Of a DNA stretch of 64,000 nucleotides, positions 1-64,000 are shown piece by piece. The DNA is from a virus, in IMG/VR virus record IMGVR_UViG_3300026097_001223, positions 64,001 through 128,000 of that record. The stretch is one strand, 5' to 3'. Each line of letters opens with the position of its first letter. Position 1 is the first letter of the stretch. The notes under the pieces are model-generated. The model saw nothing but the letters and a program-made list of their open reading frames with translations. It was not told the origin of the DNA and made no database searches. Made by a program: the position numbers and the translations under genes.

Positions 1-354
1 CGGTCAGTGTTTCCGAGAAACGACGAAATTGACCAGGGTGTGTTCATTGGCTTGTATGAACTGGCACGACTGGACAGTCGGCAAGAACTGCCACCGATGT
101 GGATGCAGCGAGTGCTATACAGTGTAGCAAAATATTTTGACAGTTCATCGACTTTGCACAGTAAAGCCAAGCTTCAGCATGCTCATGTGTTTCCTGGTGC
201 TAGCTGGAGTGCTCCTAGTGCAATGGCAAACTTCCTGCGAGAACTGTACATCATGGAAGGCGGCAGTATTCCGCTTCCGTATCACGGTGTAGGTGCTATG
301 ATGGATGTGGCAATCAACCCTGCTCCTGGCTTATTTCCAACAAAGGTAGTATGA
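1..354 (+). CDS. Hypothetical protein, 5'-truncated (C-terminal part of a gene starting before the window)
   Basis: The frame of ORF 7..354 is open from base 1 (cgg tca gtg...). It ends at TGA 354, 1 nt before the next ATG. Confidence 0.6.
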   Translation, partial: RSVFPRNDEIDQGVFIGLYELARLDSRQELPPMWMQRVLYSVAKYFDSSSTLHSKAKLQHAHVFPGASWSAPSAMANFLRELYIMEGGSIPLPYHGVGAMMDVAINPAPGLFPTKVV

Positions 355-355
355 C

Positions 356-919
356 ATGACTTTACAAGAAAGCATTGAAAATTTCCGTCAGCCTGTGTAT
401 GTGCGTACTCGTCGTAGCCCTGAAACTTATGCCGCTACTGCCAAATACGTTGTACGCAGACTCAATGAACTTTGCGACGAGTATGATGCCACACGCAATG
501 ATCAACAAACCGCTAGGTTGATTCGTGACGATGTTGACAATGCATTACGCAGATATCATGAGTATTGTATTAAACAAAACATTGGTGCGCACTACATTGA
601 TCAGCACTGTGAGGACAATGGCATATTTGAGCACATTGTTCCTAACAGACTTGTGAGAGACATGCTGTTACATGATGTTATTACACCAGAGCAAGCATGT
701 AATATGCCAACCTGTCGATTAAGTCGCGACAAGGATGTCCTGTTACGCGAAGCAGGCTGGACTAGTCGGACACCGGACATTTTCAATTTCTGGACAAGAT
801 ACACCAACTGTTTTCCTGTAGATGGAGTGTTTGTTACACACGATGGAGTTGAAATATCCAGTGCTATGACACTGCTAGATCATTTCGAAATGTATGATCA
901 CCTAGTAATCGGTCATTAA
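356..919 (+). CDS. Hypothetical protein with HNH-like EHIVP motif
   Basis: 187-aa ORF. GIFEHIVP resembles the E-H-I-x-P strand of HNH/DUF1524-type nucleases. Confidence 0.45.
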   Translation: MTLQESIENFRQPVYVRTRRSPETYAATAKYVVRRLNELCDEYDATRNDQQTARLIRDDVDNALRRYHEYCIKQNIGAHYIDQHCEDNGIFEHIVPNRLVRDMLLHDVITPEQACNMPTCRLSRDKDVLLREAGWTSRTPDIFNFWTRYTNCFPVDGVFVTHDGVEISSAMTLLDHFEMYDHLVIGH

Positions 920-1744
920 TTTTTCAACTACCTGTTTGATTTGATCTTTTGTAATGTTGTTATTAAATGTTTGTTGATTGAAATTTGTTACAAAGTTTAT
1001 CCAGTTAGCTATTAGCTGATCGTCATTGTCTAAATTTAAAACGTCGAGTATCTGTTCGGCACCGCTGGGTTCAGCTAAGACATTGTAGTCTATAGACAGA
1101 GATTGAAAAACAGAGCAGTCATAAAAATCCTGTAGATCACGAGTTTGCTCTAACTTAGTGAAAGAATAGTTTGCAAATTTTTGTGGTAAATGACAAAAAG
1201 AGTCATACAAAAAATCTGTGATTGAATCAATATCGAACTGTGGTTTGAATACAAGCATTTTAAAAATGTCAGTTGCATTGAAACTTTTGATAATTTTTTT
1301 TGCCTGTGCAAGATGTCCAAATTTTGATGCTATAAATTTTTCTGCATTAGGATTATAATTGCGTGTCCCATAGTCAGCTGTTAACGTATCATTGAAAGCA
1401 TTGTTTGGTAAACCAAAGTATGCCCAGTTATTAACCGTATCATTGATATCATTATTCCAGTTACTGTTAATATTTGGCACACATTGCGGATGATTAAGTA
1501 GAATTTGCAGTGCATGTTTCAGTCGTGCACTGCCATTTGGAGCTATTAATAAAATATGAGTGTGCCATTTTTGATTGTCAAATGCATCATAAAAATAATC
1601 GTAAGTGGGACAGGATGGATCTATCGGAAGAGTTCTCATTACATTAGTTATCTTTTGTATAAAAAGGTTGACCTTTCTGACTAGATCGGCTATACTAATA
1701 ATATAGACAGTGAGGAGAGAACAATGAAAGTTGAAGTTGGGCAA
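902..1744 (-). CDS. Hypothetical protein (weak P-loop/sulfotransferase-like); true start probably downstream of 1744
   Basis: Long AT-rich ORF filling the gap between + strand genes. The start is probably near MRTLP, because the annotated 5' end overlaps the divergent promoter. Confidence 0.5.
   Translation of the reverse strand: MPNFNFHCSLLTVYIISIADLVRKVNLFIQKITNVMRTLPIDPSCPTYDYFYDAFDNQKWHTHILLIAPNGSARLKHALQILLNHPQCVPNINSNWNNDINDTVNNWAYFGLPNNAFNDTLTADYGTRNYNPNAEKFIASKFGHLAQAKKIIKSFNATDIFKMLVFKPQFDIDSITDFLYDSFCHLPQKFANYSFTKLEQTRDLQDFYDCSVFQSLSIDYNVLAEPSGAEQILDVLNLDNDDQLIANWINFVTNFNQQTFNNNITKDQIKQVVEKLMTDY
1668..1696 (+). promoter_or_regulatory. sigma70-type early promoter
   Basis: TTGACC-N17-TATACT, preceded by AAAAAGG and followed by AATAAT. 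SD GAGGAG lies before ATG 1724. Confidence 0.85.
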
Positions 1745-1942
1745 AAGATTTACGGGCAGTACGGTGCAATGATTCCAACAGTGTATGGTGTTGTTGATCG
1801 CATTGACGACAACGGTGTTGTTTACTTTAGTGATCGTTATTCACCTGAAGAAGTTTACACAACACCACAGGAATACATCAAGCCTATCAAAGGCAATGCC
1901 AGTATTGAAGAACTTCCACTTGCAGTAGGAGTATATGCATGA
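1724..1942 (+). CDS. Small early hypothetical protein
   Basis: 72 aa, strong SD, follows the early promoter. Confidence 0.75.
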   Translation: MKVEVGQKIYGQYGAMIPTVYGVVDRIDDNGVVYFSDRYSPEEVYTTPQEYIKPIKGNASIEELPLAVGVYA

Positions 1943-2160
1943 AAACAGTAAAGACAGTGTTTAGCGAATTGCTAGCACAAGGCACCGAGTGTGGCGTATG
2001 GACTGACAAAACGCAGATTGATTTGGAATCCATGTTACACGATTTTGAAACTGCTGAACGCAACATGCAAAATGTATTACCATACATGAAACGCCTATGC
2101 GAAGCAAAAGAAAGTTCAACCAAACTCAAGCGTTTACGTGAAAGGGCGTTGGCATTATGA
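1939..2160 (+). CDS. Small early hypothetical protein
   Basis: 73 aa, ATGA overlap with the upstream gene, SD AGGAG. Confidence 0.7.
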   Translation: MKTVKTVFSELLAQGTECGVWTDKTQIDLESMLHDFETAERNMQNVLPYMKRLCEAKESSTKLKRLRERALAL

Positions 2161-2645
2161 AAATTTATTTCAACAATCTCAGTCAGTACGCTGTGCAAAA
2201 GAATCAAGTGCAAGGGGTGCTGGAGTATTGTGCCAGTCAACTGTTGGACAAAGATCTTTACAATGCATTGGTGCTAGACATCAACGTAGAACGAGACTTT
2301 GGTTACGATGCAGAAGCAGGTGTGCATGACGATGAGTGGGACGATGTTGCGCCTTGCTTGTTTGCAATCACACTGGACCGGACGCTGGTAGAAGGCGATA
2401 TGGAGACACTGCTGAAAACACTGTGTCATGAAATGGTTCATATCAAGCAGTACATGACCGGTGAGCTCCGAGCAACAGCCAATAGCTTTGAATACAAAGG
2501 CACAGAATACAGCCTAGAGCAACCTGTGTCGCTTGCTGAGTATTATGCTTTTCCGTGGGAAGTAGAAGCCTACGGATTGGAACGTGCATTGTATTTCGGT
2601 TACACTGAAAATGCAAATGTTCTTGACAAACTATTGGCAGCCTAG
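2157..2645 (+). CDS. Zincin-like metallopeptidase
   Basis: HEMVH (HExxH) motif plus downstream PWEVEAY. ATGA overlap. Confidence 0.75.
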   Translation: MKIYFNNLSQYAVQKNQVQGVLEYCASQLLDKDLYNALVLDINVERDFGYDAEAGVHDDEWDDVAPCLFAITLDRTLVEGDMETLLKTLCHEMVHIKQYMTGELRATANSFEYKGTEYSLEQPVSLAEYYAFPWEVEAYGLERALYFGYTENANVLDKLLAA

Positions 2646-2651
2646 TATTAT
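2623..2651 (+). promoter_or_regulatory. sigma70-type early promoter
   Basis: TTGACA-N17-TATTAT upstream of ATG 2684. Confidence 0.75.
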
Positions 2652-2683
2652 AATAGAACAGTAAACAAAAGAGAGCTAGACAT

Positions 2684-3697
2684 ATGAATACTGTACTAAT
2701 TAAACAAGGTGTGTATCGCAACACCGAAATCGAAAACCAGGTGTTTGAGCTGGTACGCCCAGTTACACGCGGTAAAAAAGGCACCTACATCACAGTGCGG
2801 AACGACGGTTCTTTTGACGGTCCGGATAATATTCGAGTAAGTATTGATAATCACAACAGTGTAGAGTTTGCTGGAGGCGCTGTGAAAAACGGAGTTGTAG
2901 AATTTAAGAAAACCAAAACCGAAAGTGACGAAGAAGTCATGGAGCGTATTGGCAAACGTTTTGATATTTTGCACGACATGACGCGAGCTGCTATCAACGG
3001 CGATGTCCGTGCTATGATTGTTACAGGTCCTCCAGGTGTAGGTAAGAGCTTTGGTGTAGAATATGAGCTTGAAAAAAGCAGTATCTTTGATCGCATCGGC
3101 GGCAACAACACCAAGTACGAAGTGATTAAAGGCGCAATGACACCTGTAGGTTTGTATGCCACACTGTACAAGCATTCAGACAAAAATCATGTGCTGGTGT
3201 TTGATGACTGTGACTCAATCCTGCTAGACGATTTGAGTTTGAACATTCTCAAAGCCGCACTGGATTCAGGCAAGAAGCGTAGAATCTACTGGAATGCAGA
3301 TTCAAGCAAACTGCGCGGAGAAGGTATTCCTAACAGTTTTGACTTCCACGGCAGTGTGATTTTTATTACGAACCTAAAGTTCGAACATATCAAGAGCAAA
3401 AAACTTAAAGATCACCTAGATGCATTGCAGAGTCGCTGTCACTATCTTGACTTAACAATGGATACCATGCGAGATTGTTTCTTGCGTATTAAACAGATCT
3501 TCCGTAAAGGTGAGCTGTTTCGAGATTACAAGTTCACTCCAGAAGTGGGCGAAGAGATTCTTGACTTTATGGATAAGAATCAAAACAGGTTGCGCGAGAT
3601 GAGTTTGCGAATGGCACTTAAAATTGCTGATCTCACTCGTGTTTCATCCGACAACTGGCGAGAGCTTGCCGAAAGCACTTGTATGCGTCGGGTTTAA
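2684..3697 (+). CDS. AAA+/P-loop ATPase
   Basis: Walker A GPPGVGKS, Walker B VLVFDDCD, sensor FITN, arginine-finger-like ALQSRC. Confidence 0.85.
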   Translation: MNTVLIKQGVYRNTEIENQVFELVRPVTRGKKGTYITVRNDGSFDGPDNIRVSIDNHNSVEFAGGAVKNGVVEFKKTKTESDEEVMERIGKRFDILHDMTRAAINGDVRAMIVTGPPGVGKSFGVEYELEKSSIFDRIGGNNTKYEVIKGAMTPVGLYATLYKHSDKNHVLVFDDCDSILLDDLSLNILKAALDSGKKRRIYWNADSSKLRGEGIPNSFDFHGSVIFITNLKFEHIKSKKLKDHLDALQSRCHYLDLTMDTMRDCFLRIKQIFRKGELFRDYKFTPEVGEEILDFMDKNQNRLREMSLRMALKIADLTRVSSDNWRELAESTCMRRV

Positions 3698-3702
3698 AGA
3701 GT

Positions 3703-3777
3703 TCAGGTTATCACTCACTGTCTAGCTCCTCGATAACCTGATCAATTAGGGCACCCTTTCGGGGGTGCCCATTTTTT
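3703..3777 (+). ncRNA. Candidate 3'UTR-derived antisense sRNA (hairpin with anti-leader loop plus terminator)
   Basis: Perfect 10-bp stem TCAGGTTATC/GATAACCTGA. The 19-nt loop ACTCACTGTCTAGCTCCTC is complementary to early-gene leaders at 1704-1714, 2673-2682 and 45419-45431. Confidence 0.5.
3749..3777 (+). terminator. Rho-independent terminator
   Basis: GGGCACCC-T-TTCG-G-GGGTGCCC followed by A and T6. Confidence 0.85.
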
Positions 3778-4661
3778 CTATTATGATTGTAAAAATATAT
3801 TTAGGACACAACTCACAGGACAGCGAACTGGTTTTACAATACCAGGTGCATGATACACCACTGGCTCGTGCATGGACAGAAAGACTAACAGCCGGCATGA
3901 GCTATCCAATTGACCATCCAGAAAGATTTTATGGGTGGAACAGCAAAGAACACGAATTAGACAATGCCACTGGGCAATTGTTACATGCTGTTAACACTGT
4001 GAATAGTCACAAAAAGATATTCTCAGACCCAGTGTCAGCCACAGACCAAGACTGGTTAAACAGTGTGCACACTGTGTTCGAAGATGTGCACGGCGGACTT
4101 GACCAGCAGGACACAGAATTTTTTCAAACTGCACCTGCAGAAGTGCAACGTGCGCTAGCCAATGTTAATGTGTATGTGCATGCTGTAGAAACTGCCGTGT
4201 CTGAGAAGTCAAATCCACGCTTTGTGGTAACACGCTGGGGCTTGCCCAAAACACATCTATTAGAAAAACAATGGATGAGTCAGTACGGTGTTGTTTCTCC
4301 ACCGTGGGGTAGCCTGGTGTTAAGCTATGTTGAAATTGGAAAGACCTTGGAAGATCTAGTGCATGATAACGAAGCACCCAGTGATCTAGGATTTAGACCT
4401 TGGAAACACTACAGTGCTGACTTTGTTGCTCGATTCTACGAAGAAGAAGACACTGTTAAAAAACTAAATCAAATGCGCTATGTGTTTGAATGGCATCGAG
4501 ACTGGTTTGAAGCCAGAGGCTTTGATCAGTTCGAAGATCCGCAACTGTTGCCCTTGCGATATCCTGTGGCACAGTTAATTGAAGAAATGCCCAGAGAAGA
4601 TCTCATTTACCATATTGGTAGGCATAATAGAGTAAAGCAAGTACAATTAATCCATGCGTGA
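3765..4661 (+). CDS. Hypothetical protein; start probably the ATG near 3783
   Basis: 298-aa ORF overlapping the uvsW start. The listed 5' end overlaps the terminator. Confidence 0.65.
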   Translation: MPIFSIMIVKIYLGHNSQDSELVLQYQVHDTPLARAWTERLTAGMSYPIDHPERFYGWNSKEHELDNATGQLLHAVNTVNSHKKIFSDPVSATDQDWLNSVHTVFEDVHGGLDQQDTEFFQTAPAEVQRALANVNVYVHAVETAVSEKSNPRFVVTRWGLPKTHLLEKQWMSQYGVVSPPWGSLVLSYVEIGKTLEDLVHDNEAPSDLGFRPWKHYSADFVARFYEEEDTVKKLNQMRYVFEWHRDWFEARGFDQFEDPQLLPLRYPVAQLIEEMPREDLIYHIGRHNRVKQVQLIHA

Positions 4662-6111
4662 ATGTAAACTAATCATCAAAGACGAAGTCAATGCCAAGAT
4701 CGAAGGACTAGACCTTGACACTCGTAAAAGGCTCACTAACAAGTTCAAGTATGAAGTGCCCTATGCTAGATATCTTCCAGCGGTTAAACTAGGACGATGG
4801 GACGGCAAAGTGGGATTCTTTCAACTGGGCGGCAGTACCTATATCAACCTATTGCCTGAGATATTAGAAGATCTAGAAAATCACGATTGGGATATTGAAC
4901 TGGAAGATCTTCGAGAATACCCAACGTCTTTTGGGTTTGAACCAGTTTACGAAAACACCTACAGTGACATACTTTGGCCAAAAGGACACCCAGCGGCTGG
5001 TAAAAGCATTGAACTGCGTGATTATCAAGTCAGCATTATCAATAGCTTTTTAGAAAACCCGCAGAGTATACAGGAAATTGCAACTGGTGCAGGCAAGACC
5101 ATTATGACTGCCGCACTCAGCGAACGTGTAGAGCAGTACGGCCGTAGTATTGTAATTGTGCCTAACAAGAGTCTTGTAACGCAAACAGAAAAAGACTATC
5201 GCAACATGCAACTGGACGTAGGTGTGTTCTATGGTGATAGAAAAGAGTTTGGACACAAACACACAATTTGCACATGGCAAAGTCTCAACGTGTTGTTAAA
5301 GAATACCAAGCGCGGCAGTGTAGATATCACAATTGGCGAATTTCTTGAAGATGTTGTGTGTGTAATTGTAGACGAAGTGCATCAAGCTAAAGCAGATGCG
5401 CTTAAAACTCTACTCACTGGTGTTATGAGTCGTGTGCCAATGCGCTGGGGACTAACTGGTACTATTCCTAAAGAACAGTTTGAATGGCAGGCAATTCATG
5501 TCGGTCTAGGTCCTGTGATCAATCAAGTGGCTGCTAGTGAACTACAGGATAGAGGGGTGTTGGCTCGTTGCAATGTTAATATTGTACAACTGGTAGATCA
5601 CGCTGAGCACCAAAATTATCAAAGTGAGCTTAAATATCTATTAGAAGAACCGGGCAGATTGGATACTATTGCCAATCTAGCACAATCAGTGAATGACTCA
5701 GGCAACACACTGATATTGGTTGACCGTATAAGTGCTGGCACTGCATTACAAGAACGCTTGCCTGACAGTGTGTTTATTTCTGGATCAACCAAAGCTGTAG
5801 ACAGACAAGACCACTATGACGAAGTACAAGAAGCGACAAACAAAATCATTATTGCAACCTATGGAGTTGCGGCTGTTGGGATTAATATTCCTAGGATATT
5901 CAATCTTGTTCTTGTCGAGCCTGGTAAGAGTTTTGTTAGAGTAATTCAAAGCATTGGCCGAGGCATTCGCAAGGCCGAAGACAAAGACCATGTAGAAATC
6001 TACGACATAACCAGTACATGTAGATTTGCTAAACGGCATTTGACTAAACGCAAGCAGTTTTATAAAGAAGCCAACTATCCTTTTCAGATTGAAAAATTGG
6101 AGTGGAAATAA
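4654..6111 (+). CDS. uvsW: UvsW-like SF2 DNA helicase
   Basis: LRDYQ Q-motif, ATGAGKT, DEVH, GLTGT, QSIGRGIR. Confidence 0.92.
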   Translation: MRECKLIIKDEVNAKIEGLDLDTRKRLTNKFKYEVPYARYLPAVKLGRWDGKVGFFQLGGSTYINLLPEILEDLENHDWDIELEDLREYPTSFGFEPVYENTYSDILWPKGHPAAGKSIELRDYQVSIINSFLENPQSIQEIATGAGKTIMTAALSERVEQYGRSIVIVPNKSLVTQTEKDYRNMQLDVGVFYGDRKEFGHKHTICTWQSLNVLLKNTKRGSVDITIGEFLEDVVCVIVDEVHQAKADALKTLLTGVMSRVPMRWGLTGTIPKEQFEWQAIHVGLGPVINQVAASELQDRGVLARCNVNIVQLVDHAEHQNYQSELKYLLEEPGRLDTIANLAQSVNDSGNTLILVDRISAGTALQERLPDSVFISGSTKAVDRQDHYDEVQEATNKIIIATYGVAAVGINIPRIFNLVLVEPGKSFVRVIQSIGRGIRKAEDKDHVEIYDITSTCRFAKRHLTKRKQFYKEANYPFQIEKLEWK

Positions 6112-6674
6112 TCATGAGCAAAGAAAAACTTATTTGGGTGATTGGCAATGAATACCATGATCCAGATTATGCTATTAATCCAGAAACACATTGGAAACAT
6201 TGGTTGCCCAATCAGTACAGAGTGCTTGACTTAACACAAGAAAACATTAATAATATAGACATTCTGGAAAAGTTAAAAAACGATCAAGCTAGAGAATGGG
6301 GAATGCCTCATGCTATCTATATCTCCTTTGTGCCAATGGATCCAAAAGACTGTTTTCAGTTTTTTCCAGATGATGATTGGGACACGTATAAAGCCCCATT
6401 TAATAATCGCGTAGACTGGGCAAACATGAGCTTGAAAGAAATTGCTGTGGTAGAAAGTGTACTCAAAGTTGCTAGATCTCTTGCACCTACGGCATATACC
6501 ATAAACATGTTAGCTAATAACATACAAATTCCGCATAACCACATGTTAGCAAGAAATCTACACATTTTAAAATCACACACAATGAAGATTGATCTCTTGG
6601 AAAAACAACCACATGAAATCACAGAGTACGATTACAAACTATTTGCAAAAACACTACTAGAAGAAATAAATTAA
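6102..6674 (+). CDS. Hypothetical protein
   Basis: 190-aa ORF tightly packed between neighbours. Confidence 0.6.
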   Translation: MEIIMSKEKLIWVIGNEYHDPDYAINPETHWKHWLPNQYRVLDLTQENINNIDILEKLKNDQAREWGMPHAIYISFVPMDPKDCFQFFPDDDWDTYKAPFNNRVDWANMSLKEIAVVESVLKVARSLAPTAYTINMLANNIQIPHNHMLARNLHILKSHTMKIDLLEKQPHEITEYDYKLFAKTLLEEIN

Positions 6675-7174
6675 TGAAAATATTAACAGTTGAAGATACA
6701 GTATACGAATTAGATGTTTTGCCTGAACAGGTGGACGATGTACAATTTGCGGTATTGGATAACAGCGATCCTACTGCGGTAGATTATTTCTTTCTGCCGC
6801 TGATCTATCTAGAAGGATTTACCAGTCCTGCTCTGGTACTAAAAATTGGAGAACACACTGTTAAAATGCCCATGGATTGGAAAATTCTAATTGCCGAACC
6901 TGATTGCGGCGAAATGGAAGTAATTCCGTTAACCAGTTTAAATGATCGTGGATTTAAAACGTTTGTGTACAATCCAAGAAGTAGTTATAGACCGGAGTAC
7001 GCAGATGTAGAAATCATCGACGTGTACAATGACGTAAGTTGGTATGCACCCAAGTTAAAAAATGGACAGATACTTGCAGTTCCACTCAGCAGTGACAACT
7101 CACCAGAGTGTGTATATTTTGTAAAAGACATCAGCCGTCATTGTGAAATAGTGGATATTAACCAAGCCTGTTAA
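6674..7174 (+). CDS. Conserved-looking beta-rich hypothetical protein (possible degenerate Hint-like fold)
   Basis: 166 aa. TAATG overlap. Beta-strand pattern only. Confidence 0.7.
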   Translation: MKILTVEDTVYELDVLPEQVDDVQFAVLDNSDPTAVDYFFLPLIYLEGFTSPALVLKIGEHTVKMPMDWKILIAEPDCGEMEVIPLTSLNDRGFKTFVYNPRSSYRPEYADVEIIDVYNDVSWYAPKLKNGQILAVPLSSDNSPECVYFVKDISRHCEIVDINQAC

Positions 7175-7612
7175 ATGGATAAACTTCATATATCAAACGA
7201 AATGCGTGAATTCGATCTCAAGAATCGAAACTTCTATGACGAGCTCACAGACGAAGAACGCAAAAAATTTGGCCTGTACCTTATGATTCGTTGGGGTAGC
7301 AGTGTCGAAGGCAGTCGGGACTTGCAGGAGTTTTATGTAATTGCAACCAATGAAAGATTAAACAAACACTATTTTGATATCAAAGGTCATCCTAAACTGC
7401 ATTGGTTGTTGTGCACAACTATAAGCCCAGGGCTAGGTGCACATCGTCACAAGTGGATTGGCTACAAAAAGAAAACAGGCAACGACAGTAAAAATCGCAA
7501 GCTGTTGGAACGAGTGTACCCAAATGCCAAGAGTGATGAAATTGACACATTGCTGAAAATCATGGACAAAAAAGATTACAAAAAACTGTTACAAGAACAC
7601 GGGGAAGAATAA
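7175..7612 (+). CDS. Clamp-loader small subunit, T4 gp62-like
   Basis: FGLYLMIRWGS...NERLN...HPKLHWLL...HKWIGYKKK resembles gp62-family patterns. Replication context. Confidence 0.65.
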   Translation: MDKLHISNEMREFDLKNRNFYDELTDEERKKFGLYLMIRWGSSVEGSRDLQEFYVIATNERLNKHYFDIKGHPKLHWLLCTTISPGLGAHRHKWIGYKKKTGNDSKNRKLLERVYPNAKSDEIDTLLKIMDKKDYKKLLQEHGEE

Positions 7613-7615
7613 CCA

Positions 7616-8287
7616 ATGTTCAAGTGTGAGTATTGCAGCAGAGAGTTTGCTCGTGAAAGCACAGTGAATGCGCATGTGTGTGAACAAAAGAAAAGACATG
7701 ATCAGCAGAATGAACGCGGAGTCCAGTTGGGATATCATGGATTTTTAGAATTTTATCGCAAGTCGCAGGGTAGTGCACAAAATAAAACCTATGACAGTTT
7801 TGCAACCAGTCCGTATTATAGAGCATTTGTAAAATGGGGCTGGTATTGTGTCAACACCCGGGTGATTAATCCTGAAGGTTACCTACACTGGCTGCTGGAA
7901 CATAACAAAAAAATTGATGTATGGGCGAAGGATAAACAGTACAGCGAATATCTTGAAACCTATGTGTATCAGGAAAACGCAACAGTGGCACTTACACGAG
8001 CACTTGAATTGGCTGTTGACTGGCACGAAGACACAGGATATCCAGATAGAGATTATCTTCGGCATGCAAATCGCAACGGCTTGTGTTATAAAGTAGCCTC
8101 AGGCAGACTCAGCGCCTGGGTATTGTACAACTGTGCCAGCGGCATTGAGTTTTTGGAAGATCTCACAGTTGAACAGATTCAAATGGTTTGGCCTTATATT
8201 GATAGCGACCGTTGGCAACAAACCTTCGGCAAGTACTCTACTGATCAAGAGTATGTTAAACAGTTATTAAAGGAAGCAGGCTGGTGA
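7616..8287 (+). CDS. C2H2 zinc-finger-containing protein
   Basis: N-terminal FKCEYCSREF...NAHVC motif, in the replication cluster. Confidence 0.7.
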   Translation: MFKCEYCSREFARESTVNAHVCEQKKRHDQQNERGVQLGYHGFLEFYRKSQGSAQNKTYDSFATSPYYRAFVKWGWYCVNTRVINPEGYLHWLLEHNKKIDVWAKDKQYSEYLETYVYQENATVALTRALELAVDWHEDTGYPDRDYLRHANRNGLCYKVASGRLSAWVLYNCASGIEFLEDLTVEQIQMVWPYIDSDRWQQTFGKYSTDQEYVKQLLKEAGW

Positions 8288-9384
8288 CATTGAAAATAAA
8301 TTTTGACAATGGTGCACATGCCGATCATTTTTATCATCGATATGTAACCTGGTGCAAAGCTCAACGAGACGACTACGACAATCATGCTTGTCACCCAGTA
8401 ATAGAAAATCACCCTGACGGTTATCCTGTAATAAACTGGTGGGATGTTGATTCGATATCAGAATCTTCAAGTAAAGTAATTTTCATAGACAGTTTATTTG
8501 AAGGGTATAATATATTTGAACAAGCTCTTACAAAGCAAACTCTAGATAGATACCCTGCTGACAAGCACTATGTGTTTTTTAACTCTAGCAATTTTTCACA
8601 AACCGATTATCCAATGGCATACAGTTATGATGTTATACATGTACAATATATTCTGTATCAGCTGGAATTGATTGCCAACGATACAATAATTACTGGATAT
8701 TGTTATCACGATCAATCTGATTGGTTAACGCCTGATAAGAACATACTCTTTTATAGCATTATTGGACAAAAAAGACCAGATAGAGATGCATTTATTAAAA
8801 AAGTTGTCAGCACTTTCAAGAATGATCAATATATTTTGAAATACGACGGTGAATTATTAAATGATACGTTCAGCAACACATATCTAAGACAACCGTACGA
8901 AGCAACATTTGCTAAAGCTAGTTCTTTACCAGGACTTACAAGAATACCTTTGTTCAGAATAAGTTACGCTGTAGCAAAAAGATGTTTTTTTGGTTTGTTT
9001 GTAGATACTCTTCCGTTAGCACAGGACAATAAAGGATTTATATCTGGTCATGTGATACAGAGCTTTATGAACCAACAACCGTTTGTAGTGCTTGGTGCCC
9101 CAGGGTTGTTACGAGACATTCATGCTGCTGGCTTTCGCACATGGGGAGAACTGTGGGACGAAAGCTATGACAACGAGCCTGATTTTCATAAAAGACTAGA
9201 TAAGTGTATCACTGTTGCAAAAAGTCTGGAAACATTTGATTGGCAAAAAAACAACGATAAAATACGAGAAATTGCCATGCACAACTTTCATAATGCTATT
9301 GCATCAGGCAAACGAAGCATTGCAGAATTTAGTCGACTAGAAAAAACAGTTGAAAGTCTTTACAACCGTAATTTGGTAGTGTAG
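8284..9384 (+). CDS. Glycosyltransferase-like protein (paralogue family 1 of 3)
   Basis: C-terminal QPFVVLGAPGLLRDIHAAGFRTWGELWDESYD, shared with 36155..37372 and 55740..56912. Confidence 0.55.
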   Translation: MTLKINFDNGAHADHFYHRYVTWCKAQRDDYDNHACHPVIENHPDGYPVINWWDVDSISESSSKVIFIDSLFEGYNIFEQALTKQTLDRYPADKHYVFFNSSNFSQTDYPMAYSYDVIHVQYILYQLELIANDTIITGYCYHDQSDWLTPDKNILFYSIIGQKRPDRDAFIKKVVSTFKNDQYILKYDGELLNDTFSNTYLRQPYEATFAKASSLPGLTRIPLFRISYAVAKRCFFGLFVDTLPLAQDNKGFISGHVIQSFMNQQPFVVLGAPGLLRDIHAAGFRTWGELWDESYDNEPDFHKRLDKCITVAKSLETFDWQKNNDKIREIAMHNFHNAIASGKRSIAEFSRLEKTVESLYNRNLVV

Positions 9385-9393
9385 TATATACGT

Positions 9394-9981
9394 ATGTTTA
9401 ATGCAGATATTGACATTGATCTACCTGATAGACAAAAATTGTTGGATTTAATTTGGCATGTATCAGCCCGTCAAGAAAAAACCGATCAAGGAGTAAAGCA
9501 TCGCAGTGGTGTGTATGTTACTGATGTGCCTTATGATGCTTTTAACGACTGTGCTAGCATAGACTATCACGAAGCAGAAGATCGCGGTTACATAAAACTG
9601 GATCTGTTAAACATGAGTGTGTACGAAATGGTTCGCGATCCTGGGCACTATGCACAACTGGTCAGTCAAGAGCCAGACTGGGCACTGCTTGACAATTTAG
9701 AATTCACTCAGCAGGTTGTGCATATTGGTAATCACTGGAATACGCTACAACGCATGCCAGAGCCAGTGAATAGTATTCCTAGAATGGCTGCATTTATCAG
9801 TATAATAAGACCCGGTAAGGCACATTTGCAAGGCAAGAGCTGGGCCGAAGTGTTTGCTAGTGTGTGGGACGGAGATGAAAGTCGTGGTTACACTTTTAAG
9901 AAAAGTCATGCCATTGGCTACGCAAAATTAGTAGCATTGCATATTAATCTATTAAAGGAGAAGCTATGTACAAGTTCTTGA
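9394..9981 (+). CDS. dnaE: Minimal DNA polymerase III alpha (DnaE)-like catalytic core
   Basis: ADIDIDL, KHRSGVYV, GYIKLDLL, IIRPG and GYTFKKSHAIGYA match the DnaE palm/finger motifs in order, in only 195 aa. Confidence 0.8.
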   Translation: MFNADIDIDLPDRQKLLDLIWHVSARQEKTDQGVKHRSGVYVTDVPYDAFNDCASIDYHEAEDRGYIKLDLLNMSVYEMVRDPGHYAQLVSQEPDWALLDNLEFTQQVVHIGNHWNTLQRMPEPVNSIPRMAAFISIIRPGKAHLQGKSWAEVFASVWDGDESRGYTFKKSHAIGYAKLVALHINLLKEKLCTSS

Positions 9982-10097
9982 AAAAGTTATTCGGCATTGA
10001 GAAAGCACCAAATTCACAGCAAACATTGTCTAACACATTGGTGGCGCATATTGACAAAGCTGGACGCGGTCCAACTGCACCAAACAAGCTAAGTTAA
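9966..10097 (+). CDS. 43-aa small protein with amphipathic N-terminus (not in ORF track)
   Basis: SD AAGGAG at about 9955-9960. Translation MYKFLKKLFGIEKAPNSQQTLSNTLVAHIDKAGRGPTAPNKLS*. Confidence 0.5.
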   Translation: MYKFLKKLFGIEKAPNSQQTLSNTLVAHIDKAGRGPTAPNKLS

Positions 10098-10466
10098 TTT
10101 TTTAACCAAGGTTATGCTTTTGCGTTTGGTGCGTTTTTTATGCAAGTCACTGAGTCTGCACACTGGACCGTGCAGTATTTCGAGATCTTTGTTTGCAACA
10201 GTTTTGACGTAGGGCCTGAAATACTCCCAATCTCGTTTTAGGAAAATGTTTATTGGAATCATCCGATTGCTTTCCCACCACCACTGCATGGCCAGCTCTA
10301 GATACAGCACACGGATTTCCTGATCGGGAATAGCACCGTAATCATAAAAAGTGGTATGTGTTGTATCGTGATTGCTGACAATACCCACGTATTCGTTTCC
10401 GGCGTATCTCAACACTGTTAGAAATGGATATTTTTGTCCGAGCTTGTCGTAATAAGTACTATTCAT
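10089..10466 (-). CDS. Hypothetical protein
   Basis: 125-aa ORF, basic C-terminus, no competing long + strand ORF. Confidence 0.7.
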   Translation of the reverse strand: MNSTYYDKLGQKYPFLTVLRYAGNEYVGIVSNHDTTHTTFYDYGAIPDQEIRVLYLELAMQWWWESNRMIPINIFLKRDWEYFRPYVKTVANKDLEILHGPVCRLSDLHKKRTKRKSITLVKKLT

Positions 10467-10490
10467 AAATAAATTGGAAGCGTATTAAAC

Positions 10491-11234
10491 ATGTATTCAA
10501 CACAGGCGTATTTATATCATCAACGCAGTCGGGTAATTATACTTGACACCACCATTGCGTCTGTAACAAGAAGGTATAGAAAGGTGTACTCAAAAAAACT
10601 ATCTCTAAGTCGTGGCACAGACAATGTAATTTTGTTTGAGTTTTTAAATCAAGATCAAAAACCAGTAAACATATCTGGAAGCACATTGACTTTTAGATTG
10701 ATTTCACAGGACGGCAGTCGTGTGCTACTAGCGCAAGACATGGTTACGCTAAATGCCGCACAAGGTCTGGCTAAAATTACTGTCAGTGAACAACAGTTGG
10801 ATCTCATTGATGCACAGGTTGCAAACTACAGTGTTGAAAGAACCAGTGGCATACTCAGTGAACCTACCTATGTCGACGATGATGCTAGTGCAAGAGGCTA
10901 TTGCAACATAGTAGACAGTGTATATCCAGATTTTGTTGCTAGCACCAGTATTACTATACCTGATCAAGCAGGCAACTCTCCTGCGTACACCAGCTCGTTT
11001 CAAACTGAAACAGATGTTCTCACACTCAGCATAACACCCAGTGATTTTACCGGCAACGTACAACCGCAAGGTGCAACCAACGACACAGACGACCTATGGT
11101 ATGACATCGGTAATGCCATAGCATTCAACAACAGCAATACCACTGTGGGCATAAACATAACTGGTTATCATCCTTATATACGGTTAGCAGTAAACACAGA
11201 CTCTGGTAACATTTCACAAATACTTTATCGATAG
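10491..11234 (+). CDS. Probable virion structural protein (BppU-like N-terminal beta sandwich)
   Basis: TAAATA at 10466-10471. S/T/N-rich beta composition. KPVNISGSTLTF...GLAKIT pattern. Confidence 0.55.
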   Translation: MYSTQAYLYHQRSRVIILDTTIASVTRRYRKVYSKKLSLSRGTDNVILFEFLNQDQKPVNISGSTLTFRLISQDGSRVLLAQDMVTLNAAQGLAKITVSEQQLDLIDAQVANYSVERTSGILSEPTYVDDDASARGYCNIVDSVYPDFVASTSITIPDQAGNSPAYTSSFQTETDVLTLSITPSDFTGNVQPQGATNDTDDLWYDIGNAIAFNNSNTTVGINITGYHPYIRLAVNTDSGNISQILYR

Positions 11235-11267
11235 ACAACTGTTATAAATTAATGTAACATATAGTTT

Positions 11268-12236
11268 ATGGATATAGTTCAATATCTCCCTGGCAAGCGA
11301 CGACAGACCACCAGTGGTTGGATCAGTTTCAACGCGGTGTGCTGTCAACACAATGGCGAAAATGTTGACAAACGCGGTCGCGGCGGTGTAAAAACTGATG
11401 GGGAAAATTGGACCTATCATTGTTTCAACTGTGGATTCAAAGCCAGTTTTGTACTAGGACGCAGTGTAAGCTACAGAGCTAGAAAACTGCTAGGTTGGCT
11501 GGGTGTAGACAGCAAAGATATTGAACTTCTGAGCTTGGAAAGCCTGCGCCACCGGAGCATCACTGACCTGGCACAACCACTTAGTGGACCACGATTGCCA
11601 GAGTTCGACGATCGTGCATTGCCCCAGTCAGCAGTGGCACTGGATCCAGAGTTGCATTTGGAACAGTATCAATACTTACAAGCAAGACACATTGACATTG
11701 ACAGCTATCCGTTTTTGGTAACTCCCAATGATCCTGGCAGAAGCAGTCATCGAGTGTTAATACCATTTACATTGAATCATCGCATAGTGGGCTATACCAG
11801 TAGATTTCTCGATGATAAAACTCCTAAGTATATCAGTGAACAACAAACTGGGTATGTGTTTGGGCTGGATCTACAAATGCCAGACTGGCAGTATATGATT
11901 GTCACAGAAGGTGTGTTTGATGCTATCAGCATCAGCGGTGTAGCAACACTGCACAACAAAATTGGCAAGGATCAGGCAGCATTGATCAAACAACAGCATC
12001 GTCGAGTTATTGTGGTCCCTGATCGCGACAGTGCTGGCTTAAACATGATAGACAGTGCTGTCGAACACGGCTTTGGTGTAAGCATTCCGCAATGGCCCGA
12101 AGGATGCAAAGACATAAACGATGCAGTGTGTGCACAAGGTGCTACAGCCACTATTTTGGGTATTGTAAAGAACGCAATGTACAATCGGATCAAAATTGAA
12201 ATGGCAAAAAAACACATGGCAAAGCAGATAGCATGA
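11268..12236 (+). CDS. DNA primase (T4 gp61/DnaG-like)
   Basis: Zn-binding CC...HCFNCG, TOPRIM IVTEGVFDA and VPDRDSAG, CKDIND. Confidence 0.9.
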   Translation: MDIVQYLPGKRRQTTSGWISFNAVCCQHNGENVDKRGRGGVKTDGENWTYHCFNCGFKASFVLGRSVSYRARKLLGWLGVDSKDIELLSLESLRHRSITDLAQPLSGPRLPEFDDRALPQSAVALDPELHLEQYQYLQARHIDIDSYPFLVTPNDPGRSSHRVLIPFTLNHRIVGYTSRFLDDKTPKYISEQQTGYVFGLDLQMPDWQYMIVTEGVFDAISISGVATLHNKIGKDQAALIKQQHRRVIVVPDRDSAGLNMIDSAVEHGFGVSIPQWPEGCKDINDAVCAQGATATILGIVKNAMYNRIKIEMAKKHMAKQIA

Positions 12237-13330
12237 ACTGTAACTATGCTGACCAAGGATTGTACATAGGCAGTACGCCCACGGGCAGAACACAGATTGC
12301 CATGTGCTGTTGGCAGCAAAAGCAAGTAATCCATGAACCTGTGAGCATGCAACATCCGCACTTGATAGAGATGAGAAACCTAGACATGCCATCGCAGTGT
12401 AGTCCTTATTGCAGTGAACCAGGGCATGTAGCAAATGAACGGGAACGGTGTCAACAAGATCCTTGGTGGAGCACTGGTGTTAAGATTAAAAAACTGCATC
12501 TTGAGCAGAGCTTGATATGTAATCTAGCCTGTATCAGTTGTAGTACACTGTACAGCAGTCGTTGGAACCAATGGTACAGAGAATTTGTTCCTGATGCAGA
12601 TCTCATCGAACTAAAACAACAACCAGAGTCTGTGTGGCAACATCTTGATCTAACTGAAGTTGAACATGTGCACTTCACCGGTGGCGAGCCATTGCTGAAT
12701 CCTGACAATATTAAGATTTTACAACATCTAGACAGCATTGGGCAACTTGAAAACACTGCTATCAGTTACTGTACCAATGGCACAGTGATGCCAGATTCCG
12801 CATTGCTTGAACTGTGGTCCAAGGCAAAATGGACAAGATTGTTTATCAGTCTCGACGGTGTTGGCAGCACGTTTGAATACACACGCTGGCCTGCTGATTG
12901 GCACACTGTGCGCACCAACATAGAAAAGTTTAGAAGTATCTCGGGCCCTTGTATACTGCTAGAAGTAGATGCAATTGTAGGAATACACAATCTTTGGAAC
13001 ATGGCAGAATTCTATCAGTGGTGGCTGGATCACTGTCAAACTGGTAATCAAGGTGACCCTAGTCAAGTGTTTGTGCGCAGTATTGAGCCCAGCAGTTATG
13101 GAGGGCGAGTGTTAAGTTTGAAAAATTTACCAACTGAGTTGGCAGACTCGGCTAGATCAACTATACTAAGCGTAGAATCTGTTCCAGGAGCACATAGTTT
13201 GTTACAAGATATAAGTACTACACCAAGTACAGAATGGATACAGTATCTAGATAAACTGGACGAACAACGTCAATGTGATTGGCGGACAAGTTTACAAGGC
13301 CCAATAACAACCGTAGGTAGCAACACTTGA
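12233..13330 (+). CDS. Radical SAM protein with N-terminal SPASM/twitch-like Cys cluster
   Basis: CNLACISC (CxxxCxxC), TGGEPLLN, TNG, SLDG. Confidence 0.85.
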   Translation: MNCNYADQGLYIGSTPTGRTQIAMCCWQQKQVIHEPVSMQHPHLIEMRNLDMPSQCSPYCSEPGHVANERERCQQDPWWSTGVKIKKLHLEQSLICNLACISCSTLYSSRWNQWYREFVPDADLIELKQQPESVWQHLDLTEVEHVHFTGGEPLLNPDNIKILQHLDSIGQLENTAISYCTNGTVMPDSALLELWSKAKWTRLFISLDGVGSTFEYTRWPADWHTVRTNIEKFRSISGPCILLEVDAIVGIHNLWNMAEFYQWWLDHCQTGNQGDPSQVFVRSIEPSSYGGRVLSLKNLPTELADSARSTILSVESVPGAHSLLQDISTTPSTEWIQYLDKLDEQRQCDWRTSLQGPITTVGSNT

Positions 13331-14733
13331 ACCAAGACTACAGTACTGAAATACAAAAACTTTTTATTGACATTGTGTTACATGACGCACCCAGCTATGT
13401 GCGTGTCCAGAACATCTGGAATCCAGACAACTTTGACAAAAGTTTACAACCAGCGGCTGAGTTTATACAAGATCATGTAAACAATCATCAAACTATGCCA
13501 GAGCGTAATCAAATTGGAGCCGTGACCGGCTTACGTTTTCCAGAGATCACTGATCTCAACGAAGGGCACTTGGATTGGTTTTTGGGCGAGTTTGAAAAGT
13601 TTACCAAACGTCAAGAATTGGAACGTGCTATTCTCAAAAGTGCCGACTTGTTAGAGAAAGGCACATTTGACCCAGTGGAAAAATTGATCAAAGATGCTGT
13701 GCAAATCTCTCTCACCAAGGATCTTGGCTTAAACTATTTCGAAGATCCTAAAGGTCGCTTGGCAGCATTAAAAGACAACAACGGACAGAATTCAACAGGT
13801 TGGCCTGCACTGGACAAAATGTTATACGGTGGATTCAACCGAGGAGAACTACAGATCTTTGCAGGTGGATCAGGTTCAGGCAAGAGTTTGTTTATGCAGA
13901 ATCTAGCATGCAATTGGATAGAAGCAGGACTCAATGGTGTATACATTACACTGGAACTCAGTGAAGGGTTGACAGCCATGCGCATAGACAGTATGTTAAC
14001 CAATACTGCTAGTAAACAGCTATTCAAAGACATCGACACTGTGGAAATGAAAGTGAAGATGATGTCAAAGAAAAGTGGACATCTACAGATTAAGTATTTG
14101 CCCGCACAGAGCAACGTTAATGACATTCGGGCGTTTATCAAAGAACTCCAGGTAAAAACCGAAAAGCAGGTTGACTTTATGTGTGTAGACTACCTAGACC
14201 TGCTTATGCCAGTTAGTGCCAAAGTATCGCCGAACGATCAGTTTGTAAAAGACAAGTATGTTTCAGAAGAACTGCGTAATCTGGCAAAAGAATTAAACAT
14301 ACTGTTTGTAACAGCGTCGCAGTTGAACAGAGCCGCAGTAGAAGAAATTGAATTTGATCACAGCCATATCGCAGGCGGTATCTCTAAGATCAATACAGCA
14401 GACAACGTGTTTGGTATTTTCACAAGTCGTGCAATGCGAGAGCGTGGTAGATATCAGATACAGGCAATGAAAACACGTAGTTCCAGTGGTGTTGGTAATA
14501 AAGTGGATCTTGAGTTTGATATGGACAGTTTGCGTATCCGAGATCTTGGCGAAGATGCACAAGAATCCAGCAGTCCGTCGAGCAATATAATGAACAGTAT
14601 CAAAAGCAAAAGCTATGTTGATCATTCCAGTGATAACGACAACGAAGAATCAGCAGATACTGGTAAAGCGTCTGGCGAAGTCGAATCAACTAAACTTAGG
14701 AAGCTGCTTAACACTATTAAAGATTCAAGTTAA
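13327..14733 (+). CDS. dnaB: Replicative helicase (DnaB/T4 gp41-like)
   Basis: GGSGSGKS, YITLELSE, VDYLDL, TASQLNR, KTR. Confidence 0.92.
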   Translation: MNQDYSTEIQKLFIDIVLHDAPSYVRVQNIWNPDNFDKSLQPAAEFIQDHVNNHQTMPERNQIGAVTGLRFPEITDLNEGHLDWFLGEFEKFTKRQELERAILKSADLLEKGTFDPVEKLIKDAVQISLTKDLGLNYFEDPKGRLAALKDNNGQNSTGWPALDKMLYGGFNRGELQIFAGGSGSGKSLFMQNLACNWIEAGLNGVYITLELSEGLTAMRIDSMLTNTASKQLFKDIDTVEMKVKMMSKKSGHLQIKYLPAQSNVNDIRAFIKELQVKTEKQVDFMCVDYLDLLMPVSAKVSPNDQFVKDKYVSEELRNLAKELNILFVTASQLNRAAVEEIEFDHSHIAGGISKINTADNVFGIFTSRAMRERGRYQIQAMKTRSSSGVGNKVDLEFDMDSLRIRDLGEDAQESSSPSSNIMNSIKSKSYVDHSSDNDNEESADTGKASGEVESTKLRKLLNTIKDSS

Positions 14734-14736
14734 TCA

Positions 14737-15855
14737 ATGACGGATTCGGTGCACTGTCCTATTATACACGGTGGGTTGCAACTGTATTTTAAAAATACAG
14801 ACAACGCCAGTGCACTGGCAAATCACTGTTGTTTACGTGGTGATCTTTTTCCTATCACTGCCGGCGATGCAGTTTGGAATGATTCTAGACTGTGCAATCT
14901 ACGAGCTATAAATCTTAAAGAACACTGGGACCAAGGCTGTGCAAATTGCCGCAATCTTGAACGCAGTGGACTAGAAAGCTTTCGCACTGGCATGCTTCGC
15001 AAATTCGGCAAGCGCACTGACCTACCGGGTCCTCAACGACTTGACCTAATGTTTGATACCAGTTGTAATCTTGCGTGTCAAACATGTGGACCTGATGCCA
15101 GTACCACTTGGCAAAAGTATCAACTGGAACACGGTGACAGAACACAGCCTGTTGATCCAATAAACCGCTATCAAGAAGTGTCAGACACTTTAAAAAACAT
15201 AGATCTTAGCTGTTTACAACAAGTGGTATTCTGCGGCGGCGAAACACTGTTAGGCGGTGCACACTGGCAGGTAGCCGAGCTGTTAACTGAACTAGCTGAC
15301 CCGTCGAGGATCACCCTGAGCTTTCAAACCAATGGCACACAACCAATATCAAGCCGGTATTATGAATTGTGTAACAAGTTTGATCTTGTGAAACTGCATT
15401 TCAGTTTAGACGCTGTGGAAGAACAGTTTGAATATCTAAGATGGCCGGCTAGCTGGACACAGGTAACTGATAACATGTCCGAAATTAGAGATACTGCACC
15501 TGCTAACGTAATGTTTCTTGTCGAGGAAACAGTGAGCATTTTTAACTACGTGAATTTGCCTAGATTAAAAACCTGGATAAAAAACAACTTCTCCACCAAT
15601 CGAGAAGGGGATGTCACCGACCACACAAGACATCTAGCCAATGGGTTGTACAGTTTAGAAAACATGAGCAATCAATATGTGACTGCCATGCGTGAAACTC
15701 AGTACGGCAGTTTAATTCCCGACAATCATTTTGAAAACATTGCAAAAATACATTCAATGATTGGTATGATCAATGTTCATGATCGTCGTAGAAAACACGA
15801 TTGGAAAACAGTGTTTCCTGAAGTGGTTGAGCATTACAGCGATTATTTAAAATAG
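14737..15855 (+). CDS. Radical SAM protein with N-terminal SPASM/twitch-like Cys cluster
   Basis: HCPII...HCC, CNLACQTC, GGETLL, TNG, SLD. Confidence 0.85.
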   Translation: MTDSVHCPIIHGGLQLYFKNTDNASALANHCCLRGDLFPITAGDAVWNDSRLCNLRAINLKEHWDQGCANCRNLERSGLESFRTGMLRKFGKRTDLPGPQRLDLMFDTSCNLACQTCGPDASTTWQKYQLEHGDRTQPVDPINRYQEVSDTLKNIDLSCLQQVVFCGGETLLGGAHWQVAELLTELADPSRITLSFQTNGTQPISSRYYELCNKFDLVKLHFSLDAVEEQFEYLRWPASWTQVTDNMSEIRDTAPANVMFLVEETVSIFNYVNLPRLKTWIKNNFSTNREGDVTDHTRHLANGLYSLENMSNQYVTAMRETQYGSLIPDNHFENIAKIHSMIGMINVHDRRRKHDWKTVFPEVVEHYSDYLK

Positions 15856-16886
15856 TCAGCCCAGCCTGTTAGATAGTCTTCTATTCTTATGCCTTTTAAT
15901 TGATCTTGTCTTGCAATATCCTGCTTTGCATGCTCTAGTATGCTATAGTGTGGTATGCTGTCTACGCTGTGATCGAGATAGTGTATTGCATGCACTGGGT
16001 TTGTGTTTAACACTTCTGCATACATATCTGTGGTCATTACTCCTGGTCGATAGTAATCGGGTTCTTCGATGCTTTTTGCTAGATAAGGAATATCATTGTT
16101 ATCGAGCCAATCAAGAGTTTGATCAATGTAGCGAATGTTGAGATTGCTGATCATTACACTGGCACTGAGATTAGATGTTATTTGTTTATAGTAGGCAACA
16201 TTGTCTGAAAAGTCTGCCCATTTTACTGGATATCGCATGTATTCATATACCGGGCCAATACCATCCATGCTGATGCAAAGATTCAAGTTAGTAAATTGTT
16301 TCAGCAGGTTTTCTTGGTCTTGGTTAAGCTTAACCGAGGCATTCGTAACCATAGTAACAAATAGATCAGTACGTCCGGATTGTGTCAGTTTGTGCAACAC
16401 TCGCCAGTTTTGTTTTTCCAGCATTGGTTCTCCGCCTACCATGCTGAGGTATGCTATATTGTCCCAGTCTATTCCTACATCATTGATATCCTGCGTCATG
16501 TACTTTACTGGCAATCCTTCCGTGAACTGCCAGGCTGTGCTTGCTTCTGGTCCACATGTTACGCAAAGACCGTTGCAGAGATTACTGGTATACAGTTTTA
16601 ACATGTAGGTAGTTGTGTTGCCATCCACAGCATCTTCTGCTATTTTTTCTATATCTTTGTCTAACAACCAATCCATTGTGCTGTTGTGTGTTTGTCTTTC
16701 ACTGACAGCACCACGATCTTCTGCTCGCCAACAGGTGGCACATGCAGGATGACGTGCTCCATTTTTTATGCTATCCTGTACACTTGCTCGACTTGTGCCA
16801 CGAGGCCATCTACAGCATCCAATATTGTCGAAGGTCTGTCCGTCGGTTTCATAACAGTGAAAAGGAATAACGCAAAAAACATCCAT
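15843..16886 (-). CDS. Radical SAM protein with N-terminal SPASM/twitch-like Cys cluster
   Basis: FCVIPF...GCC...CATCW, CNGLCVTC, GGEPML, SMDG. Confidence 0.85.
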   Translation of the reverse strand: MDVFCVIPFHCYETDGQTFDNIGCCRWPRGTSRASVQDSIKNGARHPACATCWRAEDRGAVSERQTHNSTMDWLLDKDIEKIAEDAVDGNTTTYMLKLYTSNLCNGLCVTCGPEASTAWQFTEGLPVKYMTQDINDVGIDWDNIAYLSMVGGEPMLEKQNWRVLHKLTQSGRTDLFVTMVTNASVKLNQDQENLLKQFTNLNLCISMDGIGPVYEYMRYPVKWADFSDNVAYYKQITSNLSASVMISNLNIRYIDQTLDWLDNNDIPYLAKSIEEPDYYRPGVMTTDMYAEVLNTNPVHAIHYLDHSVDSIPHYSILEHAKQDIARQDQLKGIRIEDYLTGWADYFK

Positions 16887-16891
16887 GCGTC

Positions 16892-16897
16892 TATTTA
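16892..16897 (-). promoter_or_regulatory. Late promoter TAAATA, 5 nt before ATG
   Basis: TATTTA on + strand, CAT at 16884-16886. Confidence 0.6.
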
Positions 16898-16945
16898 ATC
16901 ATTCTATTATCATAAAATAAATACTTTAACTTGAGAACACCACCG

Positions 16946-17209
16946 ATGCAAAAACAAACAAAAAGTATACTAGAAGAACTCGAAGATCTGCATAACAATC
17001 GTTTTGCAGAAAAAGACAAACACTATGCTCTTGAATCTCGTGCTGTTAATGTATTAACCAATGTTAATAGATTTTTAGAAGGGTTAACTGAAAGTTACAC
17101 TGCCGAAGACGCTGAATATCTAGAAAGAAAATTCTACAATGCCATGAAAACCGGCGACAGCAAAAAATTTGTAAGAGCAATTAGAAGAGTAGCAGATGAC
17201 AACGAATGA
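16946..17209 (+). CDS. Small probable head-associated protein
   Basis: MQKQTKSILEEL start. TAAATA at 16918-16923. Confidence 0.6.
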   Translation: MQKQTKSILEELEDLHNNRFAEKDKHYALESRAVNVLTNVNRFLEGLTESYTAEDAEYLERKFYNAMKTGDSKKFVRAIRRVADDNE

Positions 17210-19049
17210 GCATCTACTGGAAGGTGGTAATGTCTTTAAAGACGCCTCTGGCAAACCTACTACACAGCGTATCAATCAACGCGACATTCCTCCCACGGTT
17301 AGTTGGCTAGAGAAAGTAACTGGCCTGCCTCTCATGGACACAATGCTAGGCAGTACCGGTAAAAAGCCTTCATCCGGAGACATTGACCTGGGAATTGATG
17401 CAAACACTGTTCAAAAAGACGCAGTGTACAATCGTCTAGTTACCTGGGCAAAAAACAACGATCTTGATCCCAACGAATATGTAGCTCGCACTGGCATAAG
17501 TGTACATTTTAAAACTCCAATTCGCGGAAATCCTGAGCTGGGCTTTGTGCAGGCTGATCTCATGTTTGTGCCAGACATGCGTTTTGCACAATTTATGATG
17601 ACACAAGACCCAGCCAGCGAGTACAAAGGCATGATTCGCAATGTGCTGATGAACAGTGTTGCAAAAGCCAGTGGATACAAGTTGAGCTTGGACCAAGGAT
17701 TGTTGGATCGCCAAAGCGGCAATACCATAACCAAAGATCCAGATCAGGTAGCTCAATTGCTTTTAAACAAAAATGCCAGTGCAAAAAATCTATTCAGTGT
17801 TGAAGCTATACTGCAAACATTGGCAAATGACCCAGACCGAGATGCTAAACTAGCAGATTTTCGTGGCTTTGCTGAAAAGCAAAACATACAGTTTGAAGAG
17901 GTAGATGTCGATGACGCTGTGGGCATAATGGCCAGACTAAGAGATAGAATTGTCAATCAAGGTATGGACATTATTGTTGAAGCAGAAGCTAGAATACAGC
18001 ATCCAGAAGATGACGTATTTGAAAAAGGCAGTGCCGGTGCTAGAGCCGCACTAAACGCATTAAAAACTGCGGCAGCCAAGCCAAGTTCTACGACTATCAA
18101 GTGGGACGGTAAACCTGCTATTGTGTTTGGCAGAGATGCCCAAGGCAATTTCATTCTCACTGACAAAGGCGGATTCTTAAAAACTGGTGGAACAGGTCTC
18201 GCTCGCAGTCCAGACGATCTAGCCGACTTGCTGGCTCAACGCAAAGGCGATGACAGAAGTGAACTTATTCAACAGTACAGAAATATTTGGCCATTGATTC
18301 AAAGCATTACACCGCGCAACTTAAAAGGATTTGTGCAAGCTGACTTGCTGTATGTAGGAACACCCAGCGAACGAAATGGAGAGTTTGTGTTTACGCCAAA
18401 CATAGTAACCTATTCAGTGCCAGTCGACAGTGACCTTGGACAAGGAATTGCCAACAGCAAGCTAGGACTAGCTGTGCATAGCTATATAGAAAATCCGCAG
18501 AGTGATGCAAAGCCTATCAGTCCGGATGTGCTAGCAGATAATCCAGATGTACTTGCATTAGGCAGTAGCACTGGTATTACACAAGCAGTAGAGTTAAACA
18601 CTGCTGCTGTAAAAAAAGCAGAACAGTTGTTAGGTCGATATTCTAGAGATATTGATCAATTTTTAAATCCCAACGAATTGCGAGCGCAAAAAATCACAAA
18701 CTTGCCTGCGTTGTTAAAACAGTTTATCAATGTGCGAGTACGTCAAGGCAGTTTTGACAATCTAGCACAAGGGTTTCTAGAGTGGGTAGCTACAAAAGAA
18801 ACTGCTGCAAAAGTACAAAGAATACAGCAGTGGGCTCAGCAATATCAAACAGGTTTCAAAGCTGCTATCGGCGTGTTCATGGCAATCAGTGCTATCAAAA
18901 CGGATCTTGTAAAAAAACTAGATGCCAGCGGGCCTGGTGTTAAGGCCAGCATAGACAACGAGCCTGGGCATGAAGGATATGTAGGGCACGGATACAAGTA
19001 TGTGGATCGAGCACGATTTAGCAAAGCAAACTTTGCGCAAAACATATAA
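17196..19049 (+). CDS. Pol-beta-family nucleotidyltransferase fused to RNA-ligase-like (KxDG; DUF6267-like) domain
   Basis: LGSTGKKPSSGDIDL and VQADLM (NTase). TTIKWDGKPAIVFG (ligase motif I). LLE/IVE putative prohead protease sites. Confidence 0.7.
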   Translation: MTTNEHLLEGGNVFKDASGKPTTQRINQRDIPPTVSWLEKVTGLPLMDTMLGSTGKKPSSGDIDLGIDANTVQKDAVYNRLVTWAKNNDLDPNEYVARTGISVHFKTPIRGNPELGFVQADLMFVPDMRFAQFMMTQDPASEYKGMIRNVLMNSVAKASGYKLSLDQGLLDRQSGNTITKDPDQVAQLLLNKNASAKNLFSVEAILQTLANDPDRDAKLADFRGFAEKQNIQFEEVDVDDAVGIMARLRDRIVNQGMDIIVEAEARIQHPEDDVFEKGSAGARAALNALKTAAAKPSSTTIKWDGKPAIVFGRDAQGNFILTDKGGFLKTGGTGLARSPDDLADLLAQRKGDDRSELIQQYRNIWPLIQSITPRNLKGFVQADLLYVGTPSERNGEFVFTPNIVTYSVPVDSDLGQGIANSKLGLAVHSYIENPQSDAKPISPDVLADNPDVLALGSSTGITQAVELNTAAVKKAEQLLGRYSRDIDQFLNPNELRAQKITNLPALLKQFINVRVRQGSFDNLAQGFLEWVATKETAAKVQRIQQWAQQYQTGFKAAIGVFMAISAIKTDLVKKLDASGPGVKASIDNEPGHEGYVGHGYKYVDRARFSKANFAQNI

Positions 19050-19108
19050 TTTTATATCTGTGGTAAATACAACGAGAGCTACAGCTCACCATTTAGGAGA
19101 AAAATATA

Positions 19109-19492
19109 ATGGCAACTTTTACTAAAACAAATGGTACATTGCAACCAGTTTTTGCAACAGATACTGCAGACGGTGCTATCGCCGGTGCAACAAGTCTTGC
19201 AGGCGCACCTGTAAACCTACAGGGTCCTAAGCTAGACTTCTTTACACTGACTGCTAATGCATCAGTTAACACTGCTGGTAACACAAGCGGCTACCTTACA
19301 GACGTTATCAATGCTGTTCAGCAAAAAGCAACAGTGGCTATGTATCAAGTAGACGGCACTAACATTTCATTGGGCGTATACCCAGCTGGTGCTTACACTA
19401 CAGCTACATTGCTATCAACTGCAAACGTAACCAACGCTACTTTCCAGTTAGATAGTGCACAAGACGTGGGCTTCAAGCTAGCCGACTCTTAA
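19109..19492 (+). CDS. Probable abundant virion structural/decoration protein
   Basis: A/T/G-rich 127 aa, TAAATA at about 19065, strong SD AGGAG, own terminator. Confidence 0.6.
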   Translation: MATFTKTNGTLQPVFATDTADGAIAGATSLAGAPVNLQGPKLDFFTLTANASVNTAGNTSGYLTDVINAVQQKATVAMYQVDGTNISLGVYPAGAYTTATLLSTANVTNATFQLDSAQDVGFKLADS

Positions 19493-19514
19493 TAGAGCTA
19501 GGTTACTACACGTC

Positions 19515-19546
19515 AAGCCTCGGTTTTGATAGCCGGGGCTTTTTAT
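19515..19546 (+). terminator. Rho-independent terminator
   Basis: AAGCCTCGGT...GCCGGGGCT followed by TTTTATT. Confidence 0.75.
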
Positions 19547-19551
19547 TGGCT

Positions 19552-19557
19552 TAAATA
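19552..19557 (+). promoter_or_regulatory. Late promoter TAAATA, 5 nt before ATG
   Basis: TAAATA-TCTCG-ATG(19563). Confidence 0.6.
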
Positions 19558-19562
19558 TCTCG

Positions 19563-19985
19563 ATGCATAAAATTCAAGCAACATGCACTTTTGATATTAC
19601 GCCAACAGGTGCCTACAGTTATAGACCAATAGAACTTCCAGGTACTACTAAAAATGGACAAACTGTAGTGGATAAAAAACAATGGTATCATGTTGTTAAT
19701 CAACAGAGAAACTGGGACACAGTGCAGCAATTGCTCGATCTGAGAACACAGGTTGAATCCACCACTGAACCAAAAAAAACGGAAAATCTCTGGCAGTTTG
19801 AATTTAGCATCGATTTACAAAAAATTCACAGCAAACCTGACCAAGCATTAAAAATCATAATGGAAGATTTTCATTCAGTGCCAATTATACTTGATCTGGA
19901 TGAAACTGAAGATCTGTTGCCGTATATCACAACCACTGGAGATAATCCAAATCTCCAATTAAAAATTTTACAAGAGAATAAATAG
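19563..19985 (+). CDS. Hypothetical late protein
   Basis: 140-aa ORF after TAAATA. Confidence 0.7.
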   Translation: MHKIQATCTFDITPTGAYSYRPIELPGTTKNGQTVVDKKQWYHVVNQQRNWDTVQQLLDLRTQVESTTEPKKTENLWQFEFSIDLQKIHSKPDQALKIIMEDFHSVPIILDLDETEDLLPYITTTGDNPNLQLKILQENK

Positions 19986-19989
19986 TTAC

Positions 19990-20256
19990 ATGAACCCAAG
20001 TGAGCTGGAAAAACATCAATTAGAAACACACGTTGAATTGTGTGCTCAACGCTACAAGTATCTTGAAGATAAACTGGAATATCTTGAAAAAAACACTGAT
20101 GAATTAAAAACAATTGTAAGAGAAGTACACGATCTTGTGCAACAGCTAGATCGCAGAAGAAACAGTCAAATCATCGGTTGGGGTATTGCTGTAATTGGTT
20201 CACTGGTTGGTATCATCTCTTATCTCTTCATAGGATTCATCAACTCTGTAGGCTAA
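19990..20256 (+). CDS. Coiled-coil plus C-terminal TM protein (XhlA/holin-like)
   Basis: Heptad N-terminal half and one hydrophobic segment IIGWGIAVIGSLVGIISYLFI. TAAATA-GTTAC-ATG. Confidence 0.6.
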   Translation: MNPSELEKHQLETHVELCAQRYKYLEDKLEYLEKNTDELKTIVREVHDLVQQLDRRRNSQIIGWGIAVIGSLVGIISYLFIGFINSVG

Positions 20257-20282
20257 ATACAGTCAAAGGAATCTACAAAATT

Positions 20283-21236
20283 ATGAAACTCAATGAATTA
20301 GACTTTATTGATTCTAAGTATGCTGCACAGCGTATGTTGGAATCACGCTATGGTCAAACGATCGACTTTGATCGTTTAACACCCACTAAAGCTCGTGAAA
20401 TGCACAGCCGTGTGCAAAACATGCTCGAAGCGCAACAAAACACCAGCACTGGGTTTGTAAGAGAAAACAACAGTGAATATATGAAACTGGTGCTTATAAA
20501 CAAGATCCTGGAAAGCACAATTGAAGAAGACGACACCTTGCCAGTGGACATGAAAGATCCAAAGGTTCGTGGTGTTATGGACAAGATCAAAAGAAATCAA
20601 AATCTTTCTCCGGACGAACAAAAAATGGCCAACAAACTTGCAGCAATGCAAGCAGAAGGCAAAGACCAAGACAGAAAACCTCCATTTGAGCCCGATGAAT
20701 CATCCATTGATACGGACAAGTATGGAAACAAAATCAAAAAGAAAAATGTACCTAAACATCTCGCCAAAAAAGGCATGCGCAAGTCGATGCAAACGCAAGA
20801 TATCAACGAAGGCACTGAAATACAAACAGCACAAGTGGTACTGGCTGCCAAAGACATGGGCGATCGGCTACAAAAAATGTTGCAAGATGTAAGCGAAATG
20901 CAATTCAAAGATCTGCCGGCAGTGGTCGAAAGCGCCAAAAGCGAAGTAGGCACAGAGCAAGCTGATCAATTCAGTCAAGCAGCTACTAAAGCGTTGCAGG
21001 ATCTATTGATGGCAACTCAACAAGCCAAACAGGAAATGGATCAAGCAATGGGCGCACTCACAGGTGAAGGCATGTCTGTGCCCACGGACAGTGCAGAAGT
21101 TGACACAGACATTGATGCTATCAGTGACACAGATGATGACTTTGCTGTGGACATCGAAACAAACACAGACGAAATGCCTGAGATTGATGTTGACACAGAT
21201 GATGACGCAGCGTCAGTAGGCAGAGCCGAGCGATAA
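20283..21236 (+). CDS. Probable prohead core/scaffold or internal head protein
   Basis: MKLNEL start, coiled-coil core, very acidic C-terminus, several [IL]xE sites. TAAATA near 20256. Confidence 0.55.
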   Translation: MKLNELDFIDSKYAAQRMLESRYGQTIDFDRLTPTKAREMHSRVQNMLEAQQNTSTGFVRENNSEYMKLVLINKILESTIEEDDTLPVDMKDPKVRGVMDKIKRNQNLSPDEQKMANKLAAMQAEGKDQDRKPPFEPDESSIDTDKYGNKIKKKNVPKHLAKKGMRKSMQTQDINEGTEIQTAQVVLAAKDMGDRLQKMLQDVSEMQFKDLPAVVESAKSEVGTEQADQFSQAATKALQDLLMATQQAKQEMDQAMGALTGEGMSVPTDSAEVDTDIDAISDTDDDFAVDIETNTDEMPEIDVDTDDDAASVGRAER

Positions 21237-21571
21237 TGTTAATTCGTGAATTTGAGGAACAAAGCAACGATCGATTGATTGCATTGGTGCAGTTCCTCAA
21301 AGGCAGAATGCAGGACACAGACAGCGAAGCTAGTATCAGTGTAGATTCTTTTATTAAACTGGCTAGAGACATGGGGGTTGCAGTTTCTGAACGCAGCCTT
21401 CGTGATCTAGTGGAAAAGCCACCTCTTAGTAATCTAATCACCAGTGTTGACCAAGACCGTGTGCGGTTTGGCGGCACAGACAACCCAGCAGATCCTGAAA
21501 CCATGAGTGTCGACGACGCACAAGATGCAGTTGACAAAATGGCTAAACGAGCTGCAAAAAAAGGTTTATAA
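21236..21571 (+). CDS. Small probable head protein
   Basis: MLIREF start, TAATG overlap. Confidence 0.6.
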   Translation: MLIREFEEQSNDRLIALVQFLKGRMQDTDSEASISVDSFIKLARDMGVAVSERSLRDLVEKPPLSNLITSVDQDRVRFGGTDNPADPETMSVDDAQDAVDKMAKRAAKKGL

Positions 21572-21599
21572 TTCTTAACAAGCGTTGTATAATAGCACA

Positions 21600-22283
21600 A
21601 TGCTTATATCTAAATTCGAATATCATACTCTCAAGCGCGAAAGCGTAAACGGCAAACGATTGTACGCTACTCCTGATGGCCTTAAACTGCCCAGTGTAAC
21701 TACCATCCTTGACAAAACCAAACCCAAAGAAAAAATTGAAGCACTTGCAAACTGGCGTAAACGAGTAGGGCACGAAAAGGCTCAACAAATAACCACCGAG
21801 GCTGCAAATCGCGGTACACGCATGCATACCTATCTAGAACGCTATATTCTCAATGGTGTTCACGAAGAAAAAACCAGTAACCCTTACAGTTGGCAAAGTC
21901 ATGACATGGCGCAGATAGTAATCAACGAAGGGCTAGACAAAGTAGATGAATACTGGGGCGTAGAAGTTCCGTTGTACTTTCCTGAAGTGTATGCCGGAAC
22001 CACAGACTGCGTGGGTCTTTACGAAGGTAAGTCTGCAATAATGGACTTTAAACAAACCAACAAGCCTAAAAAAACCGAGTGGATTGAAGATTACTTTTTA
22101 CAATTGTGTGCATACGGGGAAGCACACAACGAAGTTTATGGTACAGACATCACTCGCGGAGTTATATTGATGTGCAGCAAAGACTGCGAGTATCAAGAGT
22201 GGGTGCTAGAAGGTCAAGACTGGGAGAAATACCGAGATCTTTGGTGGCGCAGAGTTGAAGAGTACTATGTAAAACATAGATAA
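21600..22283 (+). CDS. PD-(D/E)XK exonuclease (Cas4/lambda-exo-like)
   Basis: LPSVTTIL, AANRGTRMH, YAGTTDCVG, IMDFKQ, QLCAY. Confidence 0.85.
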   Translation: MLISKFEYHTLKRESVNGKRLYATPDGLKLPSVTTILDKTKPKEKIEALANWRKRVGHEKAQQITTEAANRGTRMHTYLERYILNGVHEEKTSNPYSWQSHDMAQIVINEGLDKVDEYWGVEVPLYFPEVYAGTTDCVGLYEGKSAIMDFKQTNKPKKTEWIEDYFLQLCAYGEAHNEVYGTDITRGVILMCSKDCEYQEWVLEGQDWEKYRDLWWRRVEEYYVKHR

Positions 22284-22291
22284 ATATCATT

Positions 22292-24142
22292 ATGGCAATA
22301 GTACAGATATCCCGCATTACCCACAGAAAAGGTCTCCAAGAGAATCTACCGCAACTAGACGGCGGTGAATTAGGTTGGAGCACCGACAGTCAGCGACTGT
22401 TTATTGGCAACGGCACCACTGAAGAACCGCCTGCAGGCGACGGTGCTCCAGCTGTAGGTAATACAGAAATTCTCACTGAGCACAGTGACATTTTTGATAT
22501 CATTGGCAACTATACCTACAAAGGCCAAGAAGCAGGGTACACTGTACAAACTGGCGCTAGCGCAAACAATGCAGTAGAACGCAGTTTACAGAACAAGCTA
22601 GACGATCATGCAAGTGTAAGAGACTTTGGTGCTGTAGGTGACGGACAAACTGACGATACAGCTGCCATTAACAGAGCATTTTTTCAACTGTTCTGTCGCA
22701 GTGCCACTGAACTTTCACGTAGAAGTTTGTTTTTTCCAGCAGGTGAGTATCTGGTTTCTAGTACAATATTAATCCCCCCGTATGCCAGAGTATGCGGCGA
22801 AGGCATTGACAGTACCACAATCAAGTATGCACCAACAGAATGGAGCGAAACTGAGTCTTACACTGCAGGACAAGGTGTTATTAAAAGTACACTAGCCAAT
22901 CAAGGTCGTTACGAAGCCATACAAGACGTGCCAGCAGGCACAGCAGTTGACAACACAAATTACTGGAAATCTGTTGATGGGTATGTTGTGAGAACTTCTG
23001 ACAATGATCAAGAAGTTGGTGCAAACAACGGCATTTTTGGAAGAACAAGCAGTCGCTATAATATCATTGACGGCATGACATTTCAAAGCAATCAACCCTT
23101 GAGCAACGATTTTCCAGTGACAATTGCATTGGTAGGCAGTGCACGTGATTGTACCTTTAGAAACTGTGCCTTCCGTGGACCAGCTACCAGTACCAGTGAA
23201 CTTGGTATAATTTCTGAAACAGAAGCGGCGCCAGCAATTGACGAACTGTTTCCGGAGACCTATGGGTTTCAAATCACTTCACCTTTGCGTGGCGACAGCA
23301 GTACACTGGTCACTAGAGGTATCATCCTGGATAGCTGTTTATTTTCTGGACAAAGTCGAGGTGTGTATGCGCAGGATGATGTCGAAGGCATCACAGTACA
23401 AAACAGCACATTTGAAACACTGTTTCAGGGTGTTCACCTGAACAAAGCTGCAGGCACAATTGGTCCTACTGGATTCCGTGCAGTGCAAAATAGATTTGAT
23501 AACATCTACAGCAATGGATTGATCTTTGACGAAAGTGAAAGAAATATCAGTGGCTATAACATCTTTGAAAATGTAGGGAATGCCGGTAATATTCCTGACT
23601 ATAAACAATCTATTGTGGTTATAACTGATCGAAACAATCTCAGCATTGGTGATGTGTTTTTGCGCACAGACGCCGACGCTCTAGAGGCTCCTAGAATCGA
23701 CATAGGAGATGCTGAAAGTCTAGCAATTGAAATGGCGGAGCGTATCAGTCTTGGCAGCTACAATAGAGATGTAGGACACACCGAAACACTAAACAATAAT
23801 ACATCTGCGGCAACCACTATCATTACCAAAGACGCTTACCCTACAGTGGGCGATCCTGAACAGAGTGTGTTAAGAGCATTTAAAATGACCTACACAATCT
23901 ATAGAGGAACGTCTGTGCGAACTGGTCTGTTAACTGTTGTAGGCAGTGTCAGTGATGAAAGCAGCAGCACACTTACATTTGAGGATGATTATCACGAAAA
24001 CTCTGACACAGGAATTACACTGTCAGTTGATCAAACAGGTGAAGATGTATCAGTCCAATACACTAGTACCAACACCGGTGAAGATGCTACAATTCGTTTT
24101 AGCATTCAGTACATGACTGCGGCTGGTATACCGTCTGCATAG
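22292..24142 (+). CDS. Tail fibre/baseplate protein with pectate-lyase-3-type beta-helix
   Basis: Mtd-N-like start (LPQLDGGELGWSTDSQRLFIGNG), SVRDFGAVGDGQTDDTAAINRA. TAAATA-TCATT-ATG. Confidence 0.75.
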   Translation: MAIVQISRITHRKGLQENLPQLDGGELGWSTDSQRLFIGNGTTEEPPAGDGAPAVGNTEILTEHSDIFDIIGNYTYKGQEAGYTVQTGASANNAVERSLQNKLDDHASVRDFGAVGDGQTDDTAAINRAFFQLFCRSATELSRRSLFFPAGEYLVSSTILIPPYARVCGEGIDSTTIKYAPTEWSETESYTAGQGVIKSTLANQGRYEAIQDVPAGTAVDNTNYWKSVDGYVVRTSDNDQEVGANNGIFGRTSSRYNIIDGMTFQSNQPLSNDFPVTIALVGSARDCTFRNCAFRGPATSTSELGIISETEAAPAIDELFPETYGFQITSPLRGDSSTLVTRGIILDSCLFSGQSRGVYAQDDVEGITVQNSTFETLFQGVHLNKAAGTIGPTGFRAVQNRFDNIYSNGLIFDESERNISGYNIFENVGNAGNIPDYKQSIVVITDRNNLSIGDVFLRTDADALEAPRIDIGDAESLAIEMAERISLGSYNRDVGHTETLNNNTSAATTIITKDAYPTVGDPEQSVLRAFKMTYTIYRGTSVRTGLLTVVGSVSDESSSTLTFEDDYHENSDTGITLSVDQTGEDVSVQYTSTNTGEDATIRFSIQYMTAAGIPSA

Positions 24143-24282
24143 TGTTACAAAACCGTAACACAAAGAAGTACCCCTTGAGGTATTCAAGATATATATGTTG
24201 AAAATGTAAAAAACATCTCTGTAAATAAGAGCATGATGTATTCATGCCTATCTACAAATTCTAACCTAAAGAAGCAAAATAA

Positions 24283-26580
24283 ATGACACAGATCTACGTA
24301 ACGAAAAGAAAAGGAAATCGAGAACTTCTTGACCTTGAAAAACTGCATAAAGTTGTGTTCTGGGCTACAGAAAACATCAACGGTGTAAGTGCTAGTCAAG
24401 TAGAAATTGCCAGCAATGTGCAATTTTATAATGGTATTAAAACCGGCGACATTCAAGAGACGCTGATTAAAAGTGCAGCAGATCTAATCACAGAAGAAAC
24501 TCCGAACTATCAGCACGTGGCAGGTAGATTGATCTGTTATCATTTGCGTAAGCAGGTATACAATGATTTTACACCGTGGCATGTTCTTGATCTTGTGAAA
24601 AGAAATACCAAAATGGGCTTCTACGATCCAGAACTATTAAGCACCTATACAGAACAAGAATGGGATCGCATAAACAGTTTTATCAAGCATCACAGAGATG
24701 AAGACCTGACCTATGTCGCCATGGAACAGTTTCGTGGCAAGTATTTGGTGCAGAATCGTGTTACAAAAGAGATTTACGAAACACCACAAGTTGCCTATGT
24801 GCTGATTGCAGCTACACTGTTCAGCGATTATGACCCAGGTGTTAGATTACAGTATGTAAAAGACTACTATGATGCTATTAGCACACATCAAATCAGTTTG
24901 CCTACACCAGTAATGGCAGGAGTGCGCACCCCACAAAGACAGTTCAGCAGCTGTGTGTTGATAGAAAGTGATGACAGTCTCGACAGCATCAATGCTACTG
25001 CTAGCAGTATTGTAAAGTATGTGAGCCAGAAAGCTGGGATTGGTATAAATGCCGGAAGAATTAGAGCACTGGGCAGTCCAATTCGCAAAGGTGATGCTTA
25101 TCACACGGGCGTGGTTCCGTTTTACAAACTTTTTCAAAGCGCCACTCGTAGTTGTAGTCAAGGCGGTGTACGAAATGGTGCCGCTACGCTGTACTATCCA
25201 ATTTGGCACCTAGAAGTAGAAGATCTTCTTGTGCTTAAAAACAACAAAGGCACAGAAGACAATCGTGTGCGTCACATGGACTATGGTGTACAGTTTAACA
25301 AGGTCATGTATGAAAGACTGCTCAACGGTGAAGACATCACACTGTTTTCTCCGCACGATGTTCCTGAAATGTATGATGCATTTTTCTCGGATGTTGATCG
25401 TTTTCGTGAGCTCTATGAACGAGCAGAAAGAAACACACACATTCGCAAAAAACGTGTACCGGCAATTGATCTGTTTAGCTCTTTCTTGCAGGAACGCAAG
25501 GACACTGGTCGCATTTATCTAATGAATGTGGATCATGCCAACACACACGGAAGTTTTTTGCCTCAACATGCACCTGTAAAACAGAGCAATCTCTGTTGTG
25601 AGATTAATCTGCCTACAAAGCCACTGGACAGTGTCAACGACGAAGAAGGCGAAATTGCACTGTGCACACTGAGTGCAATCAACTGGGGAAGTTTTAAACA
25701 ACCCAGCGACATGGAAAAAGCCTGCGAGCTGGCTGTTCGTGGACTAGACGCACTTTTGACCTATCAAAACTACCCAATCAAAGCTGCCGAAAACAGCACT
25801 ATGAACCGGCGTCCGCTTGGAGTTGGCATAATTAATTTTGCATACTGGTTAGCCAAACAAGGTTATCGGTACAGTGACCCAGAGGCACTCAAAGAAGTTG
25901 ATCGCTGGGCACAACATTGGAGCTATTATTTGATAAAAGCCAGTGCCAAACTAGCCGAAGAATTTGGAGCTTGTCCGAAAAGCAACGAAACACGCTATCA
26001 CACAGGTGAACTGCCTGTAGATACCTATAAAAAAGATGTTGATGAGTTGGTAGCGCATGAAGATGCAGTAGACTGGACTGGTCTACGTGAGCAACTAAAG
26101 CAGTCGGGTATTCGAAATAGCACATTGATGGCACTGATGCCAGCAGAAACCAGTGCACAAATTTCTAACAGTACCAACGGAGTAGAGCCCCCGAGAAGCT
26201 ACATCAGCACCAAGCAAAGCAAGGATGGTGTACTCAAGCAGGTAGTACCGGAATACCGCAAGTTGAAAAATAAATATGACTTGTTATGGGATCAGTCAAG
26301 CCCAGAAGGGTATCTAAAAATCATGGCTATCCTACAAAAATATGTGGATCAAGGTATCAGTGTTAACACGTCTTACAATCCACAAAACTACGAAGAAGAA
26401 AAAATTCCAATGAGTGAAATGCTCAAGCATCTTGTGATGTTTTACAAGTATGGCGGAAAACAACTTTACTACTTTAATACTTTTGATGGCAGTGGCGAAA
26501 TCGATCTTGACAAGCTAAACGATACTCCACTTGAACCAGGTGCCGATGACGACGATGCCTGCGATGCTTGTGTAATTTAA
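24283..26580 (+). CDS. nrdA: Class Ia ribonucleotide reductase alpha subunit
   Basis: ATP cone, SLPTPVM, FSSCVL, QSNLCCEI, LMPAETSAQ, C-terminal CDACVI. Confidence 0.97.
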   Translation: MTQIYVTKRKGNRELLDLEKLHKVVFWATENINGVSASQVEIASNVQFYNGIKTGDIQETLIKSAADLITEETPNYQHVAGRLICYHLRKQVYNDFTPWHVLDLVKRNTKMGFYDPELLSTYTEQEWDRINSFIKHHRDEDLTYVAMEQFRGKYLVQNRVTKEIYETPQVAYVLIAATLFSDYDPGVRLQYVKDYYDAISTHQISLPTPVMAGVRTPQRQFSSCVLIESDDSLDSINATASSIVKYVSQKAGIGINAGRIRALGSPIRKGDAYHTGVVPFYKLFQSATRSCSQGGVRNGAATLYYPIWHLEVEDLLVLKNNKGTEDNRVRHMDYGVQFNKVMYERLLNGEDITLFSPHDVPEMYDAFFSDVDRFRELYERAERNTHIRKKRVPAIDLFSSFLQERKDTGRIYLMNVDHANTHGSFLPQHAPVKQSNLCCEINLPTKPLDSVNDEEGEIALCTLSAINWGSFKQPSDMEKACELAVRGLDALLTYQNYPIKAAENSTMNRRPLGVGIINFAYWLAKQGYRYSDPEALKEVDRWAQHWSYYLIKASAKLAEEFGACPKSNETRYHTGELPVDTYKKDVDELVAHEDAVDWTGLREQLKQSGIRNSTLMALMPAETSAQISNSTNGVEPPRSYISTKQSKDGVLKQVVPEYRKLKNKYDLLWDQSSPEGYLKIMAILQKYVDQGISVNTSYNPQNYEEEKIPMSEMLKHLVMFYKYGGKQLYYFNTFDGSGEIDLDKLNDTPLEPGADDDDACDACVI

Positions 26581-26589
26581 GGACCTTAA

Positions 26590-27723
26590 ATGAAAAACAG
26601 TGTACTAGACTTAAAAACAAAAAGAAATCACACAGAAAGCAAGATCTTTCTTGATCCTACTGGCGGAGTAGGAGTACAACGCTATGATACATTAAAGTAT
26701 CGTGCATTTGACAAACTCACAGACAAACAGCTGGGATTTTTTTGGCGACCAGAAGAAGTAGACGTACTGCGTGATGCAAAGGATTTTCGCGACCTTACAG
26801 ATTACGAACAGCATATTTTTACGTCAAATCTCAAGCGTCAGATTGTGCTAGACAGTGTACAAGGTCGTAGTCCTAATCTTGCACTATTGCCATTGGTTAG
26901 TATTCCAGAAATGGAAACCTGGATTGAAACCTGGGCATTTTCAGAAACAATTCACAGTAGAAGTTATACTCATATCATTCGCAATGTCTACAGCGACCCT
27001 AGTCGAGTGTTTGACGAAATGACTGATATTGAAGAAATATCTGCATGCGGTCGCGACATATCCAAATACTACGACGATCTTATCGAAACTAGCCAATGGT
27101 ATCAACTGCTAGGCGAAGGTACGCATACCGTAAACGGCAAAACTATTACTGTGGATTTATATGATCTTAAAAAGAAACTGTGGTTATGTTTAGCTAGTGT
27201 GAATGTGCTTGAAGGTATTCGTTTTTATGTATCGTTTGCATGCTCATGGGCATTTGCAGAATTAAAGAAAATGGAAGGCAATGCCAAGATTATCAAGTTG
27301 ATTGCAAGAGATGAAAACGTGCATCTTGCTAGTACTCAACAGATGTTAAAGCTGTTGCCAACTGACGATCCTGATTTTGCACGAATCCAAGAAGAAACCA
27401 AACAGGAAATGATTGACATGTTTGTGGAAGCTGTGAATCAAGAAAAACAATGGGCATCATATTTGTTTAAACAAGGCAGTATGATTGGTCTGAACGAGCA
27501 ATTGTTAGGTGATTACATTGAGTGGATTGCCAACAAGCGCATGACTGCGATAGGGCTAGACAGTCCTTATCGCGGTGGTTCGAATCCGTTACCTTGGACT
27601 GCCAAGTGGATTGCCGGTGGCGATGTACAGGTAGCTCCGCAGGAAACGGAAATCACGAGTTACGTGATCGGTGGTACCAAGCAGGATATCACCCAAGATA
27701 CATTAACAGGACTAAGTCTATGA
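26590..27723 (+). CDS. nrdB: Class Ia ribonucleotide reductase beta subunit
   Basis: [45 protein letters not shown]. Confidence 0.97.
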
Positions 27724-27989
27724 CCGTAAAACTATACTCAAAGGCATATTGCCCGCATTGTGCAAATGCGAAAGCAAAACTAAATGATTTAAACATTGCT
27801 TTCGAAGAAGTAAATATCGAAGGAGATCCGTCTGCTAGACAATATCTAGTCGAGCAGGGTTTTCGCACAGTGCCACAAATATTTGTCGACGATGAGTTAT
27901 TAGTTGAAGGCGGATGGCAAGGTCTTCGATCATTAAATGATCAAGACATCTATCAACGAGTAAATATTATTACAGAACAGGCAAGCTAA
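27720..27989 (+). CDS. nrdC: Glutaredoxin
   Basis: CPHC active site and RTVPQIF, directly after nrdB. Confidence 0.9.
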
Positions 27990-27992
27990 TAT

Positions 27993-28292
27993 ATGAAACT
28001 AAATCCAAACGAAGTCTATACCTTTAAACTAACCAGCGGCGAAGAAGTGGTTGCAAAGTTTATCAAGCAAGGAGACAGTGTGTACACCATTACTAATCCA
28101 TTAAGCGTGGCAATGGCACAGGAAGGCATGCAATTGATTGCCAGTGTGTTTACTGCAAAACCAGATCGACAAATGGAACTGCTGCGCAATTCAGTGAGCA
28201 TGATTGCTGAAACAAGACAGGAGTTGGAAAACAGTTACATTGAAGCAACCACTGGAGTAAAACCAGTTCAAAAACAAATCATAACAGGTTAA
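27993..28292 (+). CDS. Sm-like domain protein
   Basis: VYTFKLTSGEEVVAKF resembles the Sm1 motif. Confidence 0.55.
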   Translation: MKLNPNEVYTFKLTSGEEVVAKFIKQGDSVYTITNPLSVAMAQEGMQLIASVFTAKPDRQMELLRNSVSMIAETRQELENSYIEATTGVKPVQKQIITG

Positions 28293-28293
28293 C

Positions 28294-28581
28294 ATGCCTA
28301 GTATTGTAAGGATAGGAGATGCGAACGGTGCCGGTGGTGTAGCTACCGGCGGTGTTCCTCGTGTGATTGTAAATGGTCGCCCAATCAGCGTAAACGGCGA
28401 CAGTGTTACTCCTCATCCTTGTTGCGGACAGCCCGGATGTGCCGCACACTGCTCAGCAGTGACAACTCTAGGATCGTCTAGAGCAATAGCCGGCGGAATC
28501 CCAATTCAGTATATTGGATGTCCAGACAGTTGTGGCCATTCAAGAGCTCAGGGCAGTCCTAACAGCATTGTAGGACCTTGA
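28294..28581 (+). CDS. PAAR-domain tail spike tip protein
   Basis: RIGDAN, VNGRPI, HPC...H, GDS/PDSCGH Zn-binding pattern. Confidence 0.88.
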   Translation: MPSIVRIGDANGAGGVATGGVPRVIVNGRPISVNGDSVTPHPCCGQPGCAAHCSAVTTLGSSRAIAGGIPIQYIGCPDSCGHSRAQGSPNSIVGP

Positions 28582-28582
28582 C

Positions 28583-30385
28583 ATGCCCAATAAAACTCCT
28601 CTTCAGACCAGTCTAGGATCCTATCTCAGCAAAGATCGAGGGTTACGTATTGACCCAGTAACAGTAGGAAACATAGCTGCATATCGTGCAGTAGAGCCAG
28701 TGAGCAGTTATCGCACAATGATCGCAGCCGGAGATTCTAACCTAGGAGCAAGCGCGGCAGCTACATTGCGCCAATTAAAAAGTGATAGCCTATACCCATT
28801 ATTGGATACAGATCCAAGCGACAGTACCAACAAGTTTACAGATATTGTGGAATCTCACATTAATTTAATTTTGCCCAGTGATCTAACTATTTTTACACAG
28901 GTGTATGGCATTGCTGGTGCAGGTATTATACAAAACAACAGTTTAATAGAAAGTAGTTCAGCTATCAACGAAAAGCTGGGCAGCACCTTTACCAGCATGG
29001 ATGATCTAGTCACAGGAGGATTCAGTCAAGTAAGCACGGATTTACCTGCGTTCGGCAGTGACCTAGCAAATGCCGGCAATGCTATAAACCTTGCATATCT
29101 AGACAGACTAGGAGAACCCAGTTTAACAGTTGCTACAATCAAAAAGTCTGCCAAAGGATTCAGTGGATTCAGATCGCAAATGATTGCACAAGGTGTAAAA
29201 GCCAGTGTTATTGACACAATAAGTTTAACGTCGGGCAGTCCTGGCTTATTGGCTGAAAGTCAAATATATCAAGCTATGAAAACTGTTACTGATACAGATC
29301 TACAAAATATCCTAGATATACTGTCCTGTTCTGTATCAGTGACATCTCTGGACCAATTATTGGATCTCAAGATACTATTGCCGAATAGTTTTACAACACT
29401 GCTAGCGCCAGATGCCGAAGGCAATAGTTACAACATATACTCGGGCAGTGGGTTAAACAGTGTGTTTTCTGATCTAGGAGTCGAGCTAGGTGGCACAGCT
29501 ACTACACCTGAACTTGCTGGAAGTGCAAAAGCACTTGCAAAAAGTCTAAAGCAGATCAAAAACATCTCAGGCAAGAGTACCGGAGCCATTGCAGCAACTG
29601 TTCAAAGCATCGAAGTTAGTACAGATTTGCCAGATATAAATTCGTTATCACAGCCAATTCCAACGGATGCACAAATTGACATTGATGCACTTGCACAGGG
29701 CAGTGGTGCCGATGGCACTTATGTTGTTGCGGATGCCATTGGTAGTGTAGCTGGTTATGATTTCGATCCACTGTTACCATTGACTGTGGCCAACATTGAG
29801 TACGTGTCCAGCGAAGGGTTTGCAGATATTTTGTTTAGCAACAGCGAAAGTGTATTTCCGTTGATAACCGATGTTATAAATGGAGTATACGGGTCTAATC
29901 CAGATATCTACGGAGGGTTAGGAAATACACTCCCGAGTTGGATTACTAGTTCAGGAAACGGGTATGGCACTATAGACAGTGCATGTATTAGTTTAGCTCC
30001 AGATGCACAAACACAAATCAATGGTGTAGTAAGCAATCTCTCGGCAAGCCTGGCAGGCACTGATGTTGCTAATGCAGTACAAACTGCAAATGGCTACTGG
30101 TCCACTTTGGGCAATCGAATTGCACTAGAAAAGACAATCTTAACCAGTACAGGTGTTGATTTTGCAAATCTACAAGGGCAAGCTAAAAGTCTATCTATAT
30201 CCTGGGCCGATGGTGTTGCAAGTTATGCACTGGACACACAAACAGGTGGCGCAAGTGAATTTATTACCAAGATTGCCAACATTGATGATATCAGCGGGCA
30301 GACCGTTGTAGCGGCACTGCGCGAACAGCGCACTATCAACAGCCTTCAAAATCTTGGCACACCGCCAGACTCAAATAACACTTGA
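28583..30385 (+). CDS. Probable virion structural (tail/baseplate) protein
   Basis: 600 aa, S/A/G/T-rich, follows the PAAR gene. Confidence 0.6.
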   Translation: MPNKTPLQTSLGSYLSKDRGLRIDPVTVGNIAAYRAVEPVSSYRTMIAAGDSNLGASAAATLRQLKSDSLYPLLDTDPSDSTNKFTDIVESHINLILPSDLTIFTQVYGIAGAGIIQNNSLIESSSAINEKLGSTFTSMDDLVTGGFSQVSTDLPAFGSDLANAGNAINLAYLDRLGEPSLTVATIKKSAKGFSGFRSQMIAQGVKASVIDTISLTSGSPGLLAESQIYQAMKTVTDTDLQNILDILSCSVSVTSLDQLLDLKILLPNSFTTLLAPDAEGNSYNIYSGSGLNSVFSDLGVELGGTATTPELAGSAKALAKSLKQIKNISGKSTGAIAATVQSIEVSTDLPDINSLSQPIPTDAQIDIDALAQGSGADGTYVVADAIGSVAGYDFDPLLPLTVANIEYVSSEGFADILFSNSESVFPLITDVINGVYGSNPDIYGGLGNTLPSWITSSGNGYGTIDSACISLAPDAQTQINGVVSNLSASLAGTDVANAVQTANGYWSTLGNRIALEKTILTSTGVDFANLQGQAKSLSISWADGVASYALDTQTGGASEFITKIANIDDISGQTVVAALREQRTINSLQNLGTPPDSNNT

Positions 30386-30410
30386 CAGATAAATAATATA
30401 CGTATATTAT
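30382..30410 (+). promoter_or_regulatory. sigma70-type promoter with embedded TAAATA
   Basis: TTGACA-N17-TATTAT. Confidence 0.7.
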
Positions 30411-30438
30411 AACAATACAGTGAGAAAAAGGTGTTGTT

Positions 30439-30618
30439 ATGAAACTTGTAATAGGCATTTTGTTAGGCATTCTAGGCACATTTTTGTATTTAGACCCAGC
30501 AGGAACTGCTGATACTTTAGAAAAGTATGCATCTGAAGGAAGGGAGATTGTAGATACTTTGCCCGACAAAGTGGACACAGTTTCGGAAAAAGTGAGTGGC
30601 ATTAGACTGGGTCAATGA
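30439..30618 (+). CDS. 59-aa membrane/signal-anchored protein (below ORF-track cutoff)
   Basis: MKLVIGILLGILGTFLYLDP..., SD AAAGGTG, follows a promoter. Confidence 0.6.
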   Translation: MKLVIGILLGILGTFLYLDPAGTADTLEKYASEGREIVDTLPDKVDTVSEKVSGIRLGQ

Positions 30619-31033
30619 CGTAGAACGAGCTAGAACACGTTCAGAAAAAATAGATGTAATTGAAAAAGCACTGATTGCTAGCAGATTAGGAAGTGCTAGT
30701 GCTCAGTGTTTTTTATACAATTGTTATCTCAGTTACAATCCAAATTATGTGTACTATATTAGACAAGTGCCTACAACCGCAAATCTATCGCATCAACCGA
30801 ATCCTTTTGTAAAATTTTGGGCACTGTGCGAAGCATTACACACTAGAAGCATTGTAGGAAAAAATATACAGATTGCAATCCTTGATACTAGTTCTAACTT
30901 TGACAGTCGTGTGTGGAATCAGATTTGTCGTGAAGTACTGCTCAAAAAGCTTGGACAAGGACTTACAACAAATATGTTAAATGCAGTACTGAAAAACACT
31001 GAGTGGGAAATACCAACAAAGCATGAACGTTGA
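30596..31033 (+). CDS. Stand-alone domain resembling the phage DNA ligase N-terminal DNA-binding domain
   Basis: R.EKIDVI...YNP..VYY...F..L...L.TR...G pattern. No KxDG motif. Confidence 0.5.
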   Translation: MALDWVNDVERARTRSEKIDVIEKALIASRLGSASAQCFLYNCYLSYNPNYVYYIRQVPTTANLSHQPNPFVKFWALCEALHTRSIVGKNIQIAILDTSSNFDSRVWNQICREVLLKKLGQGLTTNMLNAVLKNTEWEIPTKHER

Positions 31034-31889
31034 TGCTGTTAAATGGTTACATGTAGAAGCTAGCAGTAGGTGTAATGCATGGTGTCCCGCATGCCCGAGA
31101 AACGTCAATGGATTTGGACTACGCCCTGGACTTGTGGAAACTGATCTTGATATAGACTCATTTGTAGAAACATTAAATGCATTGCCTAACCTTGAAGCTG
31201 TGCAGTTCTGCGGCAACGACGGTGACCCGATAGCACATAGAAATTTTATCGATTTAATTGATTTAATCCCAGACGATGTTTTTGTACAGATACACACCAA
31301 TGGCAGTTTACGTAACCGAGCTTGGTGGAAACAGCTTGCACAATCTCTGGAGTATCGCCGACATGAAATCTATTTTGGCATAGATGGACTAAAAGACACT
31401 CATAGGATATATAGACAAAACACTGATTGGAATAAAATTATAGCCAATGCCAGCGAGTTTATCAACAACAAAGGCACTGCTGTTTGGCAATTTATACCAT
31501 TCAAGCATAACCAGCATCAATTCATGGAATGCTACAGGCTCAGCCAACAGTTAGGGTTCCGTGATTTCAAGGTCGTGAAAACCTTTAGGTATCACAAAAG
31601 TCATGCAAGAGATTTCCGCACCGGCGAAGAGTACATGTTAGAGCCCAGTGATTTTTTTCTGGATATGTGGAATTCTAACAAGCCTGCAGAAGCACAGGAT
31701 TGTATGCATCTTTCTATACCGAGTGTGTATTTAGATGCACAAGGTCGAATCAGCGCATGCTGTTATCTAGCAGACAGCATTAATTTTAAAAATACCACAG
31801 AACTGTTTGCAAAATTGCAGATTGACAACAATGTAATTGCTAGTACGTCAACCTGTCAGTTCTGGTGTAGCGGATTAAGCGATAAATAA
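31023..31889 (+). CDS. Radical SAM protein with C-terminal SPASM-like Cys
   Basis: CNAWCPAC, GNDGDP, HTNGS, GIDG, C-terminal CM...ACC...C...C. Confidence 0.85.
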   Translation: MNVDAVKWLHVEASSRCNAWCPACPRNVNGFGLRPGLVETDLDIDSFVETLNALPNLEAVQFCGNDGDPIAHRNFIDLIDLIPDDVFVQIHTNGSLRNRAWWKQLAQSLEYRRHEIYFGIDGLKDTHRIYRQNTDWNKIIANASEFINNKGTAVWQFIPFKHNQHQFMECYRLSQQLGFRDFKVVKTFRYHKSHARDFRTGEEYMLEPSDFFLDMWNSNKPAEAQDCMHLSIPSVYLDAQGRISACCYLADSINFKNTTELFAKLQIDNNVIASTSTCQFWCSGLSDK

Positions 31890-31893
31890 ACTT

Positions 31894-33840
31894 ATGTTCT
31901 TAGCTGTACTCACTCTTGTTACTGCACTTACTATCAGTGCTGTGGCAATCTATTATTCAGTAGCAGGCTTGGTGGCTATATTTGCCGCGGCAGCAGTGCC
32001 TATTATTATCATGGGCGGCGCACTGGAAGTTGGCAAGCTTGTTACAGCAGTGTGGTTACACAAATACTGGAACAGAGCCAACTGGTGGCTTCGTACCTAT
32101 CTTGGCCTGTCAGTGATTATATTGATGTTTATCACTAGCATGGGTATTTTTGGTTTCTTGTCAAAGGCACACATCGAACAAACTGCTACAGCCGGCGAAG
32201 GTGTAGCACAAATTGAGCGCATTGACGAAGAGATTGCCAGACAGCGAGCTGTCATCGAGCGAGCAGAAATAAAAATACAAGATGTGCAAACGTCAGGCAC
32301 TGGTGCAGATGTGAATATCCAGGCACAGATTGACCGAGAACAAGCTCGCATTGACACAGCATATGATCGAATACAACCTGCAATTGATTCAACCAACCAG
32401 CAGTTAGAATCAGACAAAGAATTTTTCCTTGGACAATTACCTGAACTGGACGAAAAACTTGCTCGACTGGATGACATGAGCAATATAGACACCACTGACG
32501 AAGAAGCAGTTAAACGACTGCAAGCACTAGTAGGCGCCAGACCAGATGGTGCATACGGTGGAGGCACTGCAAGAGCAGTTAGAGATTATCGCGAAGGTTT
32601 ACAAGCAGATCGTGACAGCATATTTGCAAAAGTAGAGGAGCTGAAAGCCTCGGCTCAGGAAGAAATTGCAAGACTTCGTGGTAGAGCAGAAAGCGAAATT
32701 GACGACAGTAATGCATTAATTGCACGACTAAGGTCTCAGCTAGGACAAACCACTGGCGAAGACATTGGTGCTGTGATACAAGAGCAAAATCAACGCATCA
32801 GTCAAGCAAACTCAGAAATGGATCAACTGGTGGAAGAAAAATTCCAGCTTGAAGCAGAGTATCGCAAACTAGAAGCAGAAGTCGGTCCGATTAAATACAT
32901 TGCAGAGTTTATCTACGGCGACGAAGCAAACAAAAACATGCTGGAAGAAGCAGTTCGCTGGGTTATAATTGTTATTATATTTGTATTTGACCCGCTAGCT
33001 GTGCTACTGCTTATTGCAAGTCAGTATACATTTAATTGGACTAGACAAGATCGTGCATCCATCCGTGAGGAAATTACACCACAAGATTCAGAAGAGACTG
33101 GAGAGTCTGGAGCCAGCCAGTCACATTCCGGTGAATATCATGGAAACAATGAAGAAACAGAACCCGAGCTTGTATTATCAGACACAGATACCGATACTGG
33201 AGAGAGAGATACAGAAGTTGAGGACACGCACAGCTTATCAGACCAAGTGCATACTCAGCCGATTATCGTTTACCCGGAACCAGAAGAGTTAAACTCAGTT
33301 GAAATTGACGATCTTGATGATGAGCCGCATGTTGTTATGGTTTACGAAGAAACAGTTGTGGACAACAACGAGCCCAACGCAGACAAAGCCAAGTTTGCAA
33401 TACTGCCGGATCTCGAAGATGCAATTCAAGAAGCACGATTCGAGGACGATCCAAACTATAGCGATCTTGGCAACGGATATGTGCAGTACAATGGCAAAGT
33501 ATACGCCAAAGAAGCATTTAGTGTCAGCTTCAAGGACATTGTTGCACGACCAGACATAGATATAGATACAAATGTAGACTTTGGCACACGCTTCCCAGAG
33601 CAGCCCACAAAAGGCGATTTGTTTCTACGTGTAGATCATCTTCCTACTAAATTGTACAAGTACAACGGTGCAAAGTGGATAGAAGTAGACAAAGATCAAA
33701 ATACTAGTATTCTAAACGATGACTCATATATAGAGTTATTAATTGACAAACTAGCCGACGGTACCTATGAGCCAGACATGCTAAGTGACCACGAGCGAGA
33801 CATTGTAGAAAAATATTTAACAGACAAAGGAGAAAAATAA
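31894..33840 (+). CDS. Multi-TM coiled-coil membrane protein with peptidoglycan-binding-like insert
   Basis: Three N-terminal TMs, long coiled coil, VKRLQALVGARPDGAYGGGTARAV, a fourth TM, acidic tail. TAAATA-AACTT-ATG. Confidence 0.7.
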   Translation: MFLAVLTLVTALTISAVAIYYSVAGLVAIFAAAAVPIIIMGGALEVGKLVTAVWLHKYWNRANWWLRTYLGLSVIILMFITSMGIFGFLSKAHIEQTATAGEGVAQIERIDEEIARQRAVIERAEIKIQDVQTSGTGADVNIQAQIDREQARIDTAYDRIQPAIDSTNQQLESDKEFFLGQLPELDEKLARLDDMSNIDTTDEEAVKRLQALVGARPDGAYGGGTARAVRDYREGLQADRDSIFAKVEELKASAQEEIARLRGRAESEIDDSNALIARLRSQLGQTTGEDIGAVIQEQNQRISQANSEMDQLVEEKFQLEAEYRKLEAEVGPIKYIAEFIYGDEANKNMLEEAVRWVIIVIIFVFDPLAVLLLIASQYTFNWTRQDRASIREEITPQDSEETGESGASQSHSGEYHGNNEETEPELVLSDTDTDTGERDTEVEDTHSLSDQVHTQPIIVYPEPEELNSVEIDDLDDEPHVVMVYEETVVDNNEPNADKAKFAILPDLEDAIQEARFEDDPNYSDLGNGYVQYNGKVYAKEAFSVSFKDIVARPDIDIDTNVDFGTRFPEQPTKGDLFLRVDHLPTKLYKYNGAKWIEVDKDQNTSILNDDSYIELLIDKLADGTYEPDMLSDHERDIVEKYLTDKGEK

Positions 33841-33843
33841 ATT

Positions 33844-34056
33844 TTGATAAAAGGACGCACCGTTAGAGTTCACGACGATAACGTAGAAAAAGCAATTAGA
33901 AAATTAAAAAAGAAAGTCAGCAACGACGGTCGTCTTTGGGAAGTACGTCAGCGTGAGCAGTACGAAAAACCCAGTCATAAAAGAAAAATTGCAAAGCAGA
34001 AAGCACGTTCAAGACATCTCAAACAACTCGCTAAACAAAAAAATCAAACCTATTAA
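33844..34056 (+). CDS. rpsU: Ribosomal protein bS21
   Basis: V.V...NVEKAIRKLKKK...R.R..YEKPS.KR...K..A..R. TTG start. Confidence 0.88.
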   Translation: MIKGRTVRVHDDNVEKAIRKLKKKVSNDGRLWEVRQREQYEKPSHKRKIAKQKARSRHLKQLAKQKNQTY

Positions 34057-34089
34057 ACCTTTTTTCTTGAATAATCACTCAAGAAGCAT

Positions 34090-34156
34090 TATAAATAGTA
34101 GTGTAACGCCGAAAGTCGGGTTACAAAGTCATTCTTGCTAAACAAAGGAGAAAATT
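34090..34156 (+). promoter_or_regulatory. TATAAATA late promoter and ROSE-like RNA thermometer leader of hsp20
   Basis: Hairpin TGTAAC...GTTACA, then TTCTTGCT(34132-34139) pairing with SD AGGAGAA(34146-34152) with a bulged G. Confidence 0.65.
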
Positions 34157-34597
34157 ATGACACGTACACTTACAAGCACAGATCTAGCCCCATTTTATCG
34201 TAATGCGATCGGTATCGACAGTTTGTTTGATAGACTAGATCACCTAAACCGAGTCAGCGAAGGCTCGACTAACTATCCGCCCTACAATGTTATCAAGCAC
34301 AGTGAAGATGAGTACAGTATTGAAGTTGCTGTAGCAGGGTTTGCCGAAGGAGAAGTTGATATCAGTTTCAAGGACGGACAAGTGGTCATTGAAGGGAACA
34401 AAACTGATGAAGAATCTGCAGCAGAATACCTGCATAAAGGTATCAGCGGTCGAAAGTTTGTTCGCACATTTCAATTGGCTGAATACATTGAAGTCAAGTC
34501 AGCGACCATGGAAAACGGTATTCTTACTGTGTCGTTAGTACGACTTCTGCCAGAACGTCTACAACCTAAAAAGATTGAGATTGTTCACAAGTCGTAA
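34157..34597 (+). CDS. ibpA: Small heat shock protein Hsp20 (IbpA-like)
   Basis: NYPPYNV, IEVAVAGF, YLHKGISGRKF.RTF.L, ENGIL. Confidence 0.93.
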   Translation: MTRTLTSTDLAPFYRNAIGIDSLFDRLDHLNRVSEGSTNYPPYNVIKHSEDEYSIEVAVAGFAEGEVDISFKDGQVVIEGNKTDEESAAEYLHKGISGRKFVRTFQLAEYIEVKSATMENGILTVSLVRLLPERLQPKKIEIVHKS

Positions 34598-34613
34598 CTT
34601 TTTGTTAAATACA

Positions 34614-34637
34614 TGTAGCGGTCACATGGCCGCTACA
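34614..34637 (+). other. 10-bp hairpin in the clpS leader (5' stabiliser or terminator)
   Basis: TGTAGCGGTC-ACAT-GGCCGCTACA just after TAAATA at 34606-34611. Confidence 0.5.
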
Positions 34638-34655
34638 CTTTGAGGAATCAAAAAA

Positions 34656-34964
34656 ATGCCAGCATCAGAAACAGAAAATCAATTAAAAAGTAAACTCAAG
34701 ATGCCACCGTTGTATCAAGTGATATACTTGAATGACAATGCAACCACTGTAGATTTTGTGATTGACAGTTTAATGGATCACTTTGGATACAGCAACGATA
34801 CAGCATTTGCATTAACTGACGAGATTCACAACAGCGGCAGTGCCACTGTTGCAGTAATGCCATACGAACTAGCAGAGCAAAAAGGTGTAGAAGTCACTAT
34901 ACAGGCTAGAGGCGCAGGATATCCTCTGCAAATTAAACTGGAACCAGACGAAGTTATAGCGTAA
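34656..34964 (+). CDS. clpS: ClpS N-degron adaptor
   Basis: PPLYQVIYLNDNATTVDFV, IHNSGSATVA, YELAEQK, YPLQIKLE. Confidence 0.9.
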   Translation: MPASETENQLKSKLKMPPLYQVIYLNDNATTVDFVIDSLMDHFGYSNDTAFALTDEIHNSGSATVAVMPYELAEQKGVEVTIQARGAGYPLQIKLEPDEVIA

Positions 34965-35745
34965 CTACAATACGTTTAGGGTGGTACACAGACTTGGCAT
35001 GTCGGCTTGTGCGTTGGTTTCGGCAATTGTTAACAAATCGAATACCATGTTTAACAGTGTCAATGTCTCCGCCGTACTGGCCGAATATCCATGTATCCAC
35101 TTTTTCCACAGGTGCTTGTTTAATTAAACTTTTAAAAACACTGTTGCCCATGATAGATGAATTCATGCTTTCAGTGACATCTGGATCATGCTCTATCAAT
35201 TCATAAAGCGGTACTGTATGTGTAACAACAATTATTTTTTCAACTTGGTCCATTGAGTGCAAGCGTTCGAGAGTGTTGATTAGATATGTTGCATCGGCAA
35301 GTGCCAGTTCGCGAACTTCAGATGCATGTTCAGGGCCAAGATGGTTTTCTGCACACCACCACTGTTTTGCCTGCTGTGGATCTACATAAGGATCAAATGC
35401 AAAGTCCCACCAACCATTTGTTCCAACAATGGCAATTTGATTTGCAATCACAACATGATTTTGCAAATACACAAGATCATCGCTCTCTCCTAGGGAAGAT
35501 AACAAATCTTCGTAACTGTCGTCAATACTGTGCGGCAGTTCCACAATGTGTTCATCGTCGCCGTCGATGTAAAAAACAGTATCGTAGCACTGTTGTAGGT
35601 CTACTAAAAAGTCTACTACAGTATTTCGATCGTGACCGGCTCCGCCTGCAAAAATACAGTAGGGACTGGTTGCTATCATAGATAAATCTAAGTCAGGCCA
35701 AGACTCGATGAATGTATCGCTTATAATGTCAAATTGATATGGCAT
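34954..35745 (-). CDS. Calcineurin-like metallophosphoesterase homologue with degenerate metal ligands
   Basis: Motif positions read ISDTF, AGG, DGDDEH, THTVP, FGQYG. TAAATA 5 nt before ATG. Confidence 0.7.
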   Translation of the reverse strand: MPYQFDIISDTFIESWPDLDLSMIATSPYCIFAGGAGHDRNTVVDFLVDLQQCYDTVFYIDGDDEHIVELPHSIDDSYEDLLSSLGESDDLVYLQNHVVIANQIAIVGTNGWWDFAFDPYVDPQQAKQWWCAENHLGPEHASEVRELALADATYLINTLERLHSMDQVEKIIVVTHTVPLYELIEHDPDVTESMNSSIMGNSVFKSLIKQAPVEKVDTWIFGQYGGDIDTVKHGIRFVNNCRNQRTSRHAKSVYHPKRIVVTL

Positions 35746-35768
35746 AGAACTATTTACAAGGAGATTAC

Positions 35769-36161
35769 ATGCACGTAATATTTGGAAAAGAAAAGGATCA
35801 ACTCGAAGAAAGTGATGTTGATATTGAAACACTCAAAACACAGTACAGTATAGTGCCGCTAGACCGTGTACGGTACAGTGACCAGGGAGAAGTTATTCAA
35901 AGTTGGTGTTTATTAAGTGGAGATAATACCAGCACTATGGAAGAAGCTCCTCATTTGCCTCGTTTAATTGAATTGCACGAAAACATGATGCAAAACTATT
36001 ACCGTCGAGAATGGAAGTTCTGCGAAGACGCAGCAGAAAATCTAAAAGGCAGGTTCGGCGGAGAGTTGGACAGCTTTTATCAACATTTTTTAAATCGTGT
36101 ACGCAACTACATAGACAACGAACCAGACGCAAACTGGGACGGAGTTATCAACAACTATTGA
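35769..36161 (+). CDS. Stand-alone domain resembling the C-terminal tail of adenylate/guanylate cyclases
   Basis: LDRV...HENMMQNYYRREWKFC...L.G.F.GELDSFY...R......P..NWDGV. SD AGGAG. Confidence 0.5.
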   Translation: MHVIFGKEKDQLEESDVDIETLKTQYSIVPLDRVRYSDQGEVIQSWCLLSGDNTSTMEEAPHLPRLIELHENMMQNYYRREWKFCEDAAENLKGRFGGELDSFYQHFLNRVRNYIDNEPDANWDGVINNY

Positions 36162-37372
36162 TACCACAGCAGTGGATTTGTCGGAATGTAATTTTTACAC
36201 AGATCCGCTGCTGTTGACAGTGGCACAGGATCATGATTGCTTACGCTCAAATTTAGCTGGCTTTTGTCAAAGCAAGGTAGTTGTCTTTTAGACCAAGCTG
36301 AATGACTAGCAGCTCGCAAATTTTGATTCAGCTCATTGGTTACAGTTTCTAAAAATTCAGTGCTGAAAAAACGTCTTTTGTTGTATTCAGCTACAGCAAA
36401 GATGTTGTCGCTGTGACGCATAATGTTGCTGTTCTTTGCCTGCTCCATGGCGTTTACAATTGCACTCATTCTCATCACTGGATCTTCAATTTCATCATAG
36501 CCTTCGTCAATCCATCGTCCAAATGTTTGAAACCCATAGTCTCTGAGAACTTGCAAACTGCCGGGCCCGGCCATGAGAATAAACGGCTGACAACACGCAA
36601 TTGGTCTTAGTATTTTTTCTGTAAGCATTATTCGCTTTTGATCGGCTACAGTTTCTAGCACAACATCAAACAAACTGGATCTAACATCACTAGCACAGTA
36701 TGTGGCACTGCCAGCAGATTCTGCTGTGTTCGGTTCAAACGCAAATTCTGCAGAACTATACTTGCTATAGTGAGTGTCGCTGTCATATGGATTAAACCTT
36801 GTTCTAGTGCTAGAACACACAGCACTGTTGTTTAACAGTTCTAAAAACTTCAGTCTATACTGTCTGGATCCGGTCCAAGCTCTGCAATACACATTGAACA
36901 AATATTTTATTCTTCTCGGCTGTTTAACCACGGATGGATCTACTTCAGCATATCGATACCAATCTCGAGCAATCACAGCATGACTCCACCAATATGCAGT
37001 GCTGAATCTTTTGCGATACTGTTCTACTTGGTCACTGTTTATTTCACTGTGCAATAGTATTTTCTTTTTGTAAATGTTTGCCCAGGTATCAAAATCCAAA
37101 TTACATTCTTGCAAATAAACATGCAAGGCAGGGTCAAAATTTTCATGTAGGTAATCTTGCTGTGCATCTGCACTATACCAGTCAAATTGGAGAGGTTCCT
37201 GGTCGTGACAAATCACAATTGGCTTTATAATTGTATCATAGGGTTGCAAATCACGCAAAGGCCATAAATTGCTTTGATTTTTGGACCCATGCGGATAAAA
37301 ACGATAAATTAAAGCATTACCGTCGAATTGGTCGTCTATGTAATGATACAAACTGTCAAGAGGAATTGTCAT
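36155..37372 (-). CDS. Glycosyltransferase-like protein (paralogue family 2 of 3)
   Basis: TEKILRPIACCQPFILMAGPGSLQVLRDYGFQTFGRWIDEGYD. Confidence 0.6.
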   Translation of the reverse strand: MTIPLDSLYHYIDDQFDGNALIYRFYPHGSKNQSNLWPLRDLQPYDTIIKPIVICHDQEPLQFDWYSADAQQDYLHENFDPALHVYLQECNLDFDTWANIYKKKILLHSEINSDQVEQYRKRFSTAYWWSHAVIARDWYRYAEVDPSVVKQPRRIKYLFNVYCRAWTGSRQYRLKFLELLNNSAVCSSTRTRFNPYDSDTHYSKYSSAEFAFEPNTAESAGSATYCASDVRSSLFDVVLETVADQKRIMLTEKILRPIACCQPFILMAGPGSLQVLRDYGFQTFGRWIDEGYDEIEDPVMRMSAIVNAMEQAKNSNIMRHSDNIFAVAEYNKRRFFSTEFLETVTNELNQNLRAASHSAWSKRQLPCFDKSQLNLSVSNHDPVPLSTAADLCKNYIPTNPLLWYQ

Positions 37373-37373
37373 T

Positions 37374-38612
37374 GTGAATATTGGTTTTATTGGTCTCGGT
37401 AAACTAGGCCTAGATTGCGCAGAAGTGTTTGCACAACACTACGAAACACGTGGATATGATATCGCACCACGTACAAGCGATACAGTTATTGTATGCGAGA
37501 TTGACGAAGTAGTCAATAAAAGTGACTGGATATTTATCGCTGTTCCAACTCCCCACGAAGAAGGTTACGACGGCAGTGTGCCCAGCTCGCACATGGAACC
37601 AAAAGACTTTGGACATGATGCTGTAATCAGTGCTATTGATGCAGTTAACAAGCATGCAAACAGTGCAAAAAACATCGTGCTTATCAGTACAGTGTTGCCA
37701 GGAACCACGAGACGCAAATTTGCTAGCCGATTAAACAGTGATCACACATTCTTGTATAATCCCTACTTGATTGCAATGGGCAGTGTGAAATGGGACATGA
37801 CCAATCCAGAAATGGTAATGATTGGCAGCGAATCAGGCGATGATCCAGCAATGCACTCATTGATTGAAATCTACAAAAAAATGATGACAAACGATCCTCG
37901 TTATGTAACAGGCACCTGGGACGAGTGCGAAGCAATTAAAATTTTCTATAACACGTTTATTAGTGCCAAAGTCGGACTTGCTAACATGATTCAGGACTTT
38001 GCATTACGCATTGGCAATATTGATGTTGACGTAGTAACTGACGCACTCGCTAACAGTACCATGCGTATCATGGGACCAAAGTACATGACAGCAGGCATGG
38101 GCGATGCTGGTGCTTGTCATCCTCGTGACAATATTGCCCTGCGTTGGTTAGCAGAAAAATATGACATTGGTTACGATTTATTTGACACAATTATGCATGC
38201 TCGCGAGATACAGGCAAAGAACCTAGCTGAATATCTCATTGACATGCGTAAAGGCGACATGCCTATTGTTATCCATGGCAAGGCGTATAAACCAGATGTA
38301 GAATACTGCATCGGTAGCTACAGCACATTGATAGGTTATTATGTAGAGCAAGCTGGTGTTGATGTTGTGTATGTTGATCCTCTGGCCGACGACACAGAAA
38401 ATGTTGTTGACAGCGTGAACGAGCCTTGTGTGGTATTACTAGCACACAACAGAGGTATTACCTATGGGTATACTGGCACAGAAGACGAAGATCCTTTCTA
38501 CTTCGACATTCCAGCTGGTAGTATTATTGTGGATCCTTGGAGAAAAACTCCGTTAGACTTTAACAGCAACTATGAAGTGATCCATTATGGTAACACACGA
38601 CCAAATTATTGA
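37374..38612 (+). CDS. ugd: UDP-glucose/GDP-mannose 6-dehydrogenase
   Basis: GFIGLGKLG, IAVPTP, STVLPGTT, YNP, EAIKIFYN, GDAGACHPRD. Confidence 0.9.
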   Translation: MNIGFIGLGKLGLDCAEVFAQHYETRGYDIAPRTSDTVIVCEIDEVVNKSDWIFIAVPTPHEEGYDGSVPSSHMEPKDFGHDAVISAIDAVNKHANSAKNIVLISTVLPGTTRRKFASRLNSDHTFLYNPYLIAMGSVKWDMTNPEMVMIGSESGDDPAMHSLIEIYKKMMTNDPRYVTGTWDECEAIKIFYNTFISAKVGLANMIQDFALRIGNIDVDVVTDALANSTMRIMGPKYMTAGMGDAGACHPRDNIALRWLAEKYDIGYDLFDTIMHAREIQAKNLAEYLIDMRKGDMPIVIHGKAYKPDVEYCIGSYSTLIGYYVEQAGVDVVYVDPLADDTENVVDSVNEPCVVLLAHNRGITYGYTGTEDEDPFYFDIPAGSIIVDPWRKTPLDFNSNYEVIHYGNTRPNY

Positions 38613-39102
38613 TCCTTGGTGGACTCTAGCAGACCTAGAGTCCTTGGATTACATCAATGAACCTTTCAATGATGCAGAGAGTCTTGCACGTTGGAGAAAG
38701 CTAGGATATACACAAACCAAGTTTACCGGTGACATGTATGACATGCGGAATCCAAAACCGTTGTGGATAGACGGATTCAAAGACTATTTTCCCTACGATC
38801 ATTTTAGTTGGAGCCTGTATAAAATGGGACCCGGCACCACTTTACCATGTCACGGTGACACCTACAAACGTTTCCGAAATCTACATGGCATAGAAGATTT
38901 AAACCGCATTGTACGCAGTGTAGTGTTTTTGGACGACTGGCAAAGCGGGCACTATTTTGAAATTGACAGTCAGCCATTGGTAAATTGGTATAAAGGACAA
39001 ATTGTTACCTGGACAGGGGACACACTTCATCTAGCTGCTAACGTTGGCATGACTCCTAGATACACTCTTCAGCTTACAGGTGTGCGAAATGAAACTGCCT
39101 AA
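38587..39102 (+). CDS. Fe(II)/2OG cupin oxygenase (Asp/Asn beta-hydroxylase-like)
   Basis: LPCHGDT (HxD), distal HLAAN, PRYTLQLTG. Confidence 0.7.
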   Translation: MVTHDQIIDPWWTLADLESLDYINEPFNDAESLARWRKLGYTQTKFTGDMYDMRNPKPLWIDGFKDYFPYDHFSWSLYKMGPGTTLPCHGDTYKRFRNLHGIEDLNRIVRSVVFLDDWQSGHYFEIDSQPLVNWYKGQIVTWTGDTLHLAANVGMTPRYTLQLTGVRNETA

Positions 39103-40015
39103 GGTGTACTCAGCTAACGAATGGGCACCGCTGGAAAGCATTGTGGTAGGCAGTGCACTGGGTGCTTGTTGGCCCGATCAAGATCCTGTGTTTCAGTTGG
39201 AAAAAGATCGCACCCTGTGGAAAAAATCACCCTTGCCCAGCGGCCCAGTTGCACCTCATGTGATTGAAGAAAGTGAAGAAGACCTCGATGCTCTTGCTGA
39301 TATACTGGAAAAGCAAGGCGTAACAGTGCATAGGCCGCAACACCGGGACTTTGAAAAAACCAATGGCATGTACAATTATTGTCCTAGAGACCGACTGTTA
39401 GTAGCCGATGCAACAGTTGTAGACTGTGCCATGATGTACCCTAGTAGAGATCAAGAAATAGAAACATTAAGTCATGTTCTTGAAGATGTGCCAGTGATTA
39501 AAATGCCAAGAGATTCAGGCATGGTGTTGGATGCAGCAAACGTTTGTCGGTTAGGCGACACCTGGTTGTTCCTTGAAAGCAACAGTGGCAATCAAGCTGC
39601 ATATCAATGGTTATGCGAGCAGTTTCCAGAAAAAAACATTGAAAAAGTAAACTTTTATGCTGGTGTGCACATCGACAGTACTATTTGTGCTATTAGCGAT
39701 AGCACAGTGTTGGTTAACTCACAGCGTGTAAAGCTCGATCAGTTACCCGAAGCACTGTCTGATTGGAATATCATATGGGTCGATGATGTTGTAGCACAAG
39801 ACTTTTATGAATACCCTTATGCCAGCAAATGGATTGCTATGAATGTGTTAAGCGTTGACCCAGGTACAGTTGTGGTGGATCGCAAACAAGATCGCTTAAT
39901 AAATACATTAGAAAGAAATAATTTCACAGTGATCCCCCATGAGCTGAGACACAGTAGAACACTAGGCGGAGGGTTCCATTGTGTAACCCTGGACCTAAAG
40001 AGGCGACATGTCTGA
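39089..40015 (+). CDS. Amidinotransferase (glycine/inosamine-phosphate amidinotransferase family)
   Basis: NEWAPLE, YCPRD, LDAAN, HIDST, GGGFHCVTLD. Confidence 0.9.
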   Translation: MKLPKVYSANEWAPLESIVVGSALGACWPDQDPVFQLEKDRTLWKKSPLPSGPVAPHVIEESEEDLDALADILEKQGVTVHRPQHRDFEKTNGMYNYCPRDRLLVADATVVDCAMMYPSRDQEIETLSHVLEDVPVIKMPRDSGMVLDAANVCRLGDTWLFLESNSGNQAAYQWLCEQFPEKNIEKVNFYAGVHIDSTICAISDSTVLVNSQRVKLDQLPEALSDWNIIWVDDVVAQDFYEYPYASKWIAMNVLSVDPGTVVVDRKQDRLINTLERNNFTVIPHELRHSRTLGGGFHCVTLDLKRRHV

Positions 40016-42005
40016 CCAAGAAGCATTAAAAAAACTATTAGATTCTGAAGAAGTACAACAACAGATTCGTATTGCAATCAATCAGATTGTAAATCAGCAC
40101 GTGAGCACTTCGCTGTCGCAAACAGACATTGATACTGCTGTTGATAGACACTTGGCAAAAAGAATACGTTTTAACAAAGATACTGTACTGGATAGTTTTC
40201 CTGGTATACAGGATAGCAGCACTAAACCAGAACTAACCATCTTGCCAGACAATGTTGTTGTTGAATCTACATTGATTGCAAAAAATATTGAATCAATGGA
40301 AACAGCTAAACTTGAAAATCTAGAAGTAAACGGAGAATTAAAGTTCAACGGCGATTCATTGGTCAGCACCGGGAACAATAGCAAACTGCTGGATTATATT
40401 ACAAAATCGATCACTGCCGGCATAGATCAAACAGTTGTATCTGGTATAACTGACTCAGTAAAAAACAGTATAACAAACGAAGTAATAACCAAAGCCAGAC
40501 TGGAATACAATAAAACAGTAAAAGATATAGTCGAACAAGAAATACCTTTGTTGCTCAATACTGCGGAAGTTGAGCAGAAAATTGATACACTGAGCAACCA
40601 AATTATAAATCAGCTGGTTAACCGTACGGTGGAATCCACTGATATTGCTAACCTAGTAAAGCAAAATGTCGACCGTGCAGTTCGCATAAATCGAGAATCT
40701 CTTAAAACTTCATTCCCAGGTATTGATGACAATGCTGACAGTGTAGAGCTTACACTGTTACCTGACACTGTTGTTGCAGAAAACAGTTTGGTAGCCAAAA
40801 ATCTAGAAATAATAGAACATGCTAAAGTACAGGATTTAGAAATTGCTGGCAATATCCTGTTCAATGGCAATGCTTTTGTTAATCGCGGTGACAATCGTGC
40901 ACTGATTGAAGAAATAACTCGCAGTCTCACAGCCGGCTTAGATAAAAAAATCCTAGACAGTATCAGTACCGAAGTAAAAGAAAAAATCAATCAACGTGTG
41001 CTGGAGAAAGGACAACTGGAGTTCAGTGCAACCATTCGCGATGTAGTTGAGCAAGAGCTTCCAGCCTTTTTAGCCGGTGACGCGGTTGATGCTAAAGTGG
41101 ATGCACTGCTACCCCAAATTCTCAACCAGAACATTGAACGCACAATTAAATCTGCAGATGTACCGAAATTGGTAAATCAAGCAGTCACACGCACAATGAC
41201 ACTGAACAAGAGTCAATTAAACAAGATGTATCCGGGCATCGAAGATCAAAGTGAAGAAGTCAGTTTAACTCTGATGCCAGGTGTGGTTGTTAATGAAAAT
41301 GACTTTGTAAGTAAAAACATAGAAGTAGTGGGTGATCTATCTGCTAAGACCGCTACTGTGAACAGTTTAACAGTGGTAGACAATTTGAATGTTCAAGGCG
41401 TGGCCTGGGACGGAATCACTGAGCAGATTACAGCCGCAGTAAAAACAAGAGTACAAGATCAGTGGCAAGACACTGTAACTGACAAAGTTACAGCACAGAT
41501 TGCTAAAACAGGCATTAACATCAATAGTGCAATCATAGACGGTCAGCCGTTGATAAACAATGGACGATTGCATGACACTGTGGTTGAAACTGCGCCTCTA
41601 AGAAAGCTTGAAGTAAACGGCACTGCAAATATTAACAATGTTACAATAACAAAAACTCGTCTTGGCATTGGCACAAACAGTCCAGAACGCAGTCTCAGTG
41701 TGTGGGACGAAGAAGTAAGTGTTGTTGTTGGCAAGCACAAGACTAATACTGCCTTCGTTGGTACCAACAGAGATCAGGAGCTACAAATTGGCACAAACAA
41801 CAAAGGACAGTTGATTGTTAAACAAGACGGCACTGTTAGTGTGCCCAAGTTAGTTGTCGGCAAAAATCAAATTGGACACACTGACACTGTGCCAAATTGG
41901 AGCGGTACCAAAGGTGATATTATGTTTAACAGTAATCCAGGAAACGGACAATCATTTATCTGGATCTGTCTTGGCGCATACAGATGGCAAGGATTTGGCG
42001 AATGA
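40008..42005 (+). CDS. Hypothetical protein with three 172-aa repeats and a fibre-like C-terminus
   Basis: FPGI/FPGI/YPGI at aa 64, 236 and 408, each followed by (E/S)LT.(L/M)P..V.....(I/V).KN(I/L)E. Confidence 0.7.
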   Translation: MSDQEALKKLLDSEEVQQQIRIAINQIVNQHVSTSLSQTDIDTAVDRHLAKRIRFNKDTVLDSFPGIQDSSTKPELTILPDNVVVESTLIAKNIESMETAKLENLEVNGELKFNGDSLVSTGNNSKLLDYITKSITAGIDQTVVSGITDSVKNSITNEVITKARLEYNKTVKDIVEQEIPLLLNTAEVEQKIDTLSNQIINQLVNRTVESTDIANLVKQNVDRAVRINRESLKTSFPGIDDNADSVELTLLPDTVVAENSLVAKNLEIIEHAKVQDLEIAGNILFNGNAFVNRGDNRALIEEITRSLTAGLDKKILDSISTEVKEKINQRVLEKGQLEFSATIRDVVEQELPAFLAGDAVDAKVDALLPQILNQNIERTIKSADVPKLVNQAVTRTMTLNKSQLNKMYPGIEDQSEEVSLTLMPGVVVNENDFVSKNIEVVGDLSAKTATVNSLTVVDNLNVQGVAWDGITEQITAAVKTRVQDQWQDTVTDKVTAQIAKTGININSAIIDGQPLINNGRLHDTVVETAPLRKLEVNGTANINNVTITKTRLGIGTNSPERSLSVWDEEVSVVVGKHKTNTAFVGTNRDQELQIGTNNKGQLIVKQDGTVSVPKLVVGKNQIGHTDTVPNWSGTKGDIMFNSNPGNGQSFIWICLGAYRWQGFGE

Positions 42006-42571
42006 TCACTCGTTCAGCATGGATACTAGACGACAACAGCATCAAGCGTAAGAGCTATGATTTTGATGACATGCGAGCAGTGGGCCCATTGTGGGGAGGA
42101 CCGGCTACTTTTCAAGAATGGTACACTGACAACATTGTTAGCATGGATTTGCCCACTAACAAACAGTTGATAGCAAGAAAAATGCACAGCAACACCAATC
42201 TTCATGTACCCAAAGATCAAAATGCTGGCCTTGATCGCCCTGGCGGTGTTAGGCTGTTCGAACACGACTACAAAGAAACTTTTATACATCAAGATCAACT
42301 GTGTTGTATGATGCTGATAGCTGACTTTCACGACATCTTGTTGCTCATGCATTTCAAAGTTGCACCTGACATCACAGGAGATAAACTGCACGATCGCAAT
42401 GAAAAAATGTATATCAGAGAACTTAAACACGCAATAGAATCATATCCAGAAACACAGTTTGTTGCAATCGACGTCGGTGATGATGTAGATGAAAGTTTAC
42501 TAGAACTTGATAATTTCACTTGCGATACCTACAAAAATGTGTTAGAGTTGTTGTTAGACAACGACGACTAA
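42002..42571 (+). CDS. Hypothetical protein
   Basis: About 189 aa, ATGA overlap. Confidence 0.6.
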   Translation: MITRSAWILDDNSIKRKSYDFDDMRAVGPLWGGPATFQEWYTDNIVSMDLPTNKQLIARKMHSNTNLHVPKDQNAGLDRPGGVRLFEHDYKETFIHQDQLCCMMLIADFHDILLLMHFKVAPDITGDKLHDRNEKMYIRELKHAIESYPETQFVAIDVGDDVDESLLELDNFTCDTYKNVLELLLDNDD

Positions 42572-42581
42572 GGATAGGTAT

Positions 42582-43658
42582 ATGCACCCACGTGTAGGGT
42601 TCTGTTGCAAGTATTTGCATCCAGATCAAACTCAATCTAAAAAGCTGTTAGAAGAAATTCAGCGCCCATTAACTGAACGGTGTACAACTGTGGCCTGGCT
42701 TAATCGTCAAACTCGCGAAGATGCAGAACAGCGTCTTTGGGATCTCATGGTTCATAACACACAGGCATGTTTGAATCTGGTAAACTATGTAGGAGGATTA
42801 CCAAATGAGCTTCGAATGGTTCGACTGGGTAGTAATCAGTTGCCTATGTACACTGAGCCTAGCTGGCGCTATTTTTGGCAGTTACCTAGTGTACGTGAGT
42901 ATTGCGAAAAAGCATTTGCTCGTGTCGGTGACGCCGCTCGTAGACAGAATGTTAGGATCAGCTTTCATCCTGGGCAGTTTTGTGTGCTTGCTAGCGATAG
43001 TGATAGTATTGTAGAACGCAGTATAGAGGAGTTTGAATATCATGCCGATATGGCCAGGTGGATGGGTTACGGTCGTTCCTTCCAGGACTTTAAAATCAAC
43101 GTACACATATCGGGTCGAAAAGGTCCACAAGGCATCAAAGAGGCTCTCCCAAGACTCAGCACCGAAGCACGAAACTGCATCACAATCGAAAACGATGAAT
43201 GCGGATGGGGATTGGATGCCAGCCTCGAATTGGCTAAAGATTTGGCGCTCGTACTAGACATACATCATCATTGGGTAAGAGAAGGCGAATATATTGATGT
43301 GGATGACGATAGGGTTAAGCGTGTTATTGACAGCTGGCGTGGTGTACGCCCTGCATGTCATTACAGCGTGTCAAGGGAAGACTACTTGGATGGGCATTCA
43401 AGCACGGTCCGGCCGGATATGGCTGCACTGCTTGCTGCTGGATACAAAAAACAAAAACTGAGAGCGCACAGTGATTTCTATTGGAATCATGCTGTGAGCG
43501 AATGGGCTGCTACGTTCAGTGAATACTTTGATATTCAGTGCGAAAGCAAGATGAAAAATCTAGCCAGTCACCCGTTTGCTAAAGACTATGTGATGACAGC
43601 GGAATCAACGTGCGAAAGTCTTCGTCGCGAATCCGATCTAGCTCTTTGTTATAGTTAA
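42582..43658 (+). CDS. uvsE: UV-damage endonuclease
   Basis: RVGFCCK, RISFHPGQFCVLAS, NVHISG, ITIENDE, VLDIHHH, RAHSD. Confidence 0.92.
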   Translation: MHPRVGFCCKYLHPDQTQSKKLLEEIQRPLTERCTTVAWLNRQTREDAEQRLWDLMVHNTQACLNLVNYVGGLPNELRMVRLGSNQLPMYTEPSWRYFWQLPSVREYCEKAFARVGDAARRQNVRISFHPGQFCVLASDSDSIVERSIEEFEYHADMARWMGYGRSFQDFKINVHISGRKGPQGIKEALPRLSTEARNCITIENDECGWGLDASLELAKDLALVLDIHHHWVREGEYIDVDDDRVKRVIDSWRGVRPACHYSVSREDYLDGHSSTVRPDMAALLAAGYKKQKLRAHSDFYWNHAVSEWAATFSEYFDIQCESKMKNLASHPFAKDYVMTAESTCESLRRESDLALCYS

Positions 43659-44724
43659 CCTGTGTTTGCCACAGCGCAGGGTCAAACTTGTGCTGTGCAA
43701 TCTGCTTCCGAAGCTGTTCAAGCCATACACGGCTATCCTCAAAGCTTTCAACAGCAATAGTTTGATCTAAATTTTCTAGTACCATGGGTTTAAGATCGTC
43801 GGGCCAATTAACTGGATTCATAAACTCGGGCATCCACACAGATTTTGCAGTTTGCTTACATATATGTCCTCGGGCATGTTTTTCATGGCGTATGTCTGAT
43901 ATGTATTTTTGTAAAGGACCTAGATGCAATAGGTTGAGATTACTGACAGTGGTATTAAATACCACACTTTTTCCTACTTGAACAATCTTCTTGATATTTT
44001 TATCAACTTCTGTCCAGTTAGTGCCGTGTCTTATTATTTCGGCTTGTTCGCCTACAGCATCCAAACTGATTGCCCACGCTAGATAATATCCTAGCTTTTC
44101 TGACATTTCCTGCCAAAAGTCGTCAAACACACTGCCGTTTGTGATCATAACTATACGGCGATCCTTTTCTTTGGCGTTGGACAGTTGATACACAAGGTTT
44201 TTTACCTCGTCTATCAAGGTGGGTTCTCCACCGGCAAGTGTTACAATTTGCAGTTGTTCAATGTTGTCAGCAATCCAGGTTTGATTTTTGCTATTATTGA
44301 ATACCAACTTGCTGTTTACAGGAGGCTGTAGATTTTTTATATAGTCGCTTTGTTTTAAATCAGCTAACCAGGCACTGCTTGCACCTGCATAGCAACTACG
44401 ACACTTGAAATTACAAAGATTGTTACTGCGATAATCAAACTCAGTAATATTAGTTTCTGTATAAAAGTCAGGATGGTCCTCTAGACCTTTTTGTCTTGTA
44501 CTAGAAAACCCATTTTCTTCCTGTTTTTTGCAAAATCTGCAGTCGTTATCAACCTCGCCACGCAAAAACTTTTGTTGTAATTGCTCTAGTTCATCGCTAG
44601 CCAACCATTCGTCGATACTGCCAGTAAATCGTTTTGCGTAGCTACAGCAAGGTTTTACCCCATCGTGCTCGCTGTAAACACTGCGGAACGGCATCGGGCA
44701 ATACCATTGAGAATCGGACATCAT
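43579..44724 (-). CDS. Radical SAM protein with N-terminal SPASM/twitch-like Cys cluster
   Basis: YCPMPF...KPCC...CRFC, CNFKCRSC, AGGEPTL, TNGS, SLD. Confidence 0.85.
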   Translation of the reverse strand: MMSDSQWYCPMPFRSVYSEHDGVKPCCSYAKRFTGSIDEWLASDELEQLQQKFLRGEVDNDCRFCKKQEENGFSSTRQKGLEDHPDFYTETNITEFDYRSNNLCNFKCRSCYAGASSAWLADLKQSDYIKNLQPPVNSKLVFNNSKNQTWIADNIEQLQIVTLAGGEPTLIDEVKNLVYQLSNAKEKDRRIVMITNGSVFDDFWQEMSEKLGYYLAWAISLDAVGEQAEIIRHGTNWTEVDKNIKKIVQVGKSVVFNTTVSNLNLLHLGPLQKYISDIRHEKHARGHICKQTAKSVWMPEFMNPVNWPDDLKPMVLENLDQTIAVESFEDSRVWLEQLRKQIAQHKFDPALWQTQVNYNKELDRIRDEDFRTLIPLSSHSL

Positions 44725-44993
44725 TTTGCTAGACTTTTTACCTGGGCTACTAGATCGGCTTTCTTTTTACGTCGGTCAATGTCTACATCAAAATTTTCTT
44801 TTGCGTAGGTTTCTAATTCGGCTTTGGTCATTTTGTCTAAATCCGCTTTAGGCTTTTGCGTGTTGTTTACACCGTGAATGTCAGCAACATGGCCGAGTAA
44901 CGGCTCTGGAGTTGTAGTAGGCGCAGTTTTTTCGGGTTGCGTATACAAGCCATCATCGGTACTAGTAAATAATTTTTTTAGCCATCCAAACAT
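44721..44993 (-). CDS. Small protein with amphipathic N-terminus and Rho-N/HeH-like C-terminus
   Basis: MFGWLKKLF start. LDKMTKAELETYAKE...RKKKADLV. TAAATA and SD upstream. Confidence 0.6.
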   Translation of the reverse strand: MFGWLKKLFTSTDDGLYTQPEKTAPTTTPEPLLGHVADIHGVNNTQKPKADLDKMTKAELETYAKENFDVDIDRRKKKADLVAQVKSLAK

Positions 44994-45060
44994 TTTGTTG
45001 TTCCTTCTGTTATGGGATATTTACCTTGATATTTTTTAGTGCAAAAAGATAAGAAAAATG

Positions 45061-45089
45061 TTGCAATGCACAAAAATATCATATATACT
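45061..45089 (+). promoter_or_regulatory. sigma70-type promoter
   Basis: TTGCAA-N17-TATACT. SD AAGGAG before 45118. Confidence 0.65.
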
Positions 45090-45117
45090 TGCAACTTAAA
45101 CATTAAAGGAGAACCAC

Positions 45118-45354
45118 ATGTTTGATTTTGAAAAAGCCCGTGAAATGATGAATGTAGATCAATACACAAAAACAGTTAACACAGCGGTAGATACTGCCAT
45201 TGACCAGATGGAAGCATCTAGCAATGCATTTGCCGGATACATCACCGACAACAAAGCCAAAAGCTTTTTTGAAGCAGTCACTGAAGCACAGTATTCAACT
45301 GTACGCACTGCTATCAGCAACTATCGTTTGGCTGTAAAGTCAATTTCCATCTAA
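45118..45354 (+). CDS. Small helical protein, possibly phasin-like
   Basis: 78 aa, amphipathic helices, strong SD. Confidence 0.5.
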   Translation: MFDFEKAREMMNVDQYTKTVNTAVDTAIDQMEASSNAFAGYITDNKAKSFFEAVTEAQYSTVRTAISNYRLAVKSISI

Positions 45355-45371
45355 CCTTTACAAATAAAAGG

Positions 45372-45400
45372 TTGACAATGTTGTCAGTCTCCTTTATTAT
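45372..45400 (+). promoter_or_regulatory. sigma70-type early promoter
   Basis: AAAAGG-TTGACA-N17-TATTAT-AATAAT. Inverted repeat TGACAA-TG-TTGTCA over the -35. Confidence 0.8.
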
Positions 45401-45431
45401 AATAATATAACGTGTTAAAGGAGACTAGACA

Positions 45432-45722
45432 ATGAATTCACGTGTTAAAGCCGCAGTTGATGCAATCAACGCACTTGAAAACTTTAATGAGTTACGTAAC
45501 ATATATACAGCAGTTCGTCAAAAAGAAACCCGCCTGAGCCGCAACAATATTCGCAGCATTGTAAAAGGTTCTGATGTTGAATTTACAGCCCGCAATGGCA
45601 CTGTTGTACGTGGCGTTGTAACCAAAGTAAATCGTAAAACTGTTGAAGTAGTTCAAGCAGGTGCTACACCTTTCGGTCGCACAACCTACAAGGTTCCTGC
45701 TAGTATGTTAACTGTAGTTTAA
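45432..45722 (+). CDS. Early hypothetical protein (SH3-like C-terminus)
   Basis: 96 aa, SD AAAGGAG. Confidence 0.7.
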   Translation: MNSRVKAAVDAINALENFNELRNIYTAVRQKETRLSRNNIRSIVKGSDVEFTARNGTVVRGVVTKVNRKTVEVVQAGATPFGRTTYKVPASMLTVV

Positions 45723-45734
45723 AGAGGAGTTATT

Positions 45735-46397
45735 ATGAATAAGTCAATCCTAGCTGTAGCTCTTGCGAGCACTGTACTTGCTGGTTGTTCCAGCTTGAAT
45801 CCACTGAGCAACAACACTGTTGTTCAACAACCTGATAGCAACATGACTGCTGTAAAAGAACGCACTGTCGGTCTTGAATTCGACGAAGATGTTAAAATTG
45901 TGTACACCACGTTTGGCAATCTCAAGCGCATTGAAGTATTGGGCCGTGCACCAAGTTGGAAGGCACAAGCACCAGTGATGGCAGAAATAGATGCCAAAGA
46001 AAAGATGGTGCGATTCATGTACGAAGAAGACGTGTCCAGTGAACGCCGTGTGAACATTGTTGCTCGTTCGTTGGAAAAGGCCACTGACAATGCTGTAAAT
46101 CGCATGGACGGTACCGCTGTTGAATACAGTGCCGCAGAGCTAGAAGGCGAAGTCGCACAAGGTGCAACTCCGGGCCAAGACAACACCAGTCGCCGGATTG
46201 CCGAAACTGTAGAAAATACCACAGTGAATGTACTGAAAACAAGCACTGCCAGCGGTAAACTGCGTGGATTTATTAAAACCAAAAGCTACGAGACCAAGGC
46301 TAAAAACGGCGACACATACTTTGTGGTAAAGTATGAATGGAGTGAGGACAACGTAGATGTTGCAAATCAAGTTCGTGCTAAGATGTTTGGTAACTGA
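45735..46397 (+). CDS. Lipoprotein (LPP20-like)
   Basis: Lipobox LAGC after a hydrophobic signal. SD GAGGAG. Confidence 0.75.
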   Translation: MNKSILAVALASTVLAGCSSLNPLSNNTVVQQPDSNMTAVKERTVGLEFDEDVKIVYTTFGNLKRIEVLGRAPSWKAQAPVMAEIDAKEKMVRFMYEEDVSSERRVNIVARSLEKATDNAVNRMDGTAVEYSAAELEGEVAQGATPGQDNTSRRIAETVENTTVNVLKTSTASGKLRGFIKTKSYETKAKNGDTYFVVKYEWSEDNVDVANQVRAKMFGN

Positions 46398-46398
46398 T

Positions 46399-47454
46399 AT
46401 GAAAAAGCTGTTTGCCGGCATGCTGTTAGGGTTGAGTTTGATCTCAACCCATGCAGTAGCAATTGACCCGCAGTGGGCCAGTGTTATTGTTAATGCAGGA
46501 CGCTGGATGTATCTCTATAACGCAGAGAACGAACAACAGCGAGCATATCAAATTCGTGTACAAGGTGTCGGTGCCACTGAACAGCAAGCAAGACAACAGG
46601 CATTTGCACTGGCAGTAGAACAAGCCGTGGGCACACTGTTAGTAAGTGAAACCGAAGTTGACGTCAACGACGTTGTAAGACGCGATCTACTGAACTACAG
46701 CAGTGGTTATATCTACAACTTCAAGTATGTGTCCAGAACACAGAGTGCGCAGGGTGTACGGCTGGTAATAGATGTTTGGGTACAAGAAAGCGACATCGCA
46801 GAACGCATTGCTACGATCAGCCGTGACAAGAGCAAACTGGAAGGCAACCGAATCAGCAACACGCTTGCCAGTATCGAAAAAGAACAAGCGTCTGGAGACC
46901 GTTTGCTGGAAATCGTGCTTAACGATTTTCCGAGTAAGAGCTACGAAATAAAAACTACACGACTAGAATACACTGTAGAAAACCGTGTACCTTATCTGAA
47001 TGTCAGTTATAATATCAGTTGGAAAGAAGGCTACATAGACAGTCTCAAAGATACACTGCGTAGAGTAGGTGTTCGCAGTAGACTTGCTGATAACGATCCA
47101 GGCATGCTGTTTGTGGATACAGACTGTGTATTCTGTCGCAACGAAGGATACGCAACTGATAGCACCCGCGGTCGTAAAATGGTTGTGAACACATTTTATA
47201 AACAACCACACTTGTTGGTGACCATCTTTAACAGCAACCGTGTACCAGTAGCAGAACAGTGTTGGTGGTTTCCAAATCTAGGCGGCGACACAGCAGACGT
47301 ATTGCTTAATGCCGATATGCAAAAGGTTCGTGTGTATCCTGAGCAAACGCTATATAACACTATGAAGATGGATATCTCTGCCTACGACGTAGAAGACATG
47401 CACAGTGTTGAACTCAACATTGTAAGCAAAAACAACTGCCCGGAGTTGCAATGA
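46399..47454 (+). CDS. Secreted protein with LPP20/FlgT-N-like domain
   Basis: Signal peptide MKKLFAGMLLGLSLISTHAVA. VQGVGATEQQARQQAFALAVEQAVG. Confidence 0.65.
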   Translation: MKKLFAGMLLGLSLISTHAVAIDPQWASVIVNAGRWMYLYNAENEQQRAYQIRVQGVGATEQQARQQAFALAVEQAVGTLLVSETEVDVNDVVRRDLLNYSSGYIYNFKYVSRTQSAQGVRLVIDVWVQESDIAERIATISRDKSKLEGNRISNTLASIEKEQASGDRLLEIVLNDFPSKSYEIKTTRLEYTVENRVPYLNVSYNISWKEGYIDSLKDTLRRVGVRSRLADNDPGMLFVDTDCVFCRNEGYATDSTRGRKMVVNTFYKQPHLLVTIFNSNRVPVAEQCWWFPNLGGDTADVLLNADMQKVRVYPEQTLYNTMKMDISAYDVEDMHSVELNIVSKNNCPELQ

Positions 47455-47690
47455 GCGAACAACCCCTTTGGTTTAACAAAATCACAGGACAGTGGGAACC
47501 TCGTATAAAAATTGACAGCGAGGAGTTTTGGGTGCGTCATGTAGAATACCAACAGTCGCCCTATCAACAGTGGCGTGAAAACATGGTATACAAAGATACT
47601 GTGATGATGGAAAGTATAGAACAAGAATTAGATGCAATGACTCGATATCCAGCTGCTGAAAAAATATGGAACAAGATTAAATCCACATGA
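47451..47690 (+). CDS. Hypothetical protein
   Basis: 79 aa, ATGA overlaps at both ends. Confidence 0.6.
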   Translation: MSEQPLWFNKITGQWEPRIKIDSEEFWVRHVEYQQSPYQQWRENMVYKDTVMMESIEQELDAMTRYPAAEKIWNKIKST

Positions 47691-47917
47691 CACCCCAAGA
47701 AATATTTGAATATCGACTGAAATGGAAGCCTGGCACTTGTGTAGCTGTGCACAGTGACTTGGAAAATCGTGCTAAAACTTGGTGCAATAAAAACGTGCCC
47801 AAGCATCAGTGGACCACAGTAGAATACACAGATGTGTATGAGCATACCTACTGTTTTGAGTCTGTTGAGGCTGCAGAACAGTTTAACATAGAGTTTCAAG
47901 ATTGGATAACAAACTAA
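47687..47917 (+). CDS. Hypothetical protein
   Basis: 76 aa, ATGA overlap. Confidence 0.65.
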   Translation: MTPQEIFEYRLKWKPGTCVAVHSDLENRAKTWCNKNVPKHQWTTVEYTDVYEHTYCFESVEAAEQFNIEFQDWITN

Positions 47918-49104
47918 GTTGCCCTTGGGCTGAACAAGGTTTAGCATTGCACAACACCGGCAGGGCTCTGCTGTGTTGTCACAGTCGTAGCTATTTAGAA
48001 GACGACAACGGTGATTGGATCTATTGGCACAGTCACACTCTTGATGATGCGTGGAACAGCAAAACACGTCATGAAATAATTGACAGTTTGGCACAAGGCA
48101 TTGAGCATCCAAACTGTGATGCATGTTGGCAAGAAGAACGTGTTGGCCGTAAAAGTCGTCGTATTGTAGCCAAGGAACAATTTGATTTGCCGCCGGCTGA
48201 CTCACCAAAACTAGTCGATCTTAAACTAGGCAACACCTGTAATCTTGCATGTACCATGTGCTGGCCTGAAGTAAGTTCAAAATGGCTTGCTGACTATTAT
48301 CATGTATACGAAGATCCAAATATTATCTACAGTGACTACAAACAACGCTGGGCTAGTATACAAAAAAGTTATGACCGAGAAAATCACCAGCTTTGGGACG
48401 ATTTAAAGCGCATTTTGCCAAATGCCGAACACTTGGATATTTTTGGTGCTGAGCCATTTTTGTTGGATAGACTATGGGATATACTAAAATGGAATGTAGA
48501 ATTAGGGCATAGCAAAAACCAAACTTTGCATATTAATACAAATACTACCATCTGGCGGGATGATTATGTTAATATCCTATCACATTATAAAAAAGTATCC
48601 GTGGATCTAAGCATAGACGCTACTGATCACTTATTTGAATACATACGTTATGGAGCTGAATGGCAGATTGTTCAAAAAAATATACAAAAATGGGCCGCTA
48701 TAAAAAAAACAAATAAAAATATTAATGTAGCACTGTGCGTGACTGTAACAAACACTAATGTGTTTGATCTAGATAATATATACTTAAAACTAAGAGAATA
48801 TGGTCTTGCCTTCTTCCTTAACATTGTTCATATGCCTGTGCATCAGTGTATTCGGAGTATGCCTAGCCAGCTGAAAACAATAATTAATAATAAATTACGA
48901 GATAATATTGACAACCTGGGATACAAACGTGAAGTAGAAAGTTTGTTAAATTTTATGATGCTGGACGACCCAGATCAAGAAGCCAATTGGCAAGAATGGT
49001 TGCGAAGCACATATGAGTTGGAAAAAAGAAGAGGCAATAGCTTGCGTAAGGCCGCTCCAGAATTTATCTCAGTGCTCGACCGACTGGGTTACCATCTTCC
49101 TTGA
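47902..49104 (+). CDS. Radical SAM protein with N-terminal SPASM/twitch-like Cys cluster
   Basis: SCPW...LCC...CDACW, CNLACTMC, FGAEPFL, NTN, SID. Confidence 0.85.
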   Translation: MDNKLSCPWAEQGLALHNTGRALLCCHSRSYLEDDNGDWIYWHSHTLDDAWNSKTRHEIIDSLAQGIEHPNCDACWQEERVGRKSRRIVAKEQFDLPPADSPKLVDLKLGNTCNLACTMCWPEVSSKWLADYYHVYEDPNIIYSDYKQRWASIQKSYDRENHQLWDDLKRILPNAEHLDIFGAEPFLLDRLWDILKWNVELGHSKNQTLHINTNTTIWRDDYVNILSHYKKVSVDLSIDATDHLFEYIRYGAEWQIVQKNIQKWAAIKKTNKNINVALCVTVTNTNVFDLDNIYLKLREYGLAFFLNIVHMPVHQCIRSMPSQLKTIINNKLRDNIDNLGYKREVESLLNFMMLDDPDQEANWQEWLRSTYELEKRRGNSLRKAAPEFISVLDRLGYHLP

Positions 49105-50107
49105 TTACCTCCCCGGCTTGATTTACCACAACAACATCTTTTGTGCCACGTTTACCAAATGCTCTGGTCATAACCACTGCCAGTGGTCTGATACCACGGA
49201 TACCTAAACTGCGGCTCAGCCTGCCTTCGTTGTTTCTCAACAACCAATACATGGCATGACTTTCGGGTATATCTTTGATGTCTTTGATAACTGCATGACA
49301 TTCGATAATAATCTTATTGCCCTGTTGCACAAAATGTTGTGGCTGAAAACTTTGTATTACAATGCCGCCTTGTGGATTGATGTCAGTGCCAAAGATAGCT
49401 CGCATGGCTTCTTCGGCTGTGGGCTCAACTACAACTTCTCGACTGAGTTTAAAACTTCCGCTGGGTAATTCAATTAAATCAATGGTGCCGCGATCTACTA
49501 AGCGATCAATGATCTCTCGTGCCTTTTCGCCAAACGCACTGTCAGCACTTTCCCACGTGTCAGCATTTACTTTTTTGATACTCACTGGTAACTGTTGTGT
49601 ATCGCTTGCTAGAACAACATCTGCTTTTTTGCCGCCGGCTACATCTTTACCGCTGGCCATTACCTGAGTAACATTGTCGATGCTGAGCGTTTTACCGCGT
49701 TGATCCTTAAAGGTTACATCAGCGGAACCATACTTTTCTACAACACTTTGAATCATGCCTGCTAGTTCCATTTCGTTGGCAATGCCAGCACTTTTATCAC
49801 CCTGGACACCTGTGTCTTTTACGATGATTCTAGTTGGATCATTTTCAAATGCAATATAGCCCACACTGCTGAGACTGGGCTTGTCTTTTAAAATTTGTGG
49901 ACCTAGGTTTGGCATGTCTCGCTGAAGCAGACCTAGAACTCGTTGAAGATTGTCTTCTCGATACTGCACCTTGCCTGGGCCGTCTGGTATTTGTATCAGC
50001 ACACTAATGTTGTTGCCTTTGATCTTAAGGTTTTCGTACCCTTGTTTTTTTAAATATTCTGCAACCTGGCTGTTGGCTGCTTCTGTTAGATTGATTAAGT
50101 CTCTCAT
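49064..50107 (-). CDS. PD-(D/E)XK nuclease-like protein, possibly head-packaged
   Basis: GIANEMEL, KKADVVL, VSIKK. MRDLINLTEA start. Confidence 0.55.
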   Translation of the reverse strand: MRDLINLTEAANSQVAEYLKKQGYENLKIKGNNISVLIQIPDGPGKVQYREDNLQRVLGLLQRDMPNLGPQILKDKPSLSSVGYIAFENDPTRIIVKDTGVQGDKSAGIANEMELAGMIQSVVEKYGSADVTFKDQRGKTLSIDNVTQVMASGKDVAGGKKADVVLASDTQQLPVSIKKVNADTWESADSAFGEKAREIIDRLVDRGTIDLIELPSGSFKLSREVVVEPTAEEAMRAIFGTDINPQGGIVIQSFQPQHFVQQGNKIIIECHAVIKDIKDIPESHAMYWLLRNNEGRLSRSLGIRGIRPLAVVMTRAFGKRGTKDVVVVNQAGEVIKEDGNPVGRALR

Positions 50108-50166
50108 TGAAAATCCATTGTGTTGTATTACTTATGGTAATTATTAAACAAAACAAAGGAATCGCA

Positions 50167-50688
50167 ATGACCCAGCCTGTTCAAGTTTACAAAGACATTT
50201 TAGACGCCGTCACCTTGGAAAACTTCAAGCAAGAAATATCACAGAGCAACTTGAATTTTTCTCAGGAATACCCTAACAGGCTGTTGACCACAACAGACCA
50301 CACAGCCTGGTTGATCAATACCTTTCAATCTCTGCTTGATGAAATACAACCTTATACAGAACACAGTCACGTTCAACAGGCCTTTATAGGCTACGAGCTT
50401 CCTGAATGTGTGTTTTCGATACACAGAAGTCATCCTGCTATTGCTGGAGTAGTACATGTGAGTCTGGAAGATCATCCAATGAATAGCTTGATTTGTTTAA
50501 CAGACAGCCTGGATAATCCTGATGACTATCTCTGGGGATTAGGGAACTATTCAGCTGACAGCTATGAATTTGTTGCTAACAGTGCTATTGTAGTGAAAAA
50601 CACAGAGCCGAGATATCATTGGGGATTTCGATTGCCAATCGGTCCTAACACTGTCAAACGAGGCGTTTGGTTTTACCTTGGCAAGTAG
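50167..50688 (+). CDS. 2OG-Fe(II) oxygenase-like protein (degenerate)
   Basis: FSIHRSH, YHWGF, KRGVWF double-stranded beta-helix pattern. SD AAAGGA. Confidence 0.5.
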   Translation: MTQPVQVYKDILDAVTLENFKQEISQSNLNFSQEYPNRLLTTTDHTAWLINTFQSLLDEIQPYTEHSHVQQAFIGYELPECVFSIHRSHPAIAGVVHVSLEDHPMNSLICLTDSLDNPDDYLWGLGNYSADSYEFVANSAIVVKNTEPRYHWGFRLPIGPNTVKRGVWFYLGK

Positions 50689-51201
50689 TTAAACAAACTG
50701 AAACCCAATGCTGGTTCTATAACCATTTGTTAAGAATCCGCTTTGGTGTGTTTTTAGATTTGCATTGAGATTGAAATATCCGCAGTTTTGTTGATATTTC
50801 ACAGTATGAGTAATTGGTTCCATGAAGGTAGTGCCAGGTATAGGATGATTGCTCTTCATCAGATACACCTGGCTCATTATTGATATGTCAGTGGCATCGC
50901 GATGTCTAGGTACTTCACTGCCAGGCAAATCCAAAAACAATTTTGCTTTGCGGTATTCAACATCCAGTCCAGTGGTCTGTCTACACAGTTCTGCCATTTC
51001 AAGTCCGAGATCTCTAAAAGGATCTTCGTCGTTGCTCACAGGATAACTCATTCTAGCTAGACGACGGTCCATGTGCCAATGATAGCCGTGTTCAAAAAAT
51101 GTGTCTAGCCAGGCCAAAGTTTCTTCGGTGAATACACTGTTGATTTCCCACAGTGTATCAAATGGTATGTTGACGTCGATGTCAGGGTTCAAATACTGCA
51201 T
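50689..51201 (-). CDS. 2OG-Fe(II) oxygenase
   Basis: PRHRDA (HxD), THQS, YRTS. TAAATA 6 nt before ATG. Confidence 0.7.
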   Translation of the reverse strand: MQYLNPDIDVNIPFDTLWEINSVFTEETLAWLDTFFEHGYHWHMDRRLARMSYPVSNDEDPFRDLGLEMAELCRQTTGLDVEYRKAKLFLDLPGSEVPRHRDATDISIMSQVYLMKSNHPIPGTTFMEPITHTVKYQQNCGYFNLNANLKTHQSGFLTNGYRTSIGFQFV

Positions 51202-51336
51202 AATGAATATTTAAACCGTTTTACAATTCAATAAAAATCTTTATACTTGGTAGACATTAGCTCGCGAACACCGTCGTAGTCACCTTGATTTGCTAGTTCT
51301 TTGCATTCCAGTGCAATTGCTATGCTCTTGCAAAAA

Positions 51337-51513
51337 TTAACGAGATAGGTTATCATAATATCCTTTGTTGTTGGCGTATTGTTTTTGTAACCACTCAACC
51401 TGTTCCAAGCTGTCTGGCTTGTGGCTGAGAATATATTTTTCTAGATCTGTGAGTTTTTTCTTTTTTGGTGTATGCTCGATTGGAAAAAACAATCCTTGTA
51501 AAAAGTCAATCAT
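51337..51513 (-). CDS. Small hypothetical protein
   Basis: 58 aa from MIDFLQ, ATGA overlap with the upstream gene, SD GAAGGAG. Confidence 0.55.
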   Translation of the reverse strand: MIDFLQGLFFPIEHTPKKKKLTDLEKYILSHKPDSLEQVEWLQKQYANNKGYYDNLSR

Positions 51514-51704
51514 CGCCATGCTCCTTCTAATAGGTTTTTTGCATATTCGTGATACCCGTGACGAGCCAGTTGTGATGCCGCTCTGCAACGACCATACCAT
51601 TCAAGTTGGCGGTAAAGTCTTTTGGCAAATCTTCGGCACTTGATTTGAAAAACAGGACGACGAAATGCCACGTCGTTTGTGCTGCTTTGTATGCTTTGTT
51701 CCAT
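51510..51704 (-). CDS. Small hypothetical protein (RAASQLARHGY motif)
   Basis: 64 aa, TAAATA and SD AAAGGA upstream. Confidence 0.6.
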   Translation of the reverse strand: MEQSIQSSTNDVAFRRPVFQIKCRRFAKRLYRQLEWYGRCRAASQLARHGYHEYAKNLLEGAWR

Positions 51705-51817
51705 TGTGTAGAATCCTTTGTGGTTGTCTTTTAGACAGTGCTATTTATTGCAGTGCAACAATAATACTAAACTTTCGTAGAAAAAACAAATTTTTCTATA
51801 TCTTTTAGAAAAAAAGG

Positions 51818-51846
51818 TTGACCATACTGTGCATCGACCGTATACT
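51818..51846 (+). promoter_or_regulatory. sigma70-type early promoter
   Basis: AAAAAAAGG-TTGACC-N17-TATACT-AATAAT, the same layout as 1668. Confidence 0.85.
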
Positions 51847-51872
51847 AATAATGTGAGTTAAGGAGAAAGGCA

Positions 51873-52070
51873 ATGAGTGACAAAATTGAAATTTTAAAAG
51901 AGGTCACACCCGGCCTTCCGCAAAACGTATACTATGTTCAGGGCACAAGTCTTGTTGCTTTCTACCCTGAGGGCGACAAAGATGCGTTTCGTATCTATAA
52001 AACACCGCTGAAGCATTTTTCCAAGCGGTACCGCAAATTTGAAACAATTGCAAAGGTGAATGCACTATGA
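51873..52070 (+). CDS. Small early hypothetical protein
   Basis: 65 aa, SD AAGGAG. Confidence 0.7.
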   Translation: MSDKIEILKEVTPGLPQNVYYVQGTSLVAFYPEGDKDAFRIYKTPLKHFSKRYRKFETIAKVNAL

Positions 52071-52411
52071 TGTTGAAGTATCAAAATCTTGCCAAAGTTG
52101 GTGACACAATTCGTGCTTACGACTTTATGGGTCGCAAAGACGCATATATTCAGGGCACAGTAGTTGACAAAGGACCAGTCAAAAACGAGGACGGTGCTTA
52201 CATGCTGTTTGATGGGTACACAATTCAAATCGAAAAAGACGGTGCCGAGTTTGGTCGTGAAGGCGATATTGGGTATATCCCATTTGAAACGTCAATGGAT
52301 TATGACAATCGTGTTGAGCTAGTCGACTGGGATAATCGTGCCGAAGAAGAGTTGGCAATCCAGATGATGAAAGAACTCAACGCAGAACAGAACTGTATGG
52401 TGAACGTATGA
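52067..52411 (+). CDS. Early hypothetical protein
   Basis: 114 aa, ATGA overlap. Confidence 0.7.
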   Translation: MMLKYQNLAKVGDTIRAYDFMGRKDAYIQGTVVDKGPVKNEDGAYMLFDGYTIQIEKDGAEFGREGDIGYIPFETSMDYDNRVELVDWDNRAEEELAIQMMKELNAEQNCMVNV

Positions 52412-52632
52412 AAAATTTTGCAATGTTTACTCCGGAAGGAGATCAATTGGTAAGACGTATTGCGGATGCAGCAATCACCATGATCAATAACGGTGACTTT
52501 ACCAAGTCCGAAGCGTATGACTTTGTGTTTCGCAAGTTGCGTCTATTGTCAAACAGCGACATGTTTGGTGAAGCAGGTGATACAGCAGTGCGTGAGTGTG
52601 TTTTATTTGCAATAGACAAGGGGTATGCATGA
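52408..52632 (+). CDS. Early hypothetical protein
   Basis: 74 aa, ATGA overlap. Confidence 0.65.
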   Translation: MKNFAMFTPEGDQLVRRIADAAITMINNGDFTKSEAYDFVFRKLRLLSNSDMFGEAGDTAVRECVLFAIDKGYA

Positions 52633-52793
52633 TGTTAGCACCAGTTTTTTGGTTAGTTGCAGTTGTGTTAGCTGCGCTGCAATTTTTTATAGGACATAAT
52701 GTATTACTCACACTGTGTGCATTTGCTTTCTGGGGGCTGGGTGCTGTTAGTTTGGTATACAAAATGAGACAAGCCATCTACGAGGAGAAGTAG
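52629..52793 (+). CDS. Small two-TM membrane protein
   Basis: 54 aa hydrophobic, ATGA overlap. Confidence 0.6.
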   Translation: MMLAPVFWLVAVVLAALQFFIGHNVLLTLCAFAFWGLGAVSLVYKMRQAIYEEK

Positions 52794-52794
52794 C

Positions 52795-53001
52795 ATGTAT
52801 AATTTGTCAGTTCTTGAAGACTACTGCGAACAGTTGCGATCTGATGCAGAACGCAAGGTAGAGTGGACACTGAGCGATCACATCTCGCTGGAACGAGCAG
52901 TGCGTGTTCGCAACAGTTTGTATGCTATAGCAGACGAAATTGAAGAAGTTATTGCAGGTATTCGGGTAGCCGATAAGTATCTGCATGAAGATGACTCGTA
53001 A
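52795..53001 (+). CDS. Small hypothetical protein
   Basis: 68 aa, SD GAGGAG. Confidence 0.6.
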   Translation: MYNLSVLEDYCEQLRSDAERKVEWTLSDHISLERAVRVRNSLYAIADEIEEVIAGIRVADKYLHEDDS

Positions 53002-53431
53002 CAGAACTGTAGCGGCACTTTTTGCAGCTATAGCAGTTTACTTTTTTGTTTACAGCTTTCAATATCAACTAGGCAGTGCCAGTAGAATGGGCCCTGCCTA
53101 TTTTCCTATTATGACCAGTGTAAGTTTGTTTGCTGTGGCTGTGTGCATATGGCTGTTTGAAAACGATCATGCACCAGCCAGATTTGAATGGGACGTTTTC
53201 TCCGCAGGAGTGCCCATTGGTGCTATTTTGGTATTTGCAGTCAATCTTGAATTTCTCGGTTTTGCAATAACCACAATGTTGGTAACTCTGCTTACTGCTG
53301 TGAGCAAAGAAAACAGAAACCTACCACTCACACTGGGCACAGGCATTTTTCTAGTTGGCCTAGGTTGGGGAGTTTTTGTAAAGTTTCTTGATGTGTATCT
53401 GCCCATGTGGCCTGCTTTTTTATGGAATTAA
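52985..53431 (+). CDS. tctB: Tripartite tricarboxylate transporter small subunit TctB
   Basis: Four TMs, MGPAYFP, LGF..T, VF...L.V.LP. Directly upstream of tctA. Confidence 0.8.
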   Translation: MKMTRNRTVAALFAAIAVYFFVYSFQYQLGSASRMGPAYFPIMTSVSLFAVAVCIWLFENDHAPARFEWDVFSAGVPIGAILVFAVNLEFLGFAITTMLVTLLTAVSKENRNLPLTLGTGIFLVGLGWGVFVKFLDVYLPMWPAFLWN

Positions 53432-54918
53432 TTGACAACTTATATCTAGGATTTGCAACTGCACTCAGTGTTGAAAATATTTTCTACTGTTTTGTGGGTG
53501 TGTTTTTAGGCACCGCTGTGGGTGTTTTGCCTGGCCTCGGACCGCTGGCTGCAATAACCATGCTGTTGCCACTTACATACAGTTTCAATGATCCAAGCAG
53601 TGCTATTATCATGCTTGCTGGCATCTACTATGGGTGTCAGTATGGAGGAAGCACTGCCGCAATTCTAGCAAACATTCCCGGCGAAAGCAGTGCAGTGGTC
53701 ACTGTGGTAGACGGTTATCAAATGACCAAACAGGGTAGAGCTGGCACTGCACTGGTAACAGCGGCACTGAGCAGTTTTTTTGCTGGCACTGTTGCTACAC
53801 TGTTTATTGCTGTTGGTGCACCTGCTCTAGCCGAGGTAGCATTTGCGTTCGGTCCGCCTGACTATTTCAGTCTCATGTTTCTGGGACTTATACTGGCAGT
53901 GGCATTGAGCACAGGCAGTGTGCTAAAAAGTCTAGCAATGGTGATATTTGGTGTACTGATCGGTCTTATTGGCACAGACGTTACCACAGGCGTTGCACGA
54001 TTTGATTGGGGTGTACCAGAACTGTTCGATGGCATTCCATTTGTGGTAATTGCAATGGGACTGTTTGGTTTTGCTGAAATCATGTACAACCTTGAAAATC
54101 CACATGTGCGACAATCACTGAATAATCAACAGCCCACTCTTAGGTTATCTAACAAAGAACTCAGGCGAGCCGCTCCGGCAACAGTTAAAGGCACTGTGGT
54201 CGGTAGCTTTCTTGGACTGTTGCCAGGCAGTGGAGGAATCATTGCTAGCTTTGCTGCCTATGCATTAGAAAAAAGAACCAACAAAAAACATCACAGTGAA
54301 TTTGGTAAAGGCGCAATCGAAGGTGTAGCAGCTCCCGAAAGTGCAAACAATGCTGGCAGTCAAACCAGCTTCATTCCCATGCTGGTATTGGGTATACCTA
54401 CTACTCCTATCATGGCACTGATGATAGCCGCACTCTTAATACACCATGTAGTGCCTGGTCCTCAGATAGTCAGCACCAATCCCGAAGTTTTTTGGGGATT
54501 GATTGCCAGTATGTGGATAGGCAATCTGCTGTTGCTGGTTTTGAATCTGCCGTTGATTGGTATTTGGATACGCATGTTAAATATAAGTTATAATATACTG
54601 TACCCAATTATACTGATATTTGCATGCCTGGGCGTGTATGTGGTCACCAGCAATGTTGTTCATGTATTAATGACCGTTCCTTTTGCAGTGCTGGGTTATC
54701 TGTTTAAAAAATGGGAATGTGAACCCGCGCCATTGATGATGGGATTCATAGTAGGAGCAGCCATGGAAGAACATCTACGCAGGGCCATGACCATCAGCAA
54801 AGGTGATTGGATGGTATTTGTGGAAAGACCTATCAGCGCCACACTGTTGGCTATCGCAACAGCATCTTTGGTTGTTGTGGCAATTTACGTTGCAAGGAGA
54901 GTGCGTGTACATTCGTGA
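53422..54918 (+). CDS. tctA: Tripartite tricarboxylate transporter large subunit TctA
   Basis: GVLPGLGP, GCQYGGS...IPGESS...DGYQM...GRAG, VAAPESANNA, LGIP. Confidence 0.95.
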   Translation: MELIDNLYLGFATALSVENIFYCFVGVFLGTAVGVLPGLGPLAAITMLLPLTYSFNDPSSAIIMLAGIYYGCQYGGSTAAILANIPGESSAVVTVVDGYQMTKQGRAGTALVTAALSSFFAGTVATLFIAVGAPALAEVAFAFGPPDYFSLMFLGLILAVALSTGSVLKSLAMVIFGVLIGLIGTDVTTGVARFDWGVPELFDGIPFVVIAMGLFGFAEIMYNLENPHVRQSLNNQQPTLRLSNKELRRAAPATVKGTVVGSFLGLLPGSGGIIASFAAYALEKRTNKKHHSEFGKGAIEGVAAPESANNAGSQTSFIPMLVLGIPTTPIMALMIAALLIHHVVPGPQIVSTNPEVFWGLIASMWIGNLLLLVLNLPLIGIWIRMLNISYNILYPIILIFACLGVYVVTSNVVHVLMTVPFAVLGYLFKKWECEPAPLMMGFIVGAAMEEHLRRAMTISKGDWMVFVERPISATLLAIATASLVVVAIYVARRVRVHS

Positions 54919-55750
54919 AAAAAACGGCATAGATGATCTGTACGGATACAGTGTTGGCACGGTGTTAAATGATTGCGGACATGACGACAGTAAATTGATT
55001 GCAATGCTTATCCAAAAGGCAATGCGCGACTACAATGTCAATGTATGGTTATGTGATTTCACTGTGAAAAATTTACTTGAATATTCGCAGGCACAAGAAC
55101 GGTGCGGCGTAGCACAGGTGTATAATAATTACATTAATGATTTTATCCTAGGAAACAACTATACTCCCAGGCAATATGAATACCCGGCAGATTATGTAAT
55201 GGGTGCACAAGAGTTCGACGAAAGTGTTAGATTTTACAATGCTACAAAGTTTGCATATTTTTTAGAAAATCCTATCGACAAGTTCCGTGTACCGATTGCT
55301 TATAGTTATGGCGACAATAACACACTGTTAAGACACCCAGGTAACACACGCTACATGTCAATGATGGCAATGCCAGACAATACAGGTGTGCAATTGTTGA
55401 TTACGGATTTTGTAAAAAATAAACAGATTTTAGAACATGCAAAAGCACAGTGCACTAACTGTGTTAATCTTGCTGAGTGCACTGCACAAGAAATAGTTGA
55501 ACTATTTGATTTTAGTACGTACCACGGATTAAGTGTGCGATATAGTAATCTTGTAGGAATACAAGTGGTAGAATCTCACAGCCGATTAACAGAATTTTAC
55601 GAGCCTTTTATTATTTCTTACACTGGTTCTGAATTGTATGTTAACAAAACCTTGGTCGCACAATTACGTGTCGGTGAAAAAAATCATAAAGATTATTTTT
55701 ATATGCCTGGCACAAAACATGACTATTTGCAAATGGAATATGAGTTTTAA
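54905..55750 (+). CDS. Hypothetical protein
   Basis: Long open frame. GTG start at 54905 inferred. Confidence 0.55.
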   Translation: MYIREKNGIDDLYGYSVGTVLNDCGHDDSKLIAMLIQKAMRDYNVNVWLCDFTVKNLLEYSQAQERCGVAQVYNNYINDFILGNNYTPRQYEYPADYVMGAQEFDESVRFYNATKFAYFLENPIDKFRVPIAYSYGDNNTLLRHPGNTRYMSMMAMPDNTGVQLLITDFVKNKQILEHAKAQCTNCVNLAECTAQEIVELFDFSTYHGLSVRYSNLVGIQVVESHSRLTEFYEPFIISYTGSELYVNKTLVAQLRVGEKNHKDYFYMPGTKHDYLQMEYEF

Positions 55751-56912
55751 ATTTTTTATACCCAATGGCAAACTACTTCGGCAATCCATTGTGCCACAAT
55801 TTAATTTTTTAGATACACTTGAGTATTTGAACATTGAGTATACTGTAACCAATAGGCCAGAATCTGACAGTATTCTTTTAATTGTGCCGCTAAATGAAAT
55901 ACAAATTCGAGGCAACGACCACTGGGTCGAAGGCATAAAAAAATATTTCACAGATCATTCTTGGTCAGGTCCGGTGCTGATTTGGTACCCCGAGGAGCAG
56001 TTTGATTGGATATCCGGCGGACATATTTTAAATGAAATTGTAAAAAAGCTAGGTTATCCAAAACACAATGTTTTTTACGTTAGCGGAGATAAAACACCAG
56101 TTGAATCGGCTAACCTAGCTAGCGACAATGTTTTGTATTTTCCTTACTTTGCTTATCGTATATCAAGATTAACTGCTCCAACAAGCAAACAACTCAAGTC
56201 TGCTCAAAAATCTTTTATTTGTCCAATATGGCATGCGAGACCAGCAAGGCAATATCTACTGCATTATCTTTATAAAAATAATTTTTTAGATAAAGGATAC
56301 GTAAGCTTTGGGAGAAATAAGTATTCCACATTGGAGGTTTTAAAACAGTATTCCAGCAAATACTTACCAGCCAGCGAGCTAGAGCAAATTGCGGAAACCA
56401 TGACTCTGTTTTTGCCATTGGAAGAAAACAATTTTACTCCGCAATATCAATTGACAATCGATGACTCGGGTATGAGTCAAGACAAGGCATGGAGTCATCA
56501 GTGGTTGTTAGATCAATTGTATCCTTATATGAGATCCACAAAGGTTTATATTTCGCCGGAATCCGGGTGGAATTGGCAAGGGGACTTACCACACCCTACA
56601 GGATTTCTCACTGAAAAAACTTTTTTCGCTGTGTTAAGCAGAATGCCGTTTTTAATTCATGGCGAAAAACATTTAATAAAAACCATGCAAGATCTTGGCT
56701 ATGAAACATTTTCGGATCATGTAGATGAAAGCTACGATGAACACGACAGTATTCATCAACGTACATTGGCAATGCTCGATTCACTTAATCAATTTTGTGA
56801 TATTAGTGACATATCAGTGTTCGATGATATTGTCGAACACAATTACAATGTGCTGTTAACCAGCGACTATAAATCTATGTTAACTACTCAATTAGAAAAA
56901 ATACAGCCTTAA
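55740..56912 (+). CDS. Glycosyltransferase-like protein (paralogue family 3 of 3)
   Basis: LTEKTFFAVLSRMPFLIHGEKHLIKTMQDLGYETFSDHVDESYD. Confidence 0.6.
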   Translation: MSFKFFIPNGKLLRQSIVPQFNFLDTLEYLNIEYTVTNRPESDSILLIVPLNEIQIRGNDHWVEGIKKYFTDHSWSGPVLIWYPEEQFDWISGGHILNEIVKKLGYPKHNVFYVSGDKTPVESANLASDNVLYFPYFAYRISRLTAPTSKQLKSAQKSFICPIWHARPARQYLLHYLYKNNFLDKGYVSFGRNKYSTLEVLKQYSSKYLPASELEQIAETMTLFLPLEENNFTPQYQLTIDDSGMSQDKAWSHQWLLDQLYPYMRSTKVYISPESGWNWQGDLPHPTGFLTEKTFFAVLSRMPFLIHGEKHLIKTMQDLGYETFSDHVDESYDEHDSIHQRTLAMLDSLNQFCDISDISVFDDIVEHNYNVLLTSDYKSMLTTQLEKIQP

Positions 56913-56916
56913 TTGG

Positions 56917-56944
56917 TTGACAAACAAGTTGTTTAGTGTAAACT
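56917..56944 (+). promoter_or_regulatory. sigma70-type promoter for the tRNA-riboswitch-btuB transcript
   Basis: TTGACA-N16-TAAACT, 11 nt before the tRNA. Confidence 0.65.
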
Positions 56945-56955
56945 ATAAACAAGTT

Positions 56956-57032
56956 GGACCTATAGCTCAGTTGGTTAGAGCAGTGAACTCATAATTCATT
57001 GGCCCCTGGTTCGAGTCCAGGTGGGTCCACCA
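56956..57032 (+). tRNA. tRNA-CAU (Ile2/lysidine-type more likely than Met)
   Basis: Full cloverleaf: acceptor GGACCTA/TGGGTCC, loop CT-CAT-AA, encoded CCA. Body resembles bacterial ileX-type tRNAs. Confidence 0.85.
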
Positions 57033-57073
57033 ACTTATTCATAGCTGCAACTCGTAGTGCATAACTAAAACTA

Positions 57074-57227
57074 GGTACAGTTGAGGTCACCGTGAACATA
57101 GAGATTCATGGGTAATCGGGGAAGCAGTAAATCTGCACTGGCCTTGCAACGGTAGAGCGACACTGGGTCGCGAGTCCGAATGCCGTCCTCAATATTCTGG
57201 TACCGCAGAGCACAAGGTACTGCTCTG
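57074..57227 (+). ncRNA. Cobalamin riboswitch (compact, class II-like)
   Basis: GGGGAA-GCAG/CTGC T-loop arm, GCAACGGTA, GCGAC-ACTG-GTCGC, GAGTCCGAATGCC, long closing stem GGTAC..TTGAGG/CCTCAA..GTACC. Kissing loop CCTTG(57142-46)/CAAGG(57213-17). Upstream of btuB. Confidence 0.85.
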
Positions 57228-57249
57228 ACAACTTACAAAAAGGTACACA

Positions 57250-58860
57250 ATGAAAAAATCTATTCTCTCCATTGGCCTATTGGCCGTGTCTCTTTCTACG
57301 TCAGCAGAAACCACTGACATAACAATTTATGTTACTCGAACACCAGTTGAACAAAGCATTGACACCAGGAGTTATACTAGAGCGGACTCTTTAGAACAAC
57401 TGGAACAGTCTCCGGGTATTAATATTGTGCAGAGCGGACCGCGTGGACAAAATACCAGCATGTTTGCACGAGGCACAGAAAGTGACCATACACTGCTTGC
57501 TATCAACGGCATGCCTATCAAAGATCATAGCACTATATCTGGCAGTGATGACATTGGACAACACAGTTTGGCTGGTATTGATCAACTGTTGTTTATACGA
57601 GGTCCAGCCGGTAGCGCCTATGGGCCCAATGCTGTAGGAGGTGCTGTTGACTTTATCAGTCGCGGCACAGGCGACAGTGTATCAGCATCAACTGGTACCT
57701 ATGGTTATAAAAATCTGTATGGCAGTAAACGTTTTGCAAAGGATTCCTTTGCTGGTAGCATTGCTGTTGAAACAGAACGTGCCAATGGCATTGATGTTCA
57801 GGACAACGGTGATCAGGACAGCTACACCAAGAAAAACATAAACCTGTATGGCAGTTGGATGCTGGATCAAGGCGACTTGTACTTGAACTATATCCAGTCA
57901 GACAATAGCAGTGACCTAGATGGATGGAACGAAACCAGTAACTGGCAGTTTGATAACACACAACTTGGCTACGAAACACAAAGTGCTCGGATCGTCTACA
58001 ATCAAGCAAATCATAAACGCATCTATGATACTTCCAGTGTGTATCTCAGCTCTGACGCTAGACTGTTGACTGAAAAAACCTGGAATCAATGGACAGTGAG
58101 CCTAGAGCACAGCAATCATGAGTACGACAGCAACAGTCGAACTGAGCAAGGGGCAGCTGTTGCTTATAATGATCAGTGGCTAAGTGCCGAATTGCGATCC
58201 GATGACACTGAGCTAGGGTCATTTGCCAGCTGGAGACTGGGCGTTTCTCACAGTGGTTTGCGAGCCAGCGTCGCCAACGGATTTAGAACCCCCAGCCTCT
58301 ATGAAGTCTACGGTGATGATTTGTATGTAGAAGAAAACACAGGCCTGCAAGCAGAATATATCACTGCATATGAATTGGGATATAGAAACAGCTGGGTTGA
58401 TACTGCTTTGTTTTTCAACCAAGAAACAGACAGGATCACATACATCACTGATCCAGAGACCTATGTAGGACAGTACACAAACAACATCAAAGACACTGTT
58501 CGTACACACGGAGTTGAAACATCTCTTACCAAAACTGTGGACGATGTTACTGTGAATTACAACTATACCTATACCTGGAGTGATGCAGACAAGCTGAGAC
58601 AGCCAGCTCACATGCACAACCTTGCTCTTTTATATGGCAGTGTAACATATAGTGCACAGTATATAGGATCGCACCTGGACACTGACAGCAACACGTTTAC
58701 TACAGTGAACATGAATGATGTGCTGTTACAGAATTTGTCTTACAAGAAAAAATGGTTCACTGTGACGGTAAATAATATCACTGATCAACAGTATCAACGT
58801 CCAGATGGGTATCAACAATACGGACGCACTATCACATTAAAGGCAGATTATGAATTCTAA
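57250..58860 (+). CDS. btuB: TonB-dependent outer-membrane receptor, BtuB-like
   Basis: Signal peptide, plug PGINIVQSGPRGQNTSMFARGTESDHTLLAING, IRGP...YGPNAVGGAV, C-terminal NITDQQY...GY...GR...YEF. Confidence 0.88.
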   Translation: MKKSILSIGLLAVSLSTSAETTDITIYVTRTPVEQSIDTRSYTRADSLEQLEQSPGINIVQSGPRGQNTSMFARGTESDHTLLAINGMPIKDHSTISGSDDIGQHSLAGIDQLLFIRGPAGSAYGPNAVGGAVDFISRGTGDSVSASTGTYGYKNLYGSKRFAKDSFAGSIAVETERANGIDVQDNGDQDSYTKKNINLYGSWMLDQGDLYLNYIQSDNSSDLDGWNETSNWQFDNTQLGYETQSARIVYNQANHKRIYDTSSVYLSSDARLLTEKTWNQWTVSLEHSNHEYDSNSRTEQGAAVAYNDQWLSAELRSDDTELGSFASWRLGVSHSGLRASVANGFRTPSLYEVYGDDLYVEENTGLQAEYITAYELGYRNSWVDTALFFNQETDRITYITDPETYVGQYTNNIKDTVRTHGVETSLTKTVDDVTVNYNYTYTWSDADKLRQPAHMHNLALLYGSVTYSAQYIGSHLDTDSNTFTTVNMNDVLLQNLSYKKKWFTVTVNNITDQQYQRPDGYQQYGRTITLKADYEF

Positions 58861-59338
58861 TATACGACTTTTTTTATTTTTAGCAGGGGCACTGTTTTTA
58901 TTTAGAATTGTGCCGCATCCTCCAAACTTTACACCTGTTATCGCGGCAACTGTGTTTGCCGCGTGTGCAGGACAGCGTTTTTGGGAAACCATGGCTGTGG
59001 TGCTACTGGCAATGTTTGTGAGTGATTTGTTTTTAGGATTACATGCTGGTATGCTGTGGGTATACGCCAGCCTGGTACTTGTGTTCGTGACCTCAAGGTA
59101 TATGAGTTTACTTGCAAGCACACTGATTGGACCTACAGTATTTTTTGTGTCTAGTAATTTTGCAGTATGGTTGAGCGGATGGTATCCTATGACCCTTGAA
59201 GGGTTGATTACTTGTTATGTGGCTGCCATACCATTTTATGCGACCAGCTTGACTGCGACAGTGTTCTATGTTATATTATTTAAAATAATGCAACGTTATC
59301 TCGCAGTAGCTCAGCAGGATAGAGCATCGGACTTCTAA
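58850..59338 (+). CDS. ECF S-component-like membrane transporter (DUF6580-like), probable cobalamin carrier
   Basis: RIVPHPPNFTPVIA, SDL..G, FFVSSNFAVW, Y.....G...CYVAAIPF. Confidence 0.75.
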   Translation: MNSNIRLFLFLAGALFLFRIVPHPPNFTPVIAATVFAACAGQRFWETMAVVLLAMFVSDLFLGLHAGMLWVYASLVLVFVTSRYMSLLASTLIGPTVFFVSSNFAVWLSGWYPMTLEGLITCYVAAIPFYATSLTATVFYVILFKIMQRYLAVAQQDRASDF

Positions 59339-59376
59339 TCCGAGGGTCGCAGGTTCGAATCCTGCCTGCGAGGCCA
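59300..59376 (+). tRNA. tRNA-Arg(UCU)
   Basis: CTCGCAG/CTGCGAG acceptor, TCGGA-CTTCTAA-TCCGA, GGTTCGAATCC, CCA. Confidence 0.92.
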
Positions 59377-59417
59377 ATTATTCCTCTTGCCGCTAAGTAC
59401 AAAAATAGGAAAAAATC

Positions 59418-59666
59418 ATGAACTTTTTTATCATAGTACTATTAAGCGGATCGGTCAATGGAGCCGAAGAGTATTTTATTGTAACTGATCCAACATTTGA
59501 AACCATGGAACAGTGCGCAGATCATGGCGTTAACAACCAAAGTTCAGTGTTACAGGGCATGTACAATGCTACGGGTAGAACAAACTGGGACACAATAGCC
59601 TGCGTTGATAAAGAAAGATTACAATACATGTTAAGAAATATAAAACCAGAAGGTATAGATGCATAA
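59418..59666 (+). CDS. Small hypothetical protein with Cys pair
   Basis: 82 aa, hydrophobic N-terminus, SD TAGGA. Confidence 0.6.
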   Translation: MNFFIIVLLSGSVNGAEEYFIVTDPTFETMEQCADHGVNNQSSVLQGMYNATGRTNWDTIACVDKERLQYMLRNIKPEGIDA

Positions 59667-60420
59667 AACTCCAGAAAACATAAGCAATTGGATAAAAACC
59701 TACGCTGAAGATGCTGGACTCGAAACTCTAGTGGTAGGTGTAAGTGGCGGCATTGACAGTGCTGTAGTGAGCACACTGTGTGCAATGACTGGCATGAACA
59801 CAGTGGTAGTGAGCATGCCTATTAGACAAAAGGACGAGCAACATGAACTCAGTGTTGATCATTGTTTGGCATTGCTTGAAAGATTTCCAAATGTTCACTG
59901 GGACACTGTGAATCTCACTGAAGCGTTTGAACAACTAGAAACACTGTTTGCAAACACGCAATACAACAGTGAATTAGCATTTGCCAACAGCCGCAGTAGA
60001 CTGAGAATGATCACACTGTACCAAATTGCAGGAAGCACTCGCGGACTTGTGGTGGGCACTGGCAACAAGGTTGAAGACTTTGGCGTTGGGTTTTACACCA
60101 AGTATGGCGATGGCGGTGTTGACATTTCGCCCATTGCAGACCTAACAAAAACTCAAGTTTGGGAAATGGGAAAAACAATCGGCGTCGATCAACGCATCAT
60201 TGATGCCAAGCCCACCGACGGATTATGGGACGATGGTCGAAACGACCAGGATCAATTAGGCGGATTGACCTATTCACAATTAGAAGAAGCCATGCGCCTA
60301 GCAGATGCAGTGCGAGCAGGTGCTCCTCTAGAAGCGCATGAAAAACGACTGCTAGACAAGTACAACGAGATTCGCAAACCAAACCTGCACAAGATGAATC
60401 CAATTCCTGTATTTAAATGA
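59659..60420 (+). CDS. nadE: NH3-dependent NAD+ synthetase
   Basis: GVSGGIDSAV, ANSRSRLRM, GTGNKVE, GFYTKYGDG, PIADLTK, KPTDGLW. Confidence 0.93.
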   Translation: MHKTPENISNWIKTYAEDAGLETLVVGVSGGIDSAVVSTLCAMTGMNTVVVSMPIRQKDEQHELSVDHCLALLERFPNVHWDTVNLTEAFEQLETLFANTQYNSELAFANSRSRLRMITLYQIAGSTRGLVVGTGNKVEDFGVGFYTKYGDGGVDISPIADLTKTQVWEMGKTIGVDQRIIDAKPTDGLWDDGRNDQDQLGGLTYSQLEEAMRLADAVRAGAPLEAHEKRLLDKYNEIRKPNLHKMNPIPVFK

Positions 60421-61007
60421 GCAACATACCAAAAAATAAAAGCGTTTTAATTTTTGCATATTTTCGAAGTGGTAGCACTGCTCTCTGTGACCAAATTGCT
60501 AAACAATTAAATGTCCCTAATTTTGACGAAGCATTTCATAACTGTTACCCTGACAGAAGAGATGAATTTTTAAAATATTATCCTAAGCGTTGTGTATTCA
60601 AAATCATGGGCGATCAAACTGGAGGGAAGTATACCGCCCAAATTAACAATGCATTCCGAGACTGCTACACTATAAAATTAACAAGACGAGATTTAGCAGC
60701 ACAATGTACAAGCTGGGTTATAAGTCAAATGGGCTACATATGGCATCAATACAAAACTATGCAAATGTCAGATTATACCATTGAAATTGACCATAAATGG
60801 TTTAAGTTATATATAAATCAAATTTTGCAAAGCAATCAACTTATTGATAGTTTTACAAGATATACCAACTTTGACAAACATTTGGTATACGAAGATTTAA
60901 AACCAATTACCGGTGACTATATAAAGCGTAAAAAACCTACTAACTACACGGAAGTATATGATTCGGTTAAAATTATCTTGGAAAGAAATCATGGATATAA
61001 CTTATGA
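60417..61007 (+). CDS. Sulfotransferase-like (Stf0-type) protein
   Basis: FRSGSTAL PAPS-binding loop, RRDLAAQ..S, YEDL. Confidence 0.65.
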   Translation: MSNIPKNKSVLIFAYFRSGSTALCDQIAKQLNVPNFDEAFHNCYPDRRDEFLKYYPKRCVFKIMGDQTGGKYTAQINNAFRDCYTIKLTRRDLAAQCTSWVISQMGYIWHQYKTMQMSDYTIEIDHKWFKLYINQILQSNQLIDSFTRYTNFDKHLVYEDLKPITGDYIKRKKPTNYTEVYDSVKIILERNHGYNL

Positions 61008-61678
61008 ATCTTGTTGTATTCGGCGACAGTTTTGCTCATGGGATTAATAAAGAACCTTATCGCATGTTAAACGAGGAAAGTAACGCACAAAGCTTTGCGC
61101 AACAGATTGTTGACCAATCTAATGTGTTTTCTGAATGTATAAACAATGGCAAATCGGGAAATAGCAACGGTTGCATTGCCCATGATGTGTACCAATATAC
61201 TCTAGAAAACAATACCAGTAACTGTTTTTTTCTTATTTGTTGGACCACTCCTTTGAGAAGACATCGGTGGAACGGGAAAACTTATGTGCCTTGTAATGCG
61301 CAAATTGCAGAATATACAAATCACAGCAGAATTTATGAAACTCTTAGAGATATTGCACTTGTAGCAAATTTCTTACAGCATAACAATATTCCATACTTGA
61401 TGACTCAAGCATTTGATGACTTAAAAAAATACACACACGACAAAACCATAATGATTCCTAACTGGATAGAATATCCAGCGCCTAATAACACACTTTTTGA
61501 CATCTGCGCAAAAAGGTGGCTCAGTGATGTTGAACACAATGATTACAAAAAAAATCATGCTACGTTTGATGTAGAGACCGAATATCTTGCTGGATGTAAA
61601 CACCCTAACAAACTAGGTCATCAGAAGATTGCAGAAACATTGTTGCCTTACATTTTACAAAAGATTTCAAAAAAATAA
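61004..61678 (+). CDS. SGNH/GDSL hydrolase-like protein
   Basis: VFGDSF, G.SG.SN, C-terminal HPN..GH. Confidence 0.7.
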   Translation: MNLVVFGDSFAHGINKEPYRMLNEESNAQSFAQQIVDQSNVFSECINNGKSGNSNGCIAHDVYQYTLENNTSNCFFLICWTTPLRRHRWNGKTYVPCNAQIAEYTNHSRIYETLRDIALVANFLQHNNIPYLMTQAFDDLKKYTHDKTIMIPNWIEYPAPNNTLFDICAKRWLSDVEHNDYKKNHATFDVETEYLAGCKHPNKLGHQKIAETLLPYILQKISKK

Positions 61679-61691
61679 CCATTATTTGTCA

Positions 61692-61720
61692 TTGACCATA
61701 CATAAAAAAACTGTTATAGT
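61692..61720 (+). promoter_or_regulatory. sigma70-type promoter of the tRNA cluster
   Basis: TTGACC-N17-TATAGT with extended TG. Confidence 0.8.
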
Positions 61721-61730
61721 TAATCATAAT

Positions 61731-61823
61731 CGAGAAGTGGCCGAGTGGCTGAAGGCGCTCCCCTGCTAAGGGAGTATAGGGTTTGTAGCCCTATCGAGGG
61801 TTCGAATCCCTCCTTCTCGGCCA
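61731..61823 (+). tRNA. tRNA-Ser(GCU)
   Basis: CTCCC-CTGCTAA-GGGAG, long variable arm, G73, CCA. Confidence 0.92.
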
Positions 61824-61836
61824 ATTTTACATATAT

Positions 61837-61913
61837 GCCGCTGTAGCCCAATTGGCAGAGGCGTCTGGTTTAGGTCCAGAAGGTTGGGGGTTCGACTCCC
61901 TCCAGCGGCACCA
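61837..61913 (+). tRNA. tRNA-Leu(UAG) lacking the long variable arm
   Basis: GCCGCTG/CAGCGGC, TCTGG-TTTAGGT-CCAGA, 5-nt variable region, A73, CCA. Confidence 0.85.
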
Positions 61914-61920
61914 TACATTT

Positions 61921-61995
61921 GCGGGTGTAGCTCAGTGGTAGAGCCCTTCGTTGCCAACGAAGCTGTCGTGAGTTCGAATCTCATCACCCGCTCCA
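61921..61995 (+). tRNA. tRNA-Gly(GCC)
   Basis: GCGGGTG/CACCCGC, CTTCG-TTGCCAA-CGAAG, U73, CCA. Confidence 0.93.
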
Positions 61996-62059
61996 CTTAG
62001 AGATATATTCTTTATGTTGAACACAATTTTAATAAAATTTTTTAAAGTTTACATTTATA

Positions 62060-63091
62060 ATGCAATTATCTGATATACAAAGCTTACAATGTGAAATTAC
62101 ATCCTACTGTAATGCAAGATGTCCGCAGTGCCCTCGTTTTGATCAATATGGTAATCTTTATCCTGGCTTGACATTGCAGCACTGGAATCACCGTGATATT
62201 TTAGCAAACATAGATCTTGATCAACTAACCGGTCTAAACTTGGTAAGGATAGAAGGCGACAAAGGCGATCCTGTGATGCATCCAGATTGTTACGATATTG
62301 TAAAATTCTTTGTGCAAGCTCCTAGTAAGCCACTGGTAAGATTGGTTACAAATGGCAGTATTCAAACAGAAGATTGGTGGCACAATCTAGGTGAACTCAG
62401 TAATGAAAATAACTTTGATGTGATTTTTAGCATTGACGGGTTGGAAGATACAAATCATATCTACCGTATAAACACCGACTACAATAAAATCATGAGAAAT
62501 GCCCGTGCATTCATAAATGCGGGCGGGCAAGCTATTTGGAAGTTTTTGGTCTTTAAGCACAACGAACATCAGCTTGATACAATTACCACTCTTGCACAAA
62601 CCATGGGCTTTGCTGCAATTCAAGTTAGAAAGGCCGACGACTATAGATTTCTTGGCAACAAAAGTTTTGTTGTTTACGATAAAGGAAACCCAGTTGGAGA
62701 AATTGAACCTAGCAATATACCAAGAGAACAACTGTTGTATTTTAAATGGTTTAACCAAGAAAAAGAATTTATTCCTAGACATGAGATAGACAAACATTGT
62801 GTTTGGATGAGTCAAGGTAAAATGAACATTACGTTTCAAGGCTATCTCATGCCATGCTGTATGATGCATCATGTGCTCAATGACGTAGACAAAGATCTGG
62901 TAAAACAGACTGTTGAACTCATGCACAATCCCAATGATTTACTTTTGACAAAACACACCGTCGGTACTATACTGAATAGTAAATTTTATAAATATAATCT
63001 AGAAACTCATCTCCAAAGTACTAACCTGCATCCAATTTGCGAAACCAACTGTAGATCACAGATAAAGGACAAACTAATTGCAACTGACTAA
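62060..63091 (+). CDS. Radical SAM protein with C-terminal SPASM-like Cys
   Basis: CNARCPQC, GDKGDP, VTNGS, SIDG, HCVW...MPCC...C...C. Paralogue of 31023. Confidence 0.85.
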   Translation: MQLSDIQSLQCEITSYCNARCPQCPRFDQYGNLYPGLTLQHWNHRDILANIDLDQLTGLNLVRIEGDKGDPVMHPDCYDIVKFFVQAPSKPLVRLVTNGSIQTEDWWHNLGELSNENNFDVIFSIDGLEDTNHIYRINTDYNKIMRNARAFINAGGQAIWKFLVFKHNEHQLDTITTLAQTMGFAAIQVRKADDYRFLGNKSFVVYDKGNPVGEIEPSNIPREQLLYFKWFNQEKEFIPRHEIDKHCVWMSQGKMNITFQGYLMPCCMMHHVLNDVDKDLVKQTVELMHNPNDLLLTKHTVGTILNSKFYKYNLETHLQSTNLHPICETNCRSQIKDKLIATD

Positions 63092-63305
63092 TTTATTAAA
63101 ATGGCTGGCTACTGGGATACTGGTAATAGGCACTATATTTAACGCCCTTGGGTATTACCCACTCGGGCCGTATATTCTAGCAACAGGTGGATATGTATGG
63201 CTAATAGTTGCAATTCGTTGGCGTGACTGGGCACTTATACTAACTAATGCTGTAATGAGTACAACAGGATTAGCACTAACACTGTACACAGTGTATTTTA
63301 CATAG
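63078..63305 (+). CDS. Small multi-TM membrane protein
   Basis: 75 aa, three hydrophobic segments. Confidence 0.65.
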   Translation: MQLTNLLKWLATGILVIGTIFNALGYYPLGPYILATGGYVWLIVAIRWRDWALILTNAVMSTTGLALTLYTVYFT

Positions 63306-63317
63306 GAAAAACAACAA

Positions 63318-64000
63318 ATGAAAATATCAAAAATCCCAGGGCTGGGTAGATTTGGTGTATTCATCGACGACGTCGATTTTAAAAATATCACAGATGAAGA
63401 ATGGATGGAAATCGGCAAGATCCATTTAGACAGTCTGGTAACCATAATTCGGAACACAAAGCTGGATCCCGATCGCTACAATGAATTGATGTTAAAGTGG
63501 GGCACTCCCCGAGGCGTAGAAAACTTTAATGTATACAAAAAATATGGTATTAACAGCGGAAAAGAGTTTTACGAAAGATGCTTTGCCGAAGATCCCACTA
63601 TTGACCAAAAGCACCGAGAGTGGGGGAAACATCTTTACAGACTAAGTCATCGTCCTGCTCTTTTACGTGTTTCTGGCAAACTGGACGAAGACGGAAATCC
63701 AATTGGCATGTTTGCTGAGGGCGAGCTGTTGTGGCACAGTAATGAGTCTGGTAACTTAACCTTTACGCCGGGTGTGAGTCTATTAGGCCAGGAAAACATG
63801 ATTGGGTCATCCACTGGGTTTGTAACCACAGTTGATTGGTATGAATCGCAGTCAGATAGTTTCCGCAGCGAGCTGGATGAAATGATTGTGCTTCACAAGT
63901 TTACTCCGGGCAAAGTGAATCCAGGCCTGAGAGAAGAACAAGATGTTCTCATGCGAGCCATGTGTGTAGCAGACGATACTGAAATTCCAATGGTAATGAA
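63318..64000 (+). CDS. TauD/TfdA-family dioxygenase, 3'-truncated (absent from ORF track)
   Basis: Open frame MKISKIPGLGRFGVFIDDVD...GMFAEGELLWHSNE...GSSTGF.TT..WY, running off the window. Confidence 0.75.
   Translation, partial: MKISKIPGLGRFGVFIDDVDFKNITDEEWMEIGKIHLDSLVTIIRNTKLDPDRYNELMLKWGTPRGVENFNVYKKYGINSGKEFYERCFAEDPTIDQKHREWGKHLYRLSHRPALLRVSGKLDEDGNPIGMFAEGELLWHSNESGNLTFTPGVSLLGQENMIGSSTGFVTTVDWYESQSDSFRSELDEMIVLHKFTPGKVNPGLREEQDVLMRAMCVADDTEIPMVM

Follow-up and report, generated by a model that had tools for sequence, protein, structure and literature searches.

In this environmental virus, the transcript of an AAA+ ATPase gene is predicted to end in a hairpin whose loop is complementary to the RBS of the same gene. 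We consider it probable that this anti-RBS is a built-in RNA brake on ATPase translation, which would work by pairing of the 5′ and 3′ UTRs in cis, by an sRNA released from the 3′UTR, or by both. The stretch of DNA that was analysed (the window, 64,000 nt) comprises bases 64001–128000 of a 182-kb IMG/VR viral contig, which corresponds to about half of a jumbo phage. Complete genomes of relatives measure 317–337 kb, and a Megablast search with the region returned no GenBank phage match. Metagenome runs from salterns, the sea and estuaries contained strains that are approximately 94–99% identical across most of window positions 1600–3900. Four of the DNA runs yielded contig fragments of close marine and saltern strains only, and no RNA run was listed among the public runs with the sequence.

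The ATPase unit lies on the plus strand and begins with a sigma-70-type promoter at 2623–2651 (TTGACA, 17 nt, TATTAT; 11 of 12 consensus positions matched), which is equivalently placed in nearly all related loci. The leader with the RBS follows at 2670–2683, and its core at 2673–2682 (GAGCTAGACA) is the target of the 3′UTR loop. The gene itself (2684–3697) encodes 337 aa with a match to phrog_1250 (E 2e-86) and a weak match to AAA_16, and its Atlas neighbours are viral AAA clusters; judged by its sequence, the product is a viral AAA+ protein. A search of the ATPase sequence against the PDB gave no match, and the AlphaFold model, built on an alignment of 15 sequences, was poor (pLDDT 57). An intrinsic terminator was located at 3749–3776 on the plus strand by a terminator scan and by local folding; it has a 9-bp GC-rich stem (7 of 9 pairs G–C), a 4-nt loop and a following ATTTTTT, and the stem covaries among relatives. 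Since the gene has its own promoter at 2623 and the terminator ends at 3776, the unit is predicted to yield a monocistronic mRNA of approximately 1.12 kb. The predicted promoter and terminator flank both pairing partners, and the layout in the relatives is alike. Because the neighbouring genes vary, the unit of promoter, RBS, ORF, anti-RBS and terminator behaves as a self-contained cassette.

The next gene downstream (3783–4661) has its ATG 7 nt past the T-run of the terminator (window 3777–3790) and possesses neither an SD nor a promoter, so that it would be expressible only via terminator read-through and SD-independent initiation. The same kind of layout was seen in two relatives, L002 and L214. 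A promoter of its own, joined to the T-run (TTTTTTTGAC), precedes the downstream gene in most relatives.

The original prediction described a perfect 10-bp hairpin with a 19-nt loop and a subsequent terminator 3′ of the ATPase gene, and direct reading of the sequence confirmed it. The hairpin occupies 3703–3741 on the plus strand, with arms at 3703–3712 and 3732–3741 and the loop at 3713–3731. It begins five bases past the ATPase stop codon and is present in the local MFE fold as well as in the centroid fold, and the fold of 3690–3800 has a z of −3.35 versus shuffles. Within the loop, the anti-RBS (3719–3728, plus strand) is, as had been stated, the exact 10-nt complement of 2673–2682, directly 5′ of the ATPase ATG, and a core that is invariant in the family, TAGCTCC, lies at 3723–3729. 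The resulting duplexes are short (8–10 bp), and their GGAG/CUCC part is trivially expected from any CU-rich sequence. Rfam 15 contained no family for the element; its sole match was sbrA at 17.7 bits (gathering score 45, E 0.76), which overlaps the terminator. A scan of viral contigs with a 14-nt pattern returned more than 100 chance matches and re-found only the contig of L002, the pattern being too short.

Read on the opposite strand, the loop could instead be the RBS (GAGGAG-N7-GTG) of a real small ORF, an objection that had been raised together with the prediction. The window does contain a minus-strand ORF of 24 aa that starts 7 nt past GAGGAG. However, among 66 unique loci a start codon was found 3–12 nt past the minus-strand GGAGC in only 20, the ORFs in these loci are of 9–94 aa and unrelated to each other, and the peptides of the window and L002 diverge after 6 residues. 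This comparison refutes the minus-strand reading, as the ORF is not conserved, and we assign it a negligible probability.

The pairing of leader and 3′UTR was followed through approximately 240 related loci, which were fetched in three scans and gave 153 unique leader/3′ pairs. In 103 of the 153, the ATPase leader had a perfect complement of at least 8 nt within the first 100 nt past the stop codon. The controls gave 0 (final 100 nt of the CDS), 2 (upstream sequence) and 8 (reversed UTR). The usual pair is AGGAGCUA/UAGCUCCU; most loci have the leader sequence AGGAGCTA a few bases 5′ of the start codon and TAGCTCCT after the stop codon. Imperfect complementarity (6–7 of 8 positions) was found for 33 of 114 distinct leader/UTR combinations. 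No complement was detected within 90–100 nt in L020, L320, L335, L352–354 and L375–376, nor in the distant homologues of Vibrio phage VAP7 and Cronobacter phage LPCS28.

In the complete relatives, AGGAGCTA occurs in 6–8 copies per genome when both strands are counted. One copy is the ATPase RBS, the reverse complement of which follows approximately 1,035 nt downstream, while the others lie mostly within coding sequence and 0–2 per genome are located at other RBSs. This 8-mer is not a general RBS. Furthermore, a genome-wide test per gene showed complementarity between a leader and its own 3′ region to be no commoner than in permuted pairs, and it can be concluded that such 5′/3′ complementarity is no general habit of the window's phage. 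TAGACA was dismissed as a leader motif, since nearly all of its 96 plus-strand copies are codon-driven (Leu/Val/Ile-Asp) within genes.

Two further leader/3′ matches were noted. A 78-aa gene at 45118 (window 45093–45394) has the leader TAAAGGAGA and a 9-nt complement, TCTCCTTTA, past its stop codon; this complement falls inside the spacer of the next promoter (45372–45400), and chance alone predicts about 1.7 9-mers of this kind for the genome. In Pseudomonas phage PA5oct (NC_071039.1, 248735–249933; L303), a homologue with 41% identity combines the leader AGTAGCAT with ATGCTACT on the 3′ side, and the two form a duplex of 8 nt plus four G–U pairs (z approximately −3.9). A local hairpin contains the 3′ site as its 3′ arm and repeats the leader word GTAGCA in its 5′ arm, and the region is identical in the phages Paride and Cassandra. 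The PA5oct-type pair was set aside as uninformative, because it is part of this hairpin and does not differ among the three genomes that were compared.

The two partners of the pairing covary. Divergent clades keep complementarity via other sequences, namely CGGAGCAA/UUGCUCCG, UAACGGAGUA/UACUCCGUUA, GGAGAGAGA/UCUCUCUCC, TAACGGAGTA/TACTCCGTTA, GGAGAGAGA/TCTCTCTCC, GAGGAGCAAG/CTTGCTCCTC, GGAGGAGCAA/TTGCTCCTCC, AAGGAGCAA/TTGCTCCTT, AGGAGTAA/TTACTCCT and more, and the window itself has GAGCTAGACA/TGTCTAGCTC. One clade carries CGGAGCAA/TTGCTCCG, with two compensatory pair changes that map to a single event on the protein tree. Bulged or two-helix forms of the pairing occur in L312 and L003, and within the window's clade, which includes L214 (92% aa identity) and L002 (87%), the leaders read GAGCTAGACA, GGAGCTAGAC or AGCTAGAC while the loop is unchanged. 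In a matrix of 14 classes, the longest match averaged 8.9 nt to the own UTR versus 6.1 nt to the UTRs of other classes. The own UTR was the best or tied best in 13 of the 14 classes, and the observed sum was reached in 0 of 20,000 permutations (p < 5e-5). The covariation of leader and 3′ motif for which related phages were to be inspected was therefore found, and the partner is the ATPase's own RBS in all clades.

As leader and 3′UTR covary, chance is excluded, and neither an invariant protein site nor a repeat at the DNA level is likely. It might still be argued that the two motifs are conserved separately, for instance as a protein or RNase site by the terminator or as a DNA inverted repeat bounding the cassette, and that their complementarity is incidental. 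The unit is indeed a self-contained cassette amid variable neighbourhoods, and conservation is higher in the UTR motif than in the leader: on the tree, the UTR 8-mer changes 7 times and the leader 8-mer 17 times, and this lower frequency hints at an additional constraint on the UTR motif. However, at least eight covarying classes of different sequence retain complementarity, one arm is always the SD plus spacer, lineage-specific extensions of the duplex run in different directions, and U–G wobbles appear in the AGGAGCTG class and in L386. We regard incidental complementarity as very improbable.

The anti-RBS is displayed in two modes. In the type of the window, the motif resides inside a loop of 17–21 nt on a hairpin of 8–12 bp, and the GTCTAGCTCCT loop is borne by quite different stems in the window, L002, L003, L312, L373 and L384. 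The entire 19-nt loop, including the half beyond the anti-RBS, is identical in the window, L214 and L002, although their stems and flanks vary; in L002, all 19 loop positions are kept and the stem shows a compensatory change of G:C to A:U. In the main type, the motif is unpaired at the 5′ foot of a hairpin, which is followed by an AU-rich spacer and then the terminator. TAGCTCC is unpaired and invariant in 101 unique main-type modules, with compensatory changes in 13 of 16 flanking stem pairs. Whether placed in a large loop or next to a covarying hairpin at its 5′ foot, the motif is single-stranded without exception. A search with a covariance model for the main-type module found exactly one copy per complete genome, and where ORFs are inserted 3′ of the ATPase gene, the module still ends the unit, 109–584 nt past the ATPase stop codon.

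The main-type relatives originate mostly from freshwater lake metagenomes. In alignment A2 (columns 1–12), a TAA, often as GTTAAGTAA, stands almost always 4–6 nt 5′ of TAGCTCC, and it persists even with a hairpin or extra ORFs between the module and the ATPase stop codon. This TAA could be the relic of a stop codon or a processing site.

Folding of the mRNA was in line with masking of the RBS. When the whole predicted mRNA of the window was folded, the RBS was paired with the 3′ motif in the MFE structure as well as in the centroid, and for 9 of 10 diverse loci, full-length folds gave this pairing a probability of approximately 1. The RBS core is computed to be unpaired with a probability of 0.3–0.96 in nascent prefixes versus 0.01–0.19 at full length, and replacement of the anti-RBS in silico reopened the RBS; these 1-kb folds describe equilibrium and ignore ribosomes and kinetics. 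Complementarity, covariation, single-strandedness, a single copy per genome and the place at the end of the unit are features of the sequences themselves; that the two ends pair in vivo, that translation is repressed, and whether this happens in cis or in trans are matters of inference.

The proposed course of events is as follows. The ATPase transcript would have at its end a module with a short, exposed anti-RBS, here in the 19-nt loop and with the family core UAGCUCC, and this anti-RBS would pair with the SD and spacer of the ATPase leader (here GAGCUAGACA, −11 to −2). Once the RBS is masked, translation would be limited or shut off, and decay of the mRNA would probably follow. The pairing is most simply pictured as intramolecular, as in icaR: the RBS would be free while the mRNA is being synthesized and would close after transcription of the 3′UTR. 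If the module were cut off as a 3′UTR fragment, it could act likewise in trans, as do OppZ and CarZ.

A duplex between the mRNA ends might also serve a positive role, by closing the ends against decay that depends on the 5′ end or by returning terminating ribosomes to the start. The hbs mRNA of Bacillus subtilis, whose 5′ and 3′ UTRs pair with each other, is a precedent for the former (PMC5737220), and in many loci the anti-RBS lies 0–5 nt past the stop codon, a position at which it would be opened by ribosomes that finish translation. However, the hbs pairing governs RNase Y access and stability and leaves the SD unmasked, whereas the phage duplex covers the SD itself. The motif lies anywhere between 0 and 584 nt past the stop codon, and in some loci it is displayed in a loop, which also argues against a positive role. 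Finally, synthetic anti-RBS elements of 8 nt placed hundreds of nt downstream in B. subtilis, in the 3′UTR or deep in the CDS, repress in cis and speed decay (PMC12697547). These 8-mers are engineered and natural genes are depleted of them, whereas the phage 8-mer is positively conserved and co-evolves with the RBS. A positive role thus appears improbable to us. Given the mRNA folds and the experimental precedents, self-limitation of ATPase translation is the best reading.

The original prediction went further and held that the 3′UTR RNA shuts off or autoregulates early genes. In the version with an early shut-off in trans, the hairpin and terminator would be freed from the ATPase mRNA, and the loop would pair with the early leaders of the genes at 1724, 45434 and G000:139380 in addition to the ATPase RBS. 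The claimed complementarities were largely reproduced. At the 5′ end of the leader of a 72-aa gene at 1724, positions 1704–1714 (plus strand) are the exact 11-nt complement of loop 3714–3724 and constitute a candidate secondary target in trans; the site is unchanged in L002 and L214 although its flanks vary. A second candidate target is the RBS of the gene at 45434, where 45419–45431 (plus strand) pairs with loop 3719–3730 over 12 bp with one bulged A; the sequences of the relatives do not extend over this site. The pairing claimed for 51853–51865 had to be discarded: the leader has GTGAGT 5′ of AGGAG and the loop has ACTCAC 5′ of CTCCT, and since this order of patches is wrong for simultaneous antiparallel pairing, the duplex is topologically impossible. 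All four leaders do lie downstream of TTGAC...TATAAT/TATACT promoters, as described.

The search for targets covered 381 candidate leaders in the 182-kb contig. Exact loop complements of at least 10 nt were present in three of them (1724, 2684 and G000:139380), compared with a mean of 0.11 for shuffled loops, none of 400 of which reached three. The four best RNAduplex energies of the 381 belong to 45434 (the best, at −20.9 kcal/mol), 2684, 1724 and 139380, three of which have sigma-70 promoters. The suggested comparison with shuffled loops thus yielded enrichment of exact complements, but by RNAduplex energy the enrichment was marginal (p approximately 0.05–0.11). Action in trans would also suit the sRNA-like build of the main-type module (single-stranded seed, hairpin, AU-rich spacer, terminator), the better conservation of the seed than of the leader, and the retention of both the complete 19-nt loop and the 1704 site in the window, L214 and L002. 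However, only these three sequences bear that loop, so its conservation says little. The loss of the 51853 target weighs against the shut-off of several genes, and no internal promoter was found. In complete relatives, the 0–2 further RBS copies of AGGAGCTA per genome are approximately at chance level. The motif covaries in every clade with the ATPase leader and not with other genes, and the extra targets at 1704 and 45419 exist only in the window's small clade.

Occlusion of the SD and autoregulation of the ATPase by a 3′UTR element are strongly supported by the comparative data, whereas a discrete sRNA that acts in trans and the shut-off of several early genes are hypothetical. We consider a freed RNA with this set of early targets rather unlikely; wider targeting of early leaders in trans within the window's clade is possible, with the data pointing to it only faintly. 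A combined scheme may be put forward tentatively, in which a deeply conserved, self-closing early mRNA acts as a per-molecule translation timer in giant phages and, in the marine clade, the loop may have been lengthened such that the freed 3′ fragment additionally silences other early leaders. If true, this marine extension would be an RNA-only counterpart of the protein-based early-gene shut-off of T4.

Some of the leaders inspected here resemble each other or the ATPase leader in other respects. The early leaders at window 51817–51875 and G000:C1:61470–61513 have the cassette TATACTAATAATGTGAGTTAAGGA in common, and TATACTAATAAT is shared with the leader at 1724; from their sequences, these look like duplicated promoter-leader cassettes. 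In two complete relatives, a small gene with a hydrophobic start likewise has the RBS AGGAGCTAG (L210, G002:C1:179877–180004; L201, G001:C1:55021–55148), and in L210 it sits 3′ of a T4-type late promoter, TATAAATA.

Control of a gene from the 3′ end of its own mRNA is known from plasmids and phages. In the hok mRNA, pairing of the 5′ and 3′ ends keeps the molecule inactive until trimming of the 3′ end, and the sib element of lambda is an RNase III hairpin that involves no SD pairing; both are 3′ elements that negatively control an upstream gene. Like the hok fold-back and lambda sib, the phage module is proposed to be a 3′-end element with negative control over the gene upstream. Natural masking of an SD by a 3′UTR is very rare, with icaR and the feedback sRNAs OppZ and CarZ as the cases, and our literature search found no report of it in a DNA phage. 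In icaR of Staphylococcus aureus, an anti-SD motif in the 3′UTR pairs with the SD region of its own mRNA and blocks the initiation complex (PMC3868564). The window's 3′UTR motif likewise matches the SD region of its own gene as an exact complement, over 10 nt. However, icaR is a bacterial gene with a 3′UTR of approximately 390 nt, a UCCCCUG motif and an extended duplex that is cut by RNase III, whereas the present case concerns a phage early gene, a duplex of 8–10 bp with gene-specific spacer bases and a module fused to a terminator, and it is backed by broad covariation instead of experiments.

OppZ and CarZ of Vibrio cholerae are RNAs from the 3′ end of operons that carry the operon's terminator, pair with their own transcript and exert negative feedback (PMC7398697). 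The ATPase module resembles them in its position at the mRNA 3′ end, in the use of the same terminator and in a seed with complementarity to the operon it belongs to. RNase E has been proven to generate OppZ and CarZ, both of which work in trans, and OppZ in addition elicits Rho termination, whereas a processed form of the phage module is hypothetical.

The element would be a phage variant of a rare regulatory principle that is already known, and the comparative support for it is unusually strong. The covariation is such support for a selected, long-range pairing of the two ends of an mRNA, as evolution has in effect repeated the compensatory-mutation experiment many times. The natural variant pairs are ready for reporter tests and may provide a compact set of orthogonal RBS/anti-RBS parts. 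With regards to the phages themselves, the logic of SD masking would be at work in a single early gene across a large family of jumbo phages from the environment, and it would single out the AAA ATPase as being under tight dosage control in them.

Follow-up and report, generated by a model that had tools for sequence, protein, structure and literature searches.

Why should a phage carry, between two of its tRNA genes, an RNA leader resembling the vitamin B12 riboswitches of bacteria together with genes for two membrane proteins? The question arises from a 64,000-nucleotide stretch of DNA (hereafter the window; positions 64,001 to 128,000 of IMG/VR record IMGVR_UViG_3300026097_001223), in which positions 56,917 to 59,376 hold, all on the plus strand, a promoter candidate, a tRNA, the leader, a receptor gene, a gene for a DUF6580 membrane protein and a second tRNA. 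The reading that we favour, and consider moderately probable, is that a marine T4-like giant phage carries, in its tRNA region, an auxiliary operon that serves cobalamin uptake and is provided with a cobalamin-repressed leader.

The cassette looks like bacterial operons in which a riboswitch, a receptor and DUF6580, sometimes followed by a tRNA, succeed each other, a likeness that would suit an assembly artefact, namely a piece of host chromosome joined onto a phage contig. An earlier note, which had taken the DNA to be that of a phage with a class Ia ribonucleotide reductase, had itself named this danger. Its attribution holds, as the 182-kb record (~52% complete) encodes a T4-like Gp23 capsid protein (329.7 bits), NrdA and NrdB of class Ia, helicases and tail-spike-like proteins. 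The order tRNA-Met, leader, receptor, DUF6580, tRNA-Arg, an 82-aa gene and nadE is repeated in at least 7 independent assemblies from ENA, Logan and JGI that represent two diverged lineages, and because the same gene order recurs in independent assemblies the cassette is not a chimera. GC is flat across the region, and phage genes lie on either side of it within the record. The artefact is already contradicted by these observations, and we accord it a negligible probability. What is found is a host-like cassette inside a bona fide phage genome, conserved among related phages, which is what characterizes auxiliary metabolic genes; it is a genuine part of that genome, and its source is an uncultured marine T4-like giant phage with a predicted two-gene B12 import set.

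The unit had been described as sharing a sigma70 promoter with a tRNA-CAU and ending in a tRNA-Arg, and all three landmarks were recovered. The tRNA-Met(CAU) at 56,956–57,032 (ARAGORN; Rfam tRNA, 71.2 bits) is 99–100% conserved in relatives. The tRNA-Arg(UCU) at 59,300–59,376, detected by both ARAGORN and Rfam, overlaps the 3' end of the DUF6580 reading frame in such a way that this frame takes its final 13 codons and its stop codon from the 5' half of the tRNA gene, an arrangement that recurs in two related loci, L002 and L007. Upstream of the tRNA-Met lies the promoter candidate, TTGACA-16-TAAACT at 56,917–56,944, with 10 of 12 matches to the sigma70 consensus; its -35 motif GTTGACAAA is shared unchanged by the leaders of the window, the L002 type and the L007 type, and sites of this kind are not enriched in the region (9 found against 7.2 expected from shuffles). 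A transcript spanning tRNA, leader and operon would likely begin here; we infer both this function and the co-transcription of the unit.

The first gene behind the leader, at 57,250–58,860, encodes a 536-aa TonB-dependent outer-membrane receptor which had been called BtuB-like, a designation that several independent comparisons uphold. Its frame opens with MKKSILSIGLLAVSLSTSA, a typical signal peptide, which makes the start at 57,250 very likely correct, and continues with a TonB-box-like DITIYVT at residues 23–29 (compare DTLVV in E. coli) and a Pfam Plug domain (E 1.3e-12). The best family is TIGR01779 (TonB-B12), at 123.8 bits and below its equivalog cut-off of 599.7; NF007926 scores 91.1 bits, below its cut-off of 836, and siderophore-receptor families reach at most 47 bits, behind both. 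In the PDB sequence search BtuB was matched at 7.8e-19, with Cir, FepA and PfeA at about 1e-7 (2.5e-7) or weaker. The AF2 model comprises a plug and a complete barrel (pLDDT 85.5, pTM 0.84), and all of its first 12 Foldseek ranks are E. coli BtuB (E 3e-31, TM 0.81). In a tree whose rows were chosen partly for an adjoining DUF6580, the receptor groups at 100% support with those receptors of Pelagibacteraceae and viruses that are encoded behind AdoCbl-II riboswitches, FepA and FhuA lying outside. A clustering with siderophore receptors is thereby ruled out on the counts of PDB sequence, fold and tree. The protein is BtuB-like rather than a siderophore receptor, and is a putative cobalamin transporter. 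The E. coli btuB leader and BtuB (RF00174; PDB 1NQE-1NQH, 2GSK) offer a close parallel: an aptamer of the cobalamin clan likewise lies in the 5' leader of the gene for a TonB-dependent receptor, no solved structure or PDB sequence is nearer than that of BtuB, and TonB box, plug and barrel are common to both proteins. The phage receptor differs in being only ~21% identical and shorter (536 against 614 aa), with shorter loops, in its tree clade and in lying below the TIGR01779 cut-off. The phage cassette further stands apart in its lytic-type phage setting and in having DUF6580 next to the receptor, where E. coli btuB relies on a separate btuCDF.

The long branch and shortened loops of the phage receptor, which is also short by the standard of its relatives (575–640 aa), might be read as signs of a role mainly in phage-phage or phage-host conflict: the protein could replace the host receptor or serve as a decoy, exclude superinfecting phages, or soak up colicin-like toxins or BtuB-using rival phages, with B12 import being secondary. 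BtuB is, after all, a classic phage and colicin receptor (established knowledge; see PMC8624392). A decoy would nevertheless have no need of the B12-regulon carrier with which the receptor is always paired and, through an 11-nt overlap, translationally coupled; moreover, the TonB box, the complete plug and a B12-type leader have all been retained. We regard a primary role in conflict as improbable.

The carrier gene (58,850–59,338) was expected to be a DUF6580-like membrane protein overlapping the receptor gene, and this is borne out: the 162-aa product, with six helices, matches Pfam DUF6580 (PF20221) with E 2.9e-32 and 112.6 bits against a gathering score of 27, and the 11 nt just mentioned are the overlap of its frame with the receptor gene. 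It retains the conserved motifs RxxPHPPNFTP and FFxxTNFGxW; across 45 sequences the invariant residues of the family are R19, P22, H23, N26, F98, N103, W107, Y112 and F129, with no cysteine among them. No paper mentioning the family was found in the literature, and a PDB sequence search with the carrier gave no match, BtuM included, at E up to 10. Its AF2 model (pLDDT 89.7) has as its best structural match BtuM (8ovv; Z 12.8, rmsd 3.5 over 150 residues), which is tied with RibU, FolT and ThiT (Z 11–12); more broadly, Z values of 10–12.8 were obtained to RibU, ThiT, FolT, PanT, CbiM and BtuM over ~145–155 of the 162 residues, and the Foldseek E-values of the model taken alone are weak (0.4 or above). 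As modelled, DUF6580 folds like an ECF S-component or BtuM, and an inner-membrane cobalamin carrier is predicted. Hence the earlier term "ECF S component" is apt for the fold; as to the system, no match to the CbiQ/EcfT family is present in the 182 kb of the record (~52% complete), and the best structural match is a solitary transporter.

BtuM of Thiobacillus denitrificans (PDB 6FFV, 8C7P, 8OVV) resembles DUF6580 in its six-helix S-component fold, its small size and its solitary nature, and also in setting, being encoded beside btuB under a cobalamin riboswitch without an ECF module. The two are 14% identical in the structural alignment, in a match tied with S-components for other vitamins. 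BtuM is said, by Rempel and colleagues in 2018, to bind cobalt via a cysteine, and the invariant residues of DUF6580 differ in including none. Membership of the carrier in the BtuM family was accordingly rejected, given the lack of sequence similarity and of an invariant cysteine, which leaves a likeness of fold and genomic context. The family as a whole is tied to the B12 regulon: a cobalamin riboswitch adjoins DUF6580 in 20 of 40 bacterial loci, and one of the AdoCbl-II class is found at 17 of the 80 viral DUF6580 loci examined.

The leader itself had been interpreted as a compact cobalamin aptamer and a comparison with the Rfam cobalamin models (clan CL00101: RF00174, RF01689 and RF01482) had been proposed, with a result that is positive in part. 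An Rfam scan of the window gave no cobalamin riboswitch match at gathering level, and RF01482 had no match to the leader. A sensitive scan with RF00174 gave a full-length match at 57,067–57,205 with 29.2 bits, short of the gathering score of 31.5 (E 1.3e-5 locally, 1.1e-6 over the whole record), and RF01689 scored 19.2 bits at the same place, against 36.5. Reciprocal models proved informative. A covariance model built from the phage leader only found 10 matches in 493 kb, 9 of which coincide exactly with cobalamin riboswitches at Rfam gathering level, the tenth lying in sequence not scanned by Rfam; in 483 kb of viral loci all 4 of its matches are true AdoCbl-II sites. Conversely, a model derived from bona fide AdoCbl-II aptamers recovered the leader of the window (57,098–57,193, 22.8 bits) and those of L002 (22.1) and L007 (32.2), with no spurious match. 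By these sequence models the phage leader belongs to the cobalamin-riboswitch clan, as a diverged yet recognizable member.

The aptamer (57,074–57,204), supported by the covariance models and by pair conservation, comprises P1a (57,074–78/57,200–04), P1b (57,081–86/57,187–92), a P3 hairpin (57,090–96/57,105–11), a junction helix (57,117–19/57,183–85), P4 (57,124–27/57,133–36), P5 with its loop L5 (57,139–40/57,147–48), P6 (57,150–52/57,176–78) and a mini P6 extension (57,157–61/57,167–71). Its core motifs are GGGGAAG, CAACGGUA and GAGUCCGAAUGCC; in alignments to the models the clan core is present, with junction helices P3–P6, GGGAA in J3/4, CAACGGUA and a B12-box-like GUCCGAAUGCC. That all helices pair, including a CCTTG/CAAGG kissing loop, was confirmed in the three distinct leader variants that exist: 47 of 47 proposed pairs, kissing loop included, form in each, whereas the same pairs slid by 1–3 columns form in only 32–40% of cells. 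Two pairs carry compensatory and three carry wobble substitutions, and every change within a helix preserves pairing, with three variants giving weak covariation statistics (51 of 500 shuffles). The fold energy of the leader is no better than that of shuffles (z -1.03). Between lineages the aptamer is 89% identical and the expression platform 80%, against 70% identity in the receptor gene and 64% in the adjoining spacer.

The aptamer departs from consensus in the B12 box and in L4, which is 2 bases shorter than the consensus T-loop. Taken together with the receptor (124 bits against an equivalog cut-off of 600, and the low identity to E. coli BtuB noted above) and with a carrier family in which no protein is characterized and which is absent from the literature found, these departures could point to another substrate, such as a different corrinoid precursor (cobinamide, for example) or an unrelated cofactor, being imported by the module and sensed by the leader. 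All three parts, however, independently indicate the B12 regulon, and the corrin-contacting core of the aptamer (GGGAA, CAACGGUA, GUCCGAAUGCC) is retained, such that we see little chance of a different substrate.

The L5 bases CCUUG (57,142–57,146) are the predicted 5' partner of the kissing loop that would link the aptamer to the expression platform. The latter contains a P13 hairpin (57,206–57,227; CAGAGCA/UGCUCUG, loop CAAGGUAC), seen in the MFE fold and the centroid fold alike, whose loop contains the complementary CAAGG at 57,213–57,217. Both loop sequences are invariant in the three variants, and all 7 pairs of P13 are preserved, with one C-G to U-G change. P13 is not an intrinsic terminator, since no U-tract follows it; as in E. 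coli btuB, the lack of such a terminator suggests that control is probably translational. The Shine-Dalgarno AAGG (57,240–57,243) and the receptor ATG at 57,250 (together 57,240–57,252) lie outside L13, the former 12 nt 3' of P13, and the sequence AAGGUAC is present in two copies, one in L13 and the other, 26 nt downstream, at the true Shine-Dalgarno. Kissing-loop control of translation is an established mechanism in the env8HyCbl riboswitch (PMC5028336). In the AdoCbl-variant family (RF01689) this interaction includes two strictly conserved bulged purines on which ligand dependence relies (Polaski et al. 2016, PMC5028336), whereas the phage L5-L13 pairing is a perfect 5-bp Watson-Crick match without them. 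The phage platform is thus atypical with respect to its characterized relatives, and docking here could be constitutive.

It may then be asked whether the uptake genes are functional behind a leader that is a relic or constitutive, with docking either independent of ligand or without effect and expression set by the phage promoter only. The missing purines speak for this, as do the L13 copy of AAGGUAC, which looks like a displaced ribosome site, the sub-threshold Rfam scores, the shortened L4 and the existence of sister cassettes without any switch. These last, of the L142 type, have the receptors nearest to that of the window (E 1e-72 to 1e-77) and the same gene order, with no riboswitch detected, and imply that the switch is dispensable for phages. 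Decay, on the other hand, is hard to reconcile with an aptamer and a platform that are better conserved than either the spacer or the coding gene, or with the preservation of pairing by every helix substitution, those in P13 included; this conservation and preserved pairing indicate continuing selection on the RNA structure. A relic leader therefore appears unlikely to us, if less so than a role in conflict or another substrate.

The survey of related phages that had been suggested shows how the cassette of the window stands among its relatives. At least 99 IMG/VR contigs encode DUF6580, with a receptor adjoining in 35 of the 80 examined, and the pairing of a BtuB-like receptor with DUF6580 is shared by marine T4-like phages (L124, L114), L136–L141 and the L142 type. 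Those of them that bear a riboswitch place DUF6580 second and the receptor last, as in L124, an independent T4-like phage (terminase, gp32, UvsX, UvsY) with a 78.5-bit AdoCbl-II riboswitch. Among the viral loci examined, only the lineage of the window joins a receptor-first order with a riboswitch, albeit a divergent one. The same order of riboswitch, receptor and DUF6580 is seen in five operons of Pelagibacteraceae (SAR11-labelled SAGs and MAGs), where a tRNA sometimes follows DUF6580 as in the phage, and whose receptors belong to the same 100%-supported clade. These operons differ in being chromosomal, in having bona fide riboswitches at 77–96 bits and in receptors that are only ~25% identical to that of the phage. 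The GC content of the phage (~41%) and the architecture of its leader argue against a recent copy from Pelagibacteraceae genomes.

That architecture is best appreciated against the AdoCbl-variant or AdoCbl-II class (RF01689; env8HyCbl, PDB 4FRN family; Johnson 2012, Polaski 2016, PMC5028336), which is likewise marine and compact, without a peripheral P6 domain, and shares with the phage leader the core GGGAA, CAACGGUA and GUCCGAAUGCC; its L5-L13 kissing loop is regulatory, a role predicted for the complementary loops of the phage. Models of this class match the leader at 19–23 bits only. The phage leader has a 7-bp P3 hairpin in place of a 7-nt bulge, an extra 5-bp hairpin in the P6 loop, an L4 that is 2 bases shorter, a fully Watson-Crick kissing loop and a Shine-Dalgarno outside L13, and it is devoid of the long conserved downstream domain of SAR11-type and other viral AdoCbl-II examples. 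Relative to the RF00174 model, the large P6 extension is absent (11 nt against 64).

The claim that such a module is rarely described in phages has to be divided. We found no published account of a cobalamin riboswitch carried by a phage, and a 2020 survey of pelagimyophages reported finding no riboswitches (PMC7029224); the auxiliary genes of these phages, by contrast, already include a "TonB-dependent vitamin B12 receptor" (Zaragoza-Solas 2020, PMC7029224 supplement), and the number of DUF6580 contigs in IMG/VR likewise tells against rarity of the genes. Riboswitches have been called rare in phages, with a cobalamin riboswitch mentioned in the host only (PMC9004378). The glutamine riboswitches of Melnitz, Mosig and cyanophages (PMC9004378) resemble the present case as riboswitches in T4-like phages of streamlined marine bacteria, and differ from it in ligand class and regulated gene.

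Computation establishes the identity and homology of the parts, their conservation and the association of both gene families with B12 riboswitches; the uptake operon that we favour would, on this footing, work as follows. Transcription would probably proceed from the conserved sigma70-like, early-type promoter through the tRNA(CAU), leader, receptor, DUF6580 and tRNA-Arg. The Sec and BAM machineries of the host would see to the export and insertion of the receptor, which, energized by the host TonB-ExbBD, would import cobalamin or a related corrinoid as far as the periplasm. From there DUF6580, as a solitary S-component-like transporter in the manner of BtuM, would move the corrinoid across the inner membrane. 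As for the leader, we infer that binding of cobalamin would dock L5 (CCUUG) onto L13 (CAAGG), in the hairpin that closely precedes the ribosome site, and so lower translation initiation and, secondarily, mRNA stability, in a feedback repression like that of bacterial btuB. The benefit to the phage would likely lie in feeding B12-dependent enzymes of host or phage during infection. It counts against this reading that neither a TonB nor a B12-binding domain (PF02310) was found in the 182 kb of the record (~52% complete), in which no beneficiary B12 enzyme was identified either.

A bolder interpretation, which we put forward tentatively as possible rather than probable, is that the leader is a working cobalamin riboswitch of an unclassified subtype, by which a lytic phage gauges corrinoid and throttles its own import across two membranes, and that the DUF6580 proteins transport B12 as solitary carriers, with the invariant His23 as a possible cobalt ligand. 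The putative subtype would be recognized by its P3 hairpin, mini P6 hairpin, short L4, perfect L5-L13 kissing loop and decoy copy of the ribosome site. Under the favoured reading of an auxiliary uptake operon, the virus probably raises B12 uptake in infected cells and, to judge from the sequence of its leader, may tune that uptake to the B12 supply. If the bolder interpretation were true, Rfam thresholds would be missing this subtype, DUF6580 would represent a very widespread set of uncharacterized B12 transporters, and a virus would be letting a metabolite decide how one of its auxiliary genes is used.

The source record, a linear sequence of 182,329 bp estimated by CheckV to be about 52% complete, includes a gene for a major capsid protein of T4 type (Gp23, 329.7 bits), and the window, its bases 64001-128000, contains class Ia ribonucleotide reductase subunits, the class named in the earlier note, together with DnaB-like and other helicases, an endonuclease, tail-spike-like proteins, several radical-SAM proteins, five tRNAs and NadE. 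The capsid protein, the reductase, helicases and tail-spike-like proteins, and the even GC content across the window (0.38-0.45) identify the DNA as that of a large marine T4-like phage, with the cassette lying in its tRNA region. All the elements described in the earlier note are present on the forward strand, namely a sigma70-like site (TTGACA-16-TAAACT, 56917-56944) whose -35 element is invariant in relatives, a tRNA(CAU) called as tRNA-Met (56956-57032), a 536-aa receptor ORF (57250-58860), a 162-aa DUF6580 ORF (58850-59338) overlapping it by 11 nt, and tRNA-Arg(UCU) (59300-59376); the observation is confirmed as described. The order tRNA-Met, leader, receptor, DUF6580, tRNA-Arg, 82-aa gene and nadE is shared by ENA, Logan and JGI assemblies of different samples, which rules out a chimeric host contig or other assembly artefact. 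These assemblies form two lineages, a close one with a receptor protein 93% identical to that of the window, and a diverged one in which the receptor and DUF6580 proteins are respectively 67% and 82% identical. The locus is best read as a phage operon predicted to take up B12, preceded by a diverged leader of the cobalamin clan that would bind a cobalamin and switch expression; the interpretation offered in the earlier note largely holds.

The surroundings of the cassette show several further features. The DUF6580 ORF extends 39 nt into tRNA-Arg(UCU), with its TAA stop in the anticodon-loop region (59300-59338), an overlap retained in the lineages of the related phage cassettes L002 and L007, such that RNase P, in freeing the tRNA, would strip the stop codon from the DUF6580 mRNA. 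The C-terminal tail is probably dispensable, given that the Pfam match reaches only as far as residue 145 of 162. Between tRNA-Met and the aptamer, the spacer (57033-57067; L002 4187-4221; L007 444-479) contains a small hairpin whose sequence changes between lineages with its pairing kept (CUGCA...UGCAG versus GGUUGU...ACGACC). In the L007 lineage a perfect TATAAT, which may be a second promoter, stands about 12 nt 5' of the aptamer. Just upstream lie TctB and TctA (52985-54918), membrane subunits of the tripartite tricarboxylate transporter, which are also present in L002; no TctC was seen near those of the window. A 424-aa ORF without a family match (55638-56912) directly precedes the cassette, and has no counterpart in the otherwise syntenic L002, where a 281-aa gene adjoins tRNA-Met. 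Four radical-SAM proteins are encoded in the 64-kb window (14737-15855, 43579-44724 on the reverse strand, 47902-49104 and 62060-63091), one with a SPASM domain and none with a detectable B12-binding domain.

The receptor protein combines a signal peptide, a TonB-box-like DITIYVT motif and a Plug domain. Among NCBIfam families it scores highest for TonB-B12 (124 bits), far under the equivalog cut-off and well over the siderophore receptor families, and its best PDB sequence match is E. coli BtuB (7.8e-19, versus 1e-7 for Cir, FepA and PfeA). The twelve best structural matches of its AlphaFold model (pLDDT 85.5) are likewise E. coli BtuB (E 3e-31, TM 0.81), so that the earlier description of a BtuB-like TonB receptor is borne out by family, sequence and modelled fold. 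A maximum-likelihood tree places it, with full support, among Pelagibacteraceae receptors and viral receptors located behind AdoCbl-II riboswitches, with FepA and FhuA lying apart. The family score, the PDB match and this position in the tree rule out a siderophore receptor; the clustering with siderophore TBDRs that the earlier note gave as a refuting result is not seen.

The overlapping ORF encodes a clear DUF6580 member, as had been proposed. No match was recovered in a PDB sequence search, and the structural model (pLDDT 89.7) displays the six-helix S-component fold, with BtuM as the best match (Z 12.8 over 150 residues), tied with RibU, FolT and ThiT; as the Foldseek E-values were all above 0.3, this assignment rests on the VIA Z-scores. 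The proposal of an ECF S component is upheld for the modelled fold. EcfT, TonB and B12-binding domains were all absent from the 182-kb, approximately 52% complete record. From the absence of EcfT and TonB in the sequenced part of the phage, the carrier would act alone in the manner of BtuM, and the receptor would depend on the host TonB. DUF6580 lacks a conserved cysteine, and is best viewed as a protein that would work like BtuM and stands outside the BtuM family. Its tie to B12 comes from genomic context. A cobalamin-clan riboswitch at the Rfam gathering level lies within 2.5 kb in 20 of 40 bacterial DUF6580 loci, the second batch of 20 having been partly picked for the presence of a receptor, and five Pelagibacteraceae loci have the phage's own order of riboswitch, receptor and DUF6580. 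The domain occurs in SAR11-labelled, SAR86, SAR116 and Bacteroidota genomes and on at least 99 IMG/VR viral contigs; we found no paper naming it.

A tRNA gene follows DUF6580 at a distance of up to about 20-150 nt in several bacterial genomes (SAR116, Levibacter, SAR86 and Pelagibacteraceae), including tRNA-Asp in loci L024, L044, L054 and L073, tRNA-Ala in L093 and tRNA-Ser in L050. This proximity recalls the phage cassette with its flanking tRNAs, and may point to tRNA genes as markers of the site where it was acquired. DUF6552 is found immediately 3' of a BtuB-like receptor in the bacterial contig L016 (7755-7985), and phages of the L007/L013/L014 lineage also encode it, 3.3 kb beyond the cassette (L007 6031-6258); it may be a further member of a B12-related gene neighbourhood.

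At the Rfam gathering level, the leader region yields only tRNAs. A sensitive scan recovers a full-length match to the cobalamin riboswitch model RF00174 at 57067-57205, with 29.2 bits against a gathering threshold of 31.5 (E 1.3e-5 locally, 1.1e-6 over the whole record), and the AdoCbl-variant model RF01689, now AdoCbl-II, scores 19.2 bits at the same place; RF01482, the third family of the clan (CL00101), gave no match. Since both scores are sub-threshold and the third family is absent, the leader is a non-member by Rfam's own gathering rule, and in larger sensitive scans the weak match is lost to the Infernal filters. The two reciprocal models point to the same relationship. R1, a covariance model built from the phage leaders only, gave ten matches at E ≤ 1 over 493 kb of loci gathered for other reasons, nine of which fall exactly on Rfam gathering-level cobalamin riboswitches and the tenth on a locus without an Rfam scan; over 483 kb of viral loci all four of its matches are true AdoCbl-II sites. 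Conversely R2, trained on ten bona fide AdoCbl-II aptamers, detects the leaders of the window (22.8 bits), L002 (22.1) and L007 (32.2), everything else that it matched being strong true riboswitches. The Infernal check proposed in the earlier note gives no cobalamin match at the gathering level and a sub-threshold, full-length one below it, with which the reciprocal models agree. We consider it very probable that the leader belongs, as a diverged member, to the cobalamin-riboswitch clan.

Comparison of the two phage lineages gives 89% identity for the aptamer, versus 70% for the receptor gene and 64% for the spacer just upstream. The structure derived from the Rfam alignment comprises P1a, P1b, P3, a junction helix, P4, P5, P6, a small P6 hairpin, P13 and an L5-L13 kissing loop, and all 47 pairs form in each of the three distinct variants, in keeping with the pairing reported earlier; with partners slid, 32-40% of cells pair. 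Two G-C pairs change to A-U on both sides and three pairs change to wobbles, a pattern that is consistent with the structure but, with three sequences, statistically weak, its values being matched in 51 of 500 shuffles. The fold energy is no better than that of shuffles. The leader keeps the core elements GGGGAAG, CAACGGUA and GAGUCCGAAUGCC, and its architecture is intermediate with respect to the Rfam models: P3 is a 7-bp hairpin, where AdoCbl-II carries a bulge of 7 nt, the large P6 extension of RF00174 gives way to a hairpin of only 5 bp, and the L4 loop has two bases fewer than the consensus.

After P1 comes a hairpin of 7 bp (57206-57227) with the loop CAAGGUAC, which complements L5 (CCUUG, 57142-57146), both loops being invariant. 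No intrinsic terminator was found between the aptamer and the start codon, and as no U-tract follows the hairpin, control by the leader would be translational or would act via mRNA stability or Rho. In the characterised relative env8HyCbl (RF01689), an L5-L13 kissing loop with the ribosome site within L13 is stabilised when cobalamin binds, and the loop-loop helix has two strictly conserved bulged purines that matter for ligand dependence (PMC5028336). In contrast, the phage loop-loop helix is a perfect 5-mer, and its Shine-Dalgarno sequence (AAGG, 57240-57243, 6 nt 5' of the ATG and within a second AAGGUAC copy) lies 12 nt beyond the hairpin. Inspection by eye revealed no convincing helix sequestering this site, the possible pairings being only a 5-bp GUACC/GGUAC and a 4-bp ACUU/AGGU. 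The platform also differs from that of bona fide SAR11-type and viral AdoCbl-II leaders, whose long conserved downstream domain is lacking in the window. Given the perfect 5-mer, the displaced Shine-Dalgarno, the want of a sequestering helix and the different downstream domain, the direction and mechanism of switching can only be surmised, and a leader that acts constitutively or persists as a relic is a serious rival to a functional switch; the conservation of the platform, and a sole stem change in its hairpin that preserves pairing, argue against this rival.

The domain in the AdoCbl-II leaders is strongly conserved and lies about 70 nt 3' of each aptamer, beyond the 81-nt Rfam model (L050, L068, L070, L095, L100, L011, L114 and L124, bacterial and viral loci). 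It reads AGUCC.CUGU...GGCCAGGAAAAGUCU...CAG.GGCAU, its CAGGAA complements an L5 UUCCUG, and it probably contains the real L13 and expression platform of the marine AdoCbl-II class.

A first strict DNA pattern for the aptamer core matched nothing; a looser one gave 29 stretches, most of them chance matches in coding DNA, with six loci being true riboswitches. The IMG/VR contigs among these carry bona fide AdoCbl-II riboswitches (40.7-78.5 bits) directly 5' of DUF6580, including L124, an independent T4-like phage with terminase, gp32, UvsX and UvsY. Among 80 fetched viral DUF6580 contigs, 35 have an adjoining BtuB-like receptor and 17 an AdoCbl-II riboswitch, 14 of the latter being independent of the R2 training set. 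The receptors nearest to that of the window, in L142-type loci (E 1e-72 to 1e-77), share the receptor-first order but have no riboswitch that could be detected; none was found in the receptor leader of the bacterial L016, and L018-type phages leave no room for one. A peptide-pattern search of IMG/VR for the receptor gave no match. In 50,697 deposited phage records DUF6580 was absent, and receptor matches were restricted to apparent bacterial contigs or short unannotated fragments. In the 478,840-bp IMG/VR contig L117 (1509-2789), an AdoCbl-II riboswitch of 40.7 bits lies 5' of an ORF that couples DUF6580 with a subsequent N-terminal-methylation (pilin-type) motif, representing a fusion or two genes read through. 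Phage-like contigs L008-L010, which encode DnaB helicase, HNH and CN hydrolase proteins, have DUF6580 without a receptor, after a 127-aa ORF (5001-5501).

Control of btuB by cobalamin riboswitches and B12 receptors as phage auxiliary genes are already known. A 2020 survey of pelagimyophages listed a 'TonB-dependent vitamin B12 receptor' among auxiliary genes and reported no riboswitches (PMC7029224), and riboswitches are considered rare in phages (PMC9004378). Our literature search found no paper on a phage-borne cobalamin riboswitch. New here are the sub-threshold aptamer, recovered through context and reciprocal models where Rfam thresholds miss it, its unusual platform, and the combination, in a phage, of receptor-first order and a putative switch that has been retained. 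The present analysis adds to the evidence for DUF6580 as a major unrecognised family of B12 carriers. Seawater holds little vitamin B12, and this scarcity restricts growth in many marine microbes. A phage installing outer- and inner-membrane importers would redirect this key micronutrient into infected cells, and a retained B12-type switch would show a virus keeping metabolite feedback on an auxiliary gene, as opposed to plain overexpression.
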